Positions 1 through 64,000 of a stretch of 64,000 nucleotides of DNA are shown here, piece by piece. The stretch is from Escherichia phage SP27. The translations under genes were made by a program, and so were the position numbers. Every line of letters begins with the position of its first letter. Position 1 is the stretch's first letter. The DNA lies in the sequence record LC494302.1; one strand, 5' to 3'. The notes below the pieces were generated by a model. That model did not search any database and was not told where the DNA came from. It worked only from the letters and a program-made list of their open reading frames with translations.

Positions 1-321
1 GAAGTGAATTCTCTTAATGCTGGTAATACAGTAGATAAGTTCTTTATTGCTCAAGGGTACAGGAAAGATATTCATCAATATTGTTCAGTATATGGGGAGT
101 ACAATAGTACTGAAGATATAATTTATTGGTCAACACATCAAGATTATCTAACTAAAATTGGCGTTCCAGATGTTAGTACTTTATCTGAAGAAGAATACTT
201 TCAGTACAGCTTAGTACATGATTTACATATACCTTTAGGGTTAATCAAGGGTATGCAGGAAGAGGTTCATAAGCTTAAATCCATGAGTAAAGGTACTTTC
301 ATTAGAACAGTGCAATACTAG
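1..321 (+). CDS. FQxS-motif paralog family member, 5' end probably outside window
   Basis: ORF in frame from window edge, no in-frame ATG near 5' end; motif LSEEEYFQYSLVHD. Confidence 0.6.
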   Translation, partial: EVNSLNAGNTVDKFFIAQGYRKDIHQYCSVYGEYNSTEDIIYWSTHQDYLTKIGVPDVSTLSEEEYFQYSLVHDLHIPLGLIKGMQEEVHKLKSMSKGTFIRTVQY

Positions 322-322
322 C

Positions 323-351
323 TTGACAGTACTTTTCTTTAGTGCTATAGT
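323..351 (+). promoter_or_regulatory. sigma70-like promoter
   Basis: TTGACA (323-328), 17-nt spacer, TATAGT (346-351); upstream of ORF starting 381. Confidence 0.5.
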
Positions 352-380
352 ACCTGTACGTTAATCATAGGGTAGAAATT

Positions 381-626
381 ATGTTAAATTTTTTAAATTT
401 TCTTATCGTCTTGTGTATTGTTCTTGGGATTGCACCATTTGTATTGTATTTCATGGATTCAGATGAAATGCAGAAGATGAATTGCACAAGGACAGGACAG
501 AGTAGAGTAGAGACGATTCTTATGCCTGTTACGGTTATTGTTAACAACATGCCCATTACGAACATGGTCCCTACCCTAACGACAACGTACCAGTACTCTT
601 GTACAGACGGAGAGAGGTGGAGATGA
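381..626 (+). CDS. small hydrophobic protein (N-terminal TM segment)
   Basis: ORF directly downstream of promoter; N-terminus LNFLNFLIVLCIVLGIAPFVLYF is hydrophobic. Confidence 0.45.
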   Translation: MLNFLNFLIVLCIVLGIAPFVLYFMDSDEMQKMNCTRTGQSRVETILMPVTVIVNNMPITNMVPTLTTTYQYSCTDGERWR

Positions 627-943
627 AATTTAATATAGCAAAAACATCGAGTATATGTATTTTTGGTTATGCAGAAGAGTTAGGTGATATTGACATTCTT
701 TTGTACAAAAAGGATGGTGTTATGCATTTCAAGTACCAGGATGAAGAGGCAGACAATTATCTTTTACCTAATTTAGTACAAATGCAGGAAGAGGAATTAT
801 TCCAGTACAGCTTAATATACGACATTGTTATTTGCACGATGCCAGTACTAATTAGTATTCAAAAAGTGATGCTCGATATGTATGATAAGCTAATACAAGG
901 TACATCAGGGAGAATCATTGAAATCGATATACAAGACAATTAA
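623..943 (+). CDS. FQxS-motif paralog family member
   Basis: ATG 623 overlaps upstream stop (ATGA); RBS GGAGAGAGGTGGAG; motif EEELFQYSLIYD. Confidence 0.65.
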   Translation: MKFNIAKTSSICIFGYAEELGDIDILLYKKDGVMHFKYQDEEADNYLLPNLVQMQEEELFQYSLIYDIVICTMPVLISIQKVMLDMYDKLIQGTSGRIIEIDIQDN

Positions 944-1136
944 TCAAGAATGGAAGACCCAAAAGTACAGGGAATTCAACAGGAATTTTACAAAAGATGC
1001 ATTGAATTTAAAAACAACAGAGTTTGATATGTTTATTTTTCTTGGAACACGTTCACAAGAACAATTTGTTCATTATTATATAAATTCGTTGCGAACGGAG
1101 ATAGTATGCAAAACACAGGGTATTATAAAAAGGTAA
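918..1136 (+). CDS. small protein, family B (FLGT..QEQ motif)
   Basis: ORF; motif FIFLGTRSQEQFVHYYINSL shared with 1106, 13552 and 13748 genes. Confidence 0.55.
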   Translation: MKSIYKTINQEWKTQKYREFNRNFTKDALNLKTTEFDMFIFLGTRSQEQFVHYYINSLRTEIVCKTQGIIKR

Positions 1137-1372
1137 ACCAATATTTGTACGCTACAAAGTACAGGGATTTTTGTTTAAAGGGTGGTGATGAAGATTTTTC
1201 TTTGCGATTATCAGAATTTAATCTGTTATTTTATCTTGGTACAAAAGAACAAGAAGAAATGGCACAGAAATTTATCAAGCACCTTTTACAAAAAATTAAT
1301 ATGCAAATTTTGATGCTTAAGTTACAGAATGAGATAAATGAATATGAATCCAGAAATAGTTCAGGATCTTAA
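1106..1372 (+). CDS. small protein, family B
   Basis: ORF; motif LFYLGTKEQEEMAQKFIKHL; tandem to previous paralog. Confidence 0.55.
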   Translation: MQNTGYYKKVNQYLYATKYRDFCLKGGDEDFSLRLSEFNLLFYLGTKEQEEMAQKFIKHLLQKINMQILMLKLQNEINEYESRNSSGS

Positions 1373-1730
1373 AAAAGTAATATTTCTTTTGAATACCAGA
1401 AGTGAATTGTATACAGAGTTAAAAGAGATTAATGCATTTTATCAGAATTTTGTAATCCAAGAGATCAGTGATTTAATTACAGATGCATTATTTGAATTCT
1501 CGGAGAAATACAAAGGTTCAGAGTTCAGTGTTAAGAATGTTATTCGTCCAAGTGCAAGGAAAATTATATTATCACATTTTACATTTGACAATAAAGATTT
1601 ATTCAGTCATAATCCAAGTACAGCTTTATATTTTATTCCTGATTCAGACAAAAATCATCCTATTCATTACGGATGGATTTTGTCATATATAGTACAAGGA
1701 AAGGAGTATCCTATTAAATGGAAAGATTAG
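1338..1730 (+). CDS. hypothetical protein
   Basis: 130-aa ORF, same polarity, overlapping upstream gene end. Confidence 0.55.
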   Translation: MNMNPEIVQDLKKVIFLLNTRSELYTELKEINAFYQNFVIQEISDLITDALFEFSEKYKGSEFSVKNVIRPSARKIILSHFTFDNKDLFSHNPSTALYFIPDSDKNHPIHYGWILSYIVQGKEYPIKWKD

Positions 1731-1878
1731 GGCGATTAGATTATTACACAATTAATACAAATTATTTGTTGCGTAATATAAAATCCGATTACAAAATATG
1801 GATAAAGAACAGAGATAGCATGTGTTATGAATTTTATTTAGATTATGCTATCAAACGATTTTTAAGAGAAGAACATTA

Positions 1879-2082
1879 ATGCAAAAGATTAATACGATAA
1901 CATTAAATGCATTACAGGATTCATTATTAGATAGTATTAAGATGTATTACAATATACATTTGAAGGGTGGTATTGATAATTACGATTATTATTTGAGTTT
2001 AATTACATTTGAGCACCTTTCAGTACAGGACAGGATTTTACATCCTACAAATCCTAGGTATCCATCGATAGGTAAATTATGA
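1879..2082 (+). CDS. hypothetical small protein
   Basis: 67-aa ORF whose stop overlaps next start (ATGA). Confidence 0.45.
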   Translation: MQKINTITLNALQDSLLDSIKMYYNIHLKGGIDNYDYYLSLITFEHLSVQDRILHPTNPRYPSIGKL

Positions 2083-2627
2083 ATGAGATAAAGTTATTAG
2101 CACACAAGATAAGTACAATAATGCTTATCCTCAATAACAACCATCCTATATCGCATATAGATGGAATCCTGAGTCAGAGGACAGGTGGTAGTTTATATTT
2201 GTCCATAAACGCGGATATCGCAAGGAAATACATTGATATTGATGTTGAAATCGAATATGATACAACGGGGATTGTTGATGTAGGTGCATTAATCAGTTCA
2301 AATCCAGTATCAGCATCCCCATTGACCAAAGATGTTAGTACAGGATTCGAAGGATATTTGTGGTACAATACCAATGATGATTATTTTATATATCAGCATT
2401 CCAATACAAATTATGATGAAGACAAATTTCAGTTCATAGACCCTTATGATGAAGCTGAAGTATTTCAAAAATCATTAATCACAAAACCGCATGAGATGAT
2501 GTATCTAATGTTATTCAGTACAATGCATTTGAATCCATTAATTAAAGGTTTAAAATTTTATATTCAATTAAATTTAGTCCATGTAGTTTATGATTTATTA
2601 ATGCAAGGATATAGTTATGAAGTATAA
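2079..2627 (+). CDS. divergent FQxS-family member
   Basis: ORF; degenerate motif DEAEVFQKSLI. Confidence 0.6.
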   Translation: MNEIKLLAHKISTIMLILNNNHPISHIDGILSQRTGGSLYLSINADIARKYIDIDVEIEYDTTGIVDVGALISSNPVSASPLTKDVSTGFEGYLWYNTNDDYFIYQHSNTNYDEDKFQFIDPYDEAEVFQKSLITKPHEMMYLMLFSTMHLNPLIKGLKFYIQLNLVHVVYDLLMQGYSYEV

Positions 2628-2928
2628 AATGATGTATACCCCAGATATGATTTATGTTGAATTAGAAGATGATGACGATGGGTGGAATTTGATTTATTCA
2701 AGAAGTTCAGGTTGGTACATGGCACATTTAAATGATTCGATAGTTACAGATTATTTTGTAGATTTCAATACATTATCCGATGAAGAATTGTTCCAACAGC
2801 AATTAGTGATTGACACGGGTGGTTATGATGTCTTATTATTAAAAAAGATACAGAAAGCTGTTATTGATTTTAAGCCCATGATATGGCAAAGGAAATATTA
2901 TGACCTCGAAGTACCATACCAGCAATGA
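2617..2928 (+). CDS. FQxS-motif paralog family member
   Basis: ORF; motif LSDEELFQQQLVID. Confidence 0.65.
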   Translation: MKYKMMYTPDMIYVELEDDDDGWNLIYSRSSGWYMAHLNDSIVTDYFVDFNTLSDEELFQQQLVIDTGGYDVLLLKKIQKAVIDFKPMIWQRKYYDLEVPYQQ

Positions 2929-3466
2929 AATTCAGTACACCTACGCTAATGCAATCCTTATGGGACAAAAGTTAGCTTGTATTGTTGCAGCCTTATATAA
3001 TGCCCAGAAATATCACAAGCGTCATTTCCACAAATGTATTGGTATTATTCCATCGAAGTACAATACATATATTGCGTGCACGAGTCATTTTGATAAACGA
3101 TTCAATACACCAGATATACCAAATGCCCGTAGTGTTATTGGTCTTTTGGATTTCGCACCTGGTGCTGTTATTGGAAAGAATGATTTAGAGTACGCATGGT
3201 ATAATAAAAATGCCCCGTTAGTAATGGTAACATATGATAAAGAAACGAACAACGCAATAGAGTACAATACATATAAATCAGAGGAAGAATTTTTTCAAGG
3301 TTCAATGCTTGTACCAGTGCGTTTGTTATTTTATAATGTCATAATGAGTACAGTACACAATAGTCCATTACACAAGAATCACAAAATTAATTTCAATTTT
3401 TGTGCTTATGCGATTGATGGTGTGTATGAGTGTTTAATGGAGGTATTGAGTTATGAAGCTGAATAA
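2900..3466 (+). CDS. FQxS-motif paralog family member
   Basis: ORF; motif SEEEFFQGSMLV. Confidence 0.65.
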   Translation: MTSKYHTSNEIQYTYANAILMGQKLACIVAALYNAQKYHKRHFHKCIGIIPSKYNTYIACTSHFDKRFNTPDIPNARSVIGLLDFAPGAVIGKNDLEYAWYNKNAPLVMVTYDKETNNAIEYNTYKSEEEFFQGSMLVPVRLLFYNVIMSTVHNSPLHKNHKINFNFCAYAIDGVYECLMEVLSYEAE

Positions 3467-3794
3467 TACATTTGATATTAATAAGTTAAGAGAATGGTTT
3501 TATAGTATTGAAATTGAAGCCATCCCGTATCATAGATATGAACAATATAATTTAACCAGTATTGATATCAGTGAGTTGTACGCGTATTATCAAAGTGCAT
3601 TAGAGATGCATAAGTTATTTTTGAGTACAGATTTTGTTCTAAATTACAATTTTGAGGAATTTAAAAATTATAATTTAGTACAGAAATATGTAGTAGCAAA
3701 GTACATGTACCTTCAAGGAATTACAAGTATAGTGGAATTCAATACAGTCCTTGCTTTAGTTGAGGTAATTTTATGCAGTACATGTATGATTTAG
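3453..3794 (+). CDS. hypothetical protein
   Basis: 113-aa ORF in gene array, overlapping neighbours. Confidence 0.55.
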   Translation: MKLNNTFDINKLREWFYSIEIEAIPYHRYEQYNLTSIDISELYAYYQSALEMHKLFLSTDFVLNYNFEEFKNYNLVQKYVVAKYMYLQGITSIVEFNTVLALVEVILCSTCMI

Positions 3795-4279
3795 AGTTCA
3801 GCTTAGATGCTGCATTTAAATATGTTCACAAGATAGAAACAATATACAGTACATTATGTGCAATAAAATCAGTAACAGAAGAGCTTGATGTTGGTGAAAA
3901 ATATCAGGTATGGAATAATACATTTTTAAATAAAGAACGTTGCTCTACGGGGTTTAATATTTTAACATTTAATCCCAGCAATTGTTACCCAGAGAAGCAT
4001 GAACGTTATCCGAATGACGACATGTGGTTTGAGTACAAAGAAGATTGTGATATGTCGTTCATTGAAGTTCCTGATGATTTTAATGCACAAGATTTAACAG
4101 ACGAGTGGTGGTTCCAGCAGAATTTAGTCCACGATGATATTGATTTATTTTTTTATGTAGTATTTAAAATGCTTTATCACAACAATATAGTACAAGATAG
4201 TGTATTTTTTTCATGTCTATATATTGATGATTTGTACAATGAAATTCAAATCAACATGCCCAGAACGCCTGTATCGTAA
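3773..4279 (+). CDS. FQxS-motif paralog family member
   Basis: ORF; motif TDEWWFQQNLVHDDID. Confidence 0.65.
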   Translation: MQYMYDLEFSLDAAFKYVHKIETIYSTLCAIKSVTEELDVGEKYQVWNNTFLNKERCSTGFNILTFNPSNCYPEKHERYPNDDMWFEYKEDCDMSFIEVPDDFNAQDLTDEWWFQQNLVHDDIDLFFYVVFKMLYHNNIVQDSVFFSCLYIDDLYNEIQINMPRTPVS

Positions 4280-4304
4280 GATATGGGCTTTTTTCGTTTT
4301 GGTA

Positions 4305-4333
4305 TTGACATAGAAGACCAAAGCTGTTATCAT
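4305..4333 (+). promoter_or_regulatory. sigma70-like promoter with extended -10
   Basis: TTGACA (4305-4310), 17-nt spacer, TGt-TATCAT (4325-4333). Confidence 0.45.
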
Positions 4334-4361
4334 GTGTATTCATTTTAAAGGAGAATATATA

Positions 4362-4874
4362 GTGAGTTTCATAATCCCAAGTACATACGAAGATGCATCA
4401 AGTGCAGTTCATAAGATTCATTATATTTTTAATTTAATTATTAGATCTGCAAAAATTAAAATGTATGCACCTCTTGTGACAAATAATCGAAATGAAGAAA
4501 TTTTTATTAGCACAGACAAAATTATTTTTCCATATTTCAATGAAGATAGATTGTGGTTCATACATTTAGCTGCATTACAAAAATATAAGATGTCAATTCG
4601 TAATAATTTGGTTATACCGTTATATCATCCCGATATTGGAGAGGATGAGTATTTTCAGTACAGCACAGTACACCGCCATGAAGATATCTTTGCTGCTATG
4701 CTTATTGCTAAATTGAACACCGTTGATTTGGAGCAGTACAAATACAATAATAAATCATGTAAGATCATAATCCCTGCATTCATAGCTCTTTATGATTATG
4801 TGGTGCATAACAAAAAAGATGATACATATGCTTTCAATGAAGAGTATTTGGATTTTTTTAAGGATAACATATGA
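4362..4874 (+). CDS. FQxS-motif paralog family member
   Basis: ORF; likely GTG start 4362 after RBS AAAGGAG (ATG 4332 lies inside the -10 element); motif GEDEYFQYSTVH. Confidence 0.6.
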   Translation: MSFIIPSTYEDASSAVHKIHYIFNLIIRSAKIKMYAPLVTNNRNEEIFISTDKIIFPYFNEDRLWFIHLAALQKYKMSIRNNLVIPLYHPDIGEDEYFQYSTVHRHEDIFAAMLIAKLNTVDLEQYKYNNKSCKIIIPAFIALYDYVVHNKKDDTYAFNEEYLDFFKDNI

Positions 4875-5410
4875 GCAGTACAACAGTATCAAAAGTACAG
4901 AAAGCAATGTCATTCAATGAAATTGGTACATTTAAAGATAAGATCATTGATTGCCTTGAATACATGATTTGTAGTAATATCGAAAGTATCGAGATATTTA
5001 ACAAGACAAATCGCTCTTACCATATGATGTACATTGCAAACAATAATGGTATCATTCCATTTATTTCGGATAGTACAATATGGTACGCATGTGATACGAA
5101 AAAAACCACAATAGGTTTACATTTATTTGAGACACATTATGATCTAATTATTCCTGAGCATTGTATGCAAGAAGAAGAATATTTTCAAATGCAATGTATA
5201 CATTCACCATTAGTGTTGTTTAGTTTATATATTATACCTTATATCACCAAATGTGTTCATGAGAATAAAGCTCCGTGGAATCATGAATTTGTATCGTTGA
5301 AGTTATTGTATAATGTATTAGTAGAATATTATGATTACAGGCACAATGGTACAATCAGTGATGTATGGGATTTTGAATCGCTAAGGGTGAAAACATACAC
5401 AGGTGAATGA
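4871..5410 (+). CDS. FQxS-motif paralog family member
   Basis: ORF; motif MQEEEYFQMQCIH. Confidence 0.65.
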   Translation: MSSTTVSKVQKAMSFNEIGTFKDKIIDCLEYMICSNIESIEIFNKTNRSYHMMYIANNNGIIPFISDSTIWYACDTKKTTIGLHLFETHYDLIIPEHCMQEEEYFQMQCIHSPLVLFSLYIIPYITKCVHENKAPWNHEFVSLKLLYNVLVEYYDYRHNGTISDVWDFESLRVKTYTGE

Positions 5411-5411
5411 T

Positions 5412-6026
5412 ATGACCAGAATTAAAATGTATGATTTGATGCAGTACAGTAAAATTGCCATTCCAGTGCTTAATAAAGTGCTGGATGCATTCATTGCCAA
5501 ATACCCTGAGAATTCAGTGTTATGTATTCCATTTAGTGTTCCAGATAAAGATGATATATTCCAAGTGAATGTCAGTACACGTGGTATTACATTACAGCAG
5601 AAATACATGGATACGGAATATTATGGAATAAAGTTGGATTCAGTACAGGGTTCAAAATCAGCCTATGATTTTTTTGTTCCTAATAATATAGAGTCATGGG
5701 AAACAAACATTTCAAAGAAAGATGAAAATGATGTTCCTATTAGTGGTGTGTTCAACAATAAAGTTTTTTATTATTACGAAACCGACAAATTCCCTGAAGA
5801 GTTATATTACAATTCAGAAATGAATGAAGATGTAGATGCATTCATGTTTCAATTATCTTTAGTACATGATATCATTGATGTTAAAGAGTTAAGAGCAGAA
5901 ATCAATTTAGCTAAAGAGTTATCGGACATGCTGCCACCGTTTAGTATGCTTTTTTGTGAAGGTGGTTATTTTTCAAAAGAAGTGTTTGAACATTTCGTAG
6001 ATGTTGTAAAAGGGTTGGATATATAG
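5412..6026 (+). CDS. FQxS-motif paralog family member
   Basis: ATG 5412 after RBS AGGTGA; motif DAFMFQLSLVHD. Confidence 0.65.
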   Translation: MTRIKMYDLMQYSKIAIPVLNKVLDAFIAKYPENSVLCIPFSVPDKDDIFQVNVSTRGITLQQKYMDTEYYGIKLDSVQGSKSAYDFFVPNNIESWETNISKKDENDVPISGVFNNKVFYYYETDKFPEELYYNSEMNEDVDAFMFQLSLVHDIIDVKELRAEINLAKELSDMLPPFSMLFCEGGYFSKEVFEHFVDVVKGLDI

Positions 6027-6027
6027 T

Positions 6028-6222
6028 ATGCTTACAGTTGATGTTAAACAAAAATACCGTAAGTTTGATTGGTTCACCGACAGTTTCCAGCTTGAATTAT
6101 TACATTTGAATATCTGTGAAACATTATGTGCAGAAACACAAGATGAATTTGATGATAGAGTGATGAACATAGTAATGCTTTCTTGCTTTAAACATTTTGG
6201 TTATTTTTTCGGACAGAATTGA
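6028..6222 (+). CDS. hypothetical small protein
   Basis: 64-aa ORF starting 2 nt after upstream stop. Confidence 0.4.
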   Translation: MLTVDVKQKYRKFDWFTDSFQLELLHLNICETLCAETQDEFDDRVMNIVMLSCFKHFGYFFGQN

Positions 6223-6230
6223 GGTAAAAA

Positions 6231-6749
6231 ATGCATCAACACAAGCATCATTCATATGATTTTGCAATTAACATTATGAAGTTCATTCGAGCGTTGGAGG
6301 ATGGGAAGCTTAGTCATAAGTACAGAAAAGAGGGTAACAATTGGTTCAGAAATGATGATGATGAGTTCAGAAGTCATAAGATTGTTTACAGCAATAATTA
6401 CAGTGCCAATTACCTACAAGATGTAGTGATGTGTTTTGAATACGTGTTGCAGTTCAGGGGTTCAATCCAGGATGAGTTGATGGAGCACATGTACATCAGA
6501 TACCTTCCAATGCTCAAAGATGAAAATGTATTATTAAATTCAATATACCAACGAGTTCGTGAAATTGAGTGCAGGGATATATTAGATACAGAAGAATCGT
6601 ATTTCCAGCAATCCCTGATTTATGCACCTGATTTATTACAGGTACATAATTTGTTTAATACATTACGTCAAAACATCAGTACAGACATATTTTTGTCATT
6701 ATCGGATTATGATACATTTGTCAAAGATTTAGAGGAAATAGGTTTATGA
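6231..6749 (+). CDS. FQxS-motif paralog family member
   Basis: ORF; motif TEESYFQQSLIYAPD. Confidence 0.65.
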   Translation: MHQHKHHSYDFAINIMKFIRALEDGKLSHKYRKEGNNWFRNDDDEFRSHKIVYSNNYSANYLQDVVMCFEYVLQFRGSIQDELMEHMYIRYLPMLKDENVLLNSIYQRVREIECRDILDTEESYFQQSLIYAPDLLQVHNLFNTLRQNISTDIFLSLSDYDTFVKDLEEIGL

Positions 6750-7090
6750 GTATATTTTCGGTTTATATAGTAAACGTCAGTAAAGATGGTAGTTTAATTG
6801 AATTTGATGTAGTTGATAACAATGATAATTCATATGGTATTAAGGTACAGGACAATGATGTACAGTTCAGTACAAGGACAAATTTTGAGAATCCAGTCCA
6901 AGTTCCGAATTTCATAGAAGATGAAGCTGCACGATTCCAATACGAAACGGCATATGACAATGTACATATGCATATTATTATGCAAACGAGTTTAGTTCAA
7001 TTAGTTCCTTTGTTCAGACAAAATATATATGTACATGAAGTGTCGATTAATGGCATTCAAAGTTCCGTTTTGTTCGGTACAAATATGTAA
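6746..7090 (+). CDS. divergent FQxS-family member
   Basis: ORF (ATGA overlap); degenerate motif EDEAARFQYETAYD. Confidence 0.6.
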   Translation: MSIFSVYIVNVSKDGSLIEFDVVDNNDNSYGIKVQDNDVQFSTRTNFENPVQVPNFIEDEAARFQYETAYDNVHMHIIMQTSLVQLVPLFRQNIYVHEVSINGIQSSVLFGTNM

Positions 7091-7100
7091 GGAAAGTACA

Positions 7101-7652
7101 ATGAGTTCAATGAGTTTATTAGATACATTAGAAAAAGACAGAAGTGCAATTAAGCGTTTAAAAGAGCAAGTACAAAAGATTGTATACAACGTTGATAAGT
7201 TTGAAGTCCCAGGAAGATTTGGTGATATTTCCCATACGGAGATCAAATCCCTTAAGTCAGATTTGTTGATTAAAAATAAAAATGGGTTGATTTTAGTTTT
7301 GAGTTCAGATATGATGGGGGCAACACATAGTTATAATGCAGTATCGGTGCGTTCAGAGTGTGAAGGTATATATCTATCACAGGGTTTCAATAGCGAGACA
7401 CAGGTTTGTTTTTGTGATGCAGTACATGACCCTATGAAGTTCACGAGAAGTGAAGCCCAAGCGTTATTAGAGCTATCAGACGAGAGTTTGTTTCAGTACA
7501 GTACAATGTATGACAATGATAAGCTTCGTTGTATGTACGCTGTAAAGCATTATACACATGAGTTCTCTGGATTTGCATACCTTTTAGTTAGAACCAATAC
7601 CAGATATATTGATATGTTAGAAGATTACATCGATAAAGTTGTTAATGTATGA
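7101..7652 (+). CDS. FQxS-motif paralog family member
   Basis: ATG 7101 after RBS AAGGAAAG (longer ORF from 7029 overlaps upstream gene); motif DESLFQYSTMYD. Confidence 0.65.
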   Translation: MSSMSLLDTLEKDRSAIKRLKEQVQKIVYNVDKFEVPGRFGDISHTEIKSLKSDLLIKNKNGLILVLSSDMMGATHSYNAVSVRSECEGIYLSQGFNSETQVCFCDAVHDPMKFTRSEAQALLELSDESLFQYSTMYDNDKLRCMYAVKHYTHEFSGFAYLLVRTNTRYIDMLEDYIDKVVNV

Positions 7653-7674
7653 TGTATGATTATGTGATGGGATA

Positions 7675-7842
7675 ATGCTGATGAAAGAGTTATTTGAAGA
7701 TCAGTTCAATGCATATGTGGATAATATTCTTTATTCCAGTCGTGCCAGTCAACGAGGAAATCGTGCTTACAACATAGATTACCTATTAACGGTGCTGAGT
7801 TCACAGTACACCTACGCTGTACAGAGGACATATTATGAATAA
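7675..7842 (+). CDS. possible small protein (55 aa)
   Basis: ORF below the 60-aa track cutoff filling an otherwise empty gap; stop overlaps next start. Confidence 0.3.
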   Translation: MLMKELFEDQFNAYVDNILYSSRASQRGNRAYNIDYLLTVLSSQYTYAVQRTYYE

Positions 7843-8038
7843 TTTTAGAGATGTTGCTAAGGAGAAGTTCAAGTGCAGTTTAGATTACGGTTTAAATGAT
7901 TTTCTTACATGCACAATGTACAGGAATGATGATTATGAGCAATCCGTAATTTCGTTGCACAGATATTTCGAAATAATTTACGCAAGATATCTTAGAAGGT
8001 TAGATGGGATAGGGGATTGGAATTATGATTACGTTTGA
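7835..8038 (+). CDS. hypothetical small protein
   Basis: 67-aa ORF. Confidence 0.45.
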   Translation: MNNFRDVAKEKFKCSLDYGLNDFLTCTMYRNDDYEQSVISLHRYFEIIYARYLRRLDGIGDWNYDYV

Positions 8039-8234
8039 AGAGCCGGAAGTGTTAAGTTCGCATAGTATTAAGGGTTTTGAATACATGATGGATTTGATTT
8101 TGAAGGATACATATTTGGTTCAGAGTGTAGATAATACGGTACACCGAGTATTGAATTTATACGAGATGACGAGTCGAAGGCTTTGTGCTATGAAAAGGAT
8201 TGAAGAAATCAAGCTTTCTAGGCTGAATAAATAG
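8025..8234 (+). CDS. hypothetical small protein
   Basis: 69-aa ORF overlapping upstream gene end. Confidence 0.45.
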   Translation: MITFEEPEVLSSHSIKGFEYMMDLILKDTYLVQSVDNTVHRVLNLYEMTSRRLCAMKRIEEIKLSRLNK

Positions 8235-8433
8235 AGACGTTTCATTTTTACAGGCCGCTGGGGGGGGTCAAAAAAATTTCCGCTGAAAAACATGCTAAGG
8301 TATATGTTTAATATAAAGTTTTATATTGTGTTTTTCAGAGTACAGTTCATGTTTCCTGAAACAAAAAATACCCCGCCCCCGCAACGTGCTCCTTATATTG
8401 GAGTTTACCTTATTAATTATAGTAGAGATTAAG
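8235..8433. other. structured intergenic spacer with G-tract, C-tract and inverted repeat
   Basis: GCCGCTGGGGGGGG (~8262-8277), CCCCGCCCCCGC (~8377-8388); 10-bp inverted repeat CTGAAAAACA/TGTTTTTCAG. Confidence 0.5.
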
Positions 8434-8811
8434 ATGGAAATAAAATATAATGAATTTTGTGCAAGGACATGGATGTACACTGGTGAGTTAGTTACGCACT
8501 CTAACTTATACAAGGGTGATTTAAACTACGCTAGGGACAAGATTTTAAAGTACTGGAATGCTGACTTTTATTTGATGGATTTTAGTACTGGGTTTCATGG
8601 GATATCTATCGAGATGCCGGACTATACAGTACTTGATGATGCTGCACTGTTCCAGGAGGCATTAGTATTTGATAAGAAGTACATCTGTACATTAGAAGAG
8701 ATGATTGAATTACAGCGTAGAATTAAATGTATTCACAGGGAATGTATAGATATCTGGTGCAGTACTGGTGAGGCCGATTTCTGGAAATTTTTTAATCTAG
8801 GAGAAGAGTGA
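8434..8811 (+). CDS. FQxS-family member, tandem trio copy 1
   Basis: ATG 8434; motif MPDYTVLDDAALFQEALVFDKKYICT. Confidence 0.7.
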   Translation: MEIKYNEFCARTWMYTGELVTHSNLYKGDLNYARDKILKYWNADFYLMDFSTGFHGISIEMPDYTVLDDAALFQEALVFDKKYICTLEEMIELQRRIKCIHRECIDIWCSTGEADFWKFFNLGEE

Positions 8812-9167
8812 TGGAATTTGATTTTTTAATATCAGTACATACTTTCAAGCACAGTTATCAGTACTTTTGTAATTTAAACAAAGGTGATTTAATGCACAGT
8901 GCGAATGAGTATATTCATTACACTCAGGGTAAATTTACATTCATTGATTACAGTTCATTACAGTATCCACACCAAGATATGCCGGACTATACATTAATGG
9001 ATACCGCAGAACTATTCCAAGAATCATTAGTATTTGATAAGAAGTACTTGTGTACATTTGAAGAAGTTATTGCAATACAAAATGAAATGAAAGAGTATGC
9101 TGCTTTGCATAAACCCAATTCAAGTATTAATCAAGAATACAAATTCAATTTAGGAATTCAAGAATGA
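8808..9167 (+). CDS. FQxS-family member, tandem trio copy 2
   Basis: ATGA overlap; motif MPDYTLMDTAELFQESLVFDKKYLCT. Confidence 0.7.
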   Translation: MMEFDFLISVHTFKHSYQYFCNLNKGDLMHSANEYIHYTQGKFTFIDYSSLQYPHQDMPDYTLMDTAELFQESLVFDKKYLCTFEEVIAIQNEMKEYAALHKPNSSINQEYKFNLGIQE

Positions 9168-9523
9168 CATATGATTATTCTATGTACTATTATAAGTTAC
9201 CTAAAGGATGGGACTTGTGCTGTAATCTTATTAAGGGCGACTCGGAACATGAGTTGAGTTTATATATGCATTACAAAGATTCTTGTTTTAAATTTATTCA
9301 TGTATCACATGACGACTATGACTATGAATCTGAGAGTCTTATAGATTATACAGTACTGGACGATGGCGAACTATTTCAGGCTGCATTAGTGTTTGATAAG
9401 AATAAGTACTCCTGTACATTTGAAGAAATGGTTTCTTTGCAAAATGAAATGAAGAGATTTGAAAAAGAAAACGTATTTAATCCATCCCCATCAAGAACGA
9501 ATAATTATTATTTCAATATATGA
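9164..9523 (+). CDS. FQxS-family member, tandem trio copy 3
   Basis: ATGA overlap; motif DYTVLDDGELFQAALVFDKNKYSCT. Confidence 0.7.
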   Translation: MTYDYSMYYYKLPKGWDLCCNLIKGDSEHELSLYMHYKDSCFKFIHVSHDDYDYESESLIDYTVLDDGELFQAALVFDKNKYSCTFEEMVSLQNEMKRFEKENVFNPSPSRTNNYYFNI

Positions 9524-9532
9524 GATTATAAA

Positions 9533-10024
9533 ATGACATTACAGAGTTCATTGGAAAAAGCAAAGAAGATTCATGAGTACATGAATATGGCAAAAGAAGG
9601 TTCAGTTTACGGTGTTTTCAAAGACACAAGTACTCAATATTATGTACCGGATAACCTCCTTTATAATGACTGCTCAGATACAGAAACGTGCGTACTGGAT
9701 ACAGAAACGTGTGTACTGGATACCGACCCTAATGATTATGAATGCTACATTAATATGCATAATGAGTACATGGTCTATATTAATGATACAGATACCATCA
9801 ACAGTACTGACAGCGATTCCAATGACATTATAATTCCGAGTGAAGTACTGGAAGGTCCGTGGGATAGTGAAGAGTATTACTTCCAACAAAGTACTGTATA
9901 TGATAATGAAGTACTTGATGTTATTATAATTATGTGGTACTTTAAAAGTATTGGTTCTGGGAACTTCTATTTCGATTACAAATACGTAAAGAAAACTGTA
10001 GATAACGGTATTAACAGGGGTTGA
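9533..10024 (+). CDS. FQxS-family member, quintet copy 1 (MSLQSAL N-terminus, WYFK C-terminus)
   Basis: motifs VLEGPWDSEEYYFQQSTVYDNEVLDVIIIMWYFKSIGS; contains in-frame 21-bp tandem repeat. Confidence 0.7.
   Translation: MTLQSSLEKAKKIHEYMNMAKEGSVYGVFKDTSTQYYVPDNLLYNDCSDTETCVLDTETCVLDTDPNDYECYINMHNEYMVYINDTDTINSTDSDSNDIIIPSEVLEGPWDSEEYYFQQSTVYDNEVLDVIIIMWYFKSIGSGNFYFDYKYVKKTVDNGINRG
9677..9718 (+). repeat. 21-bp tandem repeat (2 units, 1 mismatch) inside CDS
   Basis: GATACAGAAACGTGCGTACTG / GATACAGAAACGTGTGTACTG, encoding DTETCVL twice. Confidence 0.85.
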
Positions 10025-10025
10025 A

Positions 10026-10496
10026 ATGAGTTTAGAAAGAGCATTAGAGATTGCGAAGTTAATTGATTTATGCAGCAAAGAAATTGTAGCAAATTGTCTT
10101 AATGGATATCTATTCAAGGAAGGTAAATCTTATTGTCGAATGAGATACGATGACAGTAGTGAGTACATTCACATGTATGAAGAAAACTTAGATTCTTCTG
10201 AAACAACACTCAATGGGTGTGATGTTAATTTGGAAGATAATTACATGTACTTCTGTCGTGATGCTGATATTTTAATACAAGATTCTGACATTATATCTGG
10301 TGCAGCAGAGAAACATCTTCCGTATTCAGTACTGGATAATGACTGGGGAAGTGAAGAGTTCTACTTCCAGCAGAATACTATCTACGAGGAATATGTGCTT
10401 GACAAGCTTGTCATTCTGTGGTACTTTAATAATACCGATTGTCCTAGCTTCTATCTGGACTTGGATCTACTACGAGTTATTAAAGAGGATATATGA
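10026..10496 (+). CDS. FQxS-family member, quintet copy 2
   Basis: motif DNDWGSEEFYFQQNTIYEEYVLDKLVILWYF. Confidence 0.7.
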   Translation: MSLERALEIAKLIDLCSKEIVANCLNGYLFKEGKSYCRMRYDDSSEYIHMYEENLDSSETTLNGCDVNLEDNYMYFCRDADILIQDSDIISGAAEKHLPYSVLDNDWGSEEFYFQQNTIYEEYVLDKLVILWYFNNTDCPSFYLDLDLLRVIKEDI

Positions 10497-10936
10497 GTTT
10501 AGCAAGTGCACTTAAACTGGCACACAAAATACATCACTTCCACGATAACATAAAAAGTGGTTTCTATGGTGATAAAGTAAGTGCATTTGGTAATGAGTAT
10601 TATCTATCAGGTATAAAGACATACTCTGATGATATTTTACTTATGGGCCATGATAAAGACAATACTATACAGTACTCTTCATGTAGTCAATATACTAGTT
10701 TTTTTGTATATATTCCAGGTACTAAGATTACGTTTGACACATCAAATACACCTGTTGACTTCGGGGTACTTGATGGCCCGTGGGGTACTGAAGAGTATTA
10801 CTTCCAACAGAGTCTTATTTTTAACCAAGAAATGCTTGATTCCTTGGTTGTTTTGTGGTACTTTAAGGAATTGAAGTTTGAACCATTTTTTCTTGACTGG
10901 GGAGCATGTGAATATTTAAGTACAGGGGATTTGTAA
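10493..10936 (+). CDS. FQxS-family member, quintet copy 3
   Basis: motif DGPWGTEEYYFQQSLIFNQEMLDSLVVLWYFK. Confidence 0.7.
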   Translation: MSLASALKLAHKIHHFHDNIKSGFYGDKVSAFGNEYYLSGIKTYSDDILLMGHDKDNTIQYSSCSQYTSFFVYIPGTKITFDTSNTPVDFGVLDGPWGTEEYYFQQSLIFNQEMLDSLVVLWYFKELKFEPFFLDWGACEYLSTGDL

Positions 10937-11427
10937 TGTCGTTACAAAGTGCATTGAAAGAAGCAAAGAAGATTCATGAGTACATGATTATGGTACAGGA
11001 AGGTTCAGTACCTGGGGTGTATAAAACATCTGATACTGAATTTTTTGTAAAAGACCGTGACGATTATGACGAGTCCGAGATATGTGCAGAAACATTAGTA
11101 CTGCACACTGATACTGGTGACAGTGATAACTGTGAATATCATATGTACAATCAGTACATTAGTTATTGCCGTAATGAAGATATTACCATCTACAACACAG
11201 ATAGTGATGCTGATGACACTATCATTCCTTATTCAGTACTGGAAGGACCGTGGGATAGTGAAGAATATTACTTCCAGAATAGTACGTTGTACAATGAAGA
11301 AGAACTGGATGTTATTGTGATTATGTGGTACTTTAAAAGTATTGGTTCTGATAGTTTCTATTTCGATTATGAATACGTAGAGAATACTGTAGGGGAAGAT
11401 AATGTCATTACAAAGTGCACTGGATAA
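10936..11427 (+). CDS. FQxS-family member, quintet copy 4
   Basis: motif EGPWDSEEYYFQNSTLYNEEELDVIVIMWYFKSIGS. Confidence 0.7.
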   Translation: MSLQSALKEAKKIHEYMIMVQEGSVPGVYKTSDTEFFVKDRDDYDESEICAETLVLHTDTGDSDNCEYHMYNQYISYCRNEDITIYNTDSDADDTIIPYSVLEGPWDSEEYYFQNSTLYNEEELDVIVIMWYFKSIGSDSFYFDYEYVENTVGEDNVITKCTG

Positions 11428-11845
11428 AGCAAAAGAACTACAGGTATATATTGAAGATATCAAGGCTGGGAAGTTCGAAGAAGTATACAAAGCCGAGAAT
11501 GGTAACTACTACAAGGATAGTGATTTTACCACAACTACAGTTATTCTTGGGCTGAATTCCAAAAGTCCCGCAGATTTTTCACAATACAATCCAGATGCAG
11601 AATTTATCAGTTATGCTTATGGTGGTGAAATCCGTTTTTATAATCGCAGCAGACCTTTAAAATTGAACTTTGAAGTACTGAAAGGTCCGTGGGATAGTGA
11701 AGAGTATTACTTTCAGAATAGTACTTTGTATGATGATGAAGTACTAGATACTTTAGTTATTATGTGGTACTTTAAAAGTATTGATAGTACAAGATTTTAT
11801 TTGGATTATGAATATGTACGTGAAGCATATAAGGGCAAACGATGA
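11402..11845 (+). CDS. FQxS-family member, quintet copy 5
   Basis: motif KGPWDSEEYYFQNSTLYDDEVLDTLVIMWYFKSIDS. Confidence 0.7.
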   Translation: MSLQSALDKAKELQVYIEDIKAGKFEEVYKAENGNYYKDSDFTTTTVILGLNSKSPADFSQYNPDAEFISYAYGGEIRFYNRSRPLKLNFEVLKGPWDSEEYYFQNSTLYDDEVLDTLVIMWYFKSIDSTRFYLDYEYVREAYKGKR

Positions 11846-12156
11846 AATTCTTATACAGTATTCAGTACATTCCTGGTACAATTAGTTTAATGTATTTCTT
11901 CGATCATGATAATTTCCAGCACCTTGCCGTTAGAAGATGTAATGAATCTTTAATGATTGAATATCTTCACGATTGTGATTATATTCCTGACTTCCTTGAA
12001 TGTGATTACAGAGATGATCATGAAACATTTCTTTTTCAGGAATCACTTGTATGGGATAAGAGAATTAATTTTTATGCTTTACTTGAGATACAAAAACAAG
12101 TGAAGTACTACTGGGATTACTTAATTACCCAAGAATATATAGAGATTGAAATATAA
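11842..12156 (+). CDS. FQxS-motif paralog family member
   Basis: motif DHETFLFQESLVWDKR. Confidence 0.65.
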   Translation: MKFLYSIQYIPGTISLMYFFDHDNFQHLAVRRCNESLMIEYLHDCDYIPDFLECDYRDDHETFLFQESLVWDKRINFYALLEIQKQVKYYWDYLITQEYIEIEI

Positions 12157-12629
12157 TGTACGAAAGTGATCTTAAGCACGCTGAGGAATTAGTTAATATA
12201 GTAAAGTTCTTTCAAAATAATGTAAAGTACTTAGACGACAAAGGGGCATATATTAGTACTATAAGTGTTGGTACAGATATTCTAGGATTAGGTAATGAAT
12301 ATAAGTACGAGTCCCATGATTATGATTTGGAATTCAAGTACTTCGAATGGAATCCTGGAACTTTCTATTCAATCGATGAAAGTGGGAAATATTTTGAATT
12401 CACCGAAGAAGACGTACTATTCTTAAATTCAGAAGATGCTTACTTCCAGTACAGTACTATATACCCAAATAGTGCATTAAGAGCTTTAGTAGTTTTTAAT
12501 GCATTTCTGAAAGAGAACTTTAATAATTCTATATTCATTGATTTAAATTATGTATATGAACTAAATCAGGTGATATATATGGAGTCCAGAAAAAATGAGT
12601 TACGAAAGTGCAATCAAGAAAGCAAATGA
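12156..12629 (+). CDS. FQxS-motif paralog family member
   Basis: motif NSEDAYFQYSTIYPN. Confidence 0.65.
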   Translation: MYESDLKHAEELVNIVKFFQNNVKYLDDKGAYISTISVGTDILGLGNEYKYESHDYDLEFKYFEWNPGTFYSIDESGKYFEFTEEDVLFLNSEDAYFQYSTIYPNSALRALVVFNAFLKENFNNSIFIDLNYVYELNQVIYMESRKNELRKCNQESK

Positions 12630-13041
12630 TATTCTAAAAGTTGTTAAGTTCTTCAAAGAAAATCCTGAATACGTAGATGATGAACGAAGAGAAGTTTCTA
12701 ATGGCACGAAGATTACAATTGATTCTTTATTTGACACTAGCAACAACAACTGTAGTACTATTGAATTAGCATACGATTATATTTCATTGAACAGAAAATA
12801 TGATGAAGTTACGATAGAGCGTCATGAGAATGAAGAATCTTTTAAAATTTCTGATATTTTATCTCTGAGTACAGAAGAAGGGTACTTCCAGGGAAGTACT
12901 GTTTATAATGAAGGAACACTAGACAATCTATGTACATTTAGTGTACTATATCAGAAGTCAGTACTGGATATATTTTATCTAGACACTGAAAAACTTGATA
13001 GGTTAGTTGATTTCGTTACTATAGAAGAGGCATCCGTTTGA
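12595..13041 (+). CDS. FQxS-motif paralog family member
   Basis: motif STEEGYFQGSTVYNEGTLD. Confidence 0.65.
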   Translation: MSYESAIKKANDILKVVKFFKENPEYVDDERREVSNGTKITIDSLFDTSNNNCSTIELAYDYISLNRKYDEVTIERHENEESFKISDILSLSTEEGYFQGSTVYNEGTLDNLCTFSVLYQKSVLDIFYLDTEKLDRLVDFVTIEEASV

Positions 13042-13574
13042 GAAAAATTAACATTAATGATTATGATGCATTACAAGATTTATCAAAAAAGATTCGCACT
13101 ATCGTACCAGTACTGAAGAAATGCAGTACTGGATTAATCGATCCTAGTACTGTTGTTAATGAGAAGTACAATTTTCATTATGTATTACAGGGTACTGGGG
13201 CATTCCAGAAGTGTGAGGTGCGTGAGAAACACGTAATTGATACATCATTGTTTTCTATTGGTGCACCTATGTCGAATAATACTATTTTCCTGGATGACGC
13301 AGGAAATATTCAACAATTAACATTTAAGAAAAGGAAAAAGAACAATAACATTGGTGTGTACGCGATGAAGTGGGGTCAACCTGATTTGAAGCGTGAAATT
13401 CACATCCCTAAGTACAATTACAATTCATTTGAAGAACAGTGCTTTCAACTATCGTGTACTGACCCTGACTATGCTATCATTCAGTTCTATATGGAATTGC
13501 AGATAGCATTTAACAGTAATTTGTATATTAACTTATTGGCGATTAACATTGATGAAGTATTCAAAAACATTTAA
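13038..13574 (+). CDS. divergent FQxS-family member
   Basis: motif SFEEQCFQLSCTDPD. Confidence 0.6.
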   Translation: MRKININDYDALQDLSKKIRTIVPVLKKCSTGLIDPSTVVNEKYNFHYVLQGTGAFQKCEVREKHVIDTSLFSIGAPMSNNTIFLDDAGNIQQLTFKKRKKNNNIGVYAMKWGQPDLKREIHIPKYNYNSFEEQCFQLSCTDPDYAIIQFYMELQIAFNSNLYINLLAINIDEVFKNI

Positions 13575-13770
13575 TCGAATTGAATACATGAGAACTGTGA
13601 GTGCAGTGTGGGACATATGGTTCACTACTAAACCAAAAATGGATTACCATGACTTTAAGCTCTTGTTCTTCGTTGGCTCTAACAAACAGGATGTTGCAAT
13701 GAAGGGTTATATTCAGCACTTACAGGAACTAATCCAGAAGAGAATATATGAAAATAATAGACCAAAATGA
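13552..13770 (+). CDS. small protein, family B
   Basis: motif LLFFVGSNKQDVAMKGYIQHL; start 13552 or 13588 uncertain. Confidence 0.5.
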   Translation: MKYSKTFNRIEYMRTVSAVWDIWFTTKPKMDYHDFKLLFFVGSNKQDVAMKGYIQHLQELIQKRIYENNRPK

Positions 13771-13939
13771 CATTGCTAAACTATTCAATATATATTCTAC
13801 TAGAATGATGCAAACAGACTCATATAGTACTGAATTCAAAGAGTTGAAAGTACTGATGTACTTAGGAACCCAATACCAAGAACAAGTTATTTTAGAATAT
13901 ATTAATTCGTTGAAGAAGGATATCCGTTATGTACGATGA
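13748..13939 (+). CDS. small protein, family B
   Basis: motif VLMYLGTQYQEQVILEYINSL. Confidence 0.5.
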   Translation: MKIIDQNDIAKLFNIYSTRMMQTDSYSTEFKELKVLMYLGTQYQEQVILEYINSLKKDIRYVR

Positions 13940-14489
13940 TTTAGATCTTGCGTTTGAACGTATGGTAATTTTAATGCAATGCAATGAAATGCATGAAACA
14001 ATCCGTCGCACCAAAGGGATTGAATATACAAGTAAACTATTCTCATACGAAAGTCGTCGAGGGATGGATCATTTTTACTGCACTGATTGTTCAAAGTTTT
14101 CAGTACTGAAATATTATCATCCTACTGTTTCCAATAATAGTTTAATATCCACATATGACGGTGATCTGTTTAGTGTAATGTATGACACATTACATCCATC
14201 AATTTCAATCTATAAAGATTGCGATAGTAGTTTATCGTATATAATTGAAGATTACTTATCTCCTAATACTGAAGAGAATATTTTTCAGAACAGTGTGTTG
14301 CATGATGAATTAAGTATAAAATGCATCTATATGTTCAATAAGTTAAAAGAGTACGCCGATAATAATTACTTCATTGATGATTTAGCGGTATTGTCTGTTT
14401 CCGTTTTTAATACAAATGATATTGATATGAAATACTATAATGAGATTTGTAAAGTACATAATATGTATAAGGAACTATTATGCCAATAA
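13929..14489 (+). CDS. FQxS-motif paralog family member
   Basis: motif NTEENIFQNSVLHDE. Confidence 0.65.
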   Translation: MYDDLDLAFERMVILMQCNEMHETIRRTKGIEYTSKLFSYESRRGMDHFYCTDCSKFSVLKYYHPTVSNNSLISTYDGDLFSVMYDTLHPSISIYKDCDSSLSYIIEDYLSPNTEENIFQNSVLHDELSIKCIYMFNKLKEYADNNYFIDDLAVLSVSVFNTNDIDMKYYNEICKVHNMYKELLCQ

Positions 14490-15082
14490 ATGCAAATAAA
14501 TGTTGTAGTGCAGATGTGCATTTGTTTTTTAAGAAATTAGTAAATGATATTATCTATATGCAAGAAATCATTTATCACAAAAGAATGGACTTAGAAAAAG
14601 CATTAGTTCAGTTCTCTTTTATGCTGGATGGGATTATTACTCTAGATGGTGATGGATTGCGTATAGCATTTGACGGTAATTCAAATAGGGTTTTCTATTG
14701 GATGAATAATAAATTATGTTCCTCAATTTGCCGCACTTTTTATAACCCTATTTCGGACTTATATCAATTGGTGTATTCTAAAGGTGCAGTAGAAGCATCA
14801 TATGGTGATAGTTATGCCCTAGGAAAGAGTATTCCATATATGCAATCATTTGATATTGAATTAGTCAGTACTGATGAAGATGCAATGTTCACAAATGATT
14901 TAACGATGGAACGTGAATCTGCAATGAGATATATTACAAATTCTATGCATACATTCTTTCAACGAGTAGAATTTGATAATGTATATATAGCAAATGTAAA
15001 TATTTTTACTGACCTGTGTCAGTACTTGAGAAGTGTTTGTGATTTTGATGAAAGCTATTGTAAGCTTTATACTGAGGTATAA
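14480..15082 (+). CDS. hypothetical protein (possible degenerate FQxS member)
   Basis: 200-aa ORF; only a weak DEDAMFTNDL match. Confidence 0.55.
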   Translation: MPINANKCCSADVHLFFKKLVNDIIYMQEIIYHKRMDLEKALVQFSFMLDGIITLDGDGLRIAFDGNSNRVFYWMNNKLCSSICRTFYNPISDLYQLVYSKGAVEASYGDSYALGKSIPYMQSFDIELVSTDEDAMFTNDLTMERESAMRYITNSMHTFFQRVEFDNVYIANVNIFTDLCQYLRSVCDFDESYCKLYTEV

Positions 15083-15087
15083 AACAA

Positions 15088-15450
15088 ATGAACACATTAA
15101 GTATTACATACTATACAACTAAAAAATTAGTTACTTGTTTAATATCATTGAAGACAAACCATGATGATATGTTTGATATGGCTGCATATGAATTAGAATT
15201 ATCAGAAGATGGCTTCAAGAGCTATGAAGTATATAGCTATGTTCGTGAAGATGTAATTGACACTACACTAATGCAAGAGGATGAGTTATTCCAAGAAAGT
15301 TTAGTATGGGATAATAAGTACGATTGTAACTTTGATTTCTTATGTTTAATCCAGAAAGAAATGAAAAGAATCTTTGATAATTATCCAGTGAAGAGATTGA
15401 GTACTGGACCGGAGCAGTACAGGAGAATTTTATTCCGTTATGAAGACTGA
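15088..15450 (+). CDS. FQxS-motif paralog family member
   Basis: motif MQEDELFQESLVWDNKYDC. Confidence 0.65.
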   Translation: MNTLSITYYTTKKLVTCLISLKTNHDDMFDMAAYELELSEDGFKSYEVYSYVREDVIDTTLMQEDELFQESLVWDNKYDCNFDFLCLIQKEMKRIFDNYPVKRLSTGPEQYRRILFRYED

Positions 15451-15775
15451 ATTAGTGAAAGTAATGTACGCTACTCATATTAAACTACTACTTGTGAAAT
15501 TTGATTATAATAAAAAACATAATGATTTCTATACTTTAATTCGTGATGAAAATACATTCTCCTTGCGATGCAACAATATACCGTTGAAGATAAATGATTT
15601 TACTTCACTTGACGAGGGTGAATTATTTCAAGAATCATTAGTTTTTAATAGTAATATAAAAATTGATATAGAAGTTATTAAAAAATACCAGATTTTATTG
15701 AACAAAATTATGAATTGTTATCCATGTGAAATAGGTGGTCATATGCAGTTCAAATCAAAAATGTATGAATTATGA
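15440..15775 (+). CDS. FQxS-motif paralog family member
   Basis: motif LDEGELFQESLVFNSN. Confidence 0.65.
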   Translation: MKTELVKVMYATHIKLLLVKFDYNKKHNDFYTLIRDENTFSLRCNNIPLKINDFTSLDEGELFQESLVFNSNIKIDIEVIKKYQILLNKIMNCYPCEIGGHMQFKSKMYEL

Positions 15776-15782
15776 GGTTTAT

Positions 15783-16319
15783 ATGTTAGATGAAAAAATG
15801 AACAATGGAACACAATATAATCATCTTAAGTTAGATACATTCGAATCAGCTATCAGTACTGCACAAGATATAATTGATATTATCAAGTTCATTAAAGAAA
15901 ATAAGTTCAAATGTTTGAAAATACTAAATCGTTCAATGTACCGTGATAACAATATTCATGTATCAGTACGTAGACCGAAAGATAAAGAAAGTGGGAGAGA
16001 TTTCTATAACAACAGTGAGCAGTTCGAATGTGAATATGATCCAGAATTCAGAGGCGGTTTCATGTGTTACAGTATAAAGGATACCTCACACATTGAGATA
16101 CGTTCATCGAAAGGTGGCATACGTACATTAGAGTTCATTGATATAGTTTTAAATCAGGAATACTACTTTCAACTATCATTATTGTTTCCTGCATACGATT
16201 TAGGAGTTCTATTCATGTATAAGTACTTTTATGAGCACTGGAATGAAGACTTCTATCTGGACTTAGAAGATTACCAATTAGTTTGGAAAGAAATGGTAGA
16301 ACTTCGCAATCCCTCTTGA
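15783..16319 (+). CDS. FQxS-motif paralog family member
   Basis: ATG 15783 after GAGG; motif NQEYYFQLSLLFPAYD. Confidence 0.65.
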   Translation: MLDEKMNNGTQYNHLKLDTFESAISTAQDIIDIIKFIKENKFKCLKILNRSMYRDNNIHVSVRRPKDKESGRDFYNNSEQFECEYDPEFRGGFMCYSIKDTSHIEIRSSKGGIRTLEFIDIVLNQEYYFQLSLLFPAYDLGVLFMYKYFYEHWNEDFYLDLEDYQLVWKEMVELRNPS

Positions 16320-16368
16320 CACCCACCGATTCTTTGTGATATAATCCCTTTATATTAATTGTAAAGGG
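16316..16368 (+). promoter_or_regulatory. sigma70-like promoter with extended -10 and leader hairpin
   Basis: TTGACA (16316-16321), 18-nt spacer, TG-n-TATAAT (16337-16345); hairpin CCCTTTA...TAAAGGG (16346-16368). Confidence 0.6.
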
Positions 16369-16378
16369 TTATAACACA

Positions 16379-16855
16379 ATGTCCAAAGACCTATCATTTA
16401 GCAATGCACAAAAAATAGCAAAAGACATTATCAGGGTTTATAAATTCCTTGCGAATGTTACTGAAGATTTTTCCGTGGGGGAACATAAAGTTATTAAACG
16501 AAATGGATACCTTTCATTTATGGATGGGTTACTCTATAGTTCAGATGAATCAACTTGTAGCATTAGAGTACTTGATGAAGTACCAAGTGGTGATTTTATT
16601 TCATACCATTTTCCAAGTTCAGATAATTTCAAATACTACAATCATCTTCTTATAAATGAAGCATTTAATACGATTGTAATTAACACTGAAGAAGAGTTCT
16701 TCCAGTACAGTACTGTGTATCCAGAGAGGATTGTTTTCAGTTCAGTGATTTTAACAGCCCTTAAAAATGAACTAAATTCCGATAGTGATCATTTCTACTT
16801 GGACCTGAACAATGTCGATTGTATTATTGAGTACCTGGAGAAAAATGGTTTATGA
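16379..16855 (+). CDS. FQxS-motif paralog family member
   Basis: motif NTEEEFFQYSTVYPE. Confidence 0.65.
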   Translation: MSKDLSFSNAQKIAKDIIRVYKFLANVTEDFSVGEHKVIKRNGYLSFMDGLLYSSDESTCSIRVLDEVPSGDFISYHFPSSDNFKYYNHLLINEAFNTIVINTEEEFFQYSTVYPERIVFSSVILTALKNELNSDSDHFYLDLNNVDCIIEYLEKNGL

Positions 16856-17337
16856 TTACTACAGAATATGATTACTATGGTGTTTTAGAATTTACAGAAA
16901 ATATCTATCGCATTGCAAAGGAGTTCAGAAGTCCTAAGCCTTTTGGTGGAATGCCTTTTGGTGGTATGTTTCAATACGATGAGTTCAGTTCATCTAAAGG
17001 AAGACTAGCATTTACTAATGGTAGAGGTAATCAAATCTACGCGGAGTACTTTGATGATAATGACTTTCATTACAAAGCCGAATACATTTCATATTGCCCT
17101 GGGTCTGATTTGAAGATTAATATTGATACATTTAGAGAAGCAGTATTTGTTCCGTATAATGATTTAGTCTTCATGTCAGAGGAAATGTACTTTCAGGGTT
17201 CTTGTATTCATGATGTAAAAGTACTTAATGCTATGTTATTTTATGGTGCACTACTTAATCATTACAAATACAATCAACGATTCTTTTTAGATTTAGCAGT
17301 CTACTATAAATGCGTGGATTATTTGAATGCAAAATAA
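16852..17337 (+). CDS. FQxS-motif paralog family member
   Basis: motif MSEEMYFQGSCIHD. Confidence 0.65.
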   Translation: MITTEYDYYGVLEFTENIYRIAKEFRSPKPFGGMPFGGMFQYDEFSSSKGRLAFTNGRGNQIYAEYFDDNDFHYKAEYISYCPGSDLKINIDTFREAVFVPYNDLVFMSEEMYFQGSCIHDVKVLNAMLFYGALLNHYKYNQRFFLDLAVYYKCVDYLNAK

Positions 17338-17689
17338 GAAAACAATTCAGTACATGACGGATGGCAATGAATGCTTTGCTTCAAGATATGAATTCAACAA
17401 GAACCATTTCGTAACCTATATCCCTGAATATAATCAGTTTTATCTACAGATTTACCAAAATGATTCATATATGAATGAGATATATTCTGAAATAAAAATC
17501 CCGGATTATAGTACTTTATCAGAAGAGGAATTGTTTCAGCAGAGCACTATCAGTACTGAAGATGTGTATGAAATAATGGAATACCAGAAGGTACTTAAAT
17601 ATTTCCATGAAGTTCAGGATATACAAATGGATAGTGTTAAAGCGTGGAATTATAACACATACGAGGTAAATTATGTTCGAAATGATTAA
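17327..17689 (+). CDS. FQxS-motif paralog family member
   Basis: motif IPDYSTLSEEELFQQSTIS. Confidence 0.65.
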   Translation: MQNKKTIQYMTDGNECFASRYEFNKNHFVTYIPEYNQFYLQIYQNDSYMNEIYSEIKIPDYSTLSEEELFQQSTISTEDVYEIMEYQKVLKYFHEVQDIQMDSVKAWNYNTYEVNYVRND

Positions 17690-18086
17690 AATTATGCAAC
17701 GATGTATTGTAGACCAACACGGGATATATGGATATCGTTTAAGTGCTCCTATTGACAAAAATAAAACAACCTATGTAAGCTATAATGCTGTACAAGGATT
17801 TGATATATTCATTGATGCCAACAATAAAATCAAACAAGCTAAGGATGTGTCTATAATGACCCCTGATGAGTTATTTCAGTACAGCTTAGTCTTTCCTACA
17901 TGTATCGATTTACAACGTCTAGGAGCGATACAGAAGGTTTTACGCGAACATAAAGTACAACCCAATAAAGTCACACACATTCCAGAAACAATCTTCAAAA
18001 CCATAGAAGTAGAAACTCCTGATTATATGTTAAGTGATGATGAGTACTACGAGAAACACTTCCCTGGTAAAGTTTGGAGAGACTAA
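17673..18086 (+). CDS. FQxS-motif paralog family member
   Basis: motif MTPDELFQYSLVFP. Confidence 0.65.
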   Translation: MFEMIKIMQRCIVDQHGIYGYRLSAPIDKNKTTYVSYNAVQGFDIFIDANNKIKQAKDVSIMTPDELFQYSLVFPTCIDLQRLGAIQKVLREHKVQPNKVTHIPETIFKTIEVETPDYMLSDDEYYEKHFPGKVWRD

Positions 18087-18568
18087 TGAACCGAAAGTAC
18101 AGAGAAACTATGAAGTTCGCTAAGGAGTGTTTAGAGACATTTGATTTCATTTTCGATAACAAAGACTCACTGGGTCATCACTTCGTAATTACAAAGAAAG
18201 AAGATAAGAGATACAAGTGTGAAAGATTAGGATACAGTATTGAGTTCTCCTTAATGATTGATGGAATGATAAACTCCTTATATGAATGTGGTAAGACTGA
18301 TTACCTTTCATTTAGATCATGGAGTGAAGGTATCATGTTCTTGAGAACAAATGGAGTTTTATATCCGTTTCTTGATGATTTATCAGAAGAAAGTTACTTT
18401 CAAAATAGTTTAATTTACACAGAAAAAGAACTCAAGATGCTATTCATTATGTCGTACTTTAAAAAGTACTGCAATTTTAAATCATTATCTTTTGAGATCT
18501 CTGCAATGAAAGTATTCATTAAAAATGTAAAAGAATTAAAGAGGATTTACGATGTACATAGAAAATGA
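18086..18568 (+). CDS. FQxS-motif paralog family member
   Basis: ATG 18086 (TAATG overlap) after GGAGAG; motifs SEESYFQNSLIY and LFIMSYFKKY. Confidence 0.65.
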   Translation: MNRKYRETMKFAKECLETFDFIFDNKDSLGHHFVITKKEDKRYKCERLGYSIEFSLMIDGMINSLYECGKTDYLSFRSWSEGIMFLRTNGVLYPFLDDLSEESYFQNSLIYTEKELKMLFIMSYFKKYCNFKSLSFEISAMKVFIKNVKELKRIYDVHRK

Positions 18569-19094
18569 TAATGTAAAATGCATTGCCGACATTTGTATAA
18601 AATTAATGAAAATTTTCATTAACCCAAAATACAAGACTCGTTCTTTACGTCATAATATTGATGAGCATTGTACCATTAATATACTAGGTAGTATTCTTGA
18701 TGTAAAATATGATGGTAAAATGTTATTCGGTATAAGAGAAGAGAAGATAGATGATGCATTCTTTTCTTCTAAAGATAAATTTGAACCTTCTGATTATAAA
18801 GTGATTATTCGTGATGATAGCATCTATATTAGTAGTGATTATTCAAATTACTTCGATAAAATATACACTGAAAACGTTGACTACCATTATGAAATGATTG
18901 ATTTACCAGTAACAGACATTGATATGGAGAGAATCAAATTTTCATTATCAGATAATGAGTACTTAGGTATACAAACATATTATTCACTACAAGGAAAGAT
19001 TCCACCTGCTATGTATATAAGGATTGAGATTGGTAATGTATTCAATGATAAGGTTATATCAATTGCTGATAAAATATTGAGGGTTGAATTATGA
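18552..19094 (+). CDS. hypothetical protein
   Basis: 180-aa ORF in array; no clear FQxS core. Confidence 0.55.
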   Translation: MYIENDNVKCIADICIKLMKIFINPKYKTRSLRHNIDEHCTINILGSILDVKYDGKMLFGIREEKIDDAFFSSKDKFEPSDYKVIIRDDSIYISSDYSNYFDKIYTENVDYHYEMIDLPVTDIDMERIKFSLSDNEYLGIQTYYSLQGKIPPAMYIRIEIGNVFNDKVISIADKILRVEL

Positions 19095-19654
19095 ATATCA
19101 ATGATTACCAATTTCATAGGCTTGAATTTCGTCATTGTGTTGCATTTGCAAAAACATTGATGTGCATCATTGACACTCTTTCATCCAAACAATTTCGTAA
19201 GGATAATGATTTATTTCTGAAAAAAGGTCGTGTAACATCATCCGATATCAGTGTTGAACTATTTGTTGATATCAGTGTTGATACCGGAGACAGTACAAGG
19301 GTTGGTTGTATAGGTCATATTGGTACACATTGCTTCACATGGAATCCAAATACAAGTCAAGTACGAATTGATTATAGAAATTCACGTTGGGTTGATCTTA
19401 GTACTGAATCCGATTTAGAATCAGCTATGTTCCAGCTAAGTTTAATTCACAATCCTAATGAACTTCTTTACATTATTACTTTCAGTTATCTGTTACAAAA
19501 CTACGATAATCCATCAGGGTTTTTCATAGAATCGGATATAGAAGAAATTATGGAAGAGTTTCCTAGTTTAAAGGATATTCTGGTAGAAAAAGATTTCTAT
19601 GAAGACTTCAGAGATTTATACGACATGCACTTGGAGTTATTTAAGAATGGATAA
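19091..19654 (+). CDS. FQxS-motif paralog family member
   Basis: motif ESAMFQLSLIHNPNE. Confidence 0.65.
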   Translation: MNINDYQFHRLEFRHCVAFAKTLMCIIDTLSSKQFRKDNDLFLKKGRVTSSDISVELFVDISVDTGDSTRVGCIGHIGTHCFTWNPNTSQVRIDYRNSRWVDLSTESDLESAMFQLSLIHNPNELLYIITFSYLLQNYDNPSGFFIESDIEEIMEEFPSLKDILVEKDFYEDFRDLYDMHLELFKNG

Positions 19655-20165
19655 AGATGATATTCTAATTAGACTAATTAAGAGTTTAATAAAGTTCTCA
19701 AATAATGATGTCGATACATACAAAGTAGGGGATATTGAATTCAAATCATTTGGTATGTACGGTGAGGACAAAACATATTATGCGTCAATGAAATTTCAAG
19801 ATTTTCACGAGATGTTAATATCGTTATCATATGAAGATGTTGATCCAAGATGGAGTTCCAGTATTTCACTATCGAGAATGGTAATTCGTAGTAAGCATCG
19901 TTACATTTCGTCAAAGAATACTCCTAACTTGATTAATATTGTGTTGAATGAAAATACCAATCCTATATCTAAACTTGATATCGTACCGTTAACCGATGAA
20001 GTACTTTTTCAATTGAGTACCATTTGTGATGAAGATGTGATATCATGTATGAAAATTTATGAGACGGTTGGGAGTGATATTCACATGAACTATTACCTAA
20101 CGATAGATGGAACATACCTCAGAGATGAAGCTCTAGCGTACATTGACAGTGTTTTACCAAAATAA
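19647..20165 (+). CDS. FQxS-motif paralog family member
   Basis: ATG 19647 after GGAG; motif TDEVLFQLSTICDED. Confidence 0.65.
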   Translation: MDKDDILIRLIKSLIKFSNNDVDTYKVGDIEFKSFGMYGEDKTYYASMKFQDFHEMLISLSYEDVDPRWSSSISLSRMVIRSKHRYISSKNTPNLINIVLNENTNPISKLDIVPLTDEVLFQLSTICDEDVISCMKIYETVGSDIHMNYYLTIDGTYLRDEALAYIDSVLPK

Positions 20166-20186
20166 AGACCCTTATGGGTCTTTTTG
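20166..20186 (+). terminator. intrinsic terminator
   Basis: stem AGACCC/GGGTCT, loop TTAT, then TTTTT. Confidence 0.7.
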
Positions 20187-20196
20187 TGTTTATGTC

Positions 20197-20225
20197 TTTA
20201 CAGTAGCATTCAGATGTGTTATAAT
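20197..20225 (+). promoter_or_regulatory. sigma70-like promoter with extended -10
   Basis: TTTACA (20197-20202), 17-nt spacer, TG-n-TATAAT (20217-20225); RBS AGGAGAAG before ATG 20253. Confidence 0.5.
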
Positions 20226-20252
20226 CACTTTTAATAGAGGATAGGAGAAGAT

Positions 20253-20819
20253 ATGAGTACTGAATTAATTAAAGAAGTTACCTTACTTCTGAAGCATTGT
20301 TTTAAGTTCATTCCTGATACTGGTTCACGCCAGTACATTAAAGTTAATGAGAAATATAACATCAATATCCTTGTATCTGAAACTGCGAGCAGTTATGCTA
20401 ACATTGAGTTGGATTCTGAAGAAAAATATACAGTATTACAAATCATAGCAGATGTACAACGTAAACAAGATTACCGTTCTTCATTTTACAACGATTATCT
20501 GTGTGTTTGCTCAAACTTCAGTGAGAATAAAATTGTGTATAAGAATTTATACACACATGAAGTGATTGATACATATAATTATAAAATTTCATCTGATGAA
20601 TACAATGTGCTAATGTTCAACGCAAACCTTTTGTATGATGCCAGTACTGTACGCTGTTTAGAGTTAGCATATAAAATTCCAAAGATCATGGAAAGAAAAG
20701 ATTTGATTCACTTTAAAACTATTTTAAAATACAGTACAAAAGAATTAGAGGATTTAGTACAGGCTCTTAAGAATTTCATTAATGAACATGTACCTGTTAA
20801 ATTCGAGGATGCACAATGA
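20253..20819 (+). CDS. hypothetical protein (possible degenerate FQxS member)
   Basis: 188-aa ORF, first gene after promoter. Confidence 0.6.
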   Translation: MSTELIKEVTLLLKHCFKFIPDTGSRQYIKVNEKYNINILVSETASSYANIELDSEEKYTVLQIIADVQRKQDYRSSFYNDYLCVCSNFSENKIVYKNLYTHEVIDTYNYKISSDEYNVLMFNANLLYDASTVRCLELAYKIPKIMERKDLIHFKTILKYSTKELEDLVQALKNFINEHVPVKFEDAQ

Positions 20820-21400
20820 ACCATATCAGAACTAAAATTTTGAGACTCATGCATGACATTGCAGAACTTTCAGAGATTCATGACATTACAGAAATTGTTG
20901 AATTTGATGATTATCGACTGAAAATTGAAAACAAATCCAAACATCGTTTTGGATCAGTTCAGTTGGATGTATATAAAACTTATGAATTTTCTAAAAAAAT
21001 TAAAAGTTCATGGGATACGATTACTATGTACATTCGCACATCCAGAAATCGTGAACGTATTGGTTCTATTTCTTCTAATATGGTATTTGCGAATGCATTA
21101 CATGAAAAAATGAATAAAATTGTAGAATCTGATTTCAGTGAAGATGATGGTTTTATTGGGTTGGATGTTCCACCAGAATTAGACCAAAGTGAAGATATTC
21201 GAGATGCATTCATTTTCCAGAAATCATTGTTGGACAATTACAAAGAATTCGAGTACTTAATGCTTTGTTACGATACTGCAAAAGTTCTTGATTGTGGTGA
21301 ACTAGTTATGTACAATGATTTTATCAATTACAAGACTGATGTTCTGAATACACTACTTCAAAATATAGAATCGGTTAAGGAAAAATATGAACGCTTATAG
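20816..21400 (+). CDS. FQxS-motif paralog family member
   Basis: motif RDAFIFQKSLLDN. Confidence 0.65.
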   Translation: MNHIRTKILRLMHDIAELSEIHDITEIVEFDDYRLKIENKSKHRFGSVQLDVYKTYEFSKKIKSSWDTITMYIRTSRNRERIGSISSNMVFANALHEKMNKIVESDFSEDDGFIGLDVPPELDQSEDIRDAFIFQKSLLDNYKEFEYLMLCYDTAKVLDCGELVMYNDFINYKTDVLNTLLQNIESVKEKYERL

Positions 21401-21965
21401 TTATATGACAGAACGCCATCAGTTATTATATGATATCAGTACAAAAATGTTATCAATTGTTAGTAGTGCAAAAGAAATTGAAAAACAATACCTCATCCGT
21501 GATGTAGCAATTTCATCTAAATGTTGGTCCAATGAATATTACGATCACGGTATTCTTACTATTTCTGGGGCTAGAAATATTTGTATTGTAAAAAATAAAA
21601 ATAAAAGTAATGAAGAGTGTGAGATTATAACCGATATACAAATTAAGGATGATGGAAGTTTTTCACACCACCCATTCCATATTAGTACTATTGGTGTTTT
21701 ATATAATATTAAAGTACTATTCGGTGATGAAGAGTATGTGTTAAAATCTATCAATCCAGAATCAAGTACAGTTGAAGAAGAACTGTTCCAGATGAGCACT
21801 GTTATACCTGAAGAGGTTCTTAGTACTGTTATTTTTTGTAGTTTAATTTATCATGAATACAAAAAGTACCAGTTCGATTTCCACATGTTAGGAACATACA
21901 TCTTCAATAATTTGAATGTAGATCGTTTAACAGCATTAAATGCAGCAATGGATAAGGTGCTATAA
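21387..21965 (+). CDS. FQxS-motif paralog family member
   Basis: motif TVEEELFQMSTVIPEE. Confidence 0.65.
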   Translation: MNAYSYMTERHQLLYDISTKMLSIVSSAKEIEKQYLIRDVAISSKCWSNEYYDHGILTISGARNICIVKNKNKSNEECEIITDIQIKDDGSFSHHPFHISTIGVLYNIKVLFGDEEYVLKSINPESSTVEEELFQMSTVIPEEVLSTVIFCSLIYHEYKKYQFDFHMLGTYIFNNLNVDRLTALNAAMDKVL

Positions 21966-22393
21966 TGACAAGAGATGATTGTTTGTACATATGGGATATA
22001 ATTGAAACTACACTTTCAAATCCAGAAAATTATAAAACAAAAAAAAGACAACGACACAAAATATGGATAGATTTGTTCGTTGAGGGCATACACGCAGTGA
22101 CTATTTGGGATTCACCGAGGGCATCATCATCTACTCTGTTGGACAATGAATGCATTGATTGCATTAATTCCACTTTTCATCTCTACGGTACTACAATTTT
22201 TGGTACATTTCTGGATATTGAAAGTAAAGATGATATTGATTCACTTGCGTTACAATACCAAGTACTATATAATACTAAATTAATTTACGATTTAGTACTA
22301 GCTTCTTATGTGTATAAATTAATGATGAAATATAATCATATTTCTGTTTCAGTTTATACTAAGGATATTCTTTCATTAAGAGACAAAACATGA
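21965..22393 (+). CDS. hypothetical protein (possible degenerate FQxS member)
   Basis: 142-aa ORF; weak LALQYQVLYN match. Confidence 0.55.
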   Translation: MTRDDCLYIWDIIETTLSNPENYKTKKRQRHKIWIDLFVEGIHAVTIWDSPRASSSTLLDNECIDCINSTFHLYGTTIFGTFLDIESKDDIDSLALQYQVLYNTKLIYDLVLASYVYKLMMKYNHISVSVYTKDILSLRDKT

Positions 22394-22899
22394 GTTTATT
22401 AAATGCACGCGAATTGGTTGAGATGTATGAGATTTTGTCTTCATATAAAAATTCTCCAAAAGATGTAATTCTAAACAAAAAGTTCCATGTCAGTGTTGAA
22501 CATATAACAAATATAGATATGATTTCTTTGGTGGAAAGTAATAAGTCAGGTCTGGAGCGTGATATCATGCGTTTGATTTATATTCCTAAACCATCATATA
22601 CTAATGATAGTACTATTAGCAATGAGACATTCATGTATAGTCCTGGTACGGATTCTACTATAGTATCGCTGTCCAATAAATCAATGGATACTTTCCAATT
22701 CATCTATACCAGTACTGATAACATTGAAGAAATTGAATTTCAAAACAATACATTAAGTCCATGTAGTAGTGTTATAACCTTTATGTCATATCTATGGTCA
22801 ACTAAAACAAGTGCTGTTGTATATAGTTCAAATTATACACAAGATAGTATTGTTGAATCATATAAAGTTCTAAAGGAATACTATGAAAATAACAAATGA
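22390..22899 (+). CDS. divergent FQxS-family member
   Basis: motif EEIEFQNNTLSP. Confidence 0.6.
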   Translation: MSLLNARELVEMYEILSSYKNSPKDVILNKKFHVSVEHITNIDMISLVESNKSGLERDIMRLIYIPKPSYTNDSTISNETFMYSPGTDSTIVSLSNKSMDTFQFIYTSTDNIEEIEFQNNTLSPCSSVITFMSYLWSTKTSAVVYSSNYTQDSIVESYKVLKEYYENNK

Positions 22900-23464
22900 T
22901 TTTATTAAAAGTGTAGTACACCCTATGCTTAGTATTATGAAAAAAATACAGAATCTACCGGAAGATAACGATTACAAGTTTAATCGTTTTGATTCAGATG
23001 TGTTTTGTATTGAAATTGAAATTAATAACAATCGTAATTTACATTTAAAATTCAAAGAATCTTCGAGTCCGTACTACAACTTTGATATGAATTTTAAAAT
23101 AGATACTGACATTGAAGAAAACGTAATATCAAATCATACTAGCAAAAATGGTTTTATGCATAGAACTACTATGTACAATAATAAAAATAGTATTATATCT
23201 AAATGGAATCAACAATTCACTAAAATTTGTGAAATTGAATATAATGATTTTGGTAAAGAACATTACTTTCAGTTAAGTACAATTCATGAACTTCCACCAT
23301 ATGATTATGTTAAAACATGGTTTGATATTCATAATATAATTGATGATGCAATCAAACTTCCATTTGGTGTGTCAATATCATATACTGCTCCTAAAACATT
23401 TGTTTTTACTGAAGATATGATTATGAAAAAGATATGGGCAATCATCCCACTTATGATGGATTAA
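22883..23464 (+). CDS. FQxS-motif paralog family member
   Basis: motif GKEHYFQLSTIHE. Confidence 0.65.
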   Translation: MKITNDFIKSVVHPMLSIMKKIQNLPEDNDYKFNRFDSDVFCIEIEINNNRNLHLKFKESSSPYYNFDMNFKIDTDIEENVISNHTSKNGFMHRTTMYNNKNSIISKWNQQFTKICEIEYNDFGKEHYFQLSTIHELPPYDYVKTWFDIHNIIDDAIKLPFGVSISYTAPKTFVFTEDMIMKKIWAIIPLMMD

Positions 23465-23470
23465 ATTTGT

Positions 23471-23496
23471 ACCAGGGGTTGACTCTGGTTTTTTTG
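23471..23496 (+). terminator. possible intrinsic terminator
   Basis: short stem ACCAG/CTGGT followed by T7. Confidence 0.4.
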
Positions 23497-23525
23497 TATG
23501 ATACATTGTTCTCAAGGAGAATTTT

Positions 23526-24077
23526 ATGAACTACAATCATGATCTTTTTACATTATGTGCATCCAAATGTGTTGAAGGATGGGCAGATAAAATCAATATC
23601 ATAATTCATCGATATCTCGTCTTTAGTTCCCGTGCACGAAGTGAGGGGGCTATGGATTTCAAATATACACTATCTATTGATGGTGTAACTATCCATGCAG
23701 ACGAAGAACGTCTGAACATTAATTTGTATGATTCCTGTGTATTTGCTATTCACCAAAAGATGGGGAAAGGATGGGGTTGTAATAACATTAACTCCAAAGC
23801 TATCTTTTGGGTTGGTCACCATCAGACAGTACTTGATCCTTCAATCAAATCTAATCTTTTATCCGATAATATGGTTTATGATTTATTGTACTCCGAAGAA
23901 CAACATTTTCAGTTAAGTACATTGCATGTTCTGGCACAGTACGAGGATTGTTACAAAACATTAGAACTATGCCATTCCCTTGAACTTAAAGATAAATTAA
24001 TACAAGTTTACCCTTCATTCTTTCATGAAGAAGTCCAAAGTACACTAGATCATATTTTATATGGATACGATAAATGA
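23526..24077 (+). CDS. FQxS-motif paralog family member
   Basis: motif SEEQHFQLSTLHV. Confidence 0.65.
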   Translation: MNYNHDLFTLCASKCVEGWADKINIIIHRYLVFSSRARSEGAMDFKYTLSIDGVTIHADEERLNINLYDSCVFAIHQKMGKGWGCNNINSKAIFWVGHHQTVLDPSIKSNLLSDNMVYDLLYSEEQHFQLSTLHVLAQYEDCYKTLELCHSLELKDKLIQVYPSFFHEEVQSTLDHILYGYDK

Positions 24078-24676
24078 GAAAAAGTTATCAAGAAGCTATT
24101 GACTTAATTCGTGAAGTTATCAAGGTGGCTCCTGCTGCTATTGAGTTCAAGAAGTCCATATACAAGAAGTATGGGTCAATGTCGAGTATGTGCTTTCAAA
24201 AGAAACGTAGAGCATTCACTACCCAGTACTGGAATGATTCTATCATCCTGAGCAATGAGACTCAGCGTATTTTAACACTAGAATCTGAACCTAATGAGTA
24301 CGGGGAAGGAAACATTTGTGTACCTGATTATGATGAAATTAACTTCAACTGCGGTGATTTTGAAACAACATTATTACTTCATGAGGGTTATCCAGAAGGT
24401 GATGTATTAGCTGAATACAATCCAAAAACTAAAATTCTCAAAAGAGGAATTCAGTTCACTATTAATAACAAAGATGATGTTGAAGCAGCACTGATGCAAC
24501 TGAGTACAAGTGAACCTATCACTATTAGTGTAGAAGAGTTATGGGGAATTATTTCAGTACTCAATGAGTGCTATAAAGTAAAATCATTGCGTAATCACAC
24601 CCTTATATTGCATACTAATATGGCAAATATAAAATGTAAGCACATTCAAGAAATGGTGGTTCCAGATGGACTTTAA
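24074..24676 (+). CDS. divergent FQxS-family member
   Basis: motif VEAALMQLSTSEP. Confidence 0.55.
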   Translation: MRKSYQEAIDLIREVIKVAPAAIEFKKSIYKKYGSMSSMCFQKKRRAFTTQYWNDSIILSNETQRILTLESEPNEYGEGNICVPDYDEINFNCGDFETTLLLHEGYPEGDVLAEYNPKTKILKRGIQFTINNKDDVEAALMQLSTSEPITISVEELWGIISVLNECYKVKSLRNHTLILHTNMANIKCKHIQEMVVPDGL

Positions 24677-25250
24677 AGAAATTGAAAGTAAATTAAAGTA
24701 CTTCAAAGATATCAAACTTCTTTGGGAAAAGTATAAAATTGATTACAATTTCAGTGATGATGAGACAATAAAATACATTGAGATTAATATCAAAATCAAG
24801 TTCAAGAATAATAATTATGGTGAAGTAAGCTTAAATCATGCTGGTATATCACTCAAGGACTATGATGGTTCAACACTCGCATATTTCGACTTCACACCAG
24901 AACCAGGTGAAACACTACTTAGTGAGATAAATTCCTATGACATGGAAGTGTTCGGCGGGAATCCGTTACTGTTCCGACTTTCTGAAGAGTGGAGTGAAGA
25001 ATACTACACTTACAAAGATGGTGTAGTACTTGACATTCATGGAGAAGTTGTGAATGACTTGGAAGAACGTTTGTTCCAAGAATTGTGTGTTTCAAATACT
25101 TCATATGCATACAATCATATCCTTGACATGTTTGATTTATATAGTAAAATAGATGCTGAAATGAATGCACATGGTATTCATTACCTTACAATTAACGACT
25201 ATGCTCAACTCGAAACCGCTGTGAAAGCATTGACTAAAGTACTGAAATAG
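24666..25250 (+). CDS. divergent FQxS-family member
   Basis: motif LEERLFQELCVS. Confidence 0.6.
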   Translation: MDFKEIESKLKYFKDIKLLWEKYKIDYNFSDDETIKYIEINIKIKFKNNNYGEVSLNHAGISLKDYDGSTLAYFDFTPEPGETLLSEINSYDMEVFGGNPLLFRLSEEWSEEYYTYKDGVVLDIHGEVVNDLEERLFQELCVSNTSYAYNHILDMFDLYSKIDAEMNAHGIHYLTINDYAQLETAVKALTKVLK

Positions 25251-25259
25251 GAATGAAAT

Positions 25260-25673
25260 ATGAAACTGTATCATGCGAGTACTGTAAAAATTGATAACTT
25301 TTATATCCCGTATGGTGGCCTTCATATGGGAGGTAAACACAGTGCTTTAGAAGCTGCCTTACGCAAGCTGAGAAGCCCACTAAACGTTGTTGACGCATGT
25401 ACAGTATACTTGCATACCTTAGAAGTTGATGTTGATAACGTGCTTCTGTGTGAAGATTTAGGCAGTGATGATGAGTGGCGTTCACTTATTGAGAATTGCA
25501 CGGCTCAAGGTTATGATGCTGTTCAGTACAAAAATGATTACGAGCCAGACAATGTTCCTAGCTTTATGATTTGGGATACATCTAAAATTCGTATTATTGA
25601 AGTTGATGCGATGCATATGGATGAAGCTGAAATGATCATCGAAGATTTCCTTGATGAATATGAAGGTGTATAA
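25260..25673 (+). CDS. hypothetical protein, compositionally distinct from neighbours
   Basis: 137-aa ORF with RBS; visibly GC-richer; three shadow minus-strand ORFs cluster here. Confidence 0.6.
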   Translation: MKLYHASTVKIDNFYIPYGGLHMGGKHSALEAALRKLRSPLNVVDACTVYLHTLEVDVDNVLLCEDLGSDDEWRSLIENCTAQGYDAVQYKNDYEPDNVPSFMIWDTSKIRIIEVDAMHMDEAEMIIEDFLDEYEGV

Positions 25674-26191
25674 TGATTGAACCTATGACAGTACTAGCAC
25701 GTACTAAATTATTATTGAAGATTGCTGAAATATTCACTGTTCTTATGTACAATAATCAAGACATAACTGACTTAGGTATTAAGCAACCGTGGCAAATTAC
25801 AAAGTTCACGGCGTTCCACCGATTGTCATATAATGGTGAAACTGTTCTTGATTTTAATCCAAAAGCCACGTTCGTGAATTACGCTGCATTATATGGATGT
25901 AATGGTGGATTAACAAATGACTTCACTGAAATAAAAGTACAATCAGAATCATTAGAATTTAATGACTTAATATATCCAGAATTTAAGTTAACAGAAGAAA
26001 CACTATTTCAGTACTCACTAATTATAAAAGATGTATATGATCTTGAGTACTACAAAGAGTTAGTAGATATTTTTAAGAATACTCGACTTTCAAAAGATAT
26101 TGTGATATTCTGGTATGTTGAGTATGTTACAGAGGAATTGCTAGAAGAATTTCTTCTAAATATGACAGCTATAAAGGAGAAGTTATGTTAG
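25673..26191 (+). CDS. FQxS-motif paralog family member
   Basis: motif TEETLFQYSLIIKD. Confidence 0.65.
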   Translation: MIEPMTVLARTKLLLKIAEIFTVLMYNNQDITDLGIKQPWQITKFTAFHRLSYNGETVLDFNPKATFVNYAALYGCNGGLTNDFTEIKVQSESLEFNDLIYPEFKLTEETLFQYSLIIKDVYDLEYYKELVDIFKNTRLSKDIVIFWYVEYVTEELLEEFLLNMTAIKEKLC

Positions 26192-26658
26192 ATATTTTAG
26201 GAAACATCGACACTGCAAATTATTTTATTCAAGATGCATTGTTTAATACAGTACAACAAGGTTTAGAAGTTCACCACAATGTTTATCAGGGTGATGGATA
26301 TTTTGTTGATATTATCGAGACACGTAAAAATACATTTAATGTTAACATTACGACGCTTGGAAGACAGAACATTGCACGAATTTTAGTAAGTAAAGATGAA
26401 ATAGTACTGAGATACAGTGCTAAGTTTATGTTGACTTATAAGAAAAAAACTGATATGTTCAGTACTAATTTATTTGATGAGCCATTTGACCTTGAAGATA
26501 TTGAAGCTACTTTCTTTACTCAAAGTACTATGGTAAAATACACTGATGTTCAATTTTCTGCTGATGTAATGTCAGAAACATTACAAATGATCAAGGTATT
26601 ATTTTATGCATTTGAGCAATTTAGAGAAGAAAGAAACAAGGTTAACAACCACAGATGA
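26185..26658 (+). CDS. divergent FQxS-family member
   Basis: motif EATFFTQSTMV. Confidence 0.55.
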   Translation: MLDILGNIDTANYFIQDALFNTVQQGLEVHHNVYQGDGYFVDIIETRKNTFNVNITTLGRQNIARILVSKDEIVLRYSAKFMLTYKKKTDMFSTNLFDEPFDLEDIEATFFTQSTMVKYTDVQFSADVMSETLQMIKVLFYAFEQFREERNKVNNHR

Positions 26659-27019
26659 ACTAATAGAGGCGATCACTAAGGAGTCAAAATACCATAAAGG
26701 GATTCGTCTATACTTTATAGATACTGGTTCGATGGAAGGTACATACATTTATGGTTCACAATCGTTGTCTTATGATGCAATGCCAAATAAACATGTTAAA
26801 ATCTTTTTAGGTTCAAGTAATAAAACTTTCTTGACAATTAATGATAAAAACGTTATTATGAATTCGTTGGGTCATGATAAGGTGGAAATTGATCTAAACA
26901 CGCTGGAGGATATTGATTTTTTTCAATACGAGTGTTTAGGTGTTGACTTACATGGCATTAGTAGCGATATGATAAAATCATTAATCAAATATTTCGAAGG
27001 TGTTCATAAATGTATCTAA
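26606..27019 (+). CDS. divergent FQxS-family member
   Basis: motif EDIDFFQYECLG; start uncertain (53-nt overlap). Confidence 0.55.
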   Translation: MHLSNLEKKETRLTTTDELIEAITKESKYHKGIRLYFIDTGSMEGTYIYGSQSLSYDAMPNKHVKIFLGSSNKTFLTINDKNVIMNSLGHDKVEIDLNTLEDIDFFQYECLGVDLHGISSDMIKSLIKYFEGVHKCI

Positions 27020-27507
27020 CTAAATCAATGAAAAATTCATTTGATAAAATTAAGAGTTGTCTTGATGGAGAAAATATTACAAGTGTTACACAAACTGCTG
27101 ACCAAATTCAAAGCAGTTCAAGTGATTGCACTGTTATTTTTGGTTTACATAGTCTGCGTTTATCAATAGTAAATAATATTGACAACACTGCTATTGTAAT
27201 CACACCATGCAATATTCAAAATGAGAATGGTGTATATCTTCATCACATGGGAACAGTATTTCACATTTTCAATTCAAACGAAAACATTGTTAAGGAATAC
27301 AATACTCTTAATATTGATTCAGGTGAATTATTTCAAATGAGTACTTTGTACTCATGTAATTTTACAGATACTTCATGTATTTTGCCATTTTTCTTGGAAA
27401 TTATTAAGAAAATGGAAAATTTAAAACGTGAATACAATAAAGAAATGGTTCCTGAAGCTATATTAAATATTACTAATGCTATAGAGAAGTATAATGCAGT
27501 GACTTAA
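27010..27507 (+). CDS. FQxS-motif paralog family member
   Basis: motif DSGELFQMSTLYS. Confidence 0.65.
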   Translation: MYLTKSMKNSFDKIKSCLDGENITSVTQTADQIQSSSSDCTVIFGLHSLRLSIVNNIDNTAIVITPCNIQNENGVYLHHMGTVFHIFNSNENIVKEYNTLNIDSGELFQMSTLYSCNFTDTSCILPFFLEIIKKMENLKREYNKEMVPEAILNITNAIEKYNAVT

Positions 27508-27549
27508 TAAAAACGCACATGGAGTGCATTAGAAGATCAAGGATAGATC

Positions 27550-28023
27550 ATGGAGATTAAAACTGTTGAAAATGGGAAAATTGATGACATTTTAGAGTTG
27601 GACGCATTCAAAGTTCATGATATAATGTTTAATGTGAAGGACATTATTCAATGTCTATTTTTGTGTAGCAAGACAATGCATGATTTTTTTCACAACCCAA
27701 ATACTAACGTTTTTATACTAACAATCAGTACTGAAAACTCGTTTATCATGGGTATGCCTATGAGTACAAATGAACAATATATTGATTGTGTTATTCGTAA
27801 TAACGATAGTATTACGCCACAATCTGAAGTACGTAAAAAGAAAAACACCTACACAATCAAAGATGATAAAATTATGATGTGCTGTAGTAAAGGGTTTATA
27901 TTAGATAATTTTATCGTAAAAGACAGTTATCACGACTTTAAAGTATCTGAAAATCAATCCAATGTAGTTCTTTATGCGAGTGACATAGAAAGTCTAACAG
28001 TTAAAGATCCTAGTTTGGAGTAA
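27550..28023 (+). CDS. hypothetical protein
   Basis: 157-aa ORF. Confidence 0.55.
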   Translation: MEIKTVENGKIDDILELDAFKVHDIMFNVKDIIQCLFLCSKTMHDFFHNPNTNVFILTISTENSFIMGMPMSTNEQYIDCVIRNNDSITPQSEVRKKKNTYTIKDDKIMMCCSKGFILDNFIVKDSYHDFKVSENQSNVVLYASDIESLTVKDPSLE

Positions 28024-28025
28024 TT

Positions 28026-28157
28026 ATGTCGAAGAAAGTTAACAATTTCGTACAGAAACATATGAATGAGTTTAATAAACCTCAGACACATGTGGATCGT
28101 AAAAAAGAAATGAAAAATGGTAAAGTAAAACACAAGTCGAGATTTATTCTCGACTAA
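28026..28157 (+). CDS. possible small basic protein (43 aa)
   Basis: ATG 28026 after GGAG; Lys-rich; stop sits inside the downstream terminator hairpin. Confidence 0.35.
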   Translation: MSKKVNNFVQKHMNEFNKPQTHVDRKKEMKNGKVKHKSRFILD

Positions 28158-28164
28158 TTTTTTG
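28136..28164 (+). terminator. intrinsic terminator
   Basis: stem GTCGAG/CTCGAC, 6-nt loop, then T-run. Confidence 0.5.
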
Positions 28165-28186
28165 TCTAAATTTATGAGGATTGTAT

Positions 28187-29035
28187 ATGTTAGACATTTC
28201 AGATTTTCTTAATTTTAAAAAGTATTCAGTACTTGAACATATCAACGAATTTCTGAATTCTACTACACCATTTGGTATCAGTACATCAGATGCATACGAT
28301 GGATATACAATCTTCCCATACAATGACTTTCAAATTTCCGTCAAAAAAGGTTTTACAAAAGAAGTTGCAATTCGTGATGTAGTAATGTATAGCGATTCTT
28401 CTATTTCTTACTGTCATGATGTGAACAAGTTTGAATCTCTTGCAACACCTAATTGTTCATACTACAAATCACATGACACGATGATGTATAAAGAACAACA
28501 TATCAATGGTGTTTCGTTCTATAAAACTAGCAGTGATAAATCATATACATCTAGAGATGATTTTGGAAAATACACATGTACTATGCACACGGATAATGAA
28601 AAAACAAATTACACTCATTCATTCGAGTCCAAATTCCAAGAGAGTGAAGTTTCAAATATCACTATACAAGAACAGGTTTCAGAAGGCATTGTATATCGTA
28701 GCACTGCATTCTTTCGCATGAAAGATATTGCCACAGGCAGACCAATGATGTACAATATTGACATATACATGAAAGGTGATATATCCGAAGTAGTGATTAG
28801 TACTGGTTATCGTGAAAAATATACAGTTACAATGGAATCACCAGATGCATCATTAGTTCATCTCTTTAACAATTTATATACATTCCAATTCGAACTTAGT
28901 TTCGATCCAAATGAATATCAAATATTTGATATATTAAAAAGTAATATTATTAATAAGTTAGAATATTACTACAAGTTAGGTGGTAAGATGTGCATAGTTA
29001 ATACTATGTTACATAACATAAAAGAAACATTATAA
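28187..29035 (+). CDS. hypothetical protein
   Basis: ATG 28187 after GAGGA; about 282 aa; no FQxS core. Confidence 0.6.
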   Translation: MLDISDFLNFKKYSVLEHINEFLNSTTPFGISTSDAYDGYTIFPYNDFQISVKKGFTKEVAIRDVVMYSDSSISYCHDVNKFESLATPNCSYYKSHDTMMYKEQHINGVSFYKTSSDKSYTSRDDFGKYTCTMHTDNEKTNYTHSFESKFQESEVSNITIQEQVSEGIVYRSTAFFRMKDIATGRPMMYNIDIYMKGDISEVVISTGYREKYTVTMESPDASLVHLFNNLYTFQFELSFDPNEYQIFDILKSNIINKLEYYYKLGGKMCIVNTMLHNIKETL

Positions 29036-29051
29036 ATCTGGAGGATTTGGT

Positions 29052-29345
29052 ATGGATACTAAATTCAAAATTATTTTTAAAACTAAGCCGTATATTCCAC
29101 ATACAGCAGAACGTTTTATACCACATGGTGCTGAGGAAATTATTCACCAAGATGGTACTAAGTTATACCTTGTTCCTTGTTCTTATGAACGTGCAGTAGA
29201 AATGTTACTAATGAATGCTAGACTATGCAAAAACAAGTACATTAGTTACCTATACAATGAACATATTTTAGATTTCAATGATGAAAATATGTTCATTCTA
29301 GCAATTGAGGATTTTGATAACTGGTACAATATTATTAAAATCTAA
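29052..29345 (+). CDS. hypothetical protein
   Basis: 97-aa ORF with RBS GGAGGA. Confidence 0.6.
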   Translation: MDTKFKIIFKTKPYIPHTAERFIPHGAEEIIHQDGTKLYLVPCSYERAVEMLLMNARLCKNKYISYLYNEHILDFNDENMFILAIEDFDNWYNIIKI

Positions 29346-29353
29346 TGAAAATA

Positions 29354-29401
29354 ATGTGAACATATTAGATTCTTGTGATATAATGTTCACATCTTTTTTT
29401 T
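29354..29401 (+). terminator. intrinsic terminator whose loop embeds an extended -10 promoter
   Basis: perfect 10-bp arms ATGTGAACAT/ATGTTCACAT, 19-nt loop, T8; TG-n-TATAAT at 29376-29384. Confidence 0.65.
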
Positions 29402-29417
29402 GATAACGGAGATATAG

Positions 29418-29804
29418 ATGAATACAAGTTCAATCCTAAAAGCAATTGGTGGTGTTTTACTCATTGAAGTAAAAGGTGAACCAAAGCTATGCTGTTTAGA
29501 AGATATGAAGAATACAAAACACTTCAGTACTGGTCAGATTTTCAATGCCATTCGTATTCTAAATGACAAATCCATTGCTGATTATGGAAAAGTTTGGCCT
29601 GTATATCAAAATGCTGATGGTGATATCAGTACTGATTGGAAAACAATTGAGGCGGTACGACAAAGTTGTGAGAGTGATTGGGACTTCATTGTTGAAGTTT
29701 GTGATCAACTACAAGAAGATGTTCCAGAAATTGTCGAACGAAAAGAAGTCCTAGCACGACTTGAAAAATTCCGTCACGGAACACTACAGTATGACACAAT
29801 CTAA
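29418..29804 (+). CDS. hypothetical protein
   Basis: 128-aa ORF with RBS GGAG. Confidence 0.6.
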   Translation: MNTSSILKAIGGVLLIEVKGEPKLCCLEDMKNTKHFSTGQIFNAIRILNDKSIADYGKVWPVYQNADGDISTDWKTIEAVRQSCESDWDFIVEVCDQLQEDVPEIVERKEVLARLEKFRHGTLQYDTI

Positions 29805-29853
29805 TCTGCTTATTAAAAATATCTAATTAACATTATATAAAAGGAATTTAAAA

Positions 29854-30159
29854 ATGGAAGACAATGGAATGAAATTTGATATGTTTGAAGGTGTACCAGA
29901 GTTCGATTTCAATAAACTTGAAAATGGTGAAGAATCAGAACTAGTAAGTGTTACACTAAAATCAGATACCAAAAAGAAATATTCCCCATCAGTTCGTTCA
30001 CGTTCTCAAGAAGAATATGAAACCTTCATTGAGAGTATTCATTACGAAACGTTCCATCATGCAGATGGTACTCCGTATGAAGTTCGTGTTACAGTACTGA
30101 AGCCTGAAGTAAACCCAATGGAAAATCTACGTCCTGTTTACTGCTGGGCAAGCCACTAA
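29854..30159 (+). CDS. hypothetical protein
   Basis: 101-aa ORF with RBS AAGGAA. Confidence 0.6.
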   Translation: MEDNGMKFDMFEGVPEFDFNKLENGEESELVSVTLKSDTKKKYSPSVRSRSQEEYETFIESIHYETFHHADGTPYEVRVTVLKPEVNPMENLRPVYCWASH

Positions 30160-30168
30160 TAAACCAAA

Positions 30169-30198
30169 GGACGGGATATAATATCTCGTCTTTTTTTT
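30169..30198 (+). terminator. intrinsic terminator
   Basis: near-palindrome GACGGGATAT/ATATCTCGTC followed by T8. Confidence 0.6.
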
Positions 30199-30210
30199 GT
30201 CTGGAGATAT

Positions 30211-31059
30211 ATGAAACTTTATCTAATCGTTGACTACAGTAAGGGTTATTATGACTACGCAGAAGAATCTGAAGGGTATTGCTCGTCTACTAATGTCAAT
30301 GTACGCACCAGTAGTACACATGAGCATGAATCTATTACAAACCTAAAAGATTTCATCGCATATCGAGCATTTGAAAAGAATTTCTGTCGTAGTAGATATT
30401 CGAAGTTTGAGTACCCGTTAATTGATGTTCCTGATGAATTGATGTTCCAGTTAATGCTCACTGGAGTACAAGATTATGATTACATCGCGTACAATCACAT
30501 TACTAAGAAAATTTATATCGGTACGTCAACACATGACATTTCTATGTATGCATCATGCCCCGATGATCGAATGAATGATAGAAAATCATACTATAGTGGT
30601 TCAGTTGGTTCAAATGATTCATTAAATGAAAATTTATTCTTTGAGTACGAGTTTGATAATCATCGAGGGAAAAAAGACCGAGAAGATTATTGTACTGAAA
30701 TTGATAGTACCAATGGATATGAAGAAGTGAAAGAAGCGATAATGCCATATATCCTTGACAAGTACTACAAAGATTTTCAGTACTGTAGTAATTTTCTAAT
30801 CCGAAATTCTATCATAATCGGTCGTCAAAGTACTGCATTCTCTAAGTACTACAATGATTCCCCTGTTGCTGAAAATGAAAACTGTAATATTCTCTCAATC
30901 CCACGTGAAGATATGGTATTCATGTTCACATCTTTCATTGAAGATGATGAGTTGTATGTAAAAAACAAGCACAGGTTCATGCCAAGTAAGATTGAGGTTA
31001 TGAGAAGCTTAAGTGCAGATATCTTAACTAATTTCACTGAAAAAACAGAATACAACTGA
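30211..31059 (+). CDS. hypothetical protein with internal FQ-type motif
   Basis: 282-aa ORF; motif PDELMFQLMLTG. Confidence 0.6.
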   Translation: MKLYLIVDYSKGYYDYAEESEGYCSSTNVNVRTSSTHEHESITNLKDFIAYRAFEKNFCRSRYSKFEYPLIDVPDELMFQLMLTGVQDYDYIAYNHITKKIYIGTSTHDISMYASCPDDRMNDRKSYYSGSVGSNDSLNENLFFEYEFDNHRGKKDREDYCTEIDSTNGYEEVKEAIMPYILDKYYKDFQYCSNFLIRNSIIIGRQSTAFSKYYNDSPVAENENCNILSIPREDMVFMFTSFIEDDELYVKNKHRFMPSKIEVMRSLSADILTNFTEKTEYN

Positions 31060-31089
31060 GACATACCATAAGTTTATGATATAATGTAA

Positions 31090-31122
31090 GGTGACAGCAG
31101 AATATGTTGTCGCCTTTTTTTT
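31090..31122 (+). terminator. intrinsic terminator
   Basis: 10-bp stem GGTGACAGCA/TGTTGTCGCC (2 G-U pairs), 5-nt loop, T8. Confidence 0.75.
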
Positions 31123-31659
31123 AATCCTGAAAGGTTCCATATGGAAATGATTAAAGCCTAATCCACTCGAAAAGTAGAGGGTAGATGAGTAGTCCTTTCA
31201 GTACGAACAGCAAATGAAACCCGTTAGATGATGGCATAGTTTGAACCACTCACGGCAATGCGGCTGTATAAAGAACTCCAATAGGATAAAGAGAGTTCCT
31301 CGATAGACATATAAGGATCGCACCTTACCAATTATCTAAGGGAGATTTCATGAGAAATTTGCGGTCGGAATTATACAATATAGTTGCGTCCAAATTTTGT
31401 GAAATCAAATACAAGTACTGGTCATATGGTATTTGTATTATGTGTCGGGATGTTTAAGACCGACGACCGTTGCTACAAGAACCGCGATAGAGAGAAACAG
31501 AGCAACCCGCTTTCGTCTCGTAAGAGAATTCGTGATATGAACTATGTGAAGGCCACCAGCGTCAAACTTTTTTGTTCTTTCCCCTGCGGGGGGATGAAAT
31601 ATGCTCAAGCAAACCCCGTCAATATTAATTAAAAGAAAATAGTACTTGTAGAATTAGAC
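31123..31659. other. ORF-poor, GC-richer island; candidate structured or non-coding RNA region
   Basis: about 530 nt with no convincing CDS in a genome otherwise near 95 percent coding. Confidence 0.4.
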
Positions 31660-32280
31660 ATGCGTAGCATGGTAATTCTACTGATGTTGATGAAATCAAC
31701 GTCACGTATATTCATTGATGTTTCCATAGGAATAATGATGGCATTTATTAGAAAAGAAAAAACTGTTACTTATAAAACTTTGAATTTTGATGATTGCATT
31801 AATCAATCACAAGACGAAGATATCTTTACTGGATATGTGGTTATTAAAGAAAAAGGATGCATTTCTTATATAAAGGAATTGCAAAATGGAATTGAAGTGA
31901 CTTCAGTTAAATTACTTCCTACTCAAAAACCAACAATATCAAAAGCCCAGTATGGTAATTATTTTGAAGAAAGATATAGTAATAATTCAATAAGTGTTAA
32001 GGCTCATATTATTAAAGGAGAACTAGAAGGAGAATATAGAAAATACAACCCACAAGGAAAATGTGTTTGGGTTAAATACTTCAATTCAGGATATGATGTA
32101 ACATCTGAAATTATAGAGTTCTTAGGTTTAAAATGTACCCCTGAGACTATTCATGATTACAAGTTCAATACTGAAGAAGAGTTTAATCTGATGATGCGTT
32201 ACGGTTCACATTTTAAATTTTTATATGAATATAACATTGACAGTAGTACTTTTGATAAGATAGTACACAACTGTCTCTAA
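31660..32280 (+). CDS. hypothetical protein
   Basis: 206-aa ORF; start uncertain (ATG lies in a 9-bp hairpin GTAGAATTA/TAATTCTAC). Confidence 0.5.
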   Translation: MRSMVILLMLMKSTSRIFIDVSIGIMMAFIRKEKTVTYKTLNFDDCINQSQDEDIFTGYVVIKEKGCISYIKELQNGIEVTSVKLLPTQKPTISKAQYGNYFEERYSNNSISVKAHIIKGELEGEYRKYNPQGKCVWVKYFNSGYDVTSEIIEFLGLKCTPETIHDYKFNTEEEFNLMMRYGSHFKFLYEYNIDSSTFDKIVHNCL

Positions 32281-32296
32281 CAAAAGGAATTATATA

Positions 32297-32818
32297 ATGT
32301 CGAAGAAGGATGCTTCGAAAAAACATTCAGTACATTTTAGTACTGGAAAAGATAACTGGACAACTCCAAAGGATTTCTTTGAAGATTTGGATGAACTCTG
32401 GGAATTTACACTAGATGCAGCATGTGTCAAAGAAACTGCATTGTGTGATAATTTTTTCACTCCAGAAGATGATTCACTGTCACAGGATTGGGGAAATAAT
32501 ATAGTTTGGTTGAATCCACCATATAGTGACTTGAAAACTTGGTTATCTAAAGCAGTAGATGCATATAATAACGGGGCAACTGTAGTTATTCTTGTACCCT
32601 CAAGAACCGATACAATTGCTTTTCAGGATTATGCTGCTAAAATATGTGATTGTATTTGTTTTATTAAGGGAAGATTGAGATTTGGTATACCAGAAGAACC
32701 CGATAAGAAAACAGATTCAGCACCATTTCCTTCGTGTCTGATAGTACTGGATAAGTACTTAACCACTGCTAAAATCAATTATCTTAAATCTCTTGGGTTG
32801 GTGATGAAGAATTTATGA
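32297..32818 (+). CDS. DNA N6-adenine methyltransferase (phage Dam-type)
   Basis: WTTPKDFF N-terminal motif and NPPYS catalytic motif. Confidence 0.8.
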   Translation: MSKKDASKKHSVHFSTGKDNWTTPKDFFEDLDELWEFTLDAACVKETALCDNFFTPEDDSLSQDWGNNIVWLNPPYSDLKTWLSKAVDAYNNGATVVILVPSRTDTIAFQDYAAKICDCICFIKGRLRFGIPEEPDKKTDSAPFPSCLIVLDKYLTTAKINYLKSLGLVMKNL

Positions 32819-33348
32819 AAGAAACATGCGTATTAACTTTTGGACGTGTTAATCCCGTACATCGTGGACATGGTTTAGTTTTTGAAAAGGCCAAAACATT
32901 ACAAGAACAGTACAATGCTGATTTAAAAATATATCTAAGCACCAGTACTGACAATATAAAAAACCCACTCCCACCTGAACTAAAAATGTATTATACAGAG
33001 GGATTCTATCCTTCAGTGCAAGAGAACATCTACACAGAAGACAATCTATTTGATATAATGAGAGAACTGGATGGAAAGTACTTAGATGTTCTTTTCATAT
33101 GTGGTTCTGACCGTATTGATTCTTTTCAAAAAACTCTTGACATGTACAATGGTAAGTTGTATAATTTTTGTAGTATAAAAGCAATTCAAGCAGGTATTGA
33201 CCGTAATGTAAGTCAATATAGCTCAACACAAATGCGTAACTTCGCAAAAAATGAAGATTTTGATAGTTTTCGTGAGTTTTTACCTGGAAATGACGAGGAC
33301 TTAAAAATACAATTATTTGAAGACGTTATAAAATACATGAGGAAATAA
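32815..33348 (+). CDS. HxGH nucleotidyltransferase, NMN/NaMN adenylyltransferase-like
   Basis: GRVNPVHRGH (HxGH) and SSTQMR (ISxTxxR-like) motifs; ATGA overlap with Dam gene. Confidence 0.6.
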   Translation: MKETCVLTFGRVNPVHRGHGLVFEKAKTLQEQYNADLKIYLSTSTDNIKNPLPPELKMYYTEGFYPSVQENIYTEDNLFDIMRELDGKYLDVLFICGSDRIDSFQKTLDMYNGKLYNFCSIKAIQAGIDRNVSQYSSTQMRNFAKNEDFDSFREFLPGNDEDLKIQLFEDVIKYMRK

Positions 33349-33350
33349 TT

Positions 33351-33644
33351 ATGTCAGTACTGTTCAAAACCAATCCAGTACTTTGGGATCAAAATGAGCA
33401 ATCAGGATTTCGTTCCATCCATGTTGAATACAAAGGTAATACTGTAGTTGCAATTATTGCTAACAAAACTCTAGGAAACTGGACTGCACAGGTTGTTCCT
33501 ATGGGATATTCTTACACATCTGATGAGGTTCAATTCCTGGCTGAACTATATCGTCAAGTGCCGTTTATCATTAATGTACTAGAAGGTAATGATACATTAT
33601 CACATGCAGATGTGATTAATTTTCTTGGAAACTTGCATGTGTGA
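33351..33644 (+). CDS. hypothetical protein
   Basis: 97-aa ORF. Confidence 0.55.
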   Translation: MSVLFKTNPVLWDQNEQSGFRSIHVEYKGNTVVAIIANKTLGNWTAQVVPMGYSYTSDEVQFLAELYRQVPFIINVLEGNDTLSHADVINFLGNLHV

Positions 33645-33924
33645 TGAAATAAATCTTACAGGATATTTTTTACAAGAATCAATGATTAAATTTAGTGATA
33701 AATTTTCAGTACTGGATGGTATCGAAATGTGGCATGTCAAACCACTGTTCCACACTTTCAGTAAAGAGCACAAAATGTTATTGACTGAAGCCAGTAAATC
33801 AAATAACATATGTGAAATCAAAATTGGTGTAAATGTCTATAAAGGGATGGTTATCTTTTTTGACAATAACAGCAACTACTTTTATATTGTTAAGGAGCAT
33901 TACGTTGACAAATACAAATACTAA
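33625..33924 (+). CDS. hypothetical protein
   Basis: 99-aa ORF. Confidence 0.5.
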   Translation: METCMCDEINLTGYFLQESMIKFSDKFSVLDGIEMWHVKPLFHTFSKEHKMLLTEASKSNNICEIKIGVNVYKGMVIFFDNNSNYFYIVKEHYVDKYKY

Positions 33925-34519
33925 TACATATTTCCGTTATCTTCGCTTAGGTCTTTCCCTACGTCCGATCCGTGGAAAGTGCGATTCACTCGCTGACCTT
34001 GACTATGCATATGCATTACATCATGAAGGTGTACAGTATGTATTGGGTGATTATGGTGAATTTGAAGAAACAAATGACAGTACTGGAATTAATGCTGGTG
34101 TAGAAAATCTTAACAACATTGCTAACAGTTCTCGCCATGACATTGTGTTACAGATTCAAAACTTTATTGAGCAACACACAGGCAAACGTGTTTGGTGCTA
34201 TGTCGGTACTGATGCACAAATGTCAATTTCATTCGGTAACGATGAAGGATATGTTGCACAGCTTATTATGGATTTTGAATCTGAAGAGAAGTTTTTAGAA
34301 TTCAAAGAAAAGATTATTCAGTCACTTGTTGATATGGGTATCCCCGAAGATAAAATGCCAGAAGTCCAAAACATTGATGAATTTGTTTTGATTCCATCTG
34401 ATGAGAAATATGATGCAATGTTTACTGCTCTTAATATTCCAAGAGTTATTGTGGAGTACTTTGATGATGGTGATGATAGTATCTATATCGATCTAGATGA
34501 CGATGACGACGATGAATAA
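33833..34519 (+). CDS. hypothetical protein with poly-acidic C-terminus
   Basis: ORF ends IYIDLDDDDDDE; true start unclear (no in-frame ATG downstream of upstream stop). Confidence 0.5.
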   Translation: MSIKGWLSFLTITATTFILLRSITLTNTNTNTYFRYLRLGLSLRPIRGKCDSLADLDYAYALHHEGVQYVLGDYGEFEETNDSTGINAGVENLNNIANSSRHDIVLQIQNFIEQHTGKRVWCYVGTDAQMSISFGNDEGYVAQLIMDFESEEKFLEFKEKIIQSLVDMGIPEDKMPEVQNIDEFVLIPSDEKYDAMFTALNIPRVIVEYFDDGDDSIYIDLDDDDDDE

Positions 34520-34526
34520 TGTACAT

Positions 34527-34553
34527 AGCCCGACATAAGTTCGGGCTATTTTT
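34527..34553 (+). terminator. intrinsic terminator
   Basis: stem AGCCCGA/TCGGGCT, 7-nt loop, TTTTTG. Confidence 0.7.
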
Positions 34554-34565
34554 GTAAGGGGATAT

Positions 34566-34841
34566 ATGAATTATAAAGTTCTACAATATACATACAGTGT
34601 TTTGTTTGATTTACATCACAATGGAAGATATCTCAATACAATACGAGAAAACACATTCACTCATACTATCTGGATTAATCACTTAATAATGATACGTGAA
34701 TATTTTGTTAATAGTGAGATAATCATTCGTGGTAAAAAACAGAAGATAGAACAAGTTAATAGTTTTGGTGGTAAATTAGTACTATCATTTATAGATAGTA
34801 ATACTAATGAAAGATATAGTATAGATTTGGTGGACATATGA
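34566..34841 (+). CDS. small protein, family C
   Basis: about 90 aa; N-terminus MNYKVLQYTYSVLFDL. Confidence 0.6.
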   Translation: MNYKVLQYTYSVLFDLHHNGRYLNTIRENTFTHTIWINHLIMIREYFVNSEIIIRGKKQKIEQVNSFGGKLVLSFIDSNTNERYSIDLVDI

Positions 34842-35104
34842 ATTATAAAGATTTCCTACTAACATACAAGATTATTCGAGATTTAGCACACGACAATGAT
34901 AGCCCTAGTCTAGAAGACACATGCACTGAAATGATTCATACGATTCGTGGTAAGATTAAAAAAAAATTCAGTACTGTTATTATTAATGACGACCATGCAG
35001 AATTTTCTGATATAATCATTAGACGTGATGGTAAAGTTGAGGTTCAGTACTACACTGATTTTGGATTTACTAGTGTTCCGTTGGAGATATTCCCTTGGTA
35101 TTAA
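34838..35104 (+). CDS. small protein, family C
   Basis: N-terminus MNYKDFLLTYKIIRDL; ATGA overlap. Confidence 0.6.
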   Translation: MNYKDFLLTYKIIRDLAHDNDSPSLEDTCTEMIHTIRGKIKKKFSTVIINDDHAEFSDIIIRRDGKVEVQYYTDFGFTSVPLEIFPWY

Positions 35105-35406
35105 ATTTAAATGATATACAATTCACTTATAAGATCCTATATGACTTGTATGATACATACCTTGTTAGTAACAAAATAGGTTCACATAACCCATCTAAAG
35201 AACAACAATTTATTGATTTATATATTGAGTACTTAGATTCTATTGAAAACTATCTCAAAAAGAATTACAGTACTTTTATCGATGGAAATGATAAATTCGA
35301 TTTCTATGGTGTACAATCATATAATGGTATAATCCATGTTCAATTTCAGGAAATAACCGATAGGGGATTTATCGAGATTAAAGTTGTGAAGTTGGTGAAT
35401 TTATAA
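35095..35406 (+). CDS. small protein, family C (probable TTG start)
   Basis: N-terminus LNDIQFTYKILYDL; no in-frame ATG near start. Confidence 0.5.
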   Translation: MVLNLNDIQFTYKILYDLYDTYLVSNKIGSHNPSKEQQFIDLYIEYLDSIENYLKKNYSTFIDGNDKFDFYGVQSYNGIIHVQFQEITDRGFIEIKVVKLVNL

Positions 35407-35416
35407 GAGGTTACAT

Positions 35417-35728
35417 ATGAATATAAATGATATACAATTCACATACAAATTTTTGTATATCCAATACGCTACGGTTGATGCTGGAGAATATCTCTACAGT
35501 GAAATCTATCGTTCGGTATGGATAAAGTTTTTGGATGAATTACATGAATATTACCATGATTTGTGTATAGTTCGTGATAATAAAATATACAAATTCCGCG
35601 ATATTGTTAGTCATAGCGGTAAGCTACGATTGGAATTAAGTACTGATAGTGATGTTGATTGGATTGGTGTAAATTTACTGGAGTTGGAGAATGAAAAACA
35701 ACTTAAAGGAAATACAAGTATTTTATAA
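35417..35728 (+). CDS. small protein, family C
   Basis: N-terminus MNINDIQFTYKFLYIQ. Confidence 0.6.
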   Translation: MNINDIQFTYKFLYIQYATVDAGEYLYSEIYRSVWIKFLDELHEYYHDLCIVRDNKIYKFRDIVSHSGKLRLELSTDSDVDWIGVNLLELENEKQLKGNTSIL

Positions 35729-35975
35729 ATTCTTATACTTATCATATGTAAAAGATGAGTACTATGAAAGTGTGTATTATTTTTTATGGCAACATTACCG
35801 TACTATAGTAAGAGATTTATATATAGGAAAATCTATCATATCCAATGGTGAAAAATGTATCTGTACGGATGTAGTTAGTTTTAATGGTTCTTTAACACTG
35901 TGTTTCAGATGCGATAATAATAGTGGGTCATTTTCATTAAACGTATATCAGTTAGAAGGAATAAATTTTGAATAA
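35691..35975 (+). CDS. small protein, family C
   Basis: N-terminus MKNNLKEIQVFYKFLYL. Confidence 0.55.
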   Translation: MKNNLKEIQVFYKFLYLSYVKDEYYESVYYFLWQHYRTIVRDLYIGKSIISNGEKCICTDVVSFNGSLTLCFRCDNNSGSFSLNVYQLEGINFE

Positions 35976-36168
35976 ATGTCCATATTGTAACAGTACTCAA
36001 TTAGCTCGTTTCCGTTTAGATTCAGACTGGGCGACTGGTGCTGGTGATTTCTTCCCTATTAATGATGATGCAGAATACACCGAAGAACAGCACAAAGATT
36101 TTGATAAATCATGGCGACCTGACATTGAGTGCATTTATTGCCTTAATTGTGAGCGTGTTCATGACTAA
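35968..36168 (+). CDS. small zinc-ribbon protein
   Basis: CPYC ... CIYCLNC cysteine pairs in 66 aa. Confidence 0.55.
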   Translation: MNKCPYCNSTQLARFRLDSDWATGAGDFFPINDDAEYTEEQHKDFDKSWRPDIECIYCLNCERVHD

Positions 36169-36424
36169 AGCTGAACTAATAGTTCATACATATAAAATGA
36201 TATCAAGTACTGAGTTATCATATAGTGCAGATAATCCAGTACTGGATTATTTTGTTGAATTATTGAAAGAGCATTATATTGGTAAATCACTGATTCTTAA
36301 TAATATTAATTTCACGGTAAAGGATGTAGCACCTGGAAAAAACGTACTAATAGTATGTGTTACTTCATCTGATAACCCAGTATACCCAATATCAATAATT
36401 TTTGAGATATTAGGAGATTTATGA
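36161..36424 (+). CDS. hypothetical small protein
   Basis: ATG 36161 overlaps upstream stop (ATGACTAA). Confidence 0.5.
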   Translation: MTKAELIVHTYKMISSTELSYSADNPVLDYFVELLKEHYIGKSLILNNINFTVKDVAPGKNVLIVCVTSSDNPVYPISIIFEILGDL

Positions 36425-36711
36425 ATATCATTTTAATGCAGAAAACATATGCTATATTGGTGAAAGATTATTCCATTACTTTCGATTCACAAGAAAGTGC
36501 TCTACATAACCTATACAAAAACGTAACACAAGAATACAGAAATATGTTTTCTGACTTAGTAGTAGGAAGGTATTTCAGTACTAGAAAATACCCAAAACTT
36601 CAAATAGTTGATGTTTCTTTTTATTTCAATGGTCATATTACTATTCATAGTTTAGACCAAGATTCAACAACGTACTTAAACTTTTCATTTGATGAGGTAA
36701 CATTTTTATGA
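36421..36711 (+). CDS. small protein, family C
   Basis: N-terminus MNIILMQKTYAILVKDY. Confidence 0.55.
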   Translation: MNIILMQKTYAILVKDYSITFDSQESALHNLYKNVTQEYRNMFSDLVVGRYFSTRKYPKLQIVDVSFYFNGHITIHSLDQDSTTYLNFSFDEVTFL

Positions 36712-36884
36712 GAACAGTATTTTTTATCTGGAGTCTTTTTTCATTGGCAGTACTGACAGTATGTGGGATTTGTTTCCTTTCATCAATTAATACTTGGTAT
36801 ATCAATTTACTATTTCCATTTGTCGGTGTTGGTTTAGGGTTTACTTTGCATAGTGTATGTAAGGATTACAATGAGAACAAATGA
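36708..36884 (+). CDS. small hydrophobic membrane peptide (58 aa)
   Basis: ATGA-overlapping ORF below track cutoff; two hydrophobic stretches. Confidence 0.4.
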   Translation: MRTVFFIWSLFSLAVLTVCGICFLSSINTWYINLLFPFVGVGLGFTLHSVCKDYNENK

Positions 36885-37149
36885 AGTACTTATTGCTGAA
36901 ACAATGAAGATGATTTACAATATCACGTCAGCACAGAATATGCCCTATCCAACTAAGTCTTTATTGAGGACTGTGTATCTGGGGATAGTACAGGAGTACT
37001 ACAAATCCAAGCACCGAAGCATTATTAGTGTTTATCGTGATTATGAAAGGATTCGTATTTTATTCTGGAACAAGAATCGAGTACGTTCTGAATGTGACCT
37101 AGTGGACTTTAAATTAGAGAATCTTTATTGCTATAAACAGGGACAATAG
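36871..37149 (+). CDS. hypothetical protein
   Basis: ATG 36871 after AAGGA. Confidence 0.55.
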   Translation: MRTNEVLIAETMKMIYNITSAQNMPYPTKSLLRTVYLGIVQEYYKSKHRSIISVYRDYERIRILFWNKNRVRSECDLVDFKLENLYCYKQGQ

Positions 37150-37207
37150 TTTAATTCATGATATAATAATGGGTAAGGAACAATAATTAACACAAGGAGT
37201 GTGTGAA

Positions 37208-37936
37208 ATGCTTGACCGTATCCGTTTCGCTACAGAGATGGCGAATGAATTAAACATGGCAAATTTCCAAATGTTAACATCAGTAATGGCTGAACATGCA
37301 TGTGCTTATTCTGTAAGTGGTGTGCAGTGTGGTCAGGAGAATATGTTAGCAGATGTTTATAGTGAAGTGCAAAGTAAGCAATATAGTGTAAAGACATATA
37401 AGGATAAGTTTGTTAGTCTTTATATGAACGAAGATATTGCCGAAGACCGTAAATTCACTGATTTTATTATTGAACGCCGAGTATCAGGTGTATCTAATCC
37501 TAATGCATCAAGCGAGGAAGTTTTTGCAGAAGTACTGAAAGATATATACGAAAATGAATTAAAAAGTAAGAATCATTACAATGTACGTGAAACTAACACA
37601 GTGCTCTTGGGATATGATGAAGACGAAGAATACTATTATTTTCGTATGACTGAAGTTCCTTTTGAATATAAATCACCAAGTACTACTGCTGTAAAAGAAT
37701 TTACCGAGAAAAGCAAGAACTACAAGAAACATGAAGGCAACCGTTGTAGTATAAATGGTTATAATGAAGATGGTGTTCATATATATGAATGGGTACATCC
37801 TAATTGCCAGACATACACCCGTTGCTTAAAGAAACGTTATAATTTAGAAGATAATGAATCCTTCTACTTTAAAGTTAAGAAACAAAGTTATACTCGTCCT
37901 GAAGATTCAGAATTGATGGGTATGGTATATTTCTAA
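37208..37936 (+). CDS. hypothetical protein
   Basis: ATG 37208 after AAGGAG; 242 aa. Confidence 0.6.
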   Translation: MLDRIRFATEMANELNMANFQMLTSVMAEHACAYSVSGVQCGQENMLADVYSEVQSKQYSVKTYKDKFVSLYMNEDIAEDRKFTDFIIERRVSGVSNPNASSEEVFAEVLKDIYENELKSKNHYNVRETNTVLLGYDEDEEYYYFRMTEVPFEYKSPSTTAVKEFTEKSKNYKKHEGNRCSINGYNEDGVHIYEWVHPNCQTYTRCLKKRYNLEDNESFYFKVKKQSYTRPEDSELMGMVYF

Positions 37937-37945
37937 GGAACTGTT

Positions 37946-38230
37946 ATGGATTTTAACTCACATGCTTGGACATTCGAACAGTATATTTCTTTGTATAATG
38001 AAATATACAATACTGATATGTCATACTGCAATTATTTTAGCAATATGATTGATGAATATTCAAAGGAATTTAATAGTTTATACCTTTATGTGAATAAAGA
38101 AGTTACACATAAGACTATGAATAAAACAGGTACAATTGATGAAATTTCATTTGATACCCGTGGTGTGTATTTCTATATTACATTTTCTGATGATACTCTC
38201 GGTATATACACTTGTAGTGAGTTAAAATAA
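37946..38230 (+). CDS. hypothetical protein
   Basis: 94-aa ORF followed by terminator. Confidence 0.6.
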   Translation: MDFNSHAWTFEQYISLYNEIYNTDMSYCNYFSNMIDEYSKEFNSLYLYVNKEVTHKTMNKTGTIDEISFDTRGVYFYITFSDDTLGIYTCSELK

Positions 38231-38237
38231 AAATATA

Positions 38238-38261
38238 GGCCAGCGTTTGCTGGTCTTTTTT
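38238..38261 (+). terminator. intrinsic terminator
   Basis: stem GGCCAGC/GCTGGTC, loop GTTT, T6. Confidence 0.7.
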
Positions 38262-38274
38262 CGCAGGTACAAAG

Positions 38275-38577
38275 ATGCTCAGTATAGATTTAATTAACAG
38301 TACTATCAAAATGTTGGCTGATTTGGTGAGACAATCCAATGGAACTTTATATCCATCAATGTATAAAATGTTTGACCGATACATCAAGGATTGTAACATA
38401 TCATTATATGGACTTGCTGTTGATATAGACGATTACTATGGAATTAATACTTCATATAAAACAGGAATTTTAATTGGTATTAATATAAAGATGGGGTATT
38501 TCCCTTATTACTGTATAGGATTACCAGATAATACTTTGGTAGAATATCCAGCCAGTACTATTAAATTAAGAGGATAA
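38275..38577 (+). CDS. hypothetical protein
   Basis: 100-aa ORF. Confidence 0.55.
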   Translation: MLSIDLINSTIKMLADLVRQSNGTLYPSMYKMFDRYIKDCNISLYGLAVDIDDYYGINTSYKTGILIGINIKMGYFPYYCIGLPDNTLVEYPASTIKLRG

Positions 38578-38584
38578 AACTAAA

Positions 38585-39163
38585 ATGAATGTATTAGAAT
38601 TAAGTACTAAGCTGATTAGTATGCGTAATGAGTGGTACGATTGGTTTTATAATGGTACTGATATGGATTTTTCAAAATATCCATTTATGGAATCAGGATG
38701 TGATGCAAGATACCGCTGGTTGAGCAAAGATTGTTCTGGTTTACATATTCTAGTTGACGATAGTGGTCAGGGAATTATAAAAGATTTACTTCAAGTTGAA
38801 CAACTCGTCCATGATAATTGGTGTGATAACGATCCATACCTTGGAAATATGATTTATGTAAGTGAAGATGATTGCATATTCGTTATCCAGCGTCATGGTA
38901 ATTCTATGTTTTATGTAGCAGACAGCAGTACACCAGAAGGTGCAGCAGCCGATGGACTTATGCCTAAGATTGATATATTGGAATTTGGATTACCTGAGCA
39001 CTTCCAGATTAGTACTTTATACGATATTCCACCACTTGAGTTCTTTGAAGAATTTAAATTGTACTACAATGATCTTCAAAAATTGAGTACTGATCGACGC
39101 ATTGAAATAACTGTTAAGTACATGGACGGAACGAAATTAACTGATACGGGGATAGAATTTTGA
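38585..39163 (+). CDS. hypothetical protein with FQxS-like motif
   Basis: motif LPEHFQISTLYD. Confidence 0.6.
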   Translation: MNVLELSTKLISMRNEWYDWFYNGTDMDFSKYPFMESGCDARYRWLSKDCSGLHILVDDSGQGIIKDLLQVEQLVHDNWCDNDPYLGNMIYVSEDDCIFVIQRHGNSMFYVADSSTPEGAAADGLMPKIDILEFGLPEHFQISTLYDIPPLEFFEEFKLYYNDLQKLSTDRRIEITVKYMDGTKLTDTGIEF

Positions 39164-39849
39164 TTAAAGATTTAGATAGAATTTTATATGTACTAAGGGG
39201 TGTAATTACATTACATCCACAAATCAATCGAATTGAAAGTACATTTCAGTTGGAGTCAAGAGAAACTCCATATTCACATATATCAAATGTAGTTGGTTCA
39301 CTCAGTACTGAAGACTCGTCTTACGATATTTGTGTATGTGAAGTACAACCAAGTTCGGATCTTGGATTTGCTATTTTTGATAAAAATCAAAATCTCATTA
39401 GTATGTTTCAGTGCAATAATCCTTTTTGGAAAACATGCCTGTATCCAGAGTGGGCTATGCTTGATCCAACCAAGAGTACCATTAAAGTTTATGACTCTAA
39501 AAATGATGAAGTCGTTATTGATTTAGATGAGTCAATGTCAGAGGAAGAACACTTTCAGCTAATGATGATGCGTGCTATGCCTGAATACAATGCAATGATT
39601 AACACTGTGCAATACATTAAGGATACCATGCCAGCGTTGCGTACACATGAGTTTTGTCATCCGGTATTGTATGAACATCTAGATTTAGACTTCAGTACTA
39701 TTCAATTTAAAGATAGTGTTAAAAAATATATTCAAGAGAATGTTAAATTTGATTTTATTAGTACTATGAACAATAATCCAAAAACTAATTTTAGGCATCA
39801 GTACAATGAATCTTTGTCTAATGGACGTGATACCAGTTGGTGGAAATAA
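39160..39849 (+). CDS. hypothetical protein with FQ-type motif
   Basis: motif MSEEEHFQLMMM; ATGA overlap. Confidence 0.6.
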   Translation: MIKDLDRILYVLRGVITLHPQINRIESTFQLESRETPYSHISNVVGSLSTEDSSYDICVCEVQPSSDLGFAIFDKNQNLISMFQCNNPFWKTCLYPEWAMLDPTKSTIKVYDSKNDEVVIDLDESMSEEEHFQLMMMRAMPEYNAMINTVQYIKDTMPALRTHEFCHPVLYEHLDLDFSTIQFKDSVKKYIQENVKFDFISTMNNNPKTNFRHQYNESLSNGRDTSWWK

Positions 39850-39850
39850 T

Positions 39851-40114
39851 ATGAATATTCAAGATAGATTACAATTACTGTACACACTTGAACAGGCTGC
39901 TTATGATCTTGTTCGAAAAATCTCAGATGAACTACCTAAAGGAACTAAAGTTCGTGTACGTGAGATGAATTATTTTTCTGGAGTAATTGAAGAACAAGTA
40001 CTAACAGTGAATAAAGTAACATACTATGAATCTGAGTTGTCTATTCAGTGTGAATCTGATGATGGATTAATATCATATTATGGAACTGATGTAGATATAG
40101 AGGTAATAAAATGA
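39851..40114 (+). CDS. hypothetical small protein
   Basis: ATG 39851 one nt after upstream stop. Confidence 0.55.
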   Translation: MNIQDRLQLLYTLEQAAYDLVRKISDELPKGTKVRVREMNYFSGVIEEQVLTVNKVTYYESELSIQCESDDGLISYYGTDVDIEVIK

Positions 40115-41253
40115 CCCTTTTGCAAATATATGAAGATTTAATGCACTTATGTAATACAAACGATGCATTCTTTTATGTGGATCATAAAAGTCCTGCTGGT
40201 GGCACGTATCGTGTATTCAGTTATCGTCTAGCATCATACACTGATTTCATGCAACCAAATGCGTTGGAAACCCGTGGCTCTATGTGGGAAATTGATGAAG
40301 AAGGTGACATGATACGTTGTGCAGCACGTACAATGAAAAAGTTCTTCAATGCTTACGAGAATCCTGCTACAATGTTCCCTGCTAACACCACATGCGATGA
40401 CATTGCGGTAGTGATGCCTAAGTTGGATGGCTCGATCATCAGTACTTATCGTGATAATGATGGTGAGATTCGTTGTAAATCACATACTGCATTGTATTCT
40501 GACCATGCGATTAACAGCACTCGACTTATTAACGAGAACCAGAATTTGTATCAGTACATCGACGAAGCGGAACGTTTAGGTTACACAGTTAATATGGAGT
40601 ATACAAGCCCAGAGTACCGAATTGTATTACCATATCAGGTAGAACAACTGTTTGTACTGAACGTTCGTCATCGTGTGAGTGGTGAGTTGCTTTGTGGTAA
40701 AGCACTACGTGATAAGTTTCCATGTCTTGCACAGTACAGTACTAATATGACTGGAAAAGATATTCATCACACTTTTCCGGTACGAAATACCTTCCGTGAA
40801 AGCGTGGAGGAAGTTCATAAAATGCTTGATATTGAGGGTTTTGTGTGCATCCTAAATAATGGGACAATGTGTAAAATAAAGACTGACTGGTACAGTTCAT
40901 TACATCTTACAAAAGATAGTATTATTATTGATTCTCATTTATATGAAGCAGTATTAAATGGTTCAAGTGATGATTTAAAACAATTGTTCAGTACTGATGA
41001 ATATGCTATGCAAAAGATATTAAGAATGGAACAATTGGTATTTTCGTGCTATAATGCATTACAAGATGAAGTAGAAAGCTTCGTCAAGGAACACAAGCAC
41101 TTGGAGCGAAAGGAATTCGCAATGAAGGTTCAGGAGTGTTTAACTAATGAACTGAATCGTCAGGGCTTGGCCTTTGCAATGTATAACAATAAGAAAGTTG
41201 ATTACAAAGAGACTCTTATAAAATACATGAAAATTGTACTAAAGGATTTTTAG
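40111..41253 (+). CDS. rnlA: RNA ligase 1 (T4 Rnl1-like)
   Basis: near-collinear with T4 Rnl1 as recalled: FFYVDHKS..GTYRVFSY, KLDGS ligase motif I, IKTDWY. Confidence 0.9.
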   Translation: MTLLQIYEDLMHLCNTNDAFFYVDHKSPAGGTYRVFSYRLASYTDFMQPNALETRGSMWEIDEEGDMIRCAARTMKKFFNAYENPATMFPANTTCDDIAVVMPKLDGSIISTYRDNDGEIRCKSHTALYSDHAINSTRLINENQNLYQYIDEAERLGYTVNMEYTSPEYRIVLPYQVEQLFVLNVRHRVSGELLCGKALRDKFPCLAQYSTNMTGKDIHHTFPVRNTFRESVEEVHKMLDIEGFVCILNNGTMCKIKTDWYSSLHLTKDSIIIDSHLYEAVLNGSSDDLKQLFSTDEYAMQKILRMEQLVFSCYNALQDEVESFVKEHKHLERKEFAMKVQECLTNELNRQGLAFAMYNNKKVDYKETLIKYMKIVLKDF

Positions 41254-41283
41254 TACTATCTAGCCTAAGCACAAGGAGAAGTG

Positions 41284-41538
41284 ATGGCTAAACCTAAGTA
41301 TAAAAATGACGGTTCCCTTTCTCCGACTGAGTTCAGGAAAATACAAGAAGAAATCGATGAATTACAGCACAAACGCTCAATGAAAGGTGTGAAGATAAGT
41401 AAGAAACGAATCGAGAATACCTTCGGATGTAGTAGTACTGAATACAAGAAGAAAAGGAAACCAAAAGGTGTTAAGCCGAGAATACATGATGTAACTCGCT
41501 ATACATCGAAACGTGAAAATAAATTTGATCCACTATAA
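41284..41538 (+). CDS. small basic protein
   Basis: ATG 41284 after AAGGAGAA; Lys/Arg-rich. Confidence 0.55.
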   Translation: MAKPKYKNDGSLSPTEFRKIQEEIDELQHKRSMKGVKISKKRIENTFGCSSTEYKKKRKPKGVKPRIHDVTRYTSKRENKFDPL

Positions 41539-41547
41539 GGAGTTCAT

Positions 41548-41784
41548 ATGAAAGTTGAAGTTCAGCATAGTATTGTTCAGGATATGTCAGTAGTTAAATT
41601 TCTTTCTCTGAAAGATTACTTCAGATGTATCAAGTTCCTAGAAGAATCTCAATTACAGTGGACCCCATTAAAGTACAGTTCATCCAATGATACTGCTAGT
41701 ATTCGTTGTGATGAATCTGTACTTGTGAAAATCTCCAAGCGATTTGGAGTTGGGAAATATAATGATAAACAATGCACAAAGTAA
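41548..41784 (+). CDS. hypothetical small protein
   Basis: 78-aa ORF. Confidence 0.55.
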   Translation: MKVEVQHSIVQDMSVVKFLSLKDYFRCIKFLEESQLQWTPLKYSSSNDTASIRCDESVLVKISKRFGVGKYNDKQCTK

Positions 41785-42073
41785 TTTACTATATATAAAG
41801 TCAGTAGAAGCTGAAATTAAAAATTCAGTACAAACTATCGTCGATGAAATGATTGACAAATACAAGAGCAATCTTATTGGGAAGAAAGTCAGATGTTGGG
41901 ATTACACATTCAAACACTGGTACGATTCCGAGATTGTGAAAGTTGATGTGAATACTGATAGTAATGGTCTAATTAATGGTATTGCGTATATTGGTGTTTT
42001 AATACGCAAGGGAACACCACAGGAATGGCTAACTTATCATAATATAGAGCATGTTAAATTTTTAGAGGATTAA
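41762..42073 (+). CDS. small protein, family D (KY.G..VR motif)
   Basis: motif DKYKSNLIGKKVRCWDY. Confidence 0.55.
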   Translation: MINNAQSNLLYIKSVEAEIKNSVQTIVDEMIDKYKSNLIGKKVRCWDYTFKHWYDSEIVKVDVNTDSNGLINGIAYIGVLIRKGTPQEWLTYHNIEHVKFLED

Positions 42074-42076
42074 AGG

Positions 42077-43009
42077 ATGCCAACTATCACACTAACAGTT
42101 GGATTGCCTGGGTGTGGTAAAACTACATGGGCAGTGCAAGAGATTAAAAACGCCAAATCCAAGACTATCAACATCAACCGTGATGATATTCGTGAATCTA
42201 TGGCTGGGTCACATGATGCTTACAAATTCAACGATGCTAATGAGCAGTACGTAACTAATTTACAGTTCAGTGCAGCAAATTCAGCAGCAGAGAATGGTTG
42301 GAACATCATCATATCCGATACGAACCTTAAACAACATTTCCGTAATCTATGGAAAGTATGGGCTAAAGATAATGGCTATGATTACAAAGAAAAGAACTTC
42401 TATGATGATTTTGTACCTAATGAAGACCGTGGTGCAGATGTTCATGAATTCTTTAAGATTAAAGAGTTCGTAAAACTTTGCAAGAAATATAATCTCCAGC
42501 GTGAGCGTTCAGTACAAGATAATATCATTGACACTATGGCAGATACGTACTATTATAGTAAAGCATTGCACATTGGTTACTATGGTAATTCACGAGAAGC
42601 TGCTATTATCGTTGATATCGACGGTACTCTTGCTCATAAATGGGGTCGTAATCCTTACGATGAAAGTACTGTTCTTCAGGATACACCTGATGAAGAAGTT
42701 ATTTTGTCTATTATCGCTGAAGCAGTTTTTCATAAACGCAAGATTATCGTCATGAGTGGGCGTACTGAAGGGTGTCGTGCTGATACCGAACAGTGGCTTA
42801 AGAATTGGGGTGTTCCTTACGATGCATTGTTTATGCGAGATATCGATGATAAACGTCCTGATGATGTTGTAAAATTCGACCTGTACATGAAAAATGTGGT
42901 TGATCATTACGATGTTAAAAAGGTATATGATGACCGCGATCAAGTTGTATTCATGTGGCGTAAACTACTTGGGTTGAAAGTTTTCCAAGTGGCTGAAGGA
43001 AATTTCTAA
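42077..43009 (+). CDS. pseT: polynucleotide 5'-kinase / 3'-phosphatase
   Basis: Walker A GLPGCGKTT; phosphatase DxDGT motif VDIDGTLA; T4 Pnk-like C-terminus WQVAEGNF. Confidence 0.9.
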   Translation: MPTITLTVGLPGCGKTTWAVQEIKNAKSKTININRDDIRESMAGSHDAYKFNDANEQYVTNLQFSAANSAAENGWNIIISDTNLKQHFRNLWKVWAKDNGYDYKEKNFYDDFVPNEDRGADVHEFFKIKEFVKLCKKYNLQRERSVQDNIIDTMADTYYYSKALHIGYYGNSREAAIIVDIDGTLAHKWGRNPYDESTVLQDTPDEEVILSIIAEAVFHKRKIIVMSGRTEGCRADTEQWLKNWGVPYDALFMRDIDDKRPDDVVKFDLYMKNVVDHYDVKKVYDDRDQVVFMWRKLLGLKVFQVAEGNF

Positions 43010-43016
43010 TACAAAA

Positions 43017-43045
43017 GGGATCATATATTGGTCCCTTTTTCTTTT
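43017..43045 (+). terminator. intrinsic terminator
   Basis: stem GGGATCA/TGGTCCC, loop TATAT, T-run. Confidence 0.7.
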
Positions 43046-43076
43046 AAGGTACATTATAGTGAATGTAACAACACAG

Positions 43077-43235
43077 ATGTTATTACGAAAAGACTACTTA
43101 GAAAATATAGAACGATACTATAGATTGTCTTTGTATGAAAATAAGCATAAAAATTATAGTTTTGATAAACTACTAAATTCCAGTACTGATGATTATCTAT
43201 TTTCATCAATGTTTTATGTGAGAGGTTTATTATAA
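43077..43235 (+). CDS. possible small protein (52 aa)
   Basis: ORF below cutoff; stop overlaps next start (TAATG); no clear RBS. Confidence 0.3.
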   Translation: MLLRKDYLENIERYYRLSLYENKHKNYSFDKLLNSSTDDYLFSSMFYVRGLL

Positions 43236-43495
43236 TGGATAAATTTCACACAGATATAACACAGATAGGTAATCTTATCAATAGTCTAATTACTGATTTA
43301 GAAGAAAAGTACTTAGGTCGAAATGTATACGTAGAAATGTATGAAACATATGGTGTTATTGATATGATTTATTACAGTGCATTGAAGTGTGAAATACGTT
43401 TAACAATATGTTTGTTTGAAAAAAATACATTCAACAGAAGTACTGCAATTCGCCAAGTTGGAGTTGATGATATAGAATTATACGAGGAACAATAA
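43235..43495 (+). CDS. small protein, family D
   Basis: motif DLEEKYLGRNVYVEMY. Confidence 0.6.
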   Translation: MDKFHTDITQIGNLINSLITDLEEKYLGRNVYVEMYETYGVIDMIYYSALKCEIRLTICLFEKNTFNRSTAIRQVGVDDIELYEEQ

Positions 43496-43746
43496 TGTTT
43501 GAGCAGGACTTAGAGATATTCAAAAGTCATATTGATTACTTGACTATATTAGAAAATGATTTAACTACAAAGTACAAAGGCATTCGTGTTCTGTGCTGGT
43601 ATGATGATTGGGATTATAAACGTGAACTCACGATTGATCGAATTTATTTCAGTGACGGTGTACTAAATGTACATGGTGTAAATGATTTTGGTCATTCATA
43701 TACATATTCTAATAATGCTAAATTTAAAAGGATCTACAATGAATGA
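43495..43746 (+). CDS. small protein, family D
   Basis: motif DLTTKYKGIRVLCWYD. Confidence 0.6.
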   Translation: MFEQDLEIFKSHIDYLTILENDLTTKYKGIRVLCWYDDWDYKRELTIDRIYFSDGVLNVHGVNDFGHSYTYSNNAKFKRIYNE

Positions 43747-44041
43747 ATATTATCATAATTTATTCGATTACATAAAACTAATAGATGATCTTTCTTTTGA
43801 ATTTCTCAGTACTGAAAAAGTTCTTGAACCTCTCTATTATGATTGTATTAGTTCACTATGTTTAGATGAAAAAGAGATATTAGCAAACAACTTACCATCC
43901 ACGGTCTGTACAATCAATGGTTCCAAGGCATTAGTGTGCGAGGTTAATTTTCATAAATCACTTAATACAATTGTTTACAAGTTCGATAACACTTGGGTAA
44001 ATCATGTAACCAGTAATATTAAATCTGTGAGATTTTTATGA
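43736..44041 (+). CDS. hypothetical protein
   Basis: ATG 43736 overlapping upstream stop. Confidence 0.55.
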   Translation, partial: TMNEYYHNLFDYIKLIDDLSFEFLSTEKVLEPLYYDCISSLCLDEKEILANNLPSTVCTINGSKALVCEVNFHKSLNTIVYKFDNTWVNHVTSNIKSVRFL

Positions 44042-44334
44042 ATATAAAAAAATTATTTGAACAAGTAAATTTATTGTACTGGTGTTCAGACGGGTCAGAT
44101 AAAGAAAATAGTGAAGCTTTTTTAGAATTATTCAGAAATGAAATACACATAATTAGAAGATACTTAATTGATAATAAAACTGAAGTAAAAGTTAGATACC
44201 ATAATGGTACTTTAAAGAATGGTATAATTATTGGATTGATAGTTACACGAATGTCTAGTAATATTAAAGTTGCAGTAAGATTAATGACTGATGATGGTGT
44301 CTACACAATAGAAGCTAGTGAGATTATATATTAA
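44038..44334 (+). CDS. hypothetical protein
   Basis: 98-aa ORF, ATGA overlap. Confidence 0.55.
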   Translation: MNIKKLFEQVNLLYWCSDGSDKENSEAFLELFRNEIHIIRRYLIDNKTEVKVRYHNGTLKNGIIIGLIVTRMSSNIKVAVRLMTDDGVYTIEASEIIY

Positions 44335-44640
44335 ATGGATATACAAACATTCAATAAACTTAAGTACTATGATGATGGTTTTGCATTAATAATTAACGAA
44401 CTTGATGGAATACCATACGAATATCATAATCAAGTAATGAAGATAATAAAATGTATATGTGAAGAATTAAAAAGTATATTTAAAAATGAATATGTTTATG
44501 ATTTAGGTAATAATAGCAAAAAACTATACATAAAGAAATTCTGGGGAACGCATTGCGGTTTGATGGTCGATTTAGGTTTAAGTTTAGACGATAATTCTGA
44601 ATCATGTTCATTATATATAGATGAAATGCGAATATCATGA
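44335..44640 (+). CDS. hypothetical protein
   Basis: 101-aa ORF abutting upstream stop. Confidence 0.55.
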   Translation: MDIQTFNKLKYYDDGFALIINELDGIPYEYHNQVMKIIKCICEELKSIFKNEYVYDLGNNSKKLYIKKFWGTHCGLMVDLGLSLDDNSESCSLYIDEMRIS

Positions 44641-44655
44641 GACGTATCAGAATTC

Positions 44656-44680
44656 GGTGATATAATTTGATTACATCACC
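44656..44680 (+). promoter_or_regulatory. extended -10 promoter inside a short inverted repeat
   Basis: TG-n-TATAAT (44658-44666); arms GGTGAT/ATCACC; RBS GGGAGA before GTG 44698. Confidence 0.4.
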
Positions 44681-44697
44681 AATAGGGAGAAGTTGAA

Positions 44698-45024
44698 GTG
44701 AATGGTTCGTTTTTAACAATATTAGAAAAGACAACCGAGATGCTTTCTAGCTCGTTAATGCAGATTTTCAGTACTAATAATTTATACAATACCAAGGTGT
44801 TAGATTCAATTAATAATAACTATGTGGTAAGTATATCTGATGAAATATGTCCATTTAACGCGTATTCAATTTATAGTGTAGAAGAGTTTCATATATCCGA
44901 GATTCGATGTGGTTTTGGTGCTTGGTTAGTTCTAAATGAACGTTCAGGGTTGTCTTTATACATCGAAGAAGTTAGTAAATTTATATACAAAGGAGTAGAA
45001 TATGTTAACCCCAATTATTCTTAG
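44698..45024 (+). CDS. hypothetical protein (GTG start)
   Basis: 108-aa ORF after RBS AGGGAGA. Confidence 0.5.
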   Translation: MNGSFLTILEKTTEMLSSSLMQIFSTNNLYNTKVLDSINNNYVVSISDEICPFNAYSIYSVEEFHISEIRCGFGAWLVLNERSGLSLYIEEVSKFIYKGVEYVNPNYS

Positions 45025-45631
45025 CAGTGCATATGTAATCGGTATTATTATTTCTGGTATGCTTGCATATAACTATAACAGAAGTGTTCTAGGTTATGTA
45101 GTACTTGGTACAGTACTAAGTCCAGTGATTGCCATTGGTCTTCTTGTTATGCTAGGTGAGAAAAATACAAGCTTCTTTATTACTAAAGAACTTGATAAAA
45201 TCACTCCAGCACCAGAAACAGTTATTCCAGAAGTTAAAGAAGAAGTTAAAGAAGTTGAAGTTCAAATGCAAGTTAAAGTGTATAATACACTTGAAGAAAC
45301 TGATCCTAAAGTTGTAGTGAATGTAGTTCCAGTAGTTGAAGATGTGAAACCAAAAGCTCCTAAAGTACAGAAAAATACTAAAACTGCAAAGAAAGCTCGT
45401 TACACTAAAGGTAAGAACAAAGGTAAATCTAAGGATGAACCACAACTAGGTGTTCATGACCATACTGCACAAATTGCAACGGCAGCGACCGCAGCAGCAA
45501 TCGTAACATCACCAATCTACAACAATGATGATTACAGTGATTATAGCCGTCACAGCAGTTCTTCCTCTGATTCTTGTTCCTATGATAGCTCTAGTTCTGA
45601 TTCAAGTTCATCGTCTGGAAGTTGTGATTAA
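45002..45631 (+). CDS. membrane protein with low-complexity Lys/Val/Glu and Ser-rich tail
   Basis: two N-terminal hydrophobic segments; PEVKEEVKEVEV repeats; C-terminus SSSSSDSCSYDSSSSDSSSSSGSCD. Confidence 0.6.
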   Translation: MLTPIILSSAYVIGIIISGMLAYNYNRSVLGYVVLGTVLSPVIAIGLLVMLGEKNTSFFITKELDKITPAPETVIPEVKEEVKEVEVQMQVKVYNTLEETDPKVVVNVVPVVEDVKPKAPKVQKNTKTAKKARYTKGKNKGKSKDEPQLGVHDHTAQIATAATAAAIVTSPIYNNDDYSDYSRHSSSSSDSCSYDSSSSDSSSSSGSCD

Positions 45632-45966
45632 TGTCAATGAAACCACTAATTCAACATAATATTTTTTATAGGTCATTATTCAAAATTCAAGATGATTTTT
45701 ATCAGACGTTGAGTAATGATCTTATAGGTAAAACTGTACGATATTCGGAACAATACATCAAACGTATGACAAGTCAGTATATTGACCCTGAATACGAATA
45801 CGAATACGACATTGAACACATTAATCCCAATACTAGAATGAAAATCATTGAGATATTTAAGAATGGGAGAACTATAGGTGCTGAAATTGAGTACTTGAAT
45901 TGTGATTGTTACATAGATACAGAGTTGAGTTTGGATTATCTTGTTTTAGTGGATGATGAGGAATAA
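45631..45966 (+). CDS. small protein, family D
   Basis: motif LSNDLIGKTVRYSEQ. Confidence 0.55.
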   Translation: MSMKPLIQHNIFYRSLFKIQDDFYQTLSNDLIGKTVRYSEQYIKRMTSQYIDPEYEYEYDIEHINPNTRMKIIEIFKNGRTIGAEIEYLNCDCYIDTELSLDYLVLVDDEE

Positions 45967-45968
45967 TT

Positions 45969-46184
45969 ATGATAACATTTTTTGCAATATATGGATTTGT
46001 AGCATTTGTTACATTTATAACCAACTTTCTAGTACTCAATTGGGGTTGTTTTAAAGATGAAATCATGATTATCATGAATCTCCAAACAGCAGCACTGATG
46101 GCTATTATTTGGCCTATAACGTTAGTATATATTTTTATTTCACTTACCCAAGATATTATTAACAAATATAAGAGAAAGAAATAA
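45969..46184 (+). CDS. small membrane protein
   Basis: 71 aa with two hydrophobic helices. Confidence 0.55.
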   Translation: MITFFAIYGFVAFVTFITNFLVLNWGCFKDEIMIIMNLQTAALMAIIWPITLVYIFISLTQDIINKYKRKK

Positions 46185-46435
46185 TGTTCAACACTGACTT
46201 ATCACATTTGCGATATCTTATGTCTTTGGCTGATGATTTTATAAATGATCTGAAGCCAAAATATATTGGTCAAGAAGTACGATTAATAAACTCCAGAGGG
46301 TATGGAAAGTATATTATTACTGATATGTATATTAGTGGTGGTGAATGGCGTTTTAAAATTAATACTTATCTTAAAGATGGTTCTTTTGCTGGAACACAAG
46401 TTACTAAACACACTAATATTATATGGTTGGAGTAA
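46184..46435 (+). CDS. small protein, family D
   Basis: motif DLKPKYIGQEVRLINS. Confidence 0.6.
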   Translation: MFNTDLSHLRYLMSLADDFINDLKPKYIGQEVRLINSRGYGKYIITDMYISGGEWRFKINTYLKDGSFAGTQVTKHTNIIWLE

Positions 46436-46437
46436 TA

Positions 46438-47181
46438 ATGAAACACTTCTTAGAAGTAACCGTACCTGATGATAAAGATTTATACATTGTAGGTGATTTG
46501 CATGGTAATGGTAAACTATGGGATGCTACAGTGAAAGAATTTGGTATTACACACAATGATTATGTTTTCAGTGTAGGTGATATTATCGACCGTGGAGAAC
46601 AAAATTCAAAGCTCCTTTTTGAATTTTTGTTCGGAGAAAATCGTTACATGATTGCGGGTAATCATGAGATGATGTGCGTTGATTCGGAAACACTTCGAGA
46701 TTGGTATCATTGTTGGATAAGTAATGGTGGTGATAAATTCCTTGATGAAGTTGGAGGAACAGGCATTCAATTCTTTCGTCAGTACTTAAAGGATCTCCCT
46801 ATGATTATCCAAATCAATCACCGAGGATTGAAGATTGGGTTAGTTCATGCTGGAGTTCCGTTGGAATATACAACATGGGAACGATTTGTTAATGGGACAA
46901 AATCACTTAGTGCTGATATAATTGATAAGTGCTTGTGGGATAGAAAAACATTCGATTATTGTAGAACTAATAATACATATTATGCACCTAAGTTAGATGG
47001 AGTGCATTGTGTCTTTAGTGGACATACAGCAGTTACAGACCCACTCATTTACGGTAATCGTATTTGGATTGATAGTCAGTTCTTGACGGGTGACTTAACT
47101 CTCGCTACTCCACAAAGTGGTGGGATGAGATACTTACGTAAAGAAAAAGATGAGTACTCATTCAATCGTTTCAAAAGGTAA
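46438..47181 (+). CDS. calcineurin-like metallophosphoesterase (Ser/Thr phosphatase-like)
   Basis: GDLHGN, GDIIDRG and GNHE motifs. Confidence 0.8.
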   Translation: MKHFLEVTVPDDKDLYIVGDLHGNGKLWDATVKEFGITHNDYVFSVGDIIDRGEQNSKLLFEFLFGENRYMIAGNHEMMCVDSETLRDWYHCWISNGGDKFLDEVGGTGIQFFRQYLKDLPMIIQINHRGLKIGLVHAGVPLEYTTWERFVNGTKSLSADIIDKCLWDRKTFDYCRTNNTYYAPKLDGVHCVFSGHTAVTDPLIYGNRIWIDSQFLTGDLTLATPQSGGMRYLRKEKDEYSFNRFKR

Positions 47182-47186
47182 TAATT

Positions 47187-47456
47187 ATGCATGATGTAGT
47201 TAAAAAATATTTGAATGATAGATATATTATGAAAAAATCTATTAATTCTATCCTAAAAGACCATGCAAATCAAATACGTGAGATTCTATCAAATAAACTT
47301 ATTGGTTGTTCAGTTGAGTTCAACTACAAAAAGAATGTCGTGAAGATTGGAGTTATTAAACGTGTAGTTGCTGTTTATGACCAAGATGTATATGTTGAAA
47401 TAGAATATGATGGTAAATTATCACAATTAAGTACTGAAGATTTAACATTTTTATAA
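47187..47456 (+). CDS. small protein, family D
   Basis: motif LSNKLIGCSVEFNY. Confidence 0.55.
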   Translation: MHDVVKKYLNDRYIMKKSINSILKDHANQIREILSNKLIGCSVEFNYKKNVVKIGVIKRVVAVYDQDVYVEIEYDGKLSQLSTEDLTFL

Positions 47457-47466
47457 GGAAATAGAA

Positions 47467-47694
47467 ATGAAAGTAATTCAAGTTATGGTAGAAAAATACC
47501 AAACTGAAGATGGTCGTATTTTTGATTCAGCTAAACAAGCTGAACACCATGAACGTATTATTTCTGGTGCACGTAAAGTATGTCCTACATGTAATGGAAC
47601 ACAACAAGTACCGTCAGAAGATTACCGCAGCTTTTATGCTTGTCCACACTGTGATGGGAAAGGCTACGTAGAAAAACAAGAGGTATGGAAATGA
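47467..47694 (+). CDS. small zinc-ribbon protein
   Basis: CPTC ... CPHC cysteine pairs. Confidence 0.6.
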   Translation: MKVIQVMVEKYQTEDGRIFDSAKQAEHHERIISGARKVCPTCNGTQQVPSEDYRSFYACPHCDGKGYVEKQEVWK

Positions 47695-48104
47695 AATTGT
47701 ATTGCTTAACTAATATGTACTGCCAAGGTGTCCAAGCTGGTATTCAAGCATTCCATGCTGGTGTTAAACTAATTAAAGAATATGAAGGTACTGCTTTCAG
47801 TACTATTATTGATGAATGGTACTATGAACACGAAACTATTGTAGTACTAAATGCTGGTGGTCATGATAAGTTAAATTCTTATTATAACAACCTTAGCAAA
47901 CAGGGAAAAGTTCCGTTTGCCAAATTCAATGAAGCTGGATTGAATGATGCTATTACCTGTGTAGCAGTACTGTGTACGTCTGAAATGATTGAAGACATGG
48001 CTGTTATGCGTATGAATCTTCCTGCTGGTGATCAACTAATGCAAGTAAAATATGGTGCATTGTTTGACACATTAAAAGCAATCAGCACAATGAGGACCAT
48101 TTGA
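47685..48104 (+). CDS. hypothetical protein
   Basis: ORF; start 47685 or 47691. Confidence 0.6.
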   Translation: MEMKLYCLTNMYCQGVQAGIQAFHAGVKLIKEYEGTAFSTIIDEWYYEHETIVVLNAGGHDKLNSYYNNLSKQGKVPFAKFNEAGLNDAITCVAVLCTSEMIEDMAVMRMNLPAGDQLMQVKYGALFDTLKAISTMRTI

Positions 48105-49303
48105 TGGATTTTCCAGAGAAGTTATTTGTTGCACGTTCCTATGTAAACCACAACCAAGTTGATGGTTTTATTATCGATGCAACAAAATCACATACAAAAG
48201 CGTTTGAAACAAAGAAAGAGAGAGCAGAGTACTGGGCAAAGAAGAACAATCTTCCATCGTTATATATTGACAACGTTCCAACCACGGGATTTTGTGTAGT
48301 TGATAAATTAACAACTCATGCACGAGAAACATATTTCACGATCCGTCACCCAGAAGGATTTGAATTTATGATTAGTGCAAAAAACATGAATGATTTAATT
48401 ATCAATAACGATATAATCAAAGGTGTTTTTGTAGACCCAATGTTTTTCAACAATAACTTAGAATTAATTAATGGTAAAACAAAAACGTTTGCTAAGTTAG
48501 TTGAAAAAGAAAATAAAAAAGAACAACAAAAAGAAACTGTAGCAGGTCTTAAAGTTGGTGATGGTTTCACTTATCTTAAAGAAGATTACTATTACTGCGG
48601 TAAAGTACATGCAATTTGTATAAAGAAAACTAAAGAATTTGCATATCCCGACAAAAGTTCAGTTTATCATTTACTTTTTAACAGTACTCGTGGAACTTAT
48701 GCATTGAATCAACGTTTGGATAATTACAATCTTGAACCTCGTGCACTCTTGAATAAGAAGACTACGGCAGATGAAGAAATTAAACTTGCTAATGAATTTT
48801 GGCAAAGCTATAGAACAAACAGACATAACCCATTAGGTGAATCTAACATTCCAGTACTGGTACACAATAAATCATTTAAAGCAAAAGACCTTAAAATTAA
48901 ATACGAAGAAATAAATGTTGATGATCTTATGAATAATGGACGTTTCAACGAGAACGTACCATTTATGACTAAAGATAATGAACAAACATATCGCGTATTT
49001 TTTGGTGTAAGTAATAATACAACGCGTAGTTATTATGGGCGTAGTGGAGATTATAATATCCATTATAATGATAAATTTGAACGCTTTAGTGCATATCCAG
49101 TTCAAATTGATGATAATGGGATTATGGTAATGGATGTTGATATTAATGAACACTCATCATTTAGTACATGGAATGGCTATCGTTCCCCATTCTTCCCACC
49201 AAATGAACGCAAAACATCAAGCACTCGTTACTACCAAGACAAACCATGTCACGTCCAACTATCAATTAGTAATCCACTTTATATTGGAAAGTATTATCTA
49301 TAA
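48101..49303 (+). CDS. hypothetical protein (400 aa)
   Basis: long ORF, ATGA overlap. Confidence 0.65.
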   Translation: MMDFPEKLFVARSYVNHNQVDGFIIDATKSHTKAFETKKERAEYWAKKNNLPSLYIDNVPTTGFCVVDKLTTHARETYFTIRHPEGFEFMISAKNMNDLIINNDIIKGVFVDPMFFNNNLELINGKTKTFAKLVEKENKKEQQKETVAGLKVGDGFTYLKEDYYYCGKVHAICIKKTKEFAYPDKSSVYHLLFNSTRGTYALNQRLDNYNLEPRALLNKKTTADEEIKLANEFWQSYRTNRHNPLGESNIPVLVHNKSFKAKDLKIKYEEINVDDLMNNGRFNENVPFMTKDNEQTYRVFFGVSNNTTRSYYGRSGDYNIHYNDKFERFSAYPVQIDDNGIMVMDVDINEHSSFSTWNGYRSPFFPPNERKTSSTRYYQDKPCHVQLSISNPLYIGKYYL

Positions 49304-49314
49304 AGGAATATACA

Positions 49315-50733
49315 ATGAGCATTTTAGCAATTCTTGAAAGCATTAAAAATACTAGCAGTACACTAGGCAAAAAGGCTATTCTTGAACAAAATAAAGATAA
49401 TGTAACTTTACAAAAAGTACTGAAATATACTCTAGACCCTTCTATCGTAAGTGGCTATAAGAAGCTCCCTGACGCTGATGACGTATATCAACATATGACG
49501 TTAGATGAAGCAATTGATAAGTTAGAATGCATTTACAAGCGTGATGTGACAGGAAATGCGGGGCGTGATTTCATTGCTTCAGTACTGGGTTCAGTATCAG
49601 AAGATGATCAAGAAGTTCTCCGTAAAATGCTTACTAAAAACCTTGATTGTGGTATTCAAGAAAAGAACTGCAATGATGTATTTGGTAAAGGCTTTATTAA
49701 AGACGAACCATATATGCGTTGTTCTTTGATTGACAAAAAGACTGCAAAGAACATCAACTTCAAAGATTATGGTTACGCTATATCAGAAGTGAAAATGGAT
49801 GGTCAGTACTTGAACCACGTTGTCATTAATGGTTCATTAACTTCTACATCCCGTAATGGTAAACTATACGACTTCCTGGGTTGTCGTGATGGTGAGATGG
49901 CAGGTCTTGCTCACATCATCCAAAGTAAAGATGAACGTTTTAGTAGTGGTGTGGTCTTTATGGGGGAAGGTGTAGTACTGGACAATGATGGAGAAACCAT
50001 TCTCCCACGCACTACTGGCAACGGTATAATTCAGAAAGCTGGTAAAGATAGCATCAGTCAGAATGAAGCAATGCGTACTGTATTCGTTCTATGGGATGTT
50101 GTTCCATATGATGCATTTTGTGAAGGTGTATGGGATGTAAAACGTAAAGAACGTCGCGAGATCTTAGTAGATGCAATTAACGAACTCAATAGTGATTTTG
50201 TTCGTATGGTTGGATTCCGTAAAGTTCTAAACATTAAAGAAGCATTTGAGTACAATAGTGAACTAATGAACGAAGGTGAAGAGGGTTCAGTACTGAAATG
50301 TGAAGATGGTATCTGGAAATCTCATACTTCACCTAAGCAGTTGAAAATGAAATTGAAAATGCAACTGGACTTACGTATTGTTGGTTTCAATGAAGGTGAA
50401 GGTAAACGTAAAGGAAGCCTAGGTTCTTTACAACTGGAAAGTGCTTGTGGTTCATTGAAAGTTAATGTGGGTACTGGTATCAAAGAGAAAGATGCTGAAT
50501 GGACATTTAAAACCATTTGGGAAAGAATGCAAGAACTTATTGGTAAAGTGGTTACAGTTGAGTGTAATGACATTGTATTCGACAAGCGTACTGGTGAGCC
50601 ATCACTGTTCTTACCAGTGTTTATTGAATTTAGATTTGACAAAAACACTTGTGATGATTATACTCGTATCTTAGAAATTCGTGAGAGTGCAGTTGAAGTG
50701 TTCTCAAACAGTATTATTGACGCATTAGGTTAA
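49315..50733 (+). CDS. 30: ATP-dependent DNA ligase (T4 gp30-like)
   Basis: N-terminus ILESIKNTSSTLGKKAILEQNKDN resembles T4 ligase as recalled; KMDG adenylation motif. Confidence 0.9.
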   Translation: MSILAILESIKNTSSTLGKKAILEQNKDNVTLQKVLKYTLDPSIVSGYKKLPDADDVYQHMTLDEAIDKLECIYKRDVTGNAGRDFIASVLGSVSEDDQEVLRKMLTKNLDCGIQEKNCNDVFGKGFIKDEPYMRCSLIDKKTAKNINFKDYGYAISEVKMDGQYLNHVVINGSLTSTSRNGKLYDFLGCRDGEMAGLAHIIQSKDERFSSGVVFMGEGVVLDNDGETILPRTTGNGIIQKAGKDSISQNEAMRTVFVLWDVVPYDAFCEGVWDVKRKERREILVDAINELNSDFVRMVGFRKVLNIKEAFEYNSELMNEGEEGSVLKCEDGIWKSHTSPKQLKMKLKMQLDLRIVGFNEGEGKRKGSLGSLQLESACGSLKVNVGTGIKEKDAEWTFKTIWERMQELIGKVVTVECNDIVFDKRTGEPSLFLPVFIEFRFDKNTCDDYTRILEIRESAVEVFSNSIIDALG

Positions 50734-50752
50734 CCATTTATTGGAGGTAATT

Positions 50753-51544
50753 ATGAAATTTGTTGTAACATCTGATGTACACGGTGGGACTGATTACCTC
50801 CATAGTGGTGATTACAGTGATACAGTACTGATTATTGCTGGGGACTTCGATGAAGTTAAACGCAGTCGTTACCGTACTGGTATAGAATCACTATGTAAGC
50901 AGTTTAAGAATGTAGTACTGGTTCCTGGCAATCATGAATATTATGGTTCCAATATCCACAAAACGCATAAAGTACTGTCCGATATGCAAGATGAGATTCC
51001 AAATTTCATCTTTTTGCAAAACAAATTTGTATGGCTGGATGGAGTACTGCTTGTTGGTAGTACTCTGTGGACAGACTTCGATAAAGGTAATTCTTTGACG
51101 AAGTTTGATGCTTGTCAGAAGATGAACGATTACAAACATATCCGTCATGGAACAACATCAGAGCCTTGGCGTAAGAAACTGACACCAGATGATACTGAGT
51201 TTATGCATCACAAAGATAAACAATTTATCAAAAATTCTATTGACACAGTTCGCTTTATGCATGATAATGATTTCAAGGTCATCGTGGTTACCCATCACGC
51301 ACCAAGTTATCAAAGTGTTTCACCAAAATATAAAAATGATTCACTGAATGGTTGTTACTGTTCCGATATGGATCAGTACATTGAAGATTTGGGTGCTGAT
51401 GTTTGGATTCATGGACATGTTCATAGTAGCTTTGACTACCACATTGGTAAGACACGTATCATTTGTAATCCAAGAGGCTATGAATCATACAGTGGAGCTT
51501 GTGAGAATTTTGATTACAATCCTAAATTTGTATTTGAAATTTAA
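50753..51544 (+). CDS. calcineurin-like metallophosphoesterase
   Basis: ATG 50753 after GGAGG; motifs SDVHGG, GDFDE, PGNHEYYG. Confidence 0.75.
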   Translation: MKFVVTSDVHGGTDYLHSGDYSDTVLIIAGDFDEVKRSRYRTGIESLCKQFKNVVLVPGNHEYYGSNIHKTHKVLSDMQDEIPNFIFLQNKFVWLDGVLLVGSTLWTDFDKGNSLTKFDACQKMNDYKHIRHGTTSEPWRKKLTPDDTEFMHHKDKQFIKNSIDTVRFMHDNDFKVIVVTHHAPSYQSVSPKYKNDSLNGCYCSDMDQYIEDLGADVWIHGHVHSSFDYHIGKTRIICNPRGYESYSGACENFDYNPKFVFEI

Positions 51545-51556
51545 TGAGAGGATATT

Positions 51557-51940
51557 GTGTCATTAATTTATTTTGAACTACCAGAATATACCAATTATCC
51601 AAGCCGAGTTATTTGCTCAGTTTATAGTAATGCATATCATCACTTGTTAGTGAATAGTAATAAAGCTGTGCATTATTATCGAAATAAAGAACCACGTACA
51701 TTAAAGAATCGTTATGGGTTTGACCCAACTAACACTGAAGTTGAACTCTGTGATCTGTTCGGGGAAGTAATGGTGGTGTTGAAACGAGATATTCATCTTT
51801 TCCATACATACAAACTTAATCAGTACTTTATGGAAACACTGTCTATACGTTCCCATGCTCCGATGATTAAAGTTGATTTGAATTATGTTGATGATAAATT
51901 GAAATATGATTTCATTAATTCACTTGTTTATTTGGAGTAA
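51557..51940 (+). CDS. hypothetical protein (GTG start)
   Basis: 127-aa ORF after RBS GAGAGGA. Confidence 0.5.
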   Translation: MSLIYFELPEYTNYPSRVICSVYSNAYHHLLVNSNKAVHYYRNKEPRTLKNRYGFDPTNTEVELCDLFGEVMVVLKRDIHLFHTYKLNQYFMETLSIRSHAPMIKVDLNYVDDKLKYDFINSLVYLE

Positions 51941-51941
51941 T

Positions 51942-52346
51942 ATGAATATACGTTCAGTACGAATATTTTCATTTGTTGATATGAATAAAAAACACTCTTA
52001 TGTTTTTGAAAATGTCAATAAGTTAAATCCTCATACGGCAAAAATGATTGAAACCATGAAGAACTTGAGTTTACATATAGAAGTTTACTATCTTCATGAC
52101 GATTCTGTTTATGTATATGATGATGGATGGTATGACGGTGTGTTTTATGATGACATTAGCACTACTGCTGATTACTACTTTCTAGTGAGTAATCCACTAT
52201 TCAGTACTAAAACTTTGTTTGACATTACCGATACAAGCGTGTATGATACAAGTCATGTTGAGTTACTTAAGTTTGATCCAGTATTATTCAACAAAGAGAC
52301 GGCGTATTGGATGACTGATTTCTTTTCAAATATTCCAGTAAAATAG
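51942..52346 (+). CDS. hypothetical protein
   Basis: ATG 51942 after GGAG. Confidence 0.55.
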   Translation: MNIRSVRIFSFVDMNKKHSYVFENVNKLNPHTAKMIETMKNLSLHIEVYYLHDDSVYVYDDGWYDGVFYDDISTTADYYFLVSNPLFSTKTLFDITDTSVYDTSHVELLKFDPVLFNKETAYWMTDFFSNIPVK

Positions 52347-52348
52347 TT

Positions 52349-52376
52349 TGGACATTTTAAATCTTAGTGATATAAT
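52349..52376 (+). promoter_or_regulatory. sigma70-like promoter with extended -10
   Basis: TGGACA, 16-nt spacer, TG-n-TATAAT (52368-52376); 35 nt upstream of ClpP-like start. Confidence 0.5.
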
Positions 52377-52410
52377 ACTCACAACAACGAAATAATAGAG
52401 GAAATTAATA

Positions 52411-53106
52411 ATGGTTGAACAATTCATGTTTGGTGGTTATGCTAATGGCGAAGTACGTAACATTTCTATTCCTTACGTAGTTGAGAAAGTTAATGGTTCA
52501 GAACGTACATATGATCTAGCATCTCGTATGATGCAAGACCGTATCATTTTCCTTGATACTGATTTCAATGATCAAATGGCACATATCATCAAACAACAAT
52601 TGGTATGGTTAGACTCACAAGGTGATTCCCCTATTACATTCTACATTAGTTCACCGGGTGGTTCAGTACACGCAGGTTTGGGTATTGCAGACGTTGCTAA
52701 GTCTTGTATTTCGCCAATTCGCACTGTAGTAATGGGCTATGCAGCATCAATGGGTTGCTATACACAATCTGTTATTGGGACTAAAGGTTTCCGTTTAGGT
52801 GGTAAACGCTCATACTTCATGTGTCATCAAGTAAGTTCTGGTACACAAGGTCTAATTACAGACCAGAAGATTTCCCTACAACATTCTGATGCACTGAATA
52901 CATTGTTGACCAAAGAAATTGCAGAAGCTGTAGGTGTATCACATGAACAATTACTAAAAGATGCTGACCGCGATTTGTGGTTAAATGCAGAAGAAGCACT
53001 TGAATATGGTGAACATGGTTTCATTGATGGTATTATTCTTGGACCACGTAACGAAGAAGGCAAGTACTTAGTTAAGCGTCGCGGTGGTGTAGAAGAGTGG
53101 GTGTAA
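52411..53106 (+). CDS. clpP: ClpP-like serine protease subunit
   Basis: ClpP signature ERTYDLASRMMQDRIIFL, SPGGSV, MGYAASMG. Confidence 0.85.
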   Translation: MVEQFMFGGYANGEVRNISIPYVVEKVNGSERTYDLASRMMQDRIIFLDTDFNDQMAHIIKQQLVWLDSQGDSPITFYISSPGGSVHAGLGIADVAKSCISPIRTVVMGYAASMGCYTQSVIGTKGFRLGGKRSYFMCHQVSSGTQGLITDQKISLQHSDALNTLLTKEIAEAVGVSHEQLLKDADRDLWLNAEEALEYGEHGFIDGIILGPRNEEGKYLVKRRGGVEEWV

Positions 53107-53154
53107 GATAGATTTTGATGCCTCAATATGGGGCATCATCTTTGTGGAGATTAT

Positions 53155-53445
53155 ATGAAAGTACTAGTACGTAATAATACGGAAGTAGCAAATGTATTAG
53201 AAGATTCCGATTTTATTAATGTTGCGTTCGATCAAATTAGTGCAGTAGCACTTGAATTAAAAAATGTAGATGAATCTGAGCGTGTGCTGAATGGTTTTGC
53301 AATTGTACTTGAATTAATGAAGGAAGTACTAATTAAAAAGAACATTAATCCAGTTGATGCGGTTCAACATGCAGAAGCTGTGCGTAAAGAACACGGTACA
53401 TTCTCTGACAAAAAATACATTCAAACTGATGAGGTAAAAGAATAA
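53155..53445 (+). CDS. hypothetical protein
   Basis: ATG 53155 after GGAGA (alternative ATG 53128). Confidence 0.55.
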   Translation: MKVLVRNNTEVANVLEDSDFINVAFDQISAVALELKNVDESERVLNGFAIVLELMKEVLIKKNINPVDAVQHAEAVRKEHGTFSDKKYIQTDEVKE

Positions 53446-53446
53446 T

Positions 53447-53893
53447 ATGTCCAATGCACAATATAAAGATGGTTATGACGCATACAAAGCAAAAGTAGTT
53501 CTAAGTGCTGAACAGCTAAAAATGCAGCATCCATTATATCGTCAGGGCTATCGTGCAGCACAAGCAGAAGCAATGAAGAAAAATAATGTAACTTTCCCTA
53601 CTACACTATATGATATTCCAAAACGTCCACACATTTTTAAAGCTGAATGGACTGATATTATGGCAGCGACAAAGCGTCCACGCTTTGCTAAATTACACAC
53701 CGATGAAGGTCGCTGGTTGCTAATGGGGATTATGAAAGCAGTTGAGAATCAATCTCATAAGATTGTTCGTTATAAAGATGTTGTTGCTATGGTTGATAAA
53801 GCATTTGACCTTGTACTTCAATATGGTTATGATGAAGGTGTTCTAACTGTTTCTGATTGTGAAAAATATCAGTACACCCCATATCAAAAATAA
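53447..53893 (+). CDS. hypothetical protein
   Basis: 148-aa ORF followed by terminator. Confidence 0.6.
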   Translation: MSNAQYKDGYDAYKAKVVLSAEQLKMQHPLYRQGYRAAQAEAMKKNNVTFPTTLYDIPKRPHIFKAEWTDIMAATKRPRFAKLHTDEGRWLLMGIMKAVENQSHKIVRYKDVVAMVDKAFDLVLQYGYDEGVLTVSDCEKYQYTPYQK

Positions 53894-53903
53894 TATTGTG
53901 AAA

Positions 53904-53935
53904 AGGAATCCTATCATGGGATTCCTATTTTTATT
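53904..53935 (+). terminator. intrinsic terminator
   Basis: 8-bp stem AGGAATCC/GGATTCCT, 7-nt loop, ATTTTTATT. Confidence 0.7.
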
Positions 53936-54019
53936 GCTGTATATCAATTTTCCATTGATCATATTTTGATCTATATGAGCTAAATACCCAAGGAATCATT
54001 GTTACTAGGGTAGGTGAAT

Positions 54020-54568
54020 ATGCAGCAATATAATTTAACTGAAGAACAAAGTGATATTTTTTACCATCATATGTTTTTAATTGATGAATTTGCTTTAAAA
54101 ATTAATTCTGAAGCAATTGATATATTGAAGAAATGGTATAGTTGTTATAATAAAAACAAAAAGTGGTATTGGTTTAATAGAAATATAAAATCATTTCTAA
54201 AAACAATCACATACACTGATAGTATTGAGTTAATACATAGTTCTATTGGATATAGTTACTTAACTAAACACAACAGTACTATGATGTTATCAGGGTTTAA
54301 AGTTGAAAGAATTTCCAAATTAACAGGTTTGTCATTAGAAACAATTCTATATGATATTGAGAAAATTTGGAAAACTATAGAATTAATGCATAAAAATATG
54401 TCATTCATATATAGAAATTATGATATATTCACTGATGTACGACAATATCATAATAAACCGTATGTATTGGATGAAAAGTACTATAATCATATGGAAGTTT
54501 GTTCTAAACTCGTTGATGATTGGAATCTAGAGGGACATAATGAAATACACACACCTAAGTATAGATGA
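54020..54568 (+). CDS. hypothetical protein
   Basis: 183-aa ORF from ATG 54020. Confidence 0.55.
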   Translation: MQQYNLTEEQSDIFYHHMFLIDEFALKINSEAIDILKKWYSCYNKNKKWYWFNRNIKSFLKTITYTDSIELIHSSIGYSYLTKHNSTMMLSGFKVERISKLTGLSLETILYDIEKIWKTIELMHKNMSFIYRNYDIFTDVRQYHNKPYVLDEKYYNHMEVCSKLVDDWNLEGHNEIHTPKYR

Positions 54569-55064
54569 TACTAATATCTGGTTAGATAACATAATCAAGA
54601 CATTAGAATTAATTAAACTTACATTACAAAAAACTACTGATATTGAAATTAATATTAAACAAGAAATATTAAACTATTATCATAGAAACAAATATAGCAC
54701 GTTTATCTCTAAATTAATTTATGGATTATATGATATTGAAGATATTTGCATCGGTTACAGTACTGGTATTTGCTTCACAGTTAATGGTTTAAAAAATGAT
54801 TTAAATTTCAGACTTTCCGATGAAGAGCAAGATTTTCGTAGATTTTGTGATAATATTATGGATACAGATAAAATTACATTTGTTATTGAATTAAATCAAA
54901 CGTGGTCTACATATGCAGATAAACCATTTGAAATTAATGAAACAGATGTGTTAAACTATATTCGAGTTATGAAAATTCATGATTTGTGTAAAAACGCATT
55001 GTTAAGTATTGGAGCTTATAATGAAACATACGACTTGGTTGAAGATAGCAGAAGTAGTTGCTGA
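54540..55064 (+). CDS. hypothetical protein
   Basis: 174-aa ORF. Confidence 0.55.
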   Translation: MKYTHLSIDDTNIWLDNIIKTLELIKLTLQKTTDIEINIKQEILNYYHRNKYSTFISKLIYGLYDIEDICIGYSTGICFTVNGLKNDLNFRLSDEEQDFRRFCDNIMDTDKITFVIELNQTWSTYADKPFEINETDVLNYIRVMKIHDLCKNALLSIGAYNETYDLVEDSRSSC

Positions 55065-55500
55065 GGAAAGTAAATGTATTTCACAAAAAGTTGGTTGTGT
55101 TATTGTTAAAAATAACCGAGTATTGAGTACTGGATACAATGGTACTCCATCAAAACAACCAAATTGTTGTGATGTGAATCAACACTTAGTCAATGATGGA
55201 CGTTTTCAAGACTGGGTTAGTGATGAAGCAAAGCATGAACATCATGAGTGGAGTAATATTCATGAAATCCATGCTGAAATGAACGCTTTACTCTATAGTT
55301 CTCCTACTGAACGTCAAGGTGCTACTCTTTACACAACACTACAACCATGTTATACTTGTTCTAAGTTGATCGCAGGTAGTGGGATTTCACGTGTAATTTA
55401 TCTCAAAAATTATCCTCGTACACCACCAGAAGCTATTAAAGTACTGGAAGATGCTGGAATTATTGTTAATTGCATTTATGATAAGGGTCTTGATAAATGA
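55021..55500 (+). CDS. cd: dCMP deaminase
   Basis: ATG 55021 after GGAG; zinc motifs HAEMNAL and PCYTCSKLI. Confidence 0.85.
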   Translation: MKHTTWLKIAEVVAEESKCISQKVGCVIVKNNRVLSTGYNGTPSKQPNCCDVNQHLVNDGRFQDWVSDEAKHEHHEWSNIHEIHAEMNALLYSSPTERQGATLYTTLQPCYTCSKLIAGSGISRVIYLKNYPRTPPEAIKVLEDAGIIVNCIYDKGLDK

Positions 55501-55754
55501 CAGTAATAATTATTATTGCTTTTCTAATAACAGTGTTTTTCATTTTTATGTTATATATAGTTGCTATGGATGAACCTAATACTTCTTTTCGAAATTATGA
55601 AGTTCGTTTTTCTGCACAAAATAATAAGTACTATATTGTAAACTGTATACACCGTAGTGAGAAAAGGGTAACAAGTAGATTTGGATTTACCATTTATTAT
55701 AAAGACCGAGTAGAAGCTGATATGATTTGTCAGAAGCTTAATACTGTAGAATAA
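55497..55754 (+). CDS. small membrane protein
   Basis: N-terminus MTVIIIIAFLITVFFIFMLYIVA; ATGA overlap with cd. Confidence 0.55.
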   Translation: MTVIIIIAFLITVFFIFMLYIVAMDEPNTSFRNYEVRFSAQNNKYYIVNCIHRSEKRVTSRFGFTIYYKDRVEADMICQKLNTVE

Positions 55755-55782
55755 AAAAAGGAGCCGTATGGCTCCTTTTTTT
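55753..55782. terminator. bidirectional intrinsic terminator
   Basis: A7-GGAGCC-GTAT-GGCTCC-T7, between convergent genes. Confidence 0.8.
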
Positions 55783-55783
55783 G

Positions 55784-56161
55784 TTAACCAGGGAGGTTAC
55801 AATAATACAAATCCCAAGGGTGATATTTCATCGCACCAGTACTCAATTTAATTTTATGAAACTGGAATGATTCGGCAAATGCACTATCGTCAATCTTAAT
55901 ACAAAAAGTGTTTTTGGCTAGAGTTGGTGCAATTTCCAATGCTGTTTTAGATGCATCTAATCTAATTTTATCTTTATCATAACTAGTGATAGTTACAAAA
56001 CGATAAACATTAAAATCAGTATCAATGAGATCGTAAACACAACTAGAACGTTGATTAAAGATGTTCAAGTTATATTTCAATTCACCGTTTATATTAGCTG
56101 CGGTTACACAAAACCCGCCGATATTGAATGGTAGTTTACCTTGTGCTGCGATAGCTTTCAT
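55784..56161 (-). CDS. hypothetical protein (only convincing minus-strand gene in window)
   Basis: 125-aa ORF in a gap free of plus-strand ORFs, convergent on the bidirectional terminator. Confidence 0.5.
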   Translation of the reverse strand: MKAIAAQGKLPFNIGGFCVTAANINGELKYNLNIFNQRSSCVYDLIDTDFNVYRFVTITSYDKDKIRLDASKTALEIAPTLAKNTFCIKIDDSAFAESFQFHKIKLSTGAMKYHPWDLYYCNLPG

Positions 56162-56386
56162 ATTTTATTTCCTTTTTTAAATATAAGTATGAAATATATT
56201 TGTTTTTTACATCAGATGCACCATGAACTAGTTGACAAAACATCAGTGGTATGATATGATCTGTTATAAACTGTACACCTTAAGTTTTATTTTTAAAAAT
56301 TTGAGTTAAGTACAGAAAAAGTTTGACTTAAGTGTTTAAGTACTATATTATTTATATCTTCCTAAACAAAATTGAGGACTTGTTAT

Positions 56387-56995
56387 ATGAAAAGACTATG
56401 GCTTGAAGTGATACAAGCAGCAATGTTTCTATTGTTAATAAATTTTCCAGCCAGTGCTGGTATTGAAAGTAAAAATGTGATAAAGTATAATCCTGAAACC
56501 CGAAATGTATATTTCATATCAGATATTACAGATGGGTCACTCAAGAGAATGATAGAGTTGTATGATAAAGAACACTATGATACCATCACAATTACATCTC
56601 CTGGTGGTGATTTTGATGCAGGTATTCGAATGGCAAACTTTGTTAGAGACAATGGGATAAATTTAATTGTTTCTAGGTATTGCAATTCAGCATGTACTGT
56701 GGTATTCTTTAGTGTATCTCCCGAAAAGCGATATATGACAAATCGCTCAGTACTGGGTCTTCATAACATTTCGATTAAAAGTAATGTTACTGATGGTGAT
56801 AATTCATTTGTGTCTGTAAGACAGCTATCAACTTTTACCGAAGAAATGGCAACAAAGGTAGGTTTCCTTTTTTCACTATATGCAGCAAATGGAATCCCAC
56901 CAGAAGTTCTATTTAGAGTTAGTCGTTCTCGTGGTGAAGATGTTGTAATATTAACAAAACCAGAACTGGTTTTTTACGGTTCAGTCAAACAATAA
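56387..56995 (+). CDS. secreted ClpP/S49-fold serine peptidase-like protein
   Basis: signal-peptide-like N-terminus ending ASAG; TSPGGDFDAG motif. Confidence 0.6.
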   Translation: MKRLWLEVIQAAMFLLLINFPASAGIESKNVIKYNPETRNVYFISDITDGSLKRMIELYDKEHYDTITITSPGGDFDAGIRMANFVRDNGINLIVSRYCNSACTVVFFSVSPEKRYMTNRSVLGLHNISIKSNVTDGDNSFVSVRQLSTFTEEMATKVGFLFSLYAANGIPPEVLFRVSRSRGEDVVILTKPELVFYGSVKQ

Positions 56996-57065
56996 AAATA
57001 ATTAAAATAACAGGATGATTATGATGTACTTCCTTTGTTATTAATTATATTGAGATTATATAACT

Positions 57066-57326
57066 ATGACAAACATCCAAAACTTGACATCTATTATTTT
57101 TTATGCTACTGTAGTAATGTATGCTACAGTTATTTTTCTAACAGTTTTCATTTACAAAGATTATCGTAATGGCTTTATTGATCCAACTACAATGAAGTTC
57201 AATTCAAAATTCGAAGCAATAATTTATTATGTACTATCAACTTCATACTTGGTGTGCCTAATGTTGTTAGGAGCACTAATTTATATCTTATACACAACAT
57301 TATTTGCAATTGGAGCTATTTTATGA
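57066..57326 (+). CDS. small membrane protein
   Basis: 86 aa, three hydrophobic segments; ATGA overlap with next gene. Confidence 0.55.
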   Translation: MTNIQNLTSIIFYATVVMYATVIFLTVFIYKDYRNGFIDPTTMKFNSKFEAIIYYVLSTSYLVCLMLLGALIYILYTTLFAIGAIL

Positions 57327-57916
57327 CCTGTATTATTGCACACACTGACGGAGTAAGTTCTTTTATTGCTGGCGATAAGTTAGGAAGCAATGGATTTACA
57401 AAAACTGTTCAAACTGAGCCAAAGGTATTCGAGAAAGAATTTATCAAGTTACATGATGATGGACTAACTAGAACTAAAGAAGTAATGGCATTGGGTTATA
57501 CTACATCATTTCGTATGGGTCAGTTGTTAAATTATAACCTTAATTTACCTGAACAAGCTGCTGGTCAAACATTTTCACAATATTTGGTTCTTAAAGTTAT
57601 TCCAATCATTCGTCAAATGTTTAAAGAAGAATGGGGTTCACGAGATGCATCACAAGATGTAGGTGGTGGACAATTTATCATTCTCCACAATCATACAATC
57701 TATGAAGTTCAAGAAGACTTTTCAGTACTACAACCTAAAACAAGAATTACCGCAGTAGGTAGTGGGACATATCATGCAATTGCAGCAATGCAAGCATATA
57801 TTGAAGTTGAGAACGAATCTAAAAAACCACTACACGAACGTATCAAATCAATTTTTAAAATTGTTAGTGATAATGTAACAAGCGTAAGCGAAGAGTTTGA
57901 TGTTTTAAAATATTAA
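57323..57916 (+). CDS. HslV/proteasome beta-like Ntn hydrolase
   Basis: Thr at position 2 (MTCIIAHTDG..IAGD) and AVGSGTYHAIAAMQAY resemble HslV TTIV..IAGD and GSG..YA.AAA segments. Confidence 0.7.
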   Translation: MTCIIAHTDGVSSFIAGDKLGSNGFTKTVQTEPKVFEKEFIKLHDDGLTRTKEVMALGYTTSFRMGQLLNYNLNLPEQAAGQTFSQYLVLKVIPIIRQMFKEEWGSRDASQDVGGGQFIILHNHTIYEVQEDFSVLQPKTRITAVGSGTYHAIAAMQAYIEVENESKKPLHERIKSIFKIVSDNVTSVSEEFDVLKY

Positions 57917-57943
57917 AAGTACTAATATTATAAGAGAGAATAG

Positions 57944-58138
57944 ATGATGGCATACACAATTTATGAATGGGTTTTGAGTTTTTTTATAGTTTTTTCTATT
58001 GTTGTAATTTATAACAATGCTAAATGCTTATATAGGGACTTGAAATCCAATGGTTATCACAAAGATAATAATTTTATGTATGCCTATCATATTGGAATCA
58101 TTCTGTTATTATCAATATATTTAATTGTTTTTTTATAA
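57944..58138 (+). CDS. small membrane protein
   Basis: 64 aa, two hydrophobic segments. Confidence 0.5.
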   Translation: MMAYTIYEWVLSFFIVFSIVVIYNNAKCLYRDLKSNGYHKDNNFMYAYHIGIILLLSIYLIVFL

Positions 58139-58147
58139 GGATTGAAT

Positions 58148-58900
58148 ATGATATCAGAAAAATTTATAAGAAATGAAGGTAAAAAGCGATTACTGATTAT
58201 ATCAGGTGCAGGACTTTCTGTTGAAAGTGGTATGGAACCTTTTCGATTTGATGATGGTTTGTGGGATACATTTAAAATTAATGATGTATGTAACATTGCG
58301 AGTTTAACTACAAAATATCATGTTGTTCATTCTTTCTATAATACATTACGTGTAAAATTGGGACAATGCGAACCGAATGCAATGCATTATTTTATAAAAT
58401 CGTTAGAAGATCAATATGGTGATTGCTTCCTTCATATGACTTCTAACATGGACGATCTTTATACTCGTATTGGTGGTCATGAGCTTAAACTTCATGGAAA
58501 CTTGTGTGAAGTTATTGAAAATTATAGTATCAATTCCGATGATTATAATGTTATTAACTGCGGATACGAACCATACATACCAAAACATGATGTTTTTGCT
58601 AAACCAAATGTAGTAATGATTGGAGAATATCATCGTTATGTTGATGGTATTCGCTTACCAATTTACGAAGAACGAAATAATGTGTTGAAATCTCTTAATG
58701 AAAATGATACAGTTATTGTAATTGGTAGTAGCGATACAGTACTGGTATGGTCGAGATTAGCAGCAGCATTGCCATGTTATAGTGTTAATGTTAACATTCG
58801 TAAAAATGATAATGATTTTTTGTTTAATGAAAAAGTTATCAAGCCAGCAACCAAAGCAATACCGCATCTAGAGACTATAATTAAGGAACGTATGAAATGA
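58148..58900 (+). CDS. Sir2-like NAD-dependent protein (sirtuin family)
   Basis: GAGLSVESGMEPFR (Sir2 GAGISxxSGIPxFR), LHGN catalytic His motif, VIVIGSS. Confidence 0.7.
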   Translation: MISEKFIRNEGKKRLLIISGAGLSVESGMEPFRFDDGLWDTFKINDVCNIASLTTKYHVVHSFYNTLRVKLGQCEPNAMHYFIKSLEDQYGDCFLHMTSNMDDLYTRIGGHELKLHGNLCEVIENYSINSDDYNVINCGYEPYIPKHDVFAKPNVVMIGEYHRYVDGIRLPIYEERNNVLKSLNENDTVIVIGSSDTVLVWSRLAAALPCYSVNVNIRKNDNDFLFNEKVIKPATKAIPHLETIIKERMK

Positions 58901-59448
58901 GTGTTAAAGAAGTTCCCTTTGGTGAATATGGCACACGTGCAAATTTTGTATTTTGTTATTTCTTTGCAAGAAAATGCAACCCTTACAAAAACTATGAGTT
59001 GAATGATATACCAGAAGTAAATTTAGTATTACTGCAATTACGATGGGATGGTCTTCTTGGTGGATGTGGTGGAACCGTAGAAAGTACTGATATCTCACTA
59101 GAAGATGCGTTGCGTCGTGAAGTTCAAGAAGAAATGGATTACAATATTTTTGTTTCCCATCTTCGACCACTCAAAACTTTTGAAATTTACCCAGGTGCAA
59201 ACAGTCATAGTTTTAGCTATGAAGTGAGCTATGACGAGTTGAAACACATTAGAGATGGATACACTAATGCTAAACATGCAAGTGCAGAAGTTGCTGGTGT
59301 AAATTTATGTCATATTTCTCGTTATTCTAAGGGACAAAATCGAGAAGCGGGATATAATAATCTTATGACACAGAACTTCATCGGTACAGCAAAACAAGAA
59401 TTGGAGTATCTGGTTCAAAAAGAAAACTTACTAATTAGTTATCTATAG
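58897..59448 (+). CDS. Nudix hydrolase
   Basis: Nudix box GGTVESTDISLEDALRREVQEEMDY; ATGA overlap with Sir2-like gene. Confidence 0.8.
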   Translation: MSVKEVPFGEYGTRANFVFCYFFARKCNPYKNYELNDIPEVNLVLLQLRWDGLLGGCGGTVESTDISLEDALRREVQEEMDYNIFVSHLRPLKTFEIYPGANSHSFSYEVSYDELKHIRDGYTNAKHASAEVAGVNLCHISRYSKGQNREAGYNNLMTQNFIGTAKQELEYLVQKENLLISYL

Positions 59449-59457
59449 GAGTTTAAC

Positions 59458-59778
59458 ATGTCTTACTCAATGTTTTTGGATGATATTCGTGATGCAAATC
59501 TATATTATCCAAACCAAGATATGGTGGTATGTCGTGACTTTAAAAGTGCATGTGAATATGTTATTGAAAATGGAATTCCAGCATTTGTATCATTCGACCA
59601 TGACTTGGGTGATGTGAGCGAAGACGAAAAGACTGGATATTCTTTTGCTAAGTTTCTTATTGATTATATGTTTGATAATAATATTAAAGAACCGTTTGAG
59701 TACTTTGTTCACAGTAGTAATCCTGTTGGTAAAATTAATATTGAAACATACTTAAACAATGGATTTAACGCATTATGA
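59458..59778 (+). CDS. hypothetical protein
   Basis: 106-aa ORF. Confidence 0.55.
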   Translation: MSYSMFLDDIRDANLYYPNQDMVVCRDFKSACEYVIENGIPAFVSFDHDLGDVSEDEKTGYSFAKFLIDYMFDNNIKEPFEYFVHSSNPVGKINIETYLNNGFNAL

Positions 59779-60077
59779 TTCAAACACACATCAAAAGTCT
59801 TATTTGTACTGTTCTGTTAGGTGCAGGAGTTCTTTGGTTCGGACAGTATCACGAGAACACTAAGCGTACCAACATTCACTACAATACCGCAGAAGTTGTT
59901 AGTTTAGGACAATGTAGCGAGTCCAAATGTTCATTTATGTATAAAACCCAAAATGGTGAAGTACGTAATGGACTATCAAGAGAACCAGTTTCAATTGGTC
60001 AACTTGTTTACCAGGAGTGCTGGGAAGAAAAGGTTCGAGGTTCACGTTGCTATGTTGAATACGAACCAAATATGTAA
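59775..60077 (+). CDS. hypothetical membrane-anchored protein
   Basis: N-terminal hydrophobic segment LICTVLLGAGVLWF. Confidence 0.55.
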   Translation: MIQTHIKSLICTVLLGAGVLWFGQYHENTKRTNIHYNTAEVVSLGQCSESKCSFMYKTQNGEVRNGLSREPVSIGQLVYQECWEEKVRGSRCYVEYEPNM

Positions 60078-60137
60078 TAATCCGAGTCAATAACATTAGT
60101 CGAGTACAAGGATGTACTCATAACTCAAGGATGTTTT

Positions 60138-61577
60138 ATGAAAAAATATACAATTGACACAAACGTACTACTATCTGACCCTAATGCATCTATTGCTTTT
60201 GATGGTGCTACAATCATTCTACCATTTACAGTACTGGAAGAATTGGATTCAATTAAGAGTCGTAATGTAGATGTTTCACGCGATGCTCGTGTTGCTATTC
60301 GTAACATTGAAGCAATTATTGCAGATGCATCACATGATGAGATTAGTAGTACTGGTGTTAATATTGCTGATGTTCATACCAATATGAATCCTGATAGCAA
60401 ATTGTTTGTTATTACAAACGAAGAAGCTGAAGCACTAATTCGTACTAAAGGTTCAGAAGAGAAAGTTCAAACCCTTCTCAAAAGCACAGTACCTGATGAT
60501 AAAATCATTCTGGTAGCTTTAGCAACAGAATCAGTACTGGTAACTCGTGATATCAACATGCGTATCAAAGCACTAAGTTATGGTGTCGAGGTACAAGATT
60601 ATCGCCATGATATTGTTATTGGTGATAGTGATTTGATTCACATTGGTCAACACCATTTGGAAATTAATTTTTGGGAAGTATATAGCAACTTAACCAATAC
60701 TAATATTCAATCCGAACAAGTTGGTCGTCGTTTGTATCATTACATTTCTAAAAGCTTGATTGAACATTTGCTTCCACAAAATCTATGCATCGGTGATTAT
60801 CTATATGATGATGCAGACGTATTATTTGTGTACGAAGGTCAATCAGCAATTGAGGAAGATGATGGAACACTAACACCAGAAGATATTTTGGTATTCCAAG
60901 ATATTGGACAATCAGTAGCTTTACGTGCTAAAGTATGGGATATTAAAGCAAAGAATATCCAACAAGCACTCGCCATCAACAGTATTCTCGATCCTGATGT
61001 ACATCTAACAGTACTGCTAGGTTCTGCTGGTACTGGTAAAACACTAATTACGATTGCTACTGCATTAGAATTAGTACTGGAAAAACGTAAATACGACCGA
61101 ATCATCTTCTCTAAAACTCAAGACTCACAGTTTGAAGATATTGGTTTCTTGCCAGGTTCAGAAGCAGAAAAAGTGATTCCATTCTGTGGAGCCGCAATTG
61201 ACGCGTTAGAGTTTCTTCATAAAGATGATGCTAACCCACAAGGTAGTATTGAAGAGATTATGAAACGTAATGTTATTCAATTTAAAGCACTAAACTTTGT
61301 ACGTGGACGTTCATTCACCAACACTATTCTAGTAGTTGATGAATTCCAAAACATTACACCTGCACAAGCCAAAACAATCTTGACACGAGCAGGATTAAAC
61401 TGTAAAGTAGTAATTATGGGTAACTTGAGTCAGATTGACAGTAAGTTTATTAGTCCTGTTAACAGTGGTTTGACATATGTAACTGAGAAGTTTAAAGATT
61501 GGGCAGGTTGTCGTGTCATCGAACTAGAAGGTGTTGTTCGTTCACCACTTGCAGAATTTGCTGAAGAAAATATGTAA
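60138..61577 (+). CDS. phoH: PIN-domain PhoH-like ATPase
   Basis: N-terminal PIN-like YTIDTNVLL; Walker A GSAGTGKT; 479 aa. Confidence 0.85.
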   Translation: MKKYTIDTNVLLSDPNASIAFDGATIILPFTVLEELDSIKSRNVDVSRDARVAIRNIEAIIADASHDEISSTGVNIADVHTNMNPDSKLFVITNEEAEALIRTKGSEEKVQTLLKSTVPDDKIILVALATESVLVTRDINMRIKALSYGVEVQDYRHDIVIGDSDLIHIGQHHLEINFWEVYSNLTNTNIQSEQVGRRLYHYISKSLIEHLLPQNLCIGDYLYDDADVLFVYEGQSAIEEDDGTLTPEDILVFQDIGQSVALRAKVWDIKAKNIQQALAINSILDPDVHLTVLLGSAGTGKTLITIATALELVLEKRKYDRIIFSKTQDSQFEDIGFLPGSEAEKVIPFCGAAIDALEFLHKDDANPQGSIEEIMKRNVIQFKALNFVRGRSFTNTILVVDEFQNITPAQAKTILTRAGLNCKVVIMGNLSQIDSKFISPVNSGLTYVTEKFKDWAGCRVIELEGVVRSPLAEFAEENM

Positions 61578-61581
61578 TATT

Positions 61582-61614
61582 GTATGGGACATAATGTCCC
61601 ATACATGATATAAT
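61582..61614 (+). promoter_or_regulatory. 23-bp perfect palindrome abutting an extended -10 promoter (candidate operator)
   Basis: GTATGGGACAT-A-ATGTCCCATAC (61582-61604), then TG-n-TATAAT (61606-61614). Confidence 0.45.
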
Positions 61615-61645
61615 GTTGTTATCATAATACAGAAGGAGATATAAA

Positions 61646-61834
61646 ATGGCTAAACAACCTAAGAAAAAAGAACCAGTAGCAAAAGTTAAGAAAGAGAAAG
61701 TTATTCAATCTAAAGAACAACGTATGTACGAACAACGTAAGAGTGAAACCCTATCCGGTCTACAAGCTCTACGCAAACAAGGTGTACTAACTCGTGCACA
61801 GTACCGTGAACTAGTAGCTCAGAAAGGTTTTTGA
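61646..61834 (+). CDS. small basic protein
   Basis: 62 aa, Lys-rich N-terminus; RBS AAGGAG. Confidence 0.6.
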   Translation: MAKQPKKKEPVAKVKKEKVIQSKEQRMYEQRKSETLSGLQALRKQGVLTRAQYRELVAQKGF

Positions 61835-61948
61835 TTCATTTGAAGACATATTGTGGAGTTCTTAATAAATACTTTTATAAGAATAATAATACTTTTTATT
61901 AAATTAAAAAGAACTCCATGTGTTATTTCAGTTTTTCGTCCCTGTCTT

Positions 61949-61975
61949 TTGGCAGGGATTTTTTATATCTATATC
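61949..61975 (+). terminator. intrinsic terminator
   Basis: 8-bp stem TCCCTGTC/GGCAGGGA, loop TTTT, T6; preceded by a 10-bp inverted repeat with AT-rich loop (61864-61928). Confidence 0.7.
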
Positions 61976-62060
61976 TTGACAAAAGGAACAAATCATGAGA
62001 ACATGTATTAAAGGAAGAATGACTTTCCATTAGGTTATTTTAACTTAAAGGAGATTTCAT

Positions 62061-62618
62061 ATGTTTTTTGACCAAACATTTACGTTGTATCACGATTCTG
62101 GTAAAGTTGAGATTATTGATAATCTGTTAGAGTACATTGCGGAACATGACGGTATAGACCGTTTCCACAGTAAGATGAAATTCGATTTAGCTGAATTCAA
62201 CAAAAAGAATCGTGAAACATTTTGGAAGAACCGTTTCTATTACGAAATGTTTCCAGAAAAGTTTGTGGGTTATTATCTTTGTACTGAAAAAGGATTACTT
62301 GTATCTCCTGATTTACTTATGGGTGAATACATGATACTCTATAATGAGTACTGGGAACATAAACGTAAAGCTCGTGATACGGAATGGCGACATAAGCGTT
62401 CGTATATGTACAAACATAACCACTCCCGATACAAGCGTCCTAAGACTCAGCAAGAGCGTCGTATGGCTTGTGCAGTACTGAAGGATGAGGGGGAACCTGA
62501 TATACGTGGAAGACGTAAGATGCGTTCATTACCATCGTATTGGGACGATATCAGAACAAGACATAGTACTGGCTGGAAATACAGTACTAAACGTAAACAT
62601 CAATACAAAGGGAGCTAA
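62061..62618 (+). CDS. hypothetical protein with Arg/Lys-rich C-terminal half
   Basis: 185-aa ORF with RBS AAGGAGA. Confidence 0.6.
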   Translation: MFFDQTFTLYHDSGKVEIIDNLLEYIAEHDGIDRFHSKMKFDLAEFNKKNRETFWKNRFYYEMFPEKFVGYYLCTEKGLLVSPDLLMGEYMILYNEYWEHKRKARDTEWRHKRSYMYKHNHSRYKRPKTQQERRMACAVLKDEGEPDIRGRRKMRSLPSYWDDIRTRHSTGWKYSTKRKHQYKGS

Positions 62619-62636
62619 TGCTCCCTAATTTTATAG

Positions 62637-62975
62637 GTGAACTTTATGAACAAAATTGACGTTACTGTAGTGATTGGTTATATTGAAATTGAACCGTGTG
62701 GCATTGATACCTTTATTGACACTCTTAATAAGTATCGTGCTGAATATAACGGTCCCATTAGTCTTTCACCCGACGGTGGTTACGGCGGTTTTCATGGATA
62801 CAATGTAATTTGGACCAGAGAAGAAACTGACGAAGAATATAATACACGAATTGAAGCTGAATCTAAAAGATGTGAAGAAATTGAACGCCAAGAAATGAAA
62901 CACTTAATGAACAAGAAATCATTAAGTACCGAAGAGAAATCTAAACTGCTAAAATACATCAAGGATTACATGTAA
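62637..62975 (+). CDS. hypothetical protein
   Basis: 112-aa ORF. Confidence 0.6.
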   Translation: MNFMNKIDVTVVIGYIEIEPCGIDTFIDTLNKYRAEYNGPISLSPDGGYGGFHGYNVIWTREETDEEYNTRIEAESKRCEEIERQEMKHLMNKKSLSTEEKSKLLKYIKDYM

Positions 62976-63625
62976 TGAAAAATGTAACTCAAGAAAAGAT
63001 TCTGTACCTTGCAAAGTACAATGGTGGTTTCAATATCATTAGCCGTGAGTACAGTGGCAATTTGGCTAAGTTGATTGACAGTTTGTTAGAATTTGATTTC
63101 ATTAAATGGGAAACTAATGAACTTTGGTACGAATATGCTGGTCAGAAATGGGAAAGTGATTATGATAATGCAATACATTCATACACTATCACCAAAGCAG
63201 GTGAAGTTCGATTAGCCATTATGCGTTGTGCATATACTTACAAAAATCATAAAGGTGAAGAAAAACATATTCGCAGAAATGAAGAGCTATTACTTCTCAT
63301 GGAAGCAGCAAAAGTTACAATGCATGATTTGTTCCACCACCCACGTTGGTATGAAAATTTAACAAAAGCAGAGTACAAAGCTTTACGTTACATTGATGAA
63401 CAAAACAACACCCCAGTTGAAGTTAATGTTGTTAGTGATGATGAACTAAGCCTCAAAAATGTATTTGAAAGTACCAGTACTGAAAGTATTACAGACATTT
63501 CTGTACAGATGGCACTAAAAGCAATGGAACTTTTCAAGACACAATATGAAGGACACAGTGCTGAAGAAGTAGAGCGTGAGTTCATTACACGCGTACAGAT
63601 TGCATTGTTCCAATCGAAAAAGTAG
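62975..63625 (+). CDS. hypothetical protein
   Basis: 216-aa ORF, TAATG overlap. Confidence 0.6.
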   Translation: MKNVTQEKILYLAKYNGGFNIISREYSGNLAKLIDSLLEFDFIKWETNELWYEYAGQKWESDYDNAIHSYTITKAGEVRLAIMRCAYTYKNHKGEEKHIRRNEELLLLMEAAKVTMHDLFHHPRWYENLTKAEYKALRYIDEQNNTPVEVNVVSDDELSLKNVFESTSTESITDISVQMALKAMELFKTQYEGHSAEEVEREFITRVQIALFQSKK

Positions 63626-63637
63626 GATGATGTGCAC

Positions 63638-63666
63638 TTGACATGTTCGCTTTGCAATGCGATAAT
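63638..63666 (+). promoter_or_regulatory. sigma70-like promoter
   Basis: TTGACA (63638-63643), 17-nt spacer, GATAAT (63661-63666). Confidence 0.5.
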
Positions 63667-63756
63667 ATGAGTTCAGAAGAGATGGAACGTGAGTTCCTTA
63701 CTTACATGAATGTTAAACTAGCCAAATGGCGTAAATCAATTCAATAGGTATTTTAA

Positions 63757-64000
63757 ATGAAAACTAAAATTATTTCTGAACAAAAAATTGGCAATACTAC
63801 AGTACTGAATCTTGAAGTTCAAGGTCTTAGTAATGTTCGTTCTCTTACGGTTTGTACTCAGAGAGATGATTTGACTGATTTCTATAGCTCAGAATACATG
63901 TCAGAAGAACCTTGGGATATGGGATGGTTGGACGGTAGTAGTTATATCAGTTCACGTTATAGTTTTGGTTCTCATGAAAATATTGAACAATTAAAAAATG
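63757..64000 (+). CDS. hypothetical protein, 3' end outside window
   Basis: ORF from ATG 63757 after AGGTA, runs to window edge. Confidence 0.5.
   Translation, partial: MKTKIISEQKIGNTTVLNLEVQGLSNVRSLTVCTQRDDLTDFYSSEYMSEEPWDMGWLDGSSYISSRYSFGSHENIEQLKN

Follow-up and report, generated by a model that had tools for sequence, protein, structure and literature searches.

The open reading frame at 56387..56995 (+ strand) of the window, by which we mean the whole 64,000-nucleotide stretch of phage DNA analysed here, encodes a ClpP-like protein of 202 aa with a predicted export signal, and we consider it probable that this protein is an early, Sec-exported, ATP-independent Ser/His peptidase of the ClpP fold that acts in the periplasm. 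Phage proteases are usually regarded as capsid-maturation enzymes or as cytoplasmic tools for host takeover. If our reading is true, this early ClpP-fold protease would be exported to the periplasm of the host, something rarely encountered among phages. Clan-SK peptidases already include the periplasmic SppA and Prc, and the gene does not create a new category; the practical gain is modest, because the ClpP fold had previously been annotated in GenBank.

The 64-kb window shares 99.9% identity with Escherichia phage PBECO4, an Asteriusvirus and Rak2-like jumbo myovirus of ~350 kb. The ORF runs from an ATG at 56387 to a stop codon at 56993-56995, exactly where the original prediction had placed it, and its product reads MKRLWLEVIQAAMFLLLINFPASAG at the N-terminus. 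A ribosome-binding site (GAGG, 56374..56377, +) can be read directly from the sequence 9 nt 5' of the ATG. The alternative start, TTG at 56372, lacks a GAGG-type ribosome-binding site, and the homologues start with MK(R), matching the ATG at 56387. Homologues, a phrog match and the dN/dS ratio support the coding sequence: the gene is present at full length with at least 99% identity in 19 phage records and is recognisable by tblastn in 49, the product matches phrog_26024 ("protease") end to end (E 4e-119), and comparison with the 121Q orthologue gave a dN/dS of 0.105. Judged from these comparisons, the ORF is a genuine gene on which purifying selection acts (dN/dS 0.11). A search for related loci with closer alignment recovered phage 121Q as its sole hit, and P0020 was absent from IMG/VR.

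The same gene is known as gp097 in PBECO4 ("protease"), gp473 in 121Q ("protease (ClpP-like)") and gp346c in phAPEC6 ("hypothetical protein"), the last encoding a product 100% identical to ours, while the GenBank records of fEgEco12, vB_Ec-M-J and WPEC5 annotate it as a cytoplasmic ClpP paralogue or a ClpP-type head-maturation protease. The resemblance to ClpP is thus previously recorded in GenBank. A literature search returned no paper on this gene or on an exported ClpP-like phage protease, and we found no earlier record of the export signal, of Ser/His rather than Ser/Lys chemistry, of the C-x-S-x-C signature or of membership of a large exported family.

The original prediction had described the N-terminus as signal-peptide-like, and rule-based and comparative analyses bear this out: the protein has the anatomy of a Sec signal with cleavage at ASA/G, and signals are found family-wide, in about 87% of the members examined. 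Hydropathy, conservation, the structural model, a rule-based scan and the signals of other family members all point to a predicted Sec signal peptide at residues 1-24 (56387..56458, +), with the n-region MKRLWLE, the h-region VIQAAMFLLLINF, the c-region PASA and predicted cleavage at ASA/G. The h-region (V8-F20) comprises 13 uncharged residues, the best 10-residue Kyte-Doolittle window reaches 2.5, and FPASA is invariant among close homologues. A rule-based test for a Sec (SPase I) pre-protein, which asks for a positively charged n-region, 7-15 uncharged residues in the h-region, small residues at -3 and -1 and a residue other than Pro at +1, recognised the MKR n-region, the V8-F20 h-region and P-A-S-A followed by Gly. 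When a simple rule that asks for K/R in the n-region, for an uncharged, hydrophobic window of ten residues and for small residues at -3/-1 was applied to the 123 ATG-started ORFs of at least 80 aa in the window, two passed, namely this ORF and one false positive, a Sir2 Rossmann motif, which argues that the signal is not a by-product of AT-rich composition. The canonical ClpP of the phage (52411..53106) has no N-terminal signal segment. From these features we infer that the protein is exported via Sec.

Whether the signal is removed bears on where the enzyme would act. Two polar residues, Glu7 just ahead of the h-region and Gln10 within it, are invariant in close homologues, which is unusual for a signal peptide, and an A-x-A site is not evident in the RaK2 and P0021 orthologues, which may keep the signal as an anchor. 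The same enzyme could therefore retain its signal as an uncleaved anchor that tethers it to the outer face of the inner membrane in the manner of SppA, SohB and NfeD, where it would meet membrane-proximal substrates such as remnant signal peptides, periplasmic domains of membrane proteins or phage membrane proteins. The conserved E7 and Q10 in an N-terminal helix modelled with a pLDDT of about 90, the lack of a clear A-x-A site in RaK2 and some metagenomic orthologues, and the presence of small membrane-protein genes 3' of the gene in all Asteriusviruses speak for this arrangement. However, the Asteriusvirus-type subfamily invariably has FPASA, which offers small residues at -3/-1 and a Pro at -4, most other members also have small residues at -3/-1, and many bacterial relatives bear cleavable lipoprotein signals. 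We regard anchoring as an unlikely general explanation, and signal-anchored topology as quite possible for part of the family.

Profile searches alone place the product below every Pfam and NCBIfam cut-off. CLP_protease (PF00574) gave 17.5 bits where the gathering score is 20.2, NfeD1b_N (PF25145) 13.5 bits against a cut-off of 40, and the NCBIfam ClpP models 15.6-24.9 bits against cut-offs of 228-251, with a ClpP-subfamily model at 24.9 bits against 228 and Clp_rel_HeadMat (NF045542) at 20.5 bits against 120; a Peptidase_S49 match was absent from the Pfam scan. A single-sequence search of the PDB gave chance matches only (alcohol dehydrogenase, GFP-like proteins), and profile searches against the PDB gave marginal ClpP and NfeD matches and found no solved structure of the family. 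Structure prediction had been put forward with the original prediction as a check. An AlphaFold2 model built with 17 homologues yielded a confident ClpP fold (mean pLDDT 91.3, pTM 0.79), superseding an earlier model from 8 close sequences (pLDDT 67). It consists of a separate N-terminal helix at residues 2-18 (pLDDT about 90), a linker at 23-28 that is modelled with low confidence, and an alpha/beta domain that starts at residue 31 and includes a 24-residue helix at 144-167, and the ClpP alpha/beta fold with its handle helix is present. The best 50 Foldseek matches in the PDB were all ClpP (E about 1e-8, TM 0.6-0.74). We therefore assign the modelled ClpP/crotonase fold with high confidence, the predicted mature ClpP-fold domain spanning residues 25-202 (178 residues; 56459..56992, +).

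The original prediction had grouped the protein under a ClpP/SppA/NfeD (S49) fold. The ClpP/crotonase fold stands, while kinship with S49 or NfeD does not: the nearest relative is ClpP (S14), with which the protein shares about 15-20% identity at a score under the Pfam gathering threshold. S49 peptidases (SppA/SohB) work by a Ser/Lys dyad. By contrast, the candidate base in our protein is His, there is no invariant Lys and no Peptidase_S49 match, and the structural similarity is lower than to ClpP. NfeD proteases likewise use Ser/Lys and combine multi-pass membrane segments with OB-fold domains, whereas the phage protein, compared with NfeD/1510-N (PF25145), has a single hydrophobic segment, at its N-terminus, and lacks additional domains. 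We rejected membership of S49 or NfeD on the missing S49 match, the NfeD score of 13.5 bits against 40, the His base and the lack of an invariant Lys.

An alignment of 17 sequences, whose members share 25-52% identity with our protein, has S71, G73, G74, C99, S101, C103, H126, N127, Y165, G169 and P171 as invariant positions. The TSPGGDFDAG motif noted in the original prediction is indeed present, at residues 70-79, and in the alignments its first five residues, TSPGG (70-74; 56594..56608, +), are the counterpart of the (I/S)SPGG loop of ClpP, with S71, G73 and G74 invariant. The putative nucleophile lies between two invariant Cys in C99-N-S101-A-C103 (56681..56695, +), and the candidate general base is His126 in GLHN (56762..56764, +), which is invariant in the 17-sequence alignment and aligns with the catalytic His of ClpP. 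In profile alignments, S101 and H126 fall on the catalytic Ser and His both of PDB ClpP structures and of the phage's own canonical ClpP. His occupies the H126 column in 182 of the 194 family domains that have a residue there. Neither an invariant Lys nor an invariant acidic third residue was found across the 17-sequence subfamily. A catalytic Ser/Lys dyad had been expected for this protein; its nucleophile holds, as the invariant Ser101, and its Lys gives way to the invariant His126 as candidate base.

The third member of a triad is less clear-cut. Our protein differs from ClpP in lacking its invariant Asp, which aligns at V186, adjoining E184/D185; across the subfamily, D, E, N, S and T all occur at these positions. 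The Asp of an RGED motif was considered as the third triad residue and rejected, as it is not invariant. The predicted machinery is a Ser101/His126 pair whose third residue (184/185) is not fixed, and because no acidic third residue is invariant, catalytic competence is not guaranteed.

Two alternatives draw on this irregular triad. The protein could be a catalytically dead ClpP-fold binding protein, a pseudo-protease exported to the periplasm, as might be suggested by the lack of a fixed third triad residue and by the Ser-less, degenerate domain copies found in multi-domain bacterial relatives. We consider this very unlikely: no member of the phage subfamily departs from Ser101 or His126, and few domains in the family as a whole do. 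Where the two residues have been lost, in degenerate repeat domains, they have gone jointly and never singly, and each repeat protein concerned retains one or more intact copies. Alternatively, a ClpP-fold Ser/His hydrolase need not cut proteins, and the missing Asp and divergent C-terminal half could befit an esterase or amidase whose substrate is the acyl chains of lipoproteins, the stem peptides of peptidoglycan or some other component of the envelope. This too seems quite improbable, if less so than a dead enzyme, since the closest structural and sequence neighbours are ClpP peptidases by a clear margin and the Ser and His sit exactly on the ClpP catalytic positions. We thus retain an active peptidase as the preferred reading.

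The residues that flank the nucleophile set the protein apart from ClpP, which has A-A-S-M-G where ours has C-x-S-x-C. C99 and C103, at -2 and +2 of Ser101, are the only Cys residues in the protein, and 191 of the 204 family domains in which those columns are occupied show C-S-C. Seven family domains have lost the Ser and kept both Cys (C-D-C twice, and C-N-C, C-T-C, C-Y-C, C-R-C and C-G-C once each), both domains of P0028 have replaced the Cys pair with Ala (A-S-A), and a single Cys is left in four highly degenerate repeat fragments. Conservation of the two Cys is thus independent of catalysis, and they behave as a pair. In a strand-turn-helix nucleophile the -2 and +2 residues lie packed together, and ClpP has the small residues Ala and Gly there. 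This packing, along with the conservation of the two Cys as a pair, makes them candidates for a C99-C103 disulfide, which probably staples the nucleophile elbow. Such a disulfide is as expected for a protein that folds in the oxidising periplasm and, if real, the C-x-S-x-C motif would show how the cytoplasmic ClpP scaffold has been adapted to an oxidising, ATP-free compartment.

The protein belongs to a much wider exported family. A search of 1.84 billion cluster representatives (50% identity) with a profile built from the close homologues retrieved 1,889 proteins at E <= 1e-3, of which 48 also reached E <= 1e-10. The family thus numbers no fewer than 1,889 representatives at that clustering level, and it is without a Pfam or NCBIfam model. 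Phage-type members have about 190-225 aa and an H-N motif, and bacterial-type members about 230-300 aa and an H-G motif. The two types are clearly homologous from the signal peptide through the core as far as the His (hhalign probability 99.8%, E 1e-27) and differ in their C-terminal halves, the bacterial one being longer and unrelated. Bacterial members come from Ferrimonas, Shewanella, Massilia, Glaciecola, Marinimicrobium and Campylobacteraceae, and all are named "hypothetical protein". Precomputed Pfam domains were lacking for these bacterial members, and a direct Pfam/NCBIfam scan of 10 family members (8 bacterial-type, 2 phage-type) gave no match above cut-off. COG3904 ("predicted periplasmic protein"), which may cover the bacterial relatives, was not used as evidence.

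The bacterial proteins follow the plan (S/T)xGG ... YCxSSCANY ... G(W/F)HG and have the C-x-S-x-C motif, the His spacing and signal or lipoprotein N-termini in common with the phage type; unlike the phage protein, some bacterial members are multi-domain repeats. Our protein bears the complete family signature, namely an N-terminal signal, (S/T)xGG, C-x-S-x-C and a His 22-24 residues past that motif. An N-terminal hydrophobic segment was found in 130 of the 149 representatives retrieved (about 87%), 37 of these 130 having a lipobox-like L-x-x-C, and many of the 19 without a segment are visibly truncated at the N-terminus. Since a lipoprotein signal puts the domain outside the cytoplasm, an extracytoplasmic location would be a trait of the family. 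The phage gene could therefore serve as an experimental handle on a large exported ClpP-like family that has neither a curated model nor a solved structure.

The genes of the bacterial relatives stand alone, two of the three contexts adjoin peptidases (M17, M20, M24) and TonB-dependent receptors, and no conserved partner gene was found in the contexts examined; these contexts thus give no clue to the substrate and are a weak hint of peptide catabolism only. The phage protein could be a maintenance enzyme, a periplasmic peptidase of peptides and misfolded proteins (an analogue of SohB, SppA or a DegP back-up) that sustains envelope function or recycles peptides over a long infection and so mirrors a nutritional or quality-control role of its bacterial relatives. 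In its favour, the bacterial homologues are stand-alone and, in two contexts out of three, lie beside peptidases and TonB-dependent receptors, and the phage also encodes a cytoplasmic ClpP and an HslV-like protease, suggesting that it invests generally in proteolysis. The bacterial contexts are not conserved, however, and hence amount to a hint, and we think a maintenance role improbable, to about the same degree as the uncleaved anchor. It differs from our best explanation in biological role only.

In Rak2-like phages the gene order is conserved: a canonical ClpP, several small ORFs, a dCMP deaminase, an Ig-like structural protein gene on the opposite strand, and then this gene. On its 3' side, the Asteriusviruses have genes for a small membrane protein, an HslV-like peptidase, a second small membrane protein, Sir2 and Nudix, and RaK2, XaC1 and Hallingskeid have a cytidyltransferase and a nicotinamide phosphoribosyltransferase. 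The gene lies among genes of nucleotide and NAD metabolism, outside the morphogenesis and lysis modules. The phage's own canonical ClpP (52411..53106; PF00574, 141 bits) lies 3.3 kb upstream. Apart from one weak Nudix match, PADLOC defence models matched neither the protein nor its neighbours.

Two sigma-70-like promoters are predicted upstream on the + strand. The proximal one (56323..56351; TTGACT, 17-nt spacer, TATTAT) is conserved in five phages whose proteins are 42-92% identical, with the TTGAC of the -35 and the TAxxAT of the -10 element kept in all five. The distal one (56232..56260; TTGACA, 17-nt spacer, TATGAT, extended -10 TG, 11/12 matches) is partly conserved in related phages and is weak evidence when taken alone, because promoter-like sites are no more numerous in the region than expected from shuffling. 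A T4-late-type TATAAATA box was absent upstream of the gene, and a literature search found no transcriptome for this phage group. From the promoter sequences we infer early transcription by host RNA polymerase. The conserved sigma-70-type promoter together with the lack of a T4-late-type box argues for early expression, and hence against a role at the time of lysis, which the original prediction had suggested alongside superinfection exclusion.

Gene context and virion composition also bear on the annotations in GenBank. The 62-protein virion proteome of phAPEC6 lacks gp346c and includes its neighbour gp347 (PMC7247149). The same proteome holds a T4 gp21-like "prohead core scaffold and protease", gp227c, which adjoins the major head protein (PMC7247149). 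With gp346c missing from the virion and a prohead protease already there, the "head maturation protease" annotations are unsupported. ClpP-related phage prohead proteases (NF045542) are likewise phage-encoded and share the ClpP fold; in contrast to them, our gene lies outside the morphogenesis module and its product is absent from the virion proteome, and the prohead protease of this phage group is of the T4 gp21-like kind. That the protein is a cytoplasmic ClpP paralogue or a ClpP-type head-maturation protease, as annotated in fEgEco12, vB_Ec-M-J and WPEC5 and as the weak NCBIfam matches (Clp_rel_HeadMat, 20.5 bits; ClpP subfamily, 24.9 bits) might suggest, strikes us as extremely unlikely. 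Both scores are far under their cut-offs of 120 and 228, the N-terminus is a signal sequence with no axial-loop region, the neighbourhood is one of nucleotide and NAD genes rather than morphogenesis, the prohead protease of phAPEC6 is a different protein encoded beside the capsid gene, and a bona fide ClpP is encoded 3.3 kb upstream. The head-maturation reading was rejected on the score of 20.5 against 120 bits, the gene context and the virion proteome.

Based on these features, we propose a mechanism that begins with early synthesis by host RNA polymerase. The pre-protein, made up of the signal (1-24) and the 178-residue ClpP-fold domain, would be exported through Sec, and cleavage at ASA/G would release the mature protein into the periplasm; in some orthologues the protein may instead become anchored in the inner membrane. 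A DsbA-dependent C99-C103 disulfide would then brace the strand-turn-helix of Ser101, and peptide bonds would be hydrolysed in the periplasm, independently of ATP, by Ser101 as nucleophile and His126 as base, with a variable D/E/N/S residue and no fixed Asp at the third position (184/185).

Our protein has a signal peptide in place of the axial gating loops of ClpP. Neither ClpP-type N-terminal axial loops nor features of a cytoplasmic location were found: residues 1-24 are signal-like and the first strand starts at 31, pointing to a location outside the cytoplasm. The predicted mature N-terminus begins six residues before this strand, so that the ClpP axial loops that dock AAA+ partners would be missing, which fits an ATP-free compartment. 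Cleavage is proposed to be independent of ATP and AAA+ partners because the periplasm offers neither and the mature N-terminus lacks these loops. Unlike ClpP, the protein is presumably extracytoplasmic and independent of both. S41 enzymes are large, carry a PDZ domain and use Ser/Lys chemistry, and we saw no sequence match of our protein to the S41 peptidases Prc/Tsp and CtpA. These clan-SK enzymes provide a precedent for a periplasmic, ATP-independent serine protease (PMC12419801).

The substrates are most likely host periplasmic or envelope proteins or peptides, cleaved for host takeover or for envelope maintenance during the long cycle of a jumbo phage. Candidate roles are the specific cleavage of host envelope targets (takeover, exclusion or counter-defence) and general periplasmic quality control like that of SohB/SppA. 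A narrower proposal, which we hold tentatively and consider doubtful, though marginally less so than an uncleaved anchor or a maintenance role, is that the protein is a phage member of an uncurated, family-level group of clan-SK peptidases, exported ATP-independent ClpP-fold Ser/His enzymes with a disulfide-stapled C-x-S-x-C nucleophile elbow. In Rak2-like jumbo phages it would be deployed early in the periplasm against particular proteins of the host envelope, such as a receptor, a periplasmic defence or stress sensor, or a factor on which superinfecting phages depend. The first 42 residues of the predicted mature protein are fast-changing, and in such an effector this would reflect adaptation to a target or partner.

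Comparison of the exported ClpP-like protease gene (56387-56995, + strand) with its counterpart in phage UE-S1 (2501-3106 of locus L011) indicates that a mosaic breakpoint lies within the coding sequence itself. The two predicted proteins are 50% identical over the signal peptide, only 7% identical over residues 25-66 (window 56459-56584), and 86% identical over residues 67-202. In megablast, similarity to UE-S1 and to ph0011 sets in at query position 889, which is precisely codon 67, and the gene upstream of the exported protease differs between UE-S1 and the window. This pattern reflects either a recombination event or fast sequence change in the strand-strand-helix unit with which the mature domain opens.

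The exported ClpP-like domain is found in two to five tandem copies in some bacterial and metagenomic relatives (P0106, P0116, P0096, P0052, P0029, P0033, and P0028, all retrieved by profile search). Degenerate copies within these repeat proteins retain the Cys pair, while the Ser and His are gone; P0028 carries two domain copies with Ala in place of both Cys.

Downstream of the exported protease, an 86-residue ORF (57066-57326, + strand), judged from its sequence to encode a putative multi-pass membrane protein and for which a search for a family match found none, is joined through an ATGA overlap to the start of a gene for an HslV-like peptidase (57323-57916, + strand; phrog_1040, E 4e-24). 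The peptidase begins with Met-Thr, such that removal of the Met would leave an N-terminal Thr, and it gave no Pfam match and no PDB sequence match. This pair of genes is kept in all Asteriusviruses examined. Two further small ORFs on the + strand have membrane-type sequences: one of 64 residues (57944-58138), for which no match was found, and one of 100 residues (59775-60077) that matches phrog_14661, annotated "membrane protein". Several putative small membrane proteins are therefore interspersed among the protease, Sir2 and Nudix genes.

The Sir2 gene (58142-58900, + strand; PF02146, 73 bits) and the gene for a Nudt16-like Nudix protein (58897-59448, + strand; 68 bits) overlap each other, and both lie 3' of the protease cluster. 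In phages RaK2, XaC1, and Hallingskeid (loci L004, L005, and L006), the slot downstream of the orthologue is occupied by genes for an NMNAT-like cytidyltransferase and a nicotinamide phosphoribosyltransferase. Thus, an NAD-metabolism slot follows the exported protease in all these phages, and it may serve to counter NAD-depleting defence.

On the opposite strand upstream, the divergently transcribed gene at 55784-56161 (- strand; phrog_33171) encodes a 125-residue Ig-like virion structural protein and stands as a lone structural gene amid a metabolic region. Its phAPEC6 counterpart, gp347, was found in virions with 75% sequence coverage (PMC7247149).

The window also encodes a bona fide ClpP of the cytoplasmic type (52411-53106, + strand; PF00574, 141 bits) with Ser, His, and Asp motifs all present, lying between DNA ligase or phosphoesterase genes on one side and dCMP deaminase on the other. 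RefSeq labels this ClpP "head maturation protease". The prohead protease of the group, however, is T4 gp21-like (gp227c in phAPEC6), and, given also the position of this ClpP gene, the RefSeq annotation is probably wrong.

Follow-up and report, generated by a model that had tools for sequence, protein, structure and literature searches.

A conserved five-gene block with a zinc-less sirtuin and a Nudix hydrolase in jumbo coliphage PBECO4, and its possible role in NAD-dependent RNA-end processing

Organization of the sirtuin-Nudix locus

The window, i.e. the whole stretch of 64,000 nucleotides that was analysed (sequence record LC494302.1), contains between positions 58148 and 61577 a block of five co-directional genes, separated by gaps of -4 to +60 nt and encoding a sirtuin, a Nudix hydrolase, a cREC domain protein, a small membrane protein and a PIN-PhoH protein (Table 1). 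Genes are designated as in PBECO4, an Asteriusvirus jumbo coliphage with a genome of 348 kb, for which GenBank/RefSeq already carry the names Sir2 (gp095), nudix hydrolase (gp094) and cytidyltransferase (gp147). Coordinates are those of the ORFs in the window; a single-offset conversion from RefSeq is 3 nt off upstream of approximately 51.5 kb.

Table 1. Genes of the block, its upstream neighbour and other genes of the window considered in this analysis
Feature	Gene	Length (aa)	Coordinates	Strand	Basis and remarks
Small hydrophobic ORF		64	57944..58138	+	Directly upstream of the sirtuin gene; block membership uncertain
Zinc-less CobB/Sirt5-like sirtuin	gp095	250	58148..58900	+	Pfam SIR2, phrog_2162, CobB match
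NUDT16/X29-like Nudix hydrolase	gp094	183	58897..59448	+	Pfam Nudt16-like, X29/NUDT16 PDB matches
cREC (cyclic-phosphate-processing receiver-like) domain protein	gp093	106	59458..59778	+	Pfam cREC_REC, phrog_1479
Small conserved membrane protein	gp092	100	59775..60077	+	phrog_14661 (1.2e-44); overlaps the cREC stop
PIN + PhoH protein (PhoH2-like RNA helicase/RNase architecture)	gp091	479	60138..61577	+	Pfam PIN_4 (7e-20), PhoH (7e-44)
HIGH-superfamily nucleotidyltransferase	gp147		32815..33348	+	Motifs, phrog_3041; judged outside the block
T4-type RNA ligase 1 (Rnl1), possible pathway partner			40111..41253	+	Pfam RNA_lig_T4_1 (9e-16), T4_Rnl1_C (7e-17)
T4-type polynucleotide kinase-phosphatase (Pnkp), possible pathway partner			42077..43009	+	Pfam HAD_PNKP (9e-44), AAA_33 kinase (3.5e-13)

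The sirtuin and Nudix ORFs are both present in the ORF list as first described, and the overlap between them is real. The sirtuin gene ends with the codons ATG AAA TGA, and the ATG of the Nudix gene overlaps this stop codon, so that the ATGA reported in the first-pass annotation can be read directly at positions 58897-58900. The ATG of the sirtuin gene is preceded by AAGGA; the mechanically called start is a TTG at position 58142. That annotation had described the two genes as a tightly linked pair with NAD/ADP-ribose chemistry, and this description held up, the catalytic residues of both proteins being kept (see below). The limits it set to the functional unit were too narrow: the cREC gene, which starts 10 nt past the Nudix gene, and the PIN-PhoH gene were absent from it, and the order sirtuin, Nudix, cREC, membrane protein, PIN-PhoH is invariant in all 15 complete loci found in Rak2-like jumbo phages, whose sirtuins show identities between 41 and 99%. 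The small membrane protein and the PIN-PhoH protein each keep their position in these related loci (15/15 for the former), and the Nudix and cREC domains form one fused polypeptide in nine of the 15. The PIN-PhoH protein matches the NCBIfam model for the RNA 5'-3' helicase PhoH2 at 2e-44, a score under the model cut-off.

The small ORF directly upstream of the sirtuin gene gave no match in a Pfam search, and its position is taken in relatives by an Acb1-like 2H gene. A scan for promoters and terminators returned counts no higher than those of shuffled controls; its only usable feature was a terminator-like hairpin (61938-61959) downstream of the block. The Rnl1 gene is located 17 kb upstream of the block, and both Rnl1 and Pnkp are encoded on the block's strand.

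The phage sirtuin

By sequence and predicted fold, the phage sirtuin is of the canonical CobB/Sirt5-like type. It matches Pfam PF02146 (SIR2) with E=3.6e-20 and 73.1 bits (cut-off 24) over profile positions 1-178 of 180, and phrog_2162 at 3e-77; the PDB sequence that it matches best is that of E. coli CobB (5.7e-22), with Sirt5 also among the closest relatives. CobB was likewise the best fold match (TM 0.77-0.85) of the AF2 model, which has a pLDDT of 91.5. The motifs GAGLSVESGMEPFR, TSNMDD and LHG are all conserved across the phage clade, and residues G20-A21-G22-x-S24, F32-R33, N100, D102/D103 and H116-G117 are invariant or at least 90% conserved in two phage-clade alignments. A loss of the NAD-binding residues was specifically looked for by alignment, and the residues are present. 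The phage protein thus shares with CobB and Sirt5 the Rossmann NAD-binding motifs, the catalytic His-Gly/Asn/Asp and the overall fold.

It differs from them in several respects, the overall identity being approximately 28%. The zinc cysteines of CobB (VRC...CHCC) have no counterpart in any member of the phage clade, which therefore lacks the four-cysteine zinc ribbon; this is a variant feature that is compatible with membership of the sirtuin superfamily. At the place of the Tyr-x-x-Arg pair, which in class III sirtuins binds the carboxylate of succinyl and malonyl groups, the PBECO4 protein reads Y64-N-T-L67-R68, with Leu in place of Arg and the Arg shifted by one position. The YxxR motif is retained by the T5 and rV5 homologues, and the positions of Y64 and R68, in the class III acyl-binding helix, are invariant in the phage clade. 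This clade also has invariant residues of its own (VCNI, H61, E121, G139-Y140 and W201), and its genomic context is one of RNA-end enzymes and not of acyl-CoA metabolism. The NCBIfam CobB models all scored far under their cut-offs (93 bits versus 318). With a pI of 4.6-6.3 the phage sirtuins are acidic, which RNA-binding proteins typically are not; this is uninformative or mildly counter to binding of RNA. The clade comprises approximately 970 phage records, including T5 and rV5-like, phi92-like and Rak2-like jumbo phages.

A defence-type SIR2 NADase was considered and rejected: the PADLOC models for SIR2 effectors (ThsA, DSR1/2, SIR2-HerA and pAgo-associated types) gave no family at E<=0.01, and every top fold match is a canonical deacylase sirtuin. 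Sub-classification of the Sir2 domain by homology and structure, the check that had been proposed for it, hence yields a CobB/Sirt5-like, zinc-less protein.

The Nudix and cREC proteins

The Nudix protein belongs to the Nudt16-like family (Pfam PF22327: E=1.3e-18, 67.9 bits, cut-off 27; Pfam NUDIX: E=7e-7), and its best PDB matches are X29 (2.8e-12) and NUDT16 (approximately 1e-11). The first-pass annotation had called its Nudix box canonical. The catalytic residues bear this out, E62, R74, E75, E78 and E79, which include the glutamates of REVQEE, being conserved in 16 of 16 sequences; the spacing does not, as it follows the NUDT16/X29 pattern (G-x5-E-x11-REUxEE), and a D stands in place of the final G. 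This extended spacing and the glutamates are common to the phage protein, NUDT16 and X29, which can be aligned over approximately 140 residues. The phage enzyme differs from them by its length of 183 aa, by an identity of only approximately 25-30% in the aligned region and by its linkage or fusion to cREC. Targets of the characterised NUDT16/X29 members are RNA 5' caps and the pyrophosphate bonds of ADP-ribose, and NUDT16 also cleaves protein-linked ADP-ribose (PMC8883491).

The product of the third gene matches Pfam PF20274 (cREC_REC) at 1.5e-22 and 80.5 bits (cut-off 27), as well as phrog_1479, and its residues D8, D9, D47, D49, H85 and N88 are at least 90% conserved among 24 sequences. The cREC domain is found in up to 18% of jumbo phages (Iyer et al. 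2022, PMC9503650).

Neighbourhoods in related phages and the reduced variant in PBECO4

The neighbourhood type has been described by Iyer, Burroughs, Anantharaman and Aravind (2022, Viruses 14:1977, PMC9503650, section 3.7.3), with Serratia phage BF as prototype, as consisting of sirtuin, 2H, Nudix, cREC and PIN endoRNase genes, and was computationally predicted to be a Tpt1-like NAD-dependent RNA(-end) repair system. The PBECO4 locus equals their type 1 neighbourhoods in sirtuin clade, in its Nudix, cREC and PIN genes, in gene order and in its Rak2-like group; among the type 1 members the Nudix and cREC domains are fused in some and split in others. It differs in that PBECO4 and 121Q have neither the 2H gene nor the adjacent Nampt and NMNAT-Nudix genes of most relatives. 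The genes and the neighbourhood type are thus already annotated and published, and what PBECO4 contributes is no more than a reduced variant that lacks the 2H and NARP2 genes.

In the related jumbo loci, Nampt and NMNAT-Nudix genes are located 2-7 kb upstream of the block on the same strand (15/16), and a 2H gene scoring as Pfam Acb1 (56-58 bits, cut-off 27) lies directly upstream of the sirtuin gene (14/16). Approximately nine loci of myoviruses of about 146 kb carry a NARP1-type pair (NAPRTase family plus PRPP-synthetase-like) 5-7 kb from the sirtuin cluster. NARP2 (Nampt + NMNAT, KVP40 type) and NARP1 (Adps + Namat) are therefore found within a few kb of homologous sirtuin blocks in relatives, but both are absent from PBECO4, and sirtuin, Nudix and cREC are components of neither pathway. 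NARP3 (PnuC + NadR) was not found within 5 kb of the T5 sirtuin, an adjacency that goes unmentioned in the NARP3 paper.

Other lineages place the sirtuin beside RNA-end enzymes. The rV5-like phages have the order Rnl1-type RNA ligase, cREC, sirtuin, adjoined by PNK, a phosphoesterase and a tRNA gene cluster, and in approximately 27 T5-like loci the sirtuin gene is followed by that of a HAD_SAK_2 "Swiss-army-knife RNA repair" phosphatase. Adjoining tRNA genes are a feature of the rV5-like phages and not of PBECO4, whose six tRNA genes are at a distance of about 140 kb.

The first-pass annotation had recognised no Nampt partner, and this was borne out over the whole 348-kb PBECO4 genome, in which none of Nampt, Namat, Adps, PnuC and NadR is annotated. 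Searches of the genome with tblastn returned nothing for two Nampt and two NMNAT-Nudix queries (best E=0.095), nothing at E<=1 for the L058 NARP1 pair (Adps + Namat), and nothing for a 2H/Acb1-like gene (best E=0.23). The idea that PBECO4 has a complete pathway for NAD salvage or reconstitution was accordingly rejected.

A possible NAD-dependent RNA-end repair system

We tentatively favour, at somewhat less than even confidence, the reading that the sirtuin-Nudix pair is part of a conserved phage block of five genes whose products spend NAD+ on the processing of an RNA end that bears a phosphate. The zinc-less sirtuin would use ordinary sirtuin chemistry: nicotinamide is displaced from NAD+ when an oxygen of the substrate attacks at C1'', after which the catalytic His activates the ribose 2''-OH for a second attack. 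The enzyme would act not on an acyl-lysine but on an RNA 2'-phosphate and, as an analogue of Tpt1/KptA, would release ADP-ribose 1'',2''-cyclic phosphate. The cREC protein may then open the cyclic phosphate and the Nudix enzyme cleave the pyrophosphate, giving AMP and ribose bisphosphate, while healing, trimming and sealing of the RNA would fall to the phage Pnkp, Rnl1 and PIN-PhoH helicase/nuclease. We infer the substrate of every enzyme of the block; the family memberships, the intact active sites, the gene order with its conservation and the Nudix-cREC fusion are established here.

Several observations are consistent with this reading. The fusion of Nudix and cREC argues that both domains act on one molecule, and in ADP-ribose 1'',2''-cyclic phosphate a pyrophosphate and a cyclic phosphate occur together. 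In three phage lineages the sirtuin has enzymes for the healing and sealing of RNA ends as its immediate neighbours, and T4-type Rnl1 and Pnkp are encoded in the window on the same strand. The catalytic residues are intact in sirtuin, Nudix and cREC alike, the gene order is invariant, and the Nudix enzyme is of the NUDT16/X29 type. There is also a precedent for the reaction, as Tpt1 yields ADP-ribose cyclic phosphate (PMC8883491). The proposed pathway resembles that of Tpt1/KptA in the NAD+-dependent removal of an RNA 2'-phosphate, in the formation of ADP-ribose 1'',2''-cyclic phosphate and in the subsequent breakdown of this product (PMC8883491; PMC9503650). The two are not homologous: the fold of Tpt1 is that of an ADP-ribosyltransferase, the phage protein is a sirtuin with a predicted activity, and the clean-up attributed to the Cpd1 2H and Poa1 macro proteins in the Tpt1 pathway would fall to cREC and Nudix in the phage.

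Other observations point the other way. The closest relatives of the sirtuin in sequence and fold are the lysine deacylases CobB and Sirt5, and the acidity of phage sirtuins was counted here as well. Repair by T4-type Pnkp and Rnl1 leaves no 2'-phosphate, so that a Tpt1-like step is not obviously required, and KptA is present in E. coli anyway. In PBECO4 the 2H gene by which a 2'-phosphate end would be made is missing, the tRNA genes are remote from the block, and the NARP2-type and Acb1-like genes flanking the block in relatives fit counter-defence equally well. Part of the argument is moreover circular, because the role assigned to cREC is likewise predicted from context; a literature search for experiments on phage sirtuins or on the cREC domain found none. 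Our data reproduce the prediction of Iyer et al. (2022) and do not prove it.

A more specific proposal, which we regard as possible but doubtful, is that the phage sirtuin clade consists of RNA or nucleic-acid phosphate ADP-ribosyltransferases/2'-phosphotransferases, i.e. convergent analogues of Tpt1 and not lysine deacylases, that Nudix-cREC is a new two-step route for disposal of ADP-ribose cyclic phosphate, and that the flanking NARP1 and NARP2 genes of two lineages at least partly feed the sirtuin. If true, nucleic acids would become a new class of sirtuin substrate, phages would have a second way, unrelated by homology, to the chemistry of Tpt1, and the cREC domain would receive its first function. 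One biochemical result would then re-annotate the whole sirtuin family, model phage T5 included, whose members now bear the name "NAD-dependent deacetylase". The repeated occurrence of NAD+-reconstitution operons nearby suggests that they may serve the NAD+ demand of the phage in addition to counter-defence.

Counter-defence and protein deacylation as alternatives

A role against NAD-depleting host defences, as raised in the first-pass annotation, is neither shown nor favoured by the data, RNA-end enzymes adjoining the sirtuin in three lineages and the sirtuin itself being CobB-like. The version closest to that idea is that the block forms part of an anti-defence island, in which the sirtuin and Nudix-cREC make or destroy soluble ADP-ribose derivatives (ADP-ribose, cyclic ADP-ribose isomers, ADP-ribose phosphates) and so blunt immune signalling or NAD depletion. 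The company kept by the block in relatives speaks for it: the Nampt and NMNAT-Nudix genes form a NARP2 pair, a type shown experimentally to defeat NAD-depleting defences (10.1101/2024.02.11.579819), the 2H gene scores as the anti-CBASS protein Acb1, and the NARP1-type pair recurs near the sirtuin cluster of the myoviruses. Nudix and cREC proteins as degraders of soluble ADP-ribose derivatives were also discussed by Iyer et al. (PMC9503650). PBECO4, however, retains all five genes despite the loss of Nampt, NMNAT-Nudix and 2H, which implies that the block works without them, and nearby NAD-reconstitution genes are equally well explained as a supply for an NAD-consuming phage enzyme. A sirtuin that consumes NAD+ would be odd in a module protecting NAD+, no known immune signal is documented as a substrate of NUDT16-like or cREC proteins, and this reading offers no explanation for the RNA ligase and HAD-SAK genes beside the sirtuin in other lineages. 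We consider this alternative unlikely.

Slightly less probable still is that the sirtuin is an ordinary CobB-like lysine deacylase or a protein ADP-ribosyltransferase that reprograms host or phage proteins, with the Nudix enzyme clearing O-acyl-ADP-ribose or trimming protein-bound ADP-ribose. The full-length agreement with CobB and Sirt5 in sequence and structure, with all catalytic residues present, is what would be expected of such an enzyme, as are the invariant Y64 and R68 and the YxxR arginine kept by the T5 and rV5 homologues; the action of NUDT16 on protein-linked ADP-ribose (PMC8883491) and the GenBank annotation of the gene agree with it too. Yet the zinc cysteines belong to the small domain, which helps to form the peptide cleft, and have been lost clade-wide; the YxxR arginine is a Leu in PBECO4; and the NCBIfam CobB models stay far under their cut-offs. 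Deacylation or protein ADP-ribosylation would also leave cREC, the Nudix-cREC fusion and the RNA ligase, PNK and HAD-SAK genes that recur nearby without a role.

The nucleotidyltransferase gp147

An NMN adenylyltransferase-like gene had been noted elsewhere in the window. Its ORF and its motifs, H16-R-G-H19 (HxGH) and S135-S136-T-x-x-R141 (SSTxxR), are present, with H19 and R141 invariant in the family alignment, but the NMNAT specificity did not stand, as these motifs mark the whole HIGH superfamily and not NMNAT alone. All named Pfam and NCBIfam families scored sub-threshold, including TIGR00482 for NaMN/NMN adenylyltransferase (19.8 bits, cut-off 112), and the protein matches phrog_3041, "cytidyltransferase", at 1e-57. 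A single-sequence search of the PDB with gp147 gave no match; with the family profile PPAT (phosphopantetheine adenylyltransferase) was best, at 1.5e-6 over the full length, NMNAT being matched at the N-terminus only. Foldseek with the AF2 model (pLDDT 96) ties NaMNAT/NMNAT with PPAT at TM 0.55-0.66. Pairwise BLAST against genuine phage NMNAT-Nudix proteins aligned motif patches only, and the fusion partners of the family are limited to DUF5824, a zeta-toxin-like kinase and an intein fragment, from which no function emerged. Taken across Pfam, NCBIfam, PDB, BLAST, HMMER, fold and phage distribution, the evidence places gp147 in the HIGH superfamily of nucleotidyltransferases at large, and it was rejected as a specific NMNAT.

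That gp147 serves as NMN adenylyltransferase in a phage NAD salvage or biosynthesis pathway is highly improbable, since against its two motifs, the weak TIGR00482 and NMNAT N-terminal matches and the NaMNAT and NMNAT structures among its top fold matches stand the better full-length profile match to PPAT with tied fold scores, and the empty annotation scan and tblastn searches for salvage partners. The gene moreover lies at a distance of 25 kb from the block, and an ATGA couples it to the gene of a Dam-like methylase. Its family comprises 559 phage records, mostly of cyanophages ("cytitidyltransferase" family), and in Yersinia phage fHe-Yen9-04 a member coexists with a true NMNAT-Nudix.

Organization and conservation of the sirtuin gene block

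Between positions 57000 and 61000 the window is 99.9% identical to the minus strand of the genome of PBECO4 (NC_027364.1), a jumbo myovirus (Asteriusvirus) of 348 kb, and about 30 close relatives match this segment as well. The two ORFs and the ATGA overlap described in the first-pass annotation were found again in the ORF list and in the sequence itself: the Sir2 gene starts with an ATG at 58148 preceded by an AAGGA Shine-Dalgarno sequence and ends in ATG AAA TGA, whose stop is shared as ATGA by the Nudix start codon (58897), itself preceded by AAGGA 8-12 nt upstream. The linkage of the pair stands, but its extent was incomplete, three following genes having been overlooked (see table). RefSeq names the PBECO4 products gp095 'Sir2 (NAD-dependent deacetylase)' and gp094 'nudix hydrolase', and that of a distant gene gp147 'cytidyltransferase'.

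Coordinates of the features discussed (window positions unless another sequence is named; L numbers are viral loci fetched for their sirtuin relatives)
Feature	Position	Remarks
Sir2	58148-58900	
Nudix	58897-59448	
cREC domain gene, 106 aa	59458-59778	10 nt past Nudix stop; Pfam PF20274, E=1.5e-22
Conserved membrane protein, 100 aa	59775-60077	overlaps cREC stop
PIN + PhoH protein, 479 aa	60138-61577	after membrane protein gene
T4-type Rnl1 with C-terminal domain	40111-41253	tRNA repair set
T4-type Pnkp (kinase + HAD phosphatase)	42077-43009	tRNA repair set
PTH2-like peptidyl-tRNA hydrolase	47685-48104	tRNA repair set
Dam-family N6-adenine methyltransferase (PF05869, E=2e-31) + HIGH nucleotidyltransferase	32297-33348	ATGA overlap
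Small 2H gene 5' of Sir2	L010 5548-5979; L011 5273-5719	Pfam Acb1 threshold passed
NAD+-reconstitution genes near sirtuin blocks	L017-L031, e.g. L010 1031-4190, L011 640-3847; L058 604-3178; L075 3067-6371	
Hydrophobic ORF, 64 aa	57944-58138	
Two putative peptidases	56387-56995; 57323-57916	just 5' of block
WGR-domain protein, 323 aa	~63754 to window end (L001 14755-15726)	PF05406, E=1e-10
Unannotated hypothetical genes	1-31000	RefSeq gp155-gp212
Macro-domain protein, second Nudix, CCA-adding tRNA nucleotidyltransferase	NC_027364.1 25669-27374 and 28598-27486	outside window

We scanned 63 loci with sirtuin relatives, fetched from viral contigs, with local HMMs. The genes for Sir2, the Nudt16-like Nudix protein, cREC, the membrane protein and PIN-PhoH occur in the same order in all 15 complete loci of Rak2-like jumbo phages, with a Sir2 identity to PBECO4 of 41 to 99%. 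Between Sir2 and Nudix, 11 of these loci have a gap of -55 to +11 nt and the remaining four an insertion of about 375 nt. Nudix and cREC are fused into a single polypeptide in nine of the 15, which suggests that they probably share one substrate. Because this gene order is invariant, the functional unit is the five-gene block and not the pair.

Properties of the sirtuin and Nudix proteins

The Sir2 protein matches Pfam SIR2 (E=3.6e-20) and the Nudix protein Nudt16-like (E=1.3e-18) and NUDIX (E=7e-7); judging by these scores, the matches are not due to chance. In alignments, the sirtuin motifs first recognized by eye are conserved throughout the phage clade (G20-A21-G22-x-S24, F32-R33, N100, D102/D103, H116-G117). 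Sub-classification by homology and structure, as had been suggested, placed E. coli CobB closest among solved structures, with 5.7e-22 over the full length in the sequence comparison. CobB also led the Foldseek comparison of the AF2 model (pLDDT 91.5), at TM scores of 0.77-0.85, ahead of archaeal Sir2 and Sirt5. None of the defense-associated SIR2 models in PADLOC was matched. The whole phage clade is devoid of the zinc-binding cysteines and has invariant residues of its own (V47-C48-x-I50, H61, Y64, R68, E121, G139-Y140, W201); the class III YxxR arginine is present in the T5 and rV5 homologues and is Leu in PBECO4. P0013, a metagenomic homologue (63% identical), has GNG for GAG and no FR motif, in view of which it may be catalytically dead. 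The Nudix box keeps its catalytic residues (R74, E75, E78 and E79, 16/16 sequences), but its spacing is of the extended NUDT16/X29 type, unlike the 'canonical' box first reported.

Sirtuin neighborhoods and NAD+ reconstitution genes

By tblastn the clade occurs in 974 phage records, among them T5, rV5-like, phi92-like, Vibrio and Rak2-like jumbo phages. In rV5_ev168 the order is Rnl1-type RNA ligase, cREC and Sir2; six clustered tRNA genes, together with those for a polynucleotide kinase and a phosphoesterase, are located just upstream. The gene after the sirtuin encodes a phosphatase of the HAD_SAK_2 type ('Swiss-army-knife RNA repair') in T5 and about 27 T5-like loci. These contexts are the three neighborhood types of Iyer, Burroughs, Anantharaman and Aravind 2022 (PMC9503650, section 3.7.3). 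With the genes annotated and the neighborhood type published, novelty is low; PBECO4 contributes a reduced variant of the block, without 2H and NARP2 genes.

Among the 16 Rak2-like jumbo loci, 15 carry Nampt and NMNAT-Nudix and 14 a 2H gene, the 121Q/PBECO4 lineage being the sole one without all three. In Erwinia phage Hallingskeid and Pectobacterium phage CBB, NMNAT-Nudix, Nampt and a small 2H gene precede the block, the latter directly 5' of Sir2 and above the Pfam threshold for Acb1 (anti-CBASS); Iyer et al. treat it as an RNA-repair enzyme (PMC9503650). At its position PBECO4 has the hydrophobic ORF. About nine loci of ~146-kb myoviruses hold a NARP1-type pair (NAPRTase-family and PRPP-synthetase-like) 5-7 kb from the RNA ligase-cREC-Sir2 cluster. 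Sirtuin blocks thus lie 2-7 kb from NAD+-reconstitution genes in two unrelated lineages, one NARP2-type and one NARP1-type. This recurrent nearness is a modest lead, in that pathways of which NARP2 (Nampt + NMNAT) has been shown experimentally to overcome NAD-depleting defenses (10.1101/2024.02.11.579819) could also feed a NAD-consuming phage enzyme. The initial reading that PBECO4 has no Nampt-like partner held genome-wide: no Nampt, NMNAT-Nudix, 2H or NARP1 gene is annotated, and tblastn with Nampt, NMNAT-Nudix, Acb1-like 2H, Namat and Adps gave a best E of 0.095.

Predicted function of the block

For the block we tentatively favor the published model of RNA-end repair, in which this sirtuin clade would act like KptA/Tpt1 in the NAD+-driven removal of RNA 2'-phosphates, and 2H, cREC, HAD and Nudix would prepare the RNA end or break down the ADP-ribose cyclic phosphate product (Viruses 2022, PMC9503650). 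In three phage lineages unrelated to one another, the sirtuin has RNA-end enzymes as its direct neighbors; the NUDT16 family cleaves RNA caps and ADPr pyrophosphate (PMC8883491); and ADP-ribose 1'',2''-cyclic phosphate, having a pyrophosphate as well as a cyclic phosphate, would suit the repeatedly fused Nudix and cREC as a shared substrate. From established mechanisms we infer that sirtuin chemistry would map directly onto the Tpt1 reaction, the substrate oxygen attacking C1'', followed by the His-activated 2''-OH. The model is weakened by the resemblance of the sirtuin to a deacylase, by the acidity of phage sirtuins, by the missing 2H gene in PBECO4, and by T4-type Pnkp/Rnl1 repair, which does not require 2'-phosphate removal. 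The function of cREC is likewise a contextual prediction, made where the domain was defined, in the same authors' 2021 jumbo-phage survey (PMC7824862); literature searches found no experiments on phage sirtuins or cREC.

Counter-defense acting on ADPr-derived metabolites, to which the NARP2 and Acb1-like neighbors of the relatives point, is a less probable reading; it explains neither NAD+ consumption by the sirtuin nor the RNA ligase contexts. Somewhat less probable still is an ordinary deacylase with by-product clearance, which leaves cREC without a role. A salvage pathway through the distant nucleotidyltransferase at 32815-33348 is very improbable.

The distant nucleotidyltransferase

The motifs HxGH and SSTxxR mark this 177-aa protein as a HIGH-superfamily nucleotidyltransferase, and it falls under all curated thresholds (CTP_transf_like, 17.1 vs 21 bits; TIGR00482, 19.8 vs 112). 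An exhaustive HMMER search gave >2,700 representative clusters, many members forming the N-terminal domain of larger proteins (500-1,400 aa) that also carry DUF5824 or a zeta-toxin-like kinase domain. The family profile matches phosphopantetheine adenylyltransferase (PPAT) best and at full length (1.5e-6), and NMNATs over the N-terminal motif region only; with the structural model (pLDDT 96.2), NaMNAT/NMNAT and PPAT tie (TM ~0.55-0.66). In T4-like cyanophages this family goes under the name 'cytitidyltransferase'; of its 559 phage records, 375 come from Synechococcus phages, and in Yersinia phage fHe-Yen9-04 a member occurs alongside a genuine NMNAT-Nudix. In PBECO4 the gene overlaps the stop of the Dam-like methyltransferase, 25 kb from the Sir2 block. 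With sub-threshold scores, PPAT equal or better and this distance, we saw no basis for linking it to the Sir2-Nudix genes, and rejected it as part of the module. The Sir2-Nudix observation is real, and the NAD/ADP-ribose module of the first-pass annotation stands without Nampt, but with a larger extent and without support for an NMNAT link.

Other genes

The window also encodes an ATP-dependent DNA ligase and, 15-18 kb 5' of the Sir2 block on the same strand, the T4-type tRNA repair set. Elsewhere, PBECO4 has a macro-domain protein, two further Nudix proteins, a MazG-like pyrophosphatase and a CCA-adding enzyme; the clustered macro-domain, Nudix and CCA-adding genes are possibly another ADP-ribose/RNA-end cluster. 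The putative peptidases are weakly ClpP-like and of the HslV family (phrog_1040), and three related loci (L017, L019, L021) likewise have an HslV-like gene, placed between those for Nampt and 2H. The WGR domain, otherwise typical of PARPs, is C-terminal, and the N-terminal 250 residues of its protein have no Pfam match. The hypothetical genes form a co-directional run of about 55, mostly of 100-200 aa, part of which may be paralogues.

Follow-up and report, generated by a model that had tools for sequence, protein, structure and literature searches.

A promoter-embedded palindrome behind the PIN-PhoH gene of a Rak2-like jumbo coliphage, most likely a composite terminator/attenuator and promoter

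Junctions at which a stem-loop and a promoter share the same DNA have been described in T4-type phages and in bacteria. In phages RB49/phi1, PST and nt-1 they are known as PeSLs (promoter-early stem-loops), in which a sigma-70-like promoter lies between the stop codon of the upstream gene and the Shine-Dalgarno sequence and ATG of the next one, with a stem-loop that usually covers the -10 or sits between it and the -35 (Arbiol et al. 2010, PMC2839356; Comeau et al. 2014, PMC4122927). The stem-loop has been proposed, and in one case shown, to stop transcription arriving from upstream. PeSLs accompany small genes of unknown function as well as indel and gene-swap junctions, and they form a highly repeated, sequence-conserved cassette that is concentrated in hyperplastic regions (PMC2839356, PMC4122927). 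In bacteria, promoter-coupled terminators have been reported in which the 3' end of one transcript lies at most 35 bp upstream of the 5' end of the next (modal distance about 10 bp) and release is assisted by the polymerase at the overlapping promoter (Fletcher et al. 2026, bioRxiv 10.64898/2026.08.19.745784).

The DNA analysed here, hereafter the window, is a stretch of 64,000 nucleotides from Escherichia phage SP27 (LC494302.1). It is 99.5-99.9% identical to the Asteriusvirus jumbo coliphages phAPEC6, PBECO4, G17 and 121Q, which are Rak2-like phages with genomes of about 350 kb. Genome-wide counts were made on the joined 351,992-bp genome of the near-identical phage ECO103 4-12-1 (OR844650.1), called the 352-kb genome below. 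The features of the junction are as follows:

60138-61577, plus strand: PIN-PhoH gene (479 aa), the last gene of the upstream transcription unit, with its TAA stop codon at 61575-61577
61582-61604, plus strand: perfect palindrome, extended to 61581-61605 by one more T-A pair
61586-61591, plus strand: -35 box GGGACA found by promoter scan, within the left arm of the hairpin and 17 nt before TATAAT
61606-61614, plus strand: extended -10 TGaTATAAT, one nt past the palindrome, doubling as the A/T-rich stretch 3' of the hairpin
61621, plus strand: predicted transcription start (A), 7 nt past the -10 hexamer, placed from the sequence and standard sigma-70 geometry
61633-61638, plus strand: Shine-Dalgarno sequence AAGGAG, 7 nt ahead of the ATG
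61646-61834, plus strand: gene for a 62-aa Lys-rich protein, taken from the ORF list, the sole gene of a short transcription unit
61853-61921, plus strand: conserved long-range inverted repeat of 11 bp, GTGGAGTTCTT ... AAGAACTCCAT, in the 3' untranslated region of the small gene
61938-61966, plus strand: canonical intrinsic terminator with a 9-bp stem and a T-run, annotated as a terminator in G17 and UE-S1
37137-37167, 46893-46922, 52346-52376 and 61586-61614: examples of promoters in the window

The product of the PIN-PhoH gene matches the Pfam families PhoH (7e-44) and PIN_4 (7e-20) and is annotated as PhoH-like in relatives; we take this fusion to be the domain pair of the mycobacterial PhoH2 RNA helicase/RNase proteins. 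The small gene follows in tandem on the same plus strand after a spacer of 68 nt. Its 62-aa product belongs to PHROG 24119 (unknown function), has homologues in these phages only and contains no Pfam domain above cut-off, a SHOCT-like match reaching 15.7 bits against a cut-off of 27. As the terminator at 61938-61966 comes after this gene, the promoter drives a short unit of a single gene. Between the stop codon of the small ORF and this terminator the GTGGAGTTCTT ... AAGAACTCCAT repeat flanks some 45 AT-rich nt and is kept in phage A4, and the segment 61832-61975 folds with -36.5 kcal/mol (z = -4.8). In A4, Turkey5 and several contigs an extra gene of 244-248 aa is found directly after the terminator (L006, 1666-2444), where the window has instead 52 nt (61967-62018) with a lone TTGACA.

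The palindrome, GTATGGGACAT-A-ATGTCCCATAC, is a perfect repeat of 11+1+11 (23 bp) that starts about 3-4 nt past the PIN-PhoH stop codon and is the longest short-range inverted repeat of the whole window. Its RNA is predicted to fold, at -16.5 kcal/mol (z = -5.1), into a stem of 11 bp capped by a 3-nt loop. The window has two perfect inverted repeats whose arms are 11 nt or longer and include five or more G-C pairs; 100 dinucleotide shuffles gave 0.01 on average. When the G-C condition is dropped the shuffled windows contain 0.24 such repeats each, so the length of the arms is by itself unremarkable. The palindrome carries no annotation in phages G17 and UE-S1, and an Rfam search of 61300-62200 returned nothing near gathering score, the top match being freshwater-2 with 26 bits against 49.9. 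The first-pass annotation had placed a 23-bp perfect palindrome next to TGnTATAAT, ahead of a small Lys-rich protein gene, and this is indeed what the DNA contains. It had also set the palindrome where a -35 element would be; the location is right, but the palindrome does not replace the -35, since its left arm holds GGGACA at 61586-61591. A promoter on the minus strand at the palindrome was considered and rejected, as reading of the sequence gave no usable -10 at the correct distance.

GGGACA-17-TATAAT with its TG extension obtained a score of 10/12 in the promoter scan. The TG and TATAAT are invariant across all 11 aligned relatives, and a -35 box at the proper distance is kept in every one, phage A4 having a canonical TTGACA at the position aligned with GGGACA. 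In the 352-kb genome TGnTATAAT is present 77 times on the gene strand against 18 on the other, and two promoter classes can be distinguished. One is TTGACA-N16-18-TAnAAT, with 40 gene-strand sites that mostly lack the TGn; the other has (G/T)(G/A)GACA, mostly 16 nt before TGaTATAAT, with 25 sites (about 22 of them with TGn), and takes on the gene strand the form tGGGACAa/GAGACA-N16-TGaTATAAT. GGGACA or GAGACA combined with a -10 was found on the gene strand only, whereas the other strand has two TGGACA sites with a -10 but without TGn. The gene strand of the 352-kb genome has 13 sites, and the opposite strand none, at which GGGACA itself precedes TGnTATAAT by 16-17 nt, those near 37159 and 46914 of the window being of this type. 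Since GGGACA recurs as the -35 of a class, the left arm of the palindrome is the -35 box of that class. The extended -10 promoter that had been proposed is thus supported by the conservation of both elements in relatives and by its membership of a recurrent class. An RpoD-like sigma factor is encoded by the Asteriusvirus-type phages themselves (PMC11895373), and the GGGACA class may for this reason be read by that sigma.

Outside the window, about 650 nt devoid of ORFs lie downstream of one GGGACA-class promoter (L011, ~8380-9050, minus strand; genome ~143,350-144,010 in the orientation of the window). Part of this segment is conserved as DNA, unannotated and in 2-4 copies per genome, in GAP32, CBB and Yersinia and Erwinia jumbo phages. 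It has no Rfam match and is a candidate for a non-coding RNA family.

The junction resembles a PeSL in that a sigma-70-like promoter, AAGGAG and the ATG are all accommodated within the 68 nt from stop codon to start codon, and in that a stable stem lies in the promoter, here over the -35 and the spacer and in sister lineages over the -10. As to gene shuffling, the observations are a replaced upstream gene in JNE01 and contig L129 and the A4 insertion past the next terminator, few cases with approximate end points. Unlike a PeSL, it occurs in a Rak2-like jumbo phage and not in a T4-type one, and here the promoter is repeated while the sequence of the hairpin is unique and the hairpin-in-promoter arrangement rare in the genome. 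A hairpin overlaps only a handful of the ~55-65 promoters of the 352-kb genome, and a comparison of folding energies gave no enrichment of overlapping hairpins at promoters, with 2 of 55 falling under the 5th percentile of the genome background.

With the promoter-coupled terminators of bacteria the junction shares its position between tandem genes of the same strand, stem-loop DNA that provides the -35, and a TATAAT located 5 nt past the stem. The predicted 3' end about 8-10 bp before the predicted start also agrees, this geometry being derived here from the sequence alone. It differs from them by the absence of a T-tract, the space being held by the end of the right arm and ATGATATAAT, with 3 T in 8. 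The same holds for the comparison with the canonical terminators of the phage group (those of GAP32, CBB, fHe-Yen9-04 and Munch, and the one at 61938-61966), which likewise have a GC-containing hairpin of 9-12 bp soon after a gene-strand stop codon; unlike these, the studied hairpin has no T-run and overlaps a promoter.

Perfect hairpins of 9 bp or more number 34 in the 352-kb genome, and 29 of them are intergenic. Most of the latter (23 of 29) start no more than 12 nt past a stop codon of the gene strand, the studied one at 3 nt. Nearly all other post-stop hairpins have a T-run in or after them, whereas the tail of the studied hairpin, ATGATATA, has 3 T among 8 nt. Among 70 hairpins that follow a stop codon, 5.2 would be expected to have a TAnAAT no more than 20 nt past the stem; 12 do, the excess peaking 10-14 nt after the stem (6 against 1.2), and clear cases of a terminator over a promoter, with the hairpin overlapping the -35, are located at genome positions 158043, 255334 and 340705.

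Two more sites of the window can be mentioned here. An inverted repeat at 29352-29400 that is perfect over 10 nt, ATGTGAACAT ... (20 nt) ... ATGTTCACAT, reaches from the -35 to just past the -10 (TGATATAAT at 29376), is followed by T8 and has a large loop; it is a further candidate for a terminator over a promoter. At 31055-31135 a promoter, TGAGACA-N16-TGATATAAT, is followed after 5 nt by a strong terminator hairpin, GGTGACAGCAGAATATGTTGTCGCC with T9, and this unit would yield a very short transcript, possibly a small RNA.

Stems containing GTAC recur among the terminator hairpins, and AGTACT as such is about 9-fold over-represented: base composition predicts 21 copies for the window and 119 for the 352-kb genome, and the actual numbers are 192 and 919. 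The 8-mer CAGTACTG occurs 46 times (0.6 expected), for example at 8760, 13108, 13124, 29525, 61009 and 63475, and is missing from the first 8.7 kb of the window. AGTACT is not confined to ORFs, and within them it falls in each of the three codon phases, a pattern suggestive of selection at the level of DNA; the literature search found no paper on this over-representation.

Within the lineage of the window the centre of the palindrome varies (ATAAT, ATTAT, GTACT, AATAT, ATTC, ATTA) and the conserved portion is a 9-bp core, GTATGGGAC/GTCCCATAC, whose arms persist among close relatives with a gap of 5 or 4 nt between them. In contig L134 one G-C pair has become A-U by changes on both sides, and in several phages one A-U pair has become G.U, which would pair in plus-strand RNA only. 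Seven of the 11 stem pairs are invariant among the variants. Of all cells of the alignment 94% are paired, compared with 21-61% when the partners are slid; yet 63 of 500 column shuffles score as well, and the covariation alone is therefore not significant. The compensatory change together with the wobble is suggestive of maintained pairing. Moreover, the arms are conserved among the aligned relatives while the 5' leader diverges strongly, although the conservation of the left arm is partly accounted for by the -35 box alone.

Beyond this lineage a hairpin is kept at the PhoH junction while its sequence turns over. In Asteriusvirus-like genomes and contigs the spacer between PhoH and the small gene, of 66-82 nt, always has a promoter and a stable hairpin, and five hairpin solutions unrelated in sequence were found in it. 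The type present in the window covers the -35 and the spacer; in A4 and two NCBI assemblies TGTGTTCATTG-cta-TAATGAACACA covers the spacer and the -10; and in Turkey5 and contigs L123 and L125 GCGTCCAT-gctata-ATGGACGC encloses the -10. GGTACTG.. stems are found in contigs L126 and L127, where the -35 is part of the loop or adjacent to it, the hairpin of L126 being GGTACTGAACA ... TGTTCAGTAC with TTGACA in the loop and that of L127 a 16-bp stem across the -35 and the spacer. The sequence 3' of the stem is not U-rich in A4 and Turkey5. Throughout most of these lineages the small protein is 77-90% identical; those of A4 and Turkey5 are about 84-89% identical to the one of the window, A4 differing at 7 of 62 positions. 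New spacer variants were obtained by look-ups of the exact protein. An IMG/VR pattern scan with the 3' end of PhoH recovered phage 121Q only, plus 91 chance matches, and metagenome and viral scans with the small-protein alignment recovered near-identical loci only.

A GC-rich hairpin directly past the PhoH stop codon is also present in RaK2, Munch, fHe-Yen9-04, GAP32 and CBB, which belong to other genera, and in EJP2. A clear T-run follows it in Munch, fHe-Yen9-04, GAP32 and CBB, while EJP2 has a weak T-rich tail only (ATTCATTT). In RaK2 a 12-bp hairpin is followed by TTT and then by A-rich sequence, and the spacer of 135 nt also has a separate TTGACA-17-TATAAT promoter ahead of a homologue of the small gene. 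Serratia phage BF is an exception, with a 17-nt spacer and no hairpin. In JNE01 and contig L129 PhoH is replaced by a CapR-like gene, and no GC hairpin precedes the promoter and small gene; homology with the window starts exactly at TGATATAAT, which puts the junction at the -10 of the studied promoter, BLAST end points being approximate. The absence of the GC hairpin where PhoH has been replaced indicates that the hairpin travels with PhoH and not with the promoter or the small gene.

We hold with moderate confidence that the palindrome would act as a 3'-terminal RNA hairpin of the PIN-PhoH message and would terminate or attenuate read-through or at least block 3' exonucleases; that the hairpin forms in RNA and that read-through is reduced is what we infer from its sequence and setting. 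Placed right after the stop codon, where this genome puts its terminators, it would end or attenuate the PhoH transcript. The left arm would serve both as a strand of the hairpin and as the -35 box GGGACA of the next promoter, the right arm would occupy the promoter spacer, and the all-A/T extended -10 (AUGAUAUAAU in RNA) would stand at the place of a terminator's U-tract. Release, predicted about 7-9 nt past the stem, would then occur some 8 bp ahead of the predicted start at 61621. With a spacer of only 68 nt the DNA of the hairpin comes to lie on top of the promoter for the small gene, and the junction as a whole is most likely a composite of terminator/attenuator and promoter. The main weakness of reading the hairpin as a terminator is the missing T-tract: T makes up only 3 of the first 8 nt past the stem, so that efficient canonical intrinsic termination is not expected. 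The literature searched contains no transcript 3' or 5' ends for the Rak2-like phage group, the papers on CBB, RaK2 and Sharanji giving predicted promoters and terminators or none, and no transcript mapping.

It is tempting to suggest a terminator that dispenses with the T-tract by being embedded in a promoter, in which the -10 would replace the U-tract and promoter-bound RNA polymerase would act as a roadblock that aids release, but we regard this as possible and on the whole doubtful. Under such a mechanism, switching on the promoter of the small gene would at the same time insulate that gene from PhoH read-through, and the sister lineages would have arrived at it anew, using hairpins of their own on the -35 or the -10. 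A further step, which is less likely, is that the inverted copy of GGGACA also binds the reader of that box, for example the RpoD-like sigma of the phage.

The palindrome had been taken at first for an operator, at which a dimeric regulator of phage or host, perhaps the small Lys-rich protein, would bind the dyad and repress or activate the overlapping promoter. The perfect dyad symmetry across the -35 and the spacer speaks for it, and so does the conservation of the right arm in a spacer that is normally free of sequence constraint. The dyad does lie over the core promoter; conserved half-sites with a constant spacing, a cognate protein and further copies, however, were not found. The search for further copies that had been set as a check, copies which an operator need not have, gave none in the 352-kb near-identical genome: the closest other 23-mer differs at 6 positions, and the half-sites with one mismatch or none are seven scattered singles, never paired. 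With a centre of 5 nt in some close relatives and 4 nt in others, the two half-sites shift against one another. After PhoH, other genera have plain terminators, and A4 and Turkey5, with their closely similar small proteins, have unrelated palindromes elsewhere on the promoter. A small protein that is so conserved beside such different dyads is unlikely to be their reader, and its only hint of a known domain is the sub-threshold SHOCT-like match; that it regulates the promoter, as had been suggested, thus receives no support from a search that covered the 62-aa protein only and detected no DNA-binding domain. At a promoter 22 kb away, TGGGACAT-tat-ATGTTCCA, the only other GGGACAT..ATGTTCC arrangement of the genome, looked similar and was dismissed as a chance occurrence, being not conserved in WPEC5, A4 and Turkey5. 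We know of no fit of the palindrome to the sites of LexA, CRP, FNR, Fur, the Pho box, the sigma-54 -24/-12 elements or the T4 MotA box, nor to MerR-type spacer operators, which need a spacer of 19-20 bp, or the hairpin promoters of the N4 virion polymerase. Being unique, variable in spacing and replaced by unrelated hairpins in sister phages, the palindrome is quite unlikely to be an operator. A terminator palindrome can nevertheless double as a transcription-factor site, as described for LexA at the yobI terminator and ruvA promoter (bioRxiv 10.64898/2026.08.19.745784), and a dual role as RNA hairpin and protein site is therefore conceivable here and may exist. In both cases a palindrome at or over the -35 could be a stem-loop and a protein site; the present site departs from the yobI/ruvA case in having no predicted binding protein, in being unique and variable in spacing, and in being replaced in sister phages.

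The other explanations leave aside a regulator. The hairpin could be a stabiliser of the 3' end only, which does not stop RNA polymerase and protects the PhoH message from 3' exonucleases after Rho-dependent termination or processing, its overlap with the promoter following merely from the short spacer. A stable hairpin directly past the stop codon and without a T-tract is what such an element would look like, and the T-tract-free hairpins of A4 and Turkey5 fit it as well as or better than termination. However, distant relatives have complete T-run terminators at the PhoH junction, which suggests that the selected function is the ending of transcription, and release could be helped by the overlapping promoter and by the pure A/T sequence that follows the stem; we judge a stabiliser alone to be unlikely. 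An element acting in DNA, either a supercoiling-dependent cruciform that masks the -35 or a preferred recombination site for the exchange of modules, seems very improbable. It would agree with a perfect 23-bp palindrome in AT-rich DNA, with the gene-swap junction of JNE01 exactly at the 3' side of the palindrome, with the indel junction of A4 after the next terminator and with the proposal of PeSLs as recombination sites (PMC2839356). In relatives, however, the central part is not palindromic and just the 9-bp arms persist, with loops of 4-5 nt, which disfavours cruciform extrusion; the G.U-compatible change would pair in RNA only, and the swap is a single junction observation with approximate BLAST end points. 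There is, finally, the slight chance that the repeat has no current function and is a random or relic inverted repeat beside a promoter, given that about one shuffled window in four contains a repeat with 11-nt arms when composition is left free and that the covariation does not reach significance on its own. Against this, a GC-containing repeat of such length is expected 0.01 times per window, the arms are conserved next to a strongly divergent 5' leader, and analogous hairpins recur at the PhoH junction in other lineages.

A composite terminator/promoter junction is a known kind of element, and what is new is its example in the Rak2-like jumbo phages, unusual in having no T-tract. For annotation it serves as a warning that a dyad overlapping a promoter is not automatically an operator. 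The practical gain is modest and consists in better boundaries of transcription units in a phage group used for therapy research. If our interpretation is true, natural variants lacking a T-tract, some with the stem on the -35 and some with it on the -10, would be at hand in the group for testing how far promoter-bound polymerase and an A/T-rich -10 can stand in for the U-tract, and the Rak2-like jumbo phages would share with the T4-type phages, through their PeSLs, and with bacteria the space-saving placement of a terminator on a promoter.
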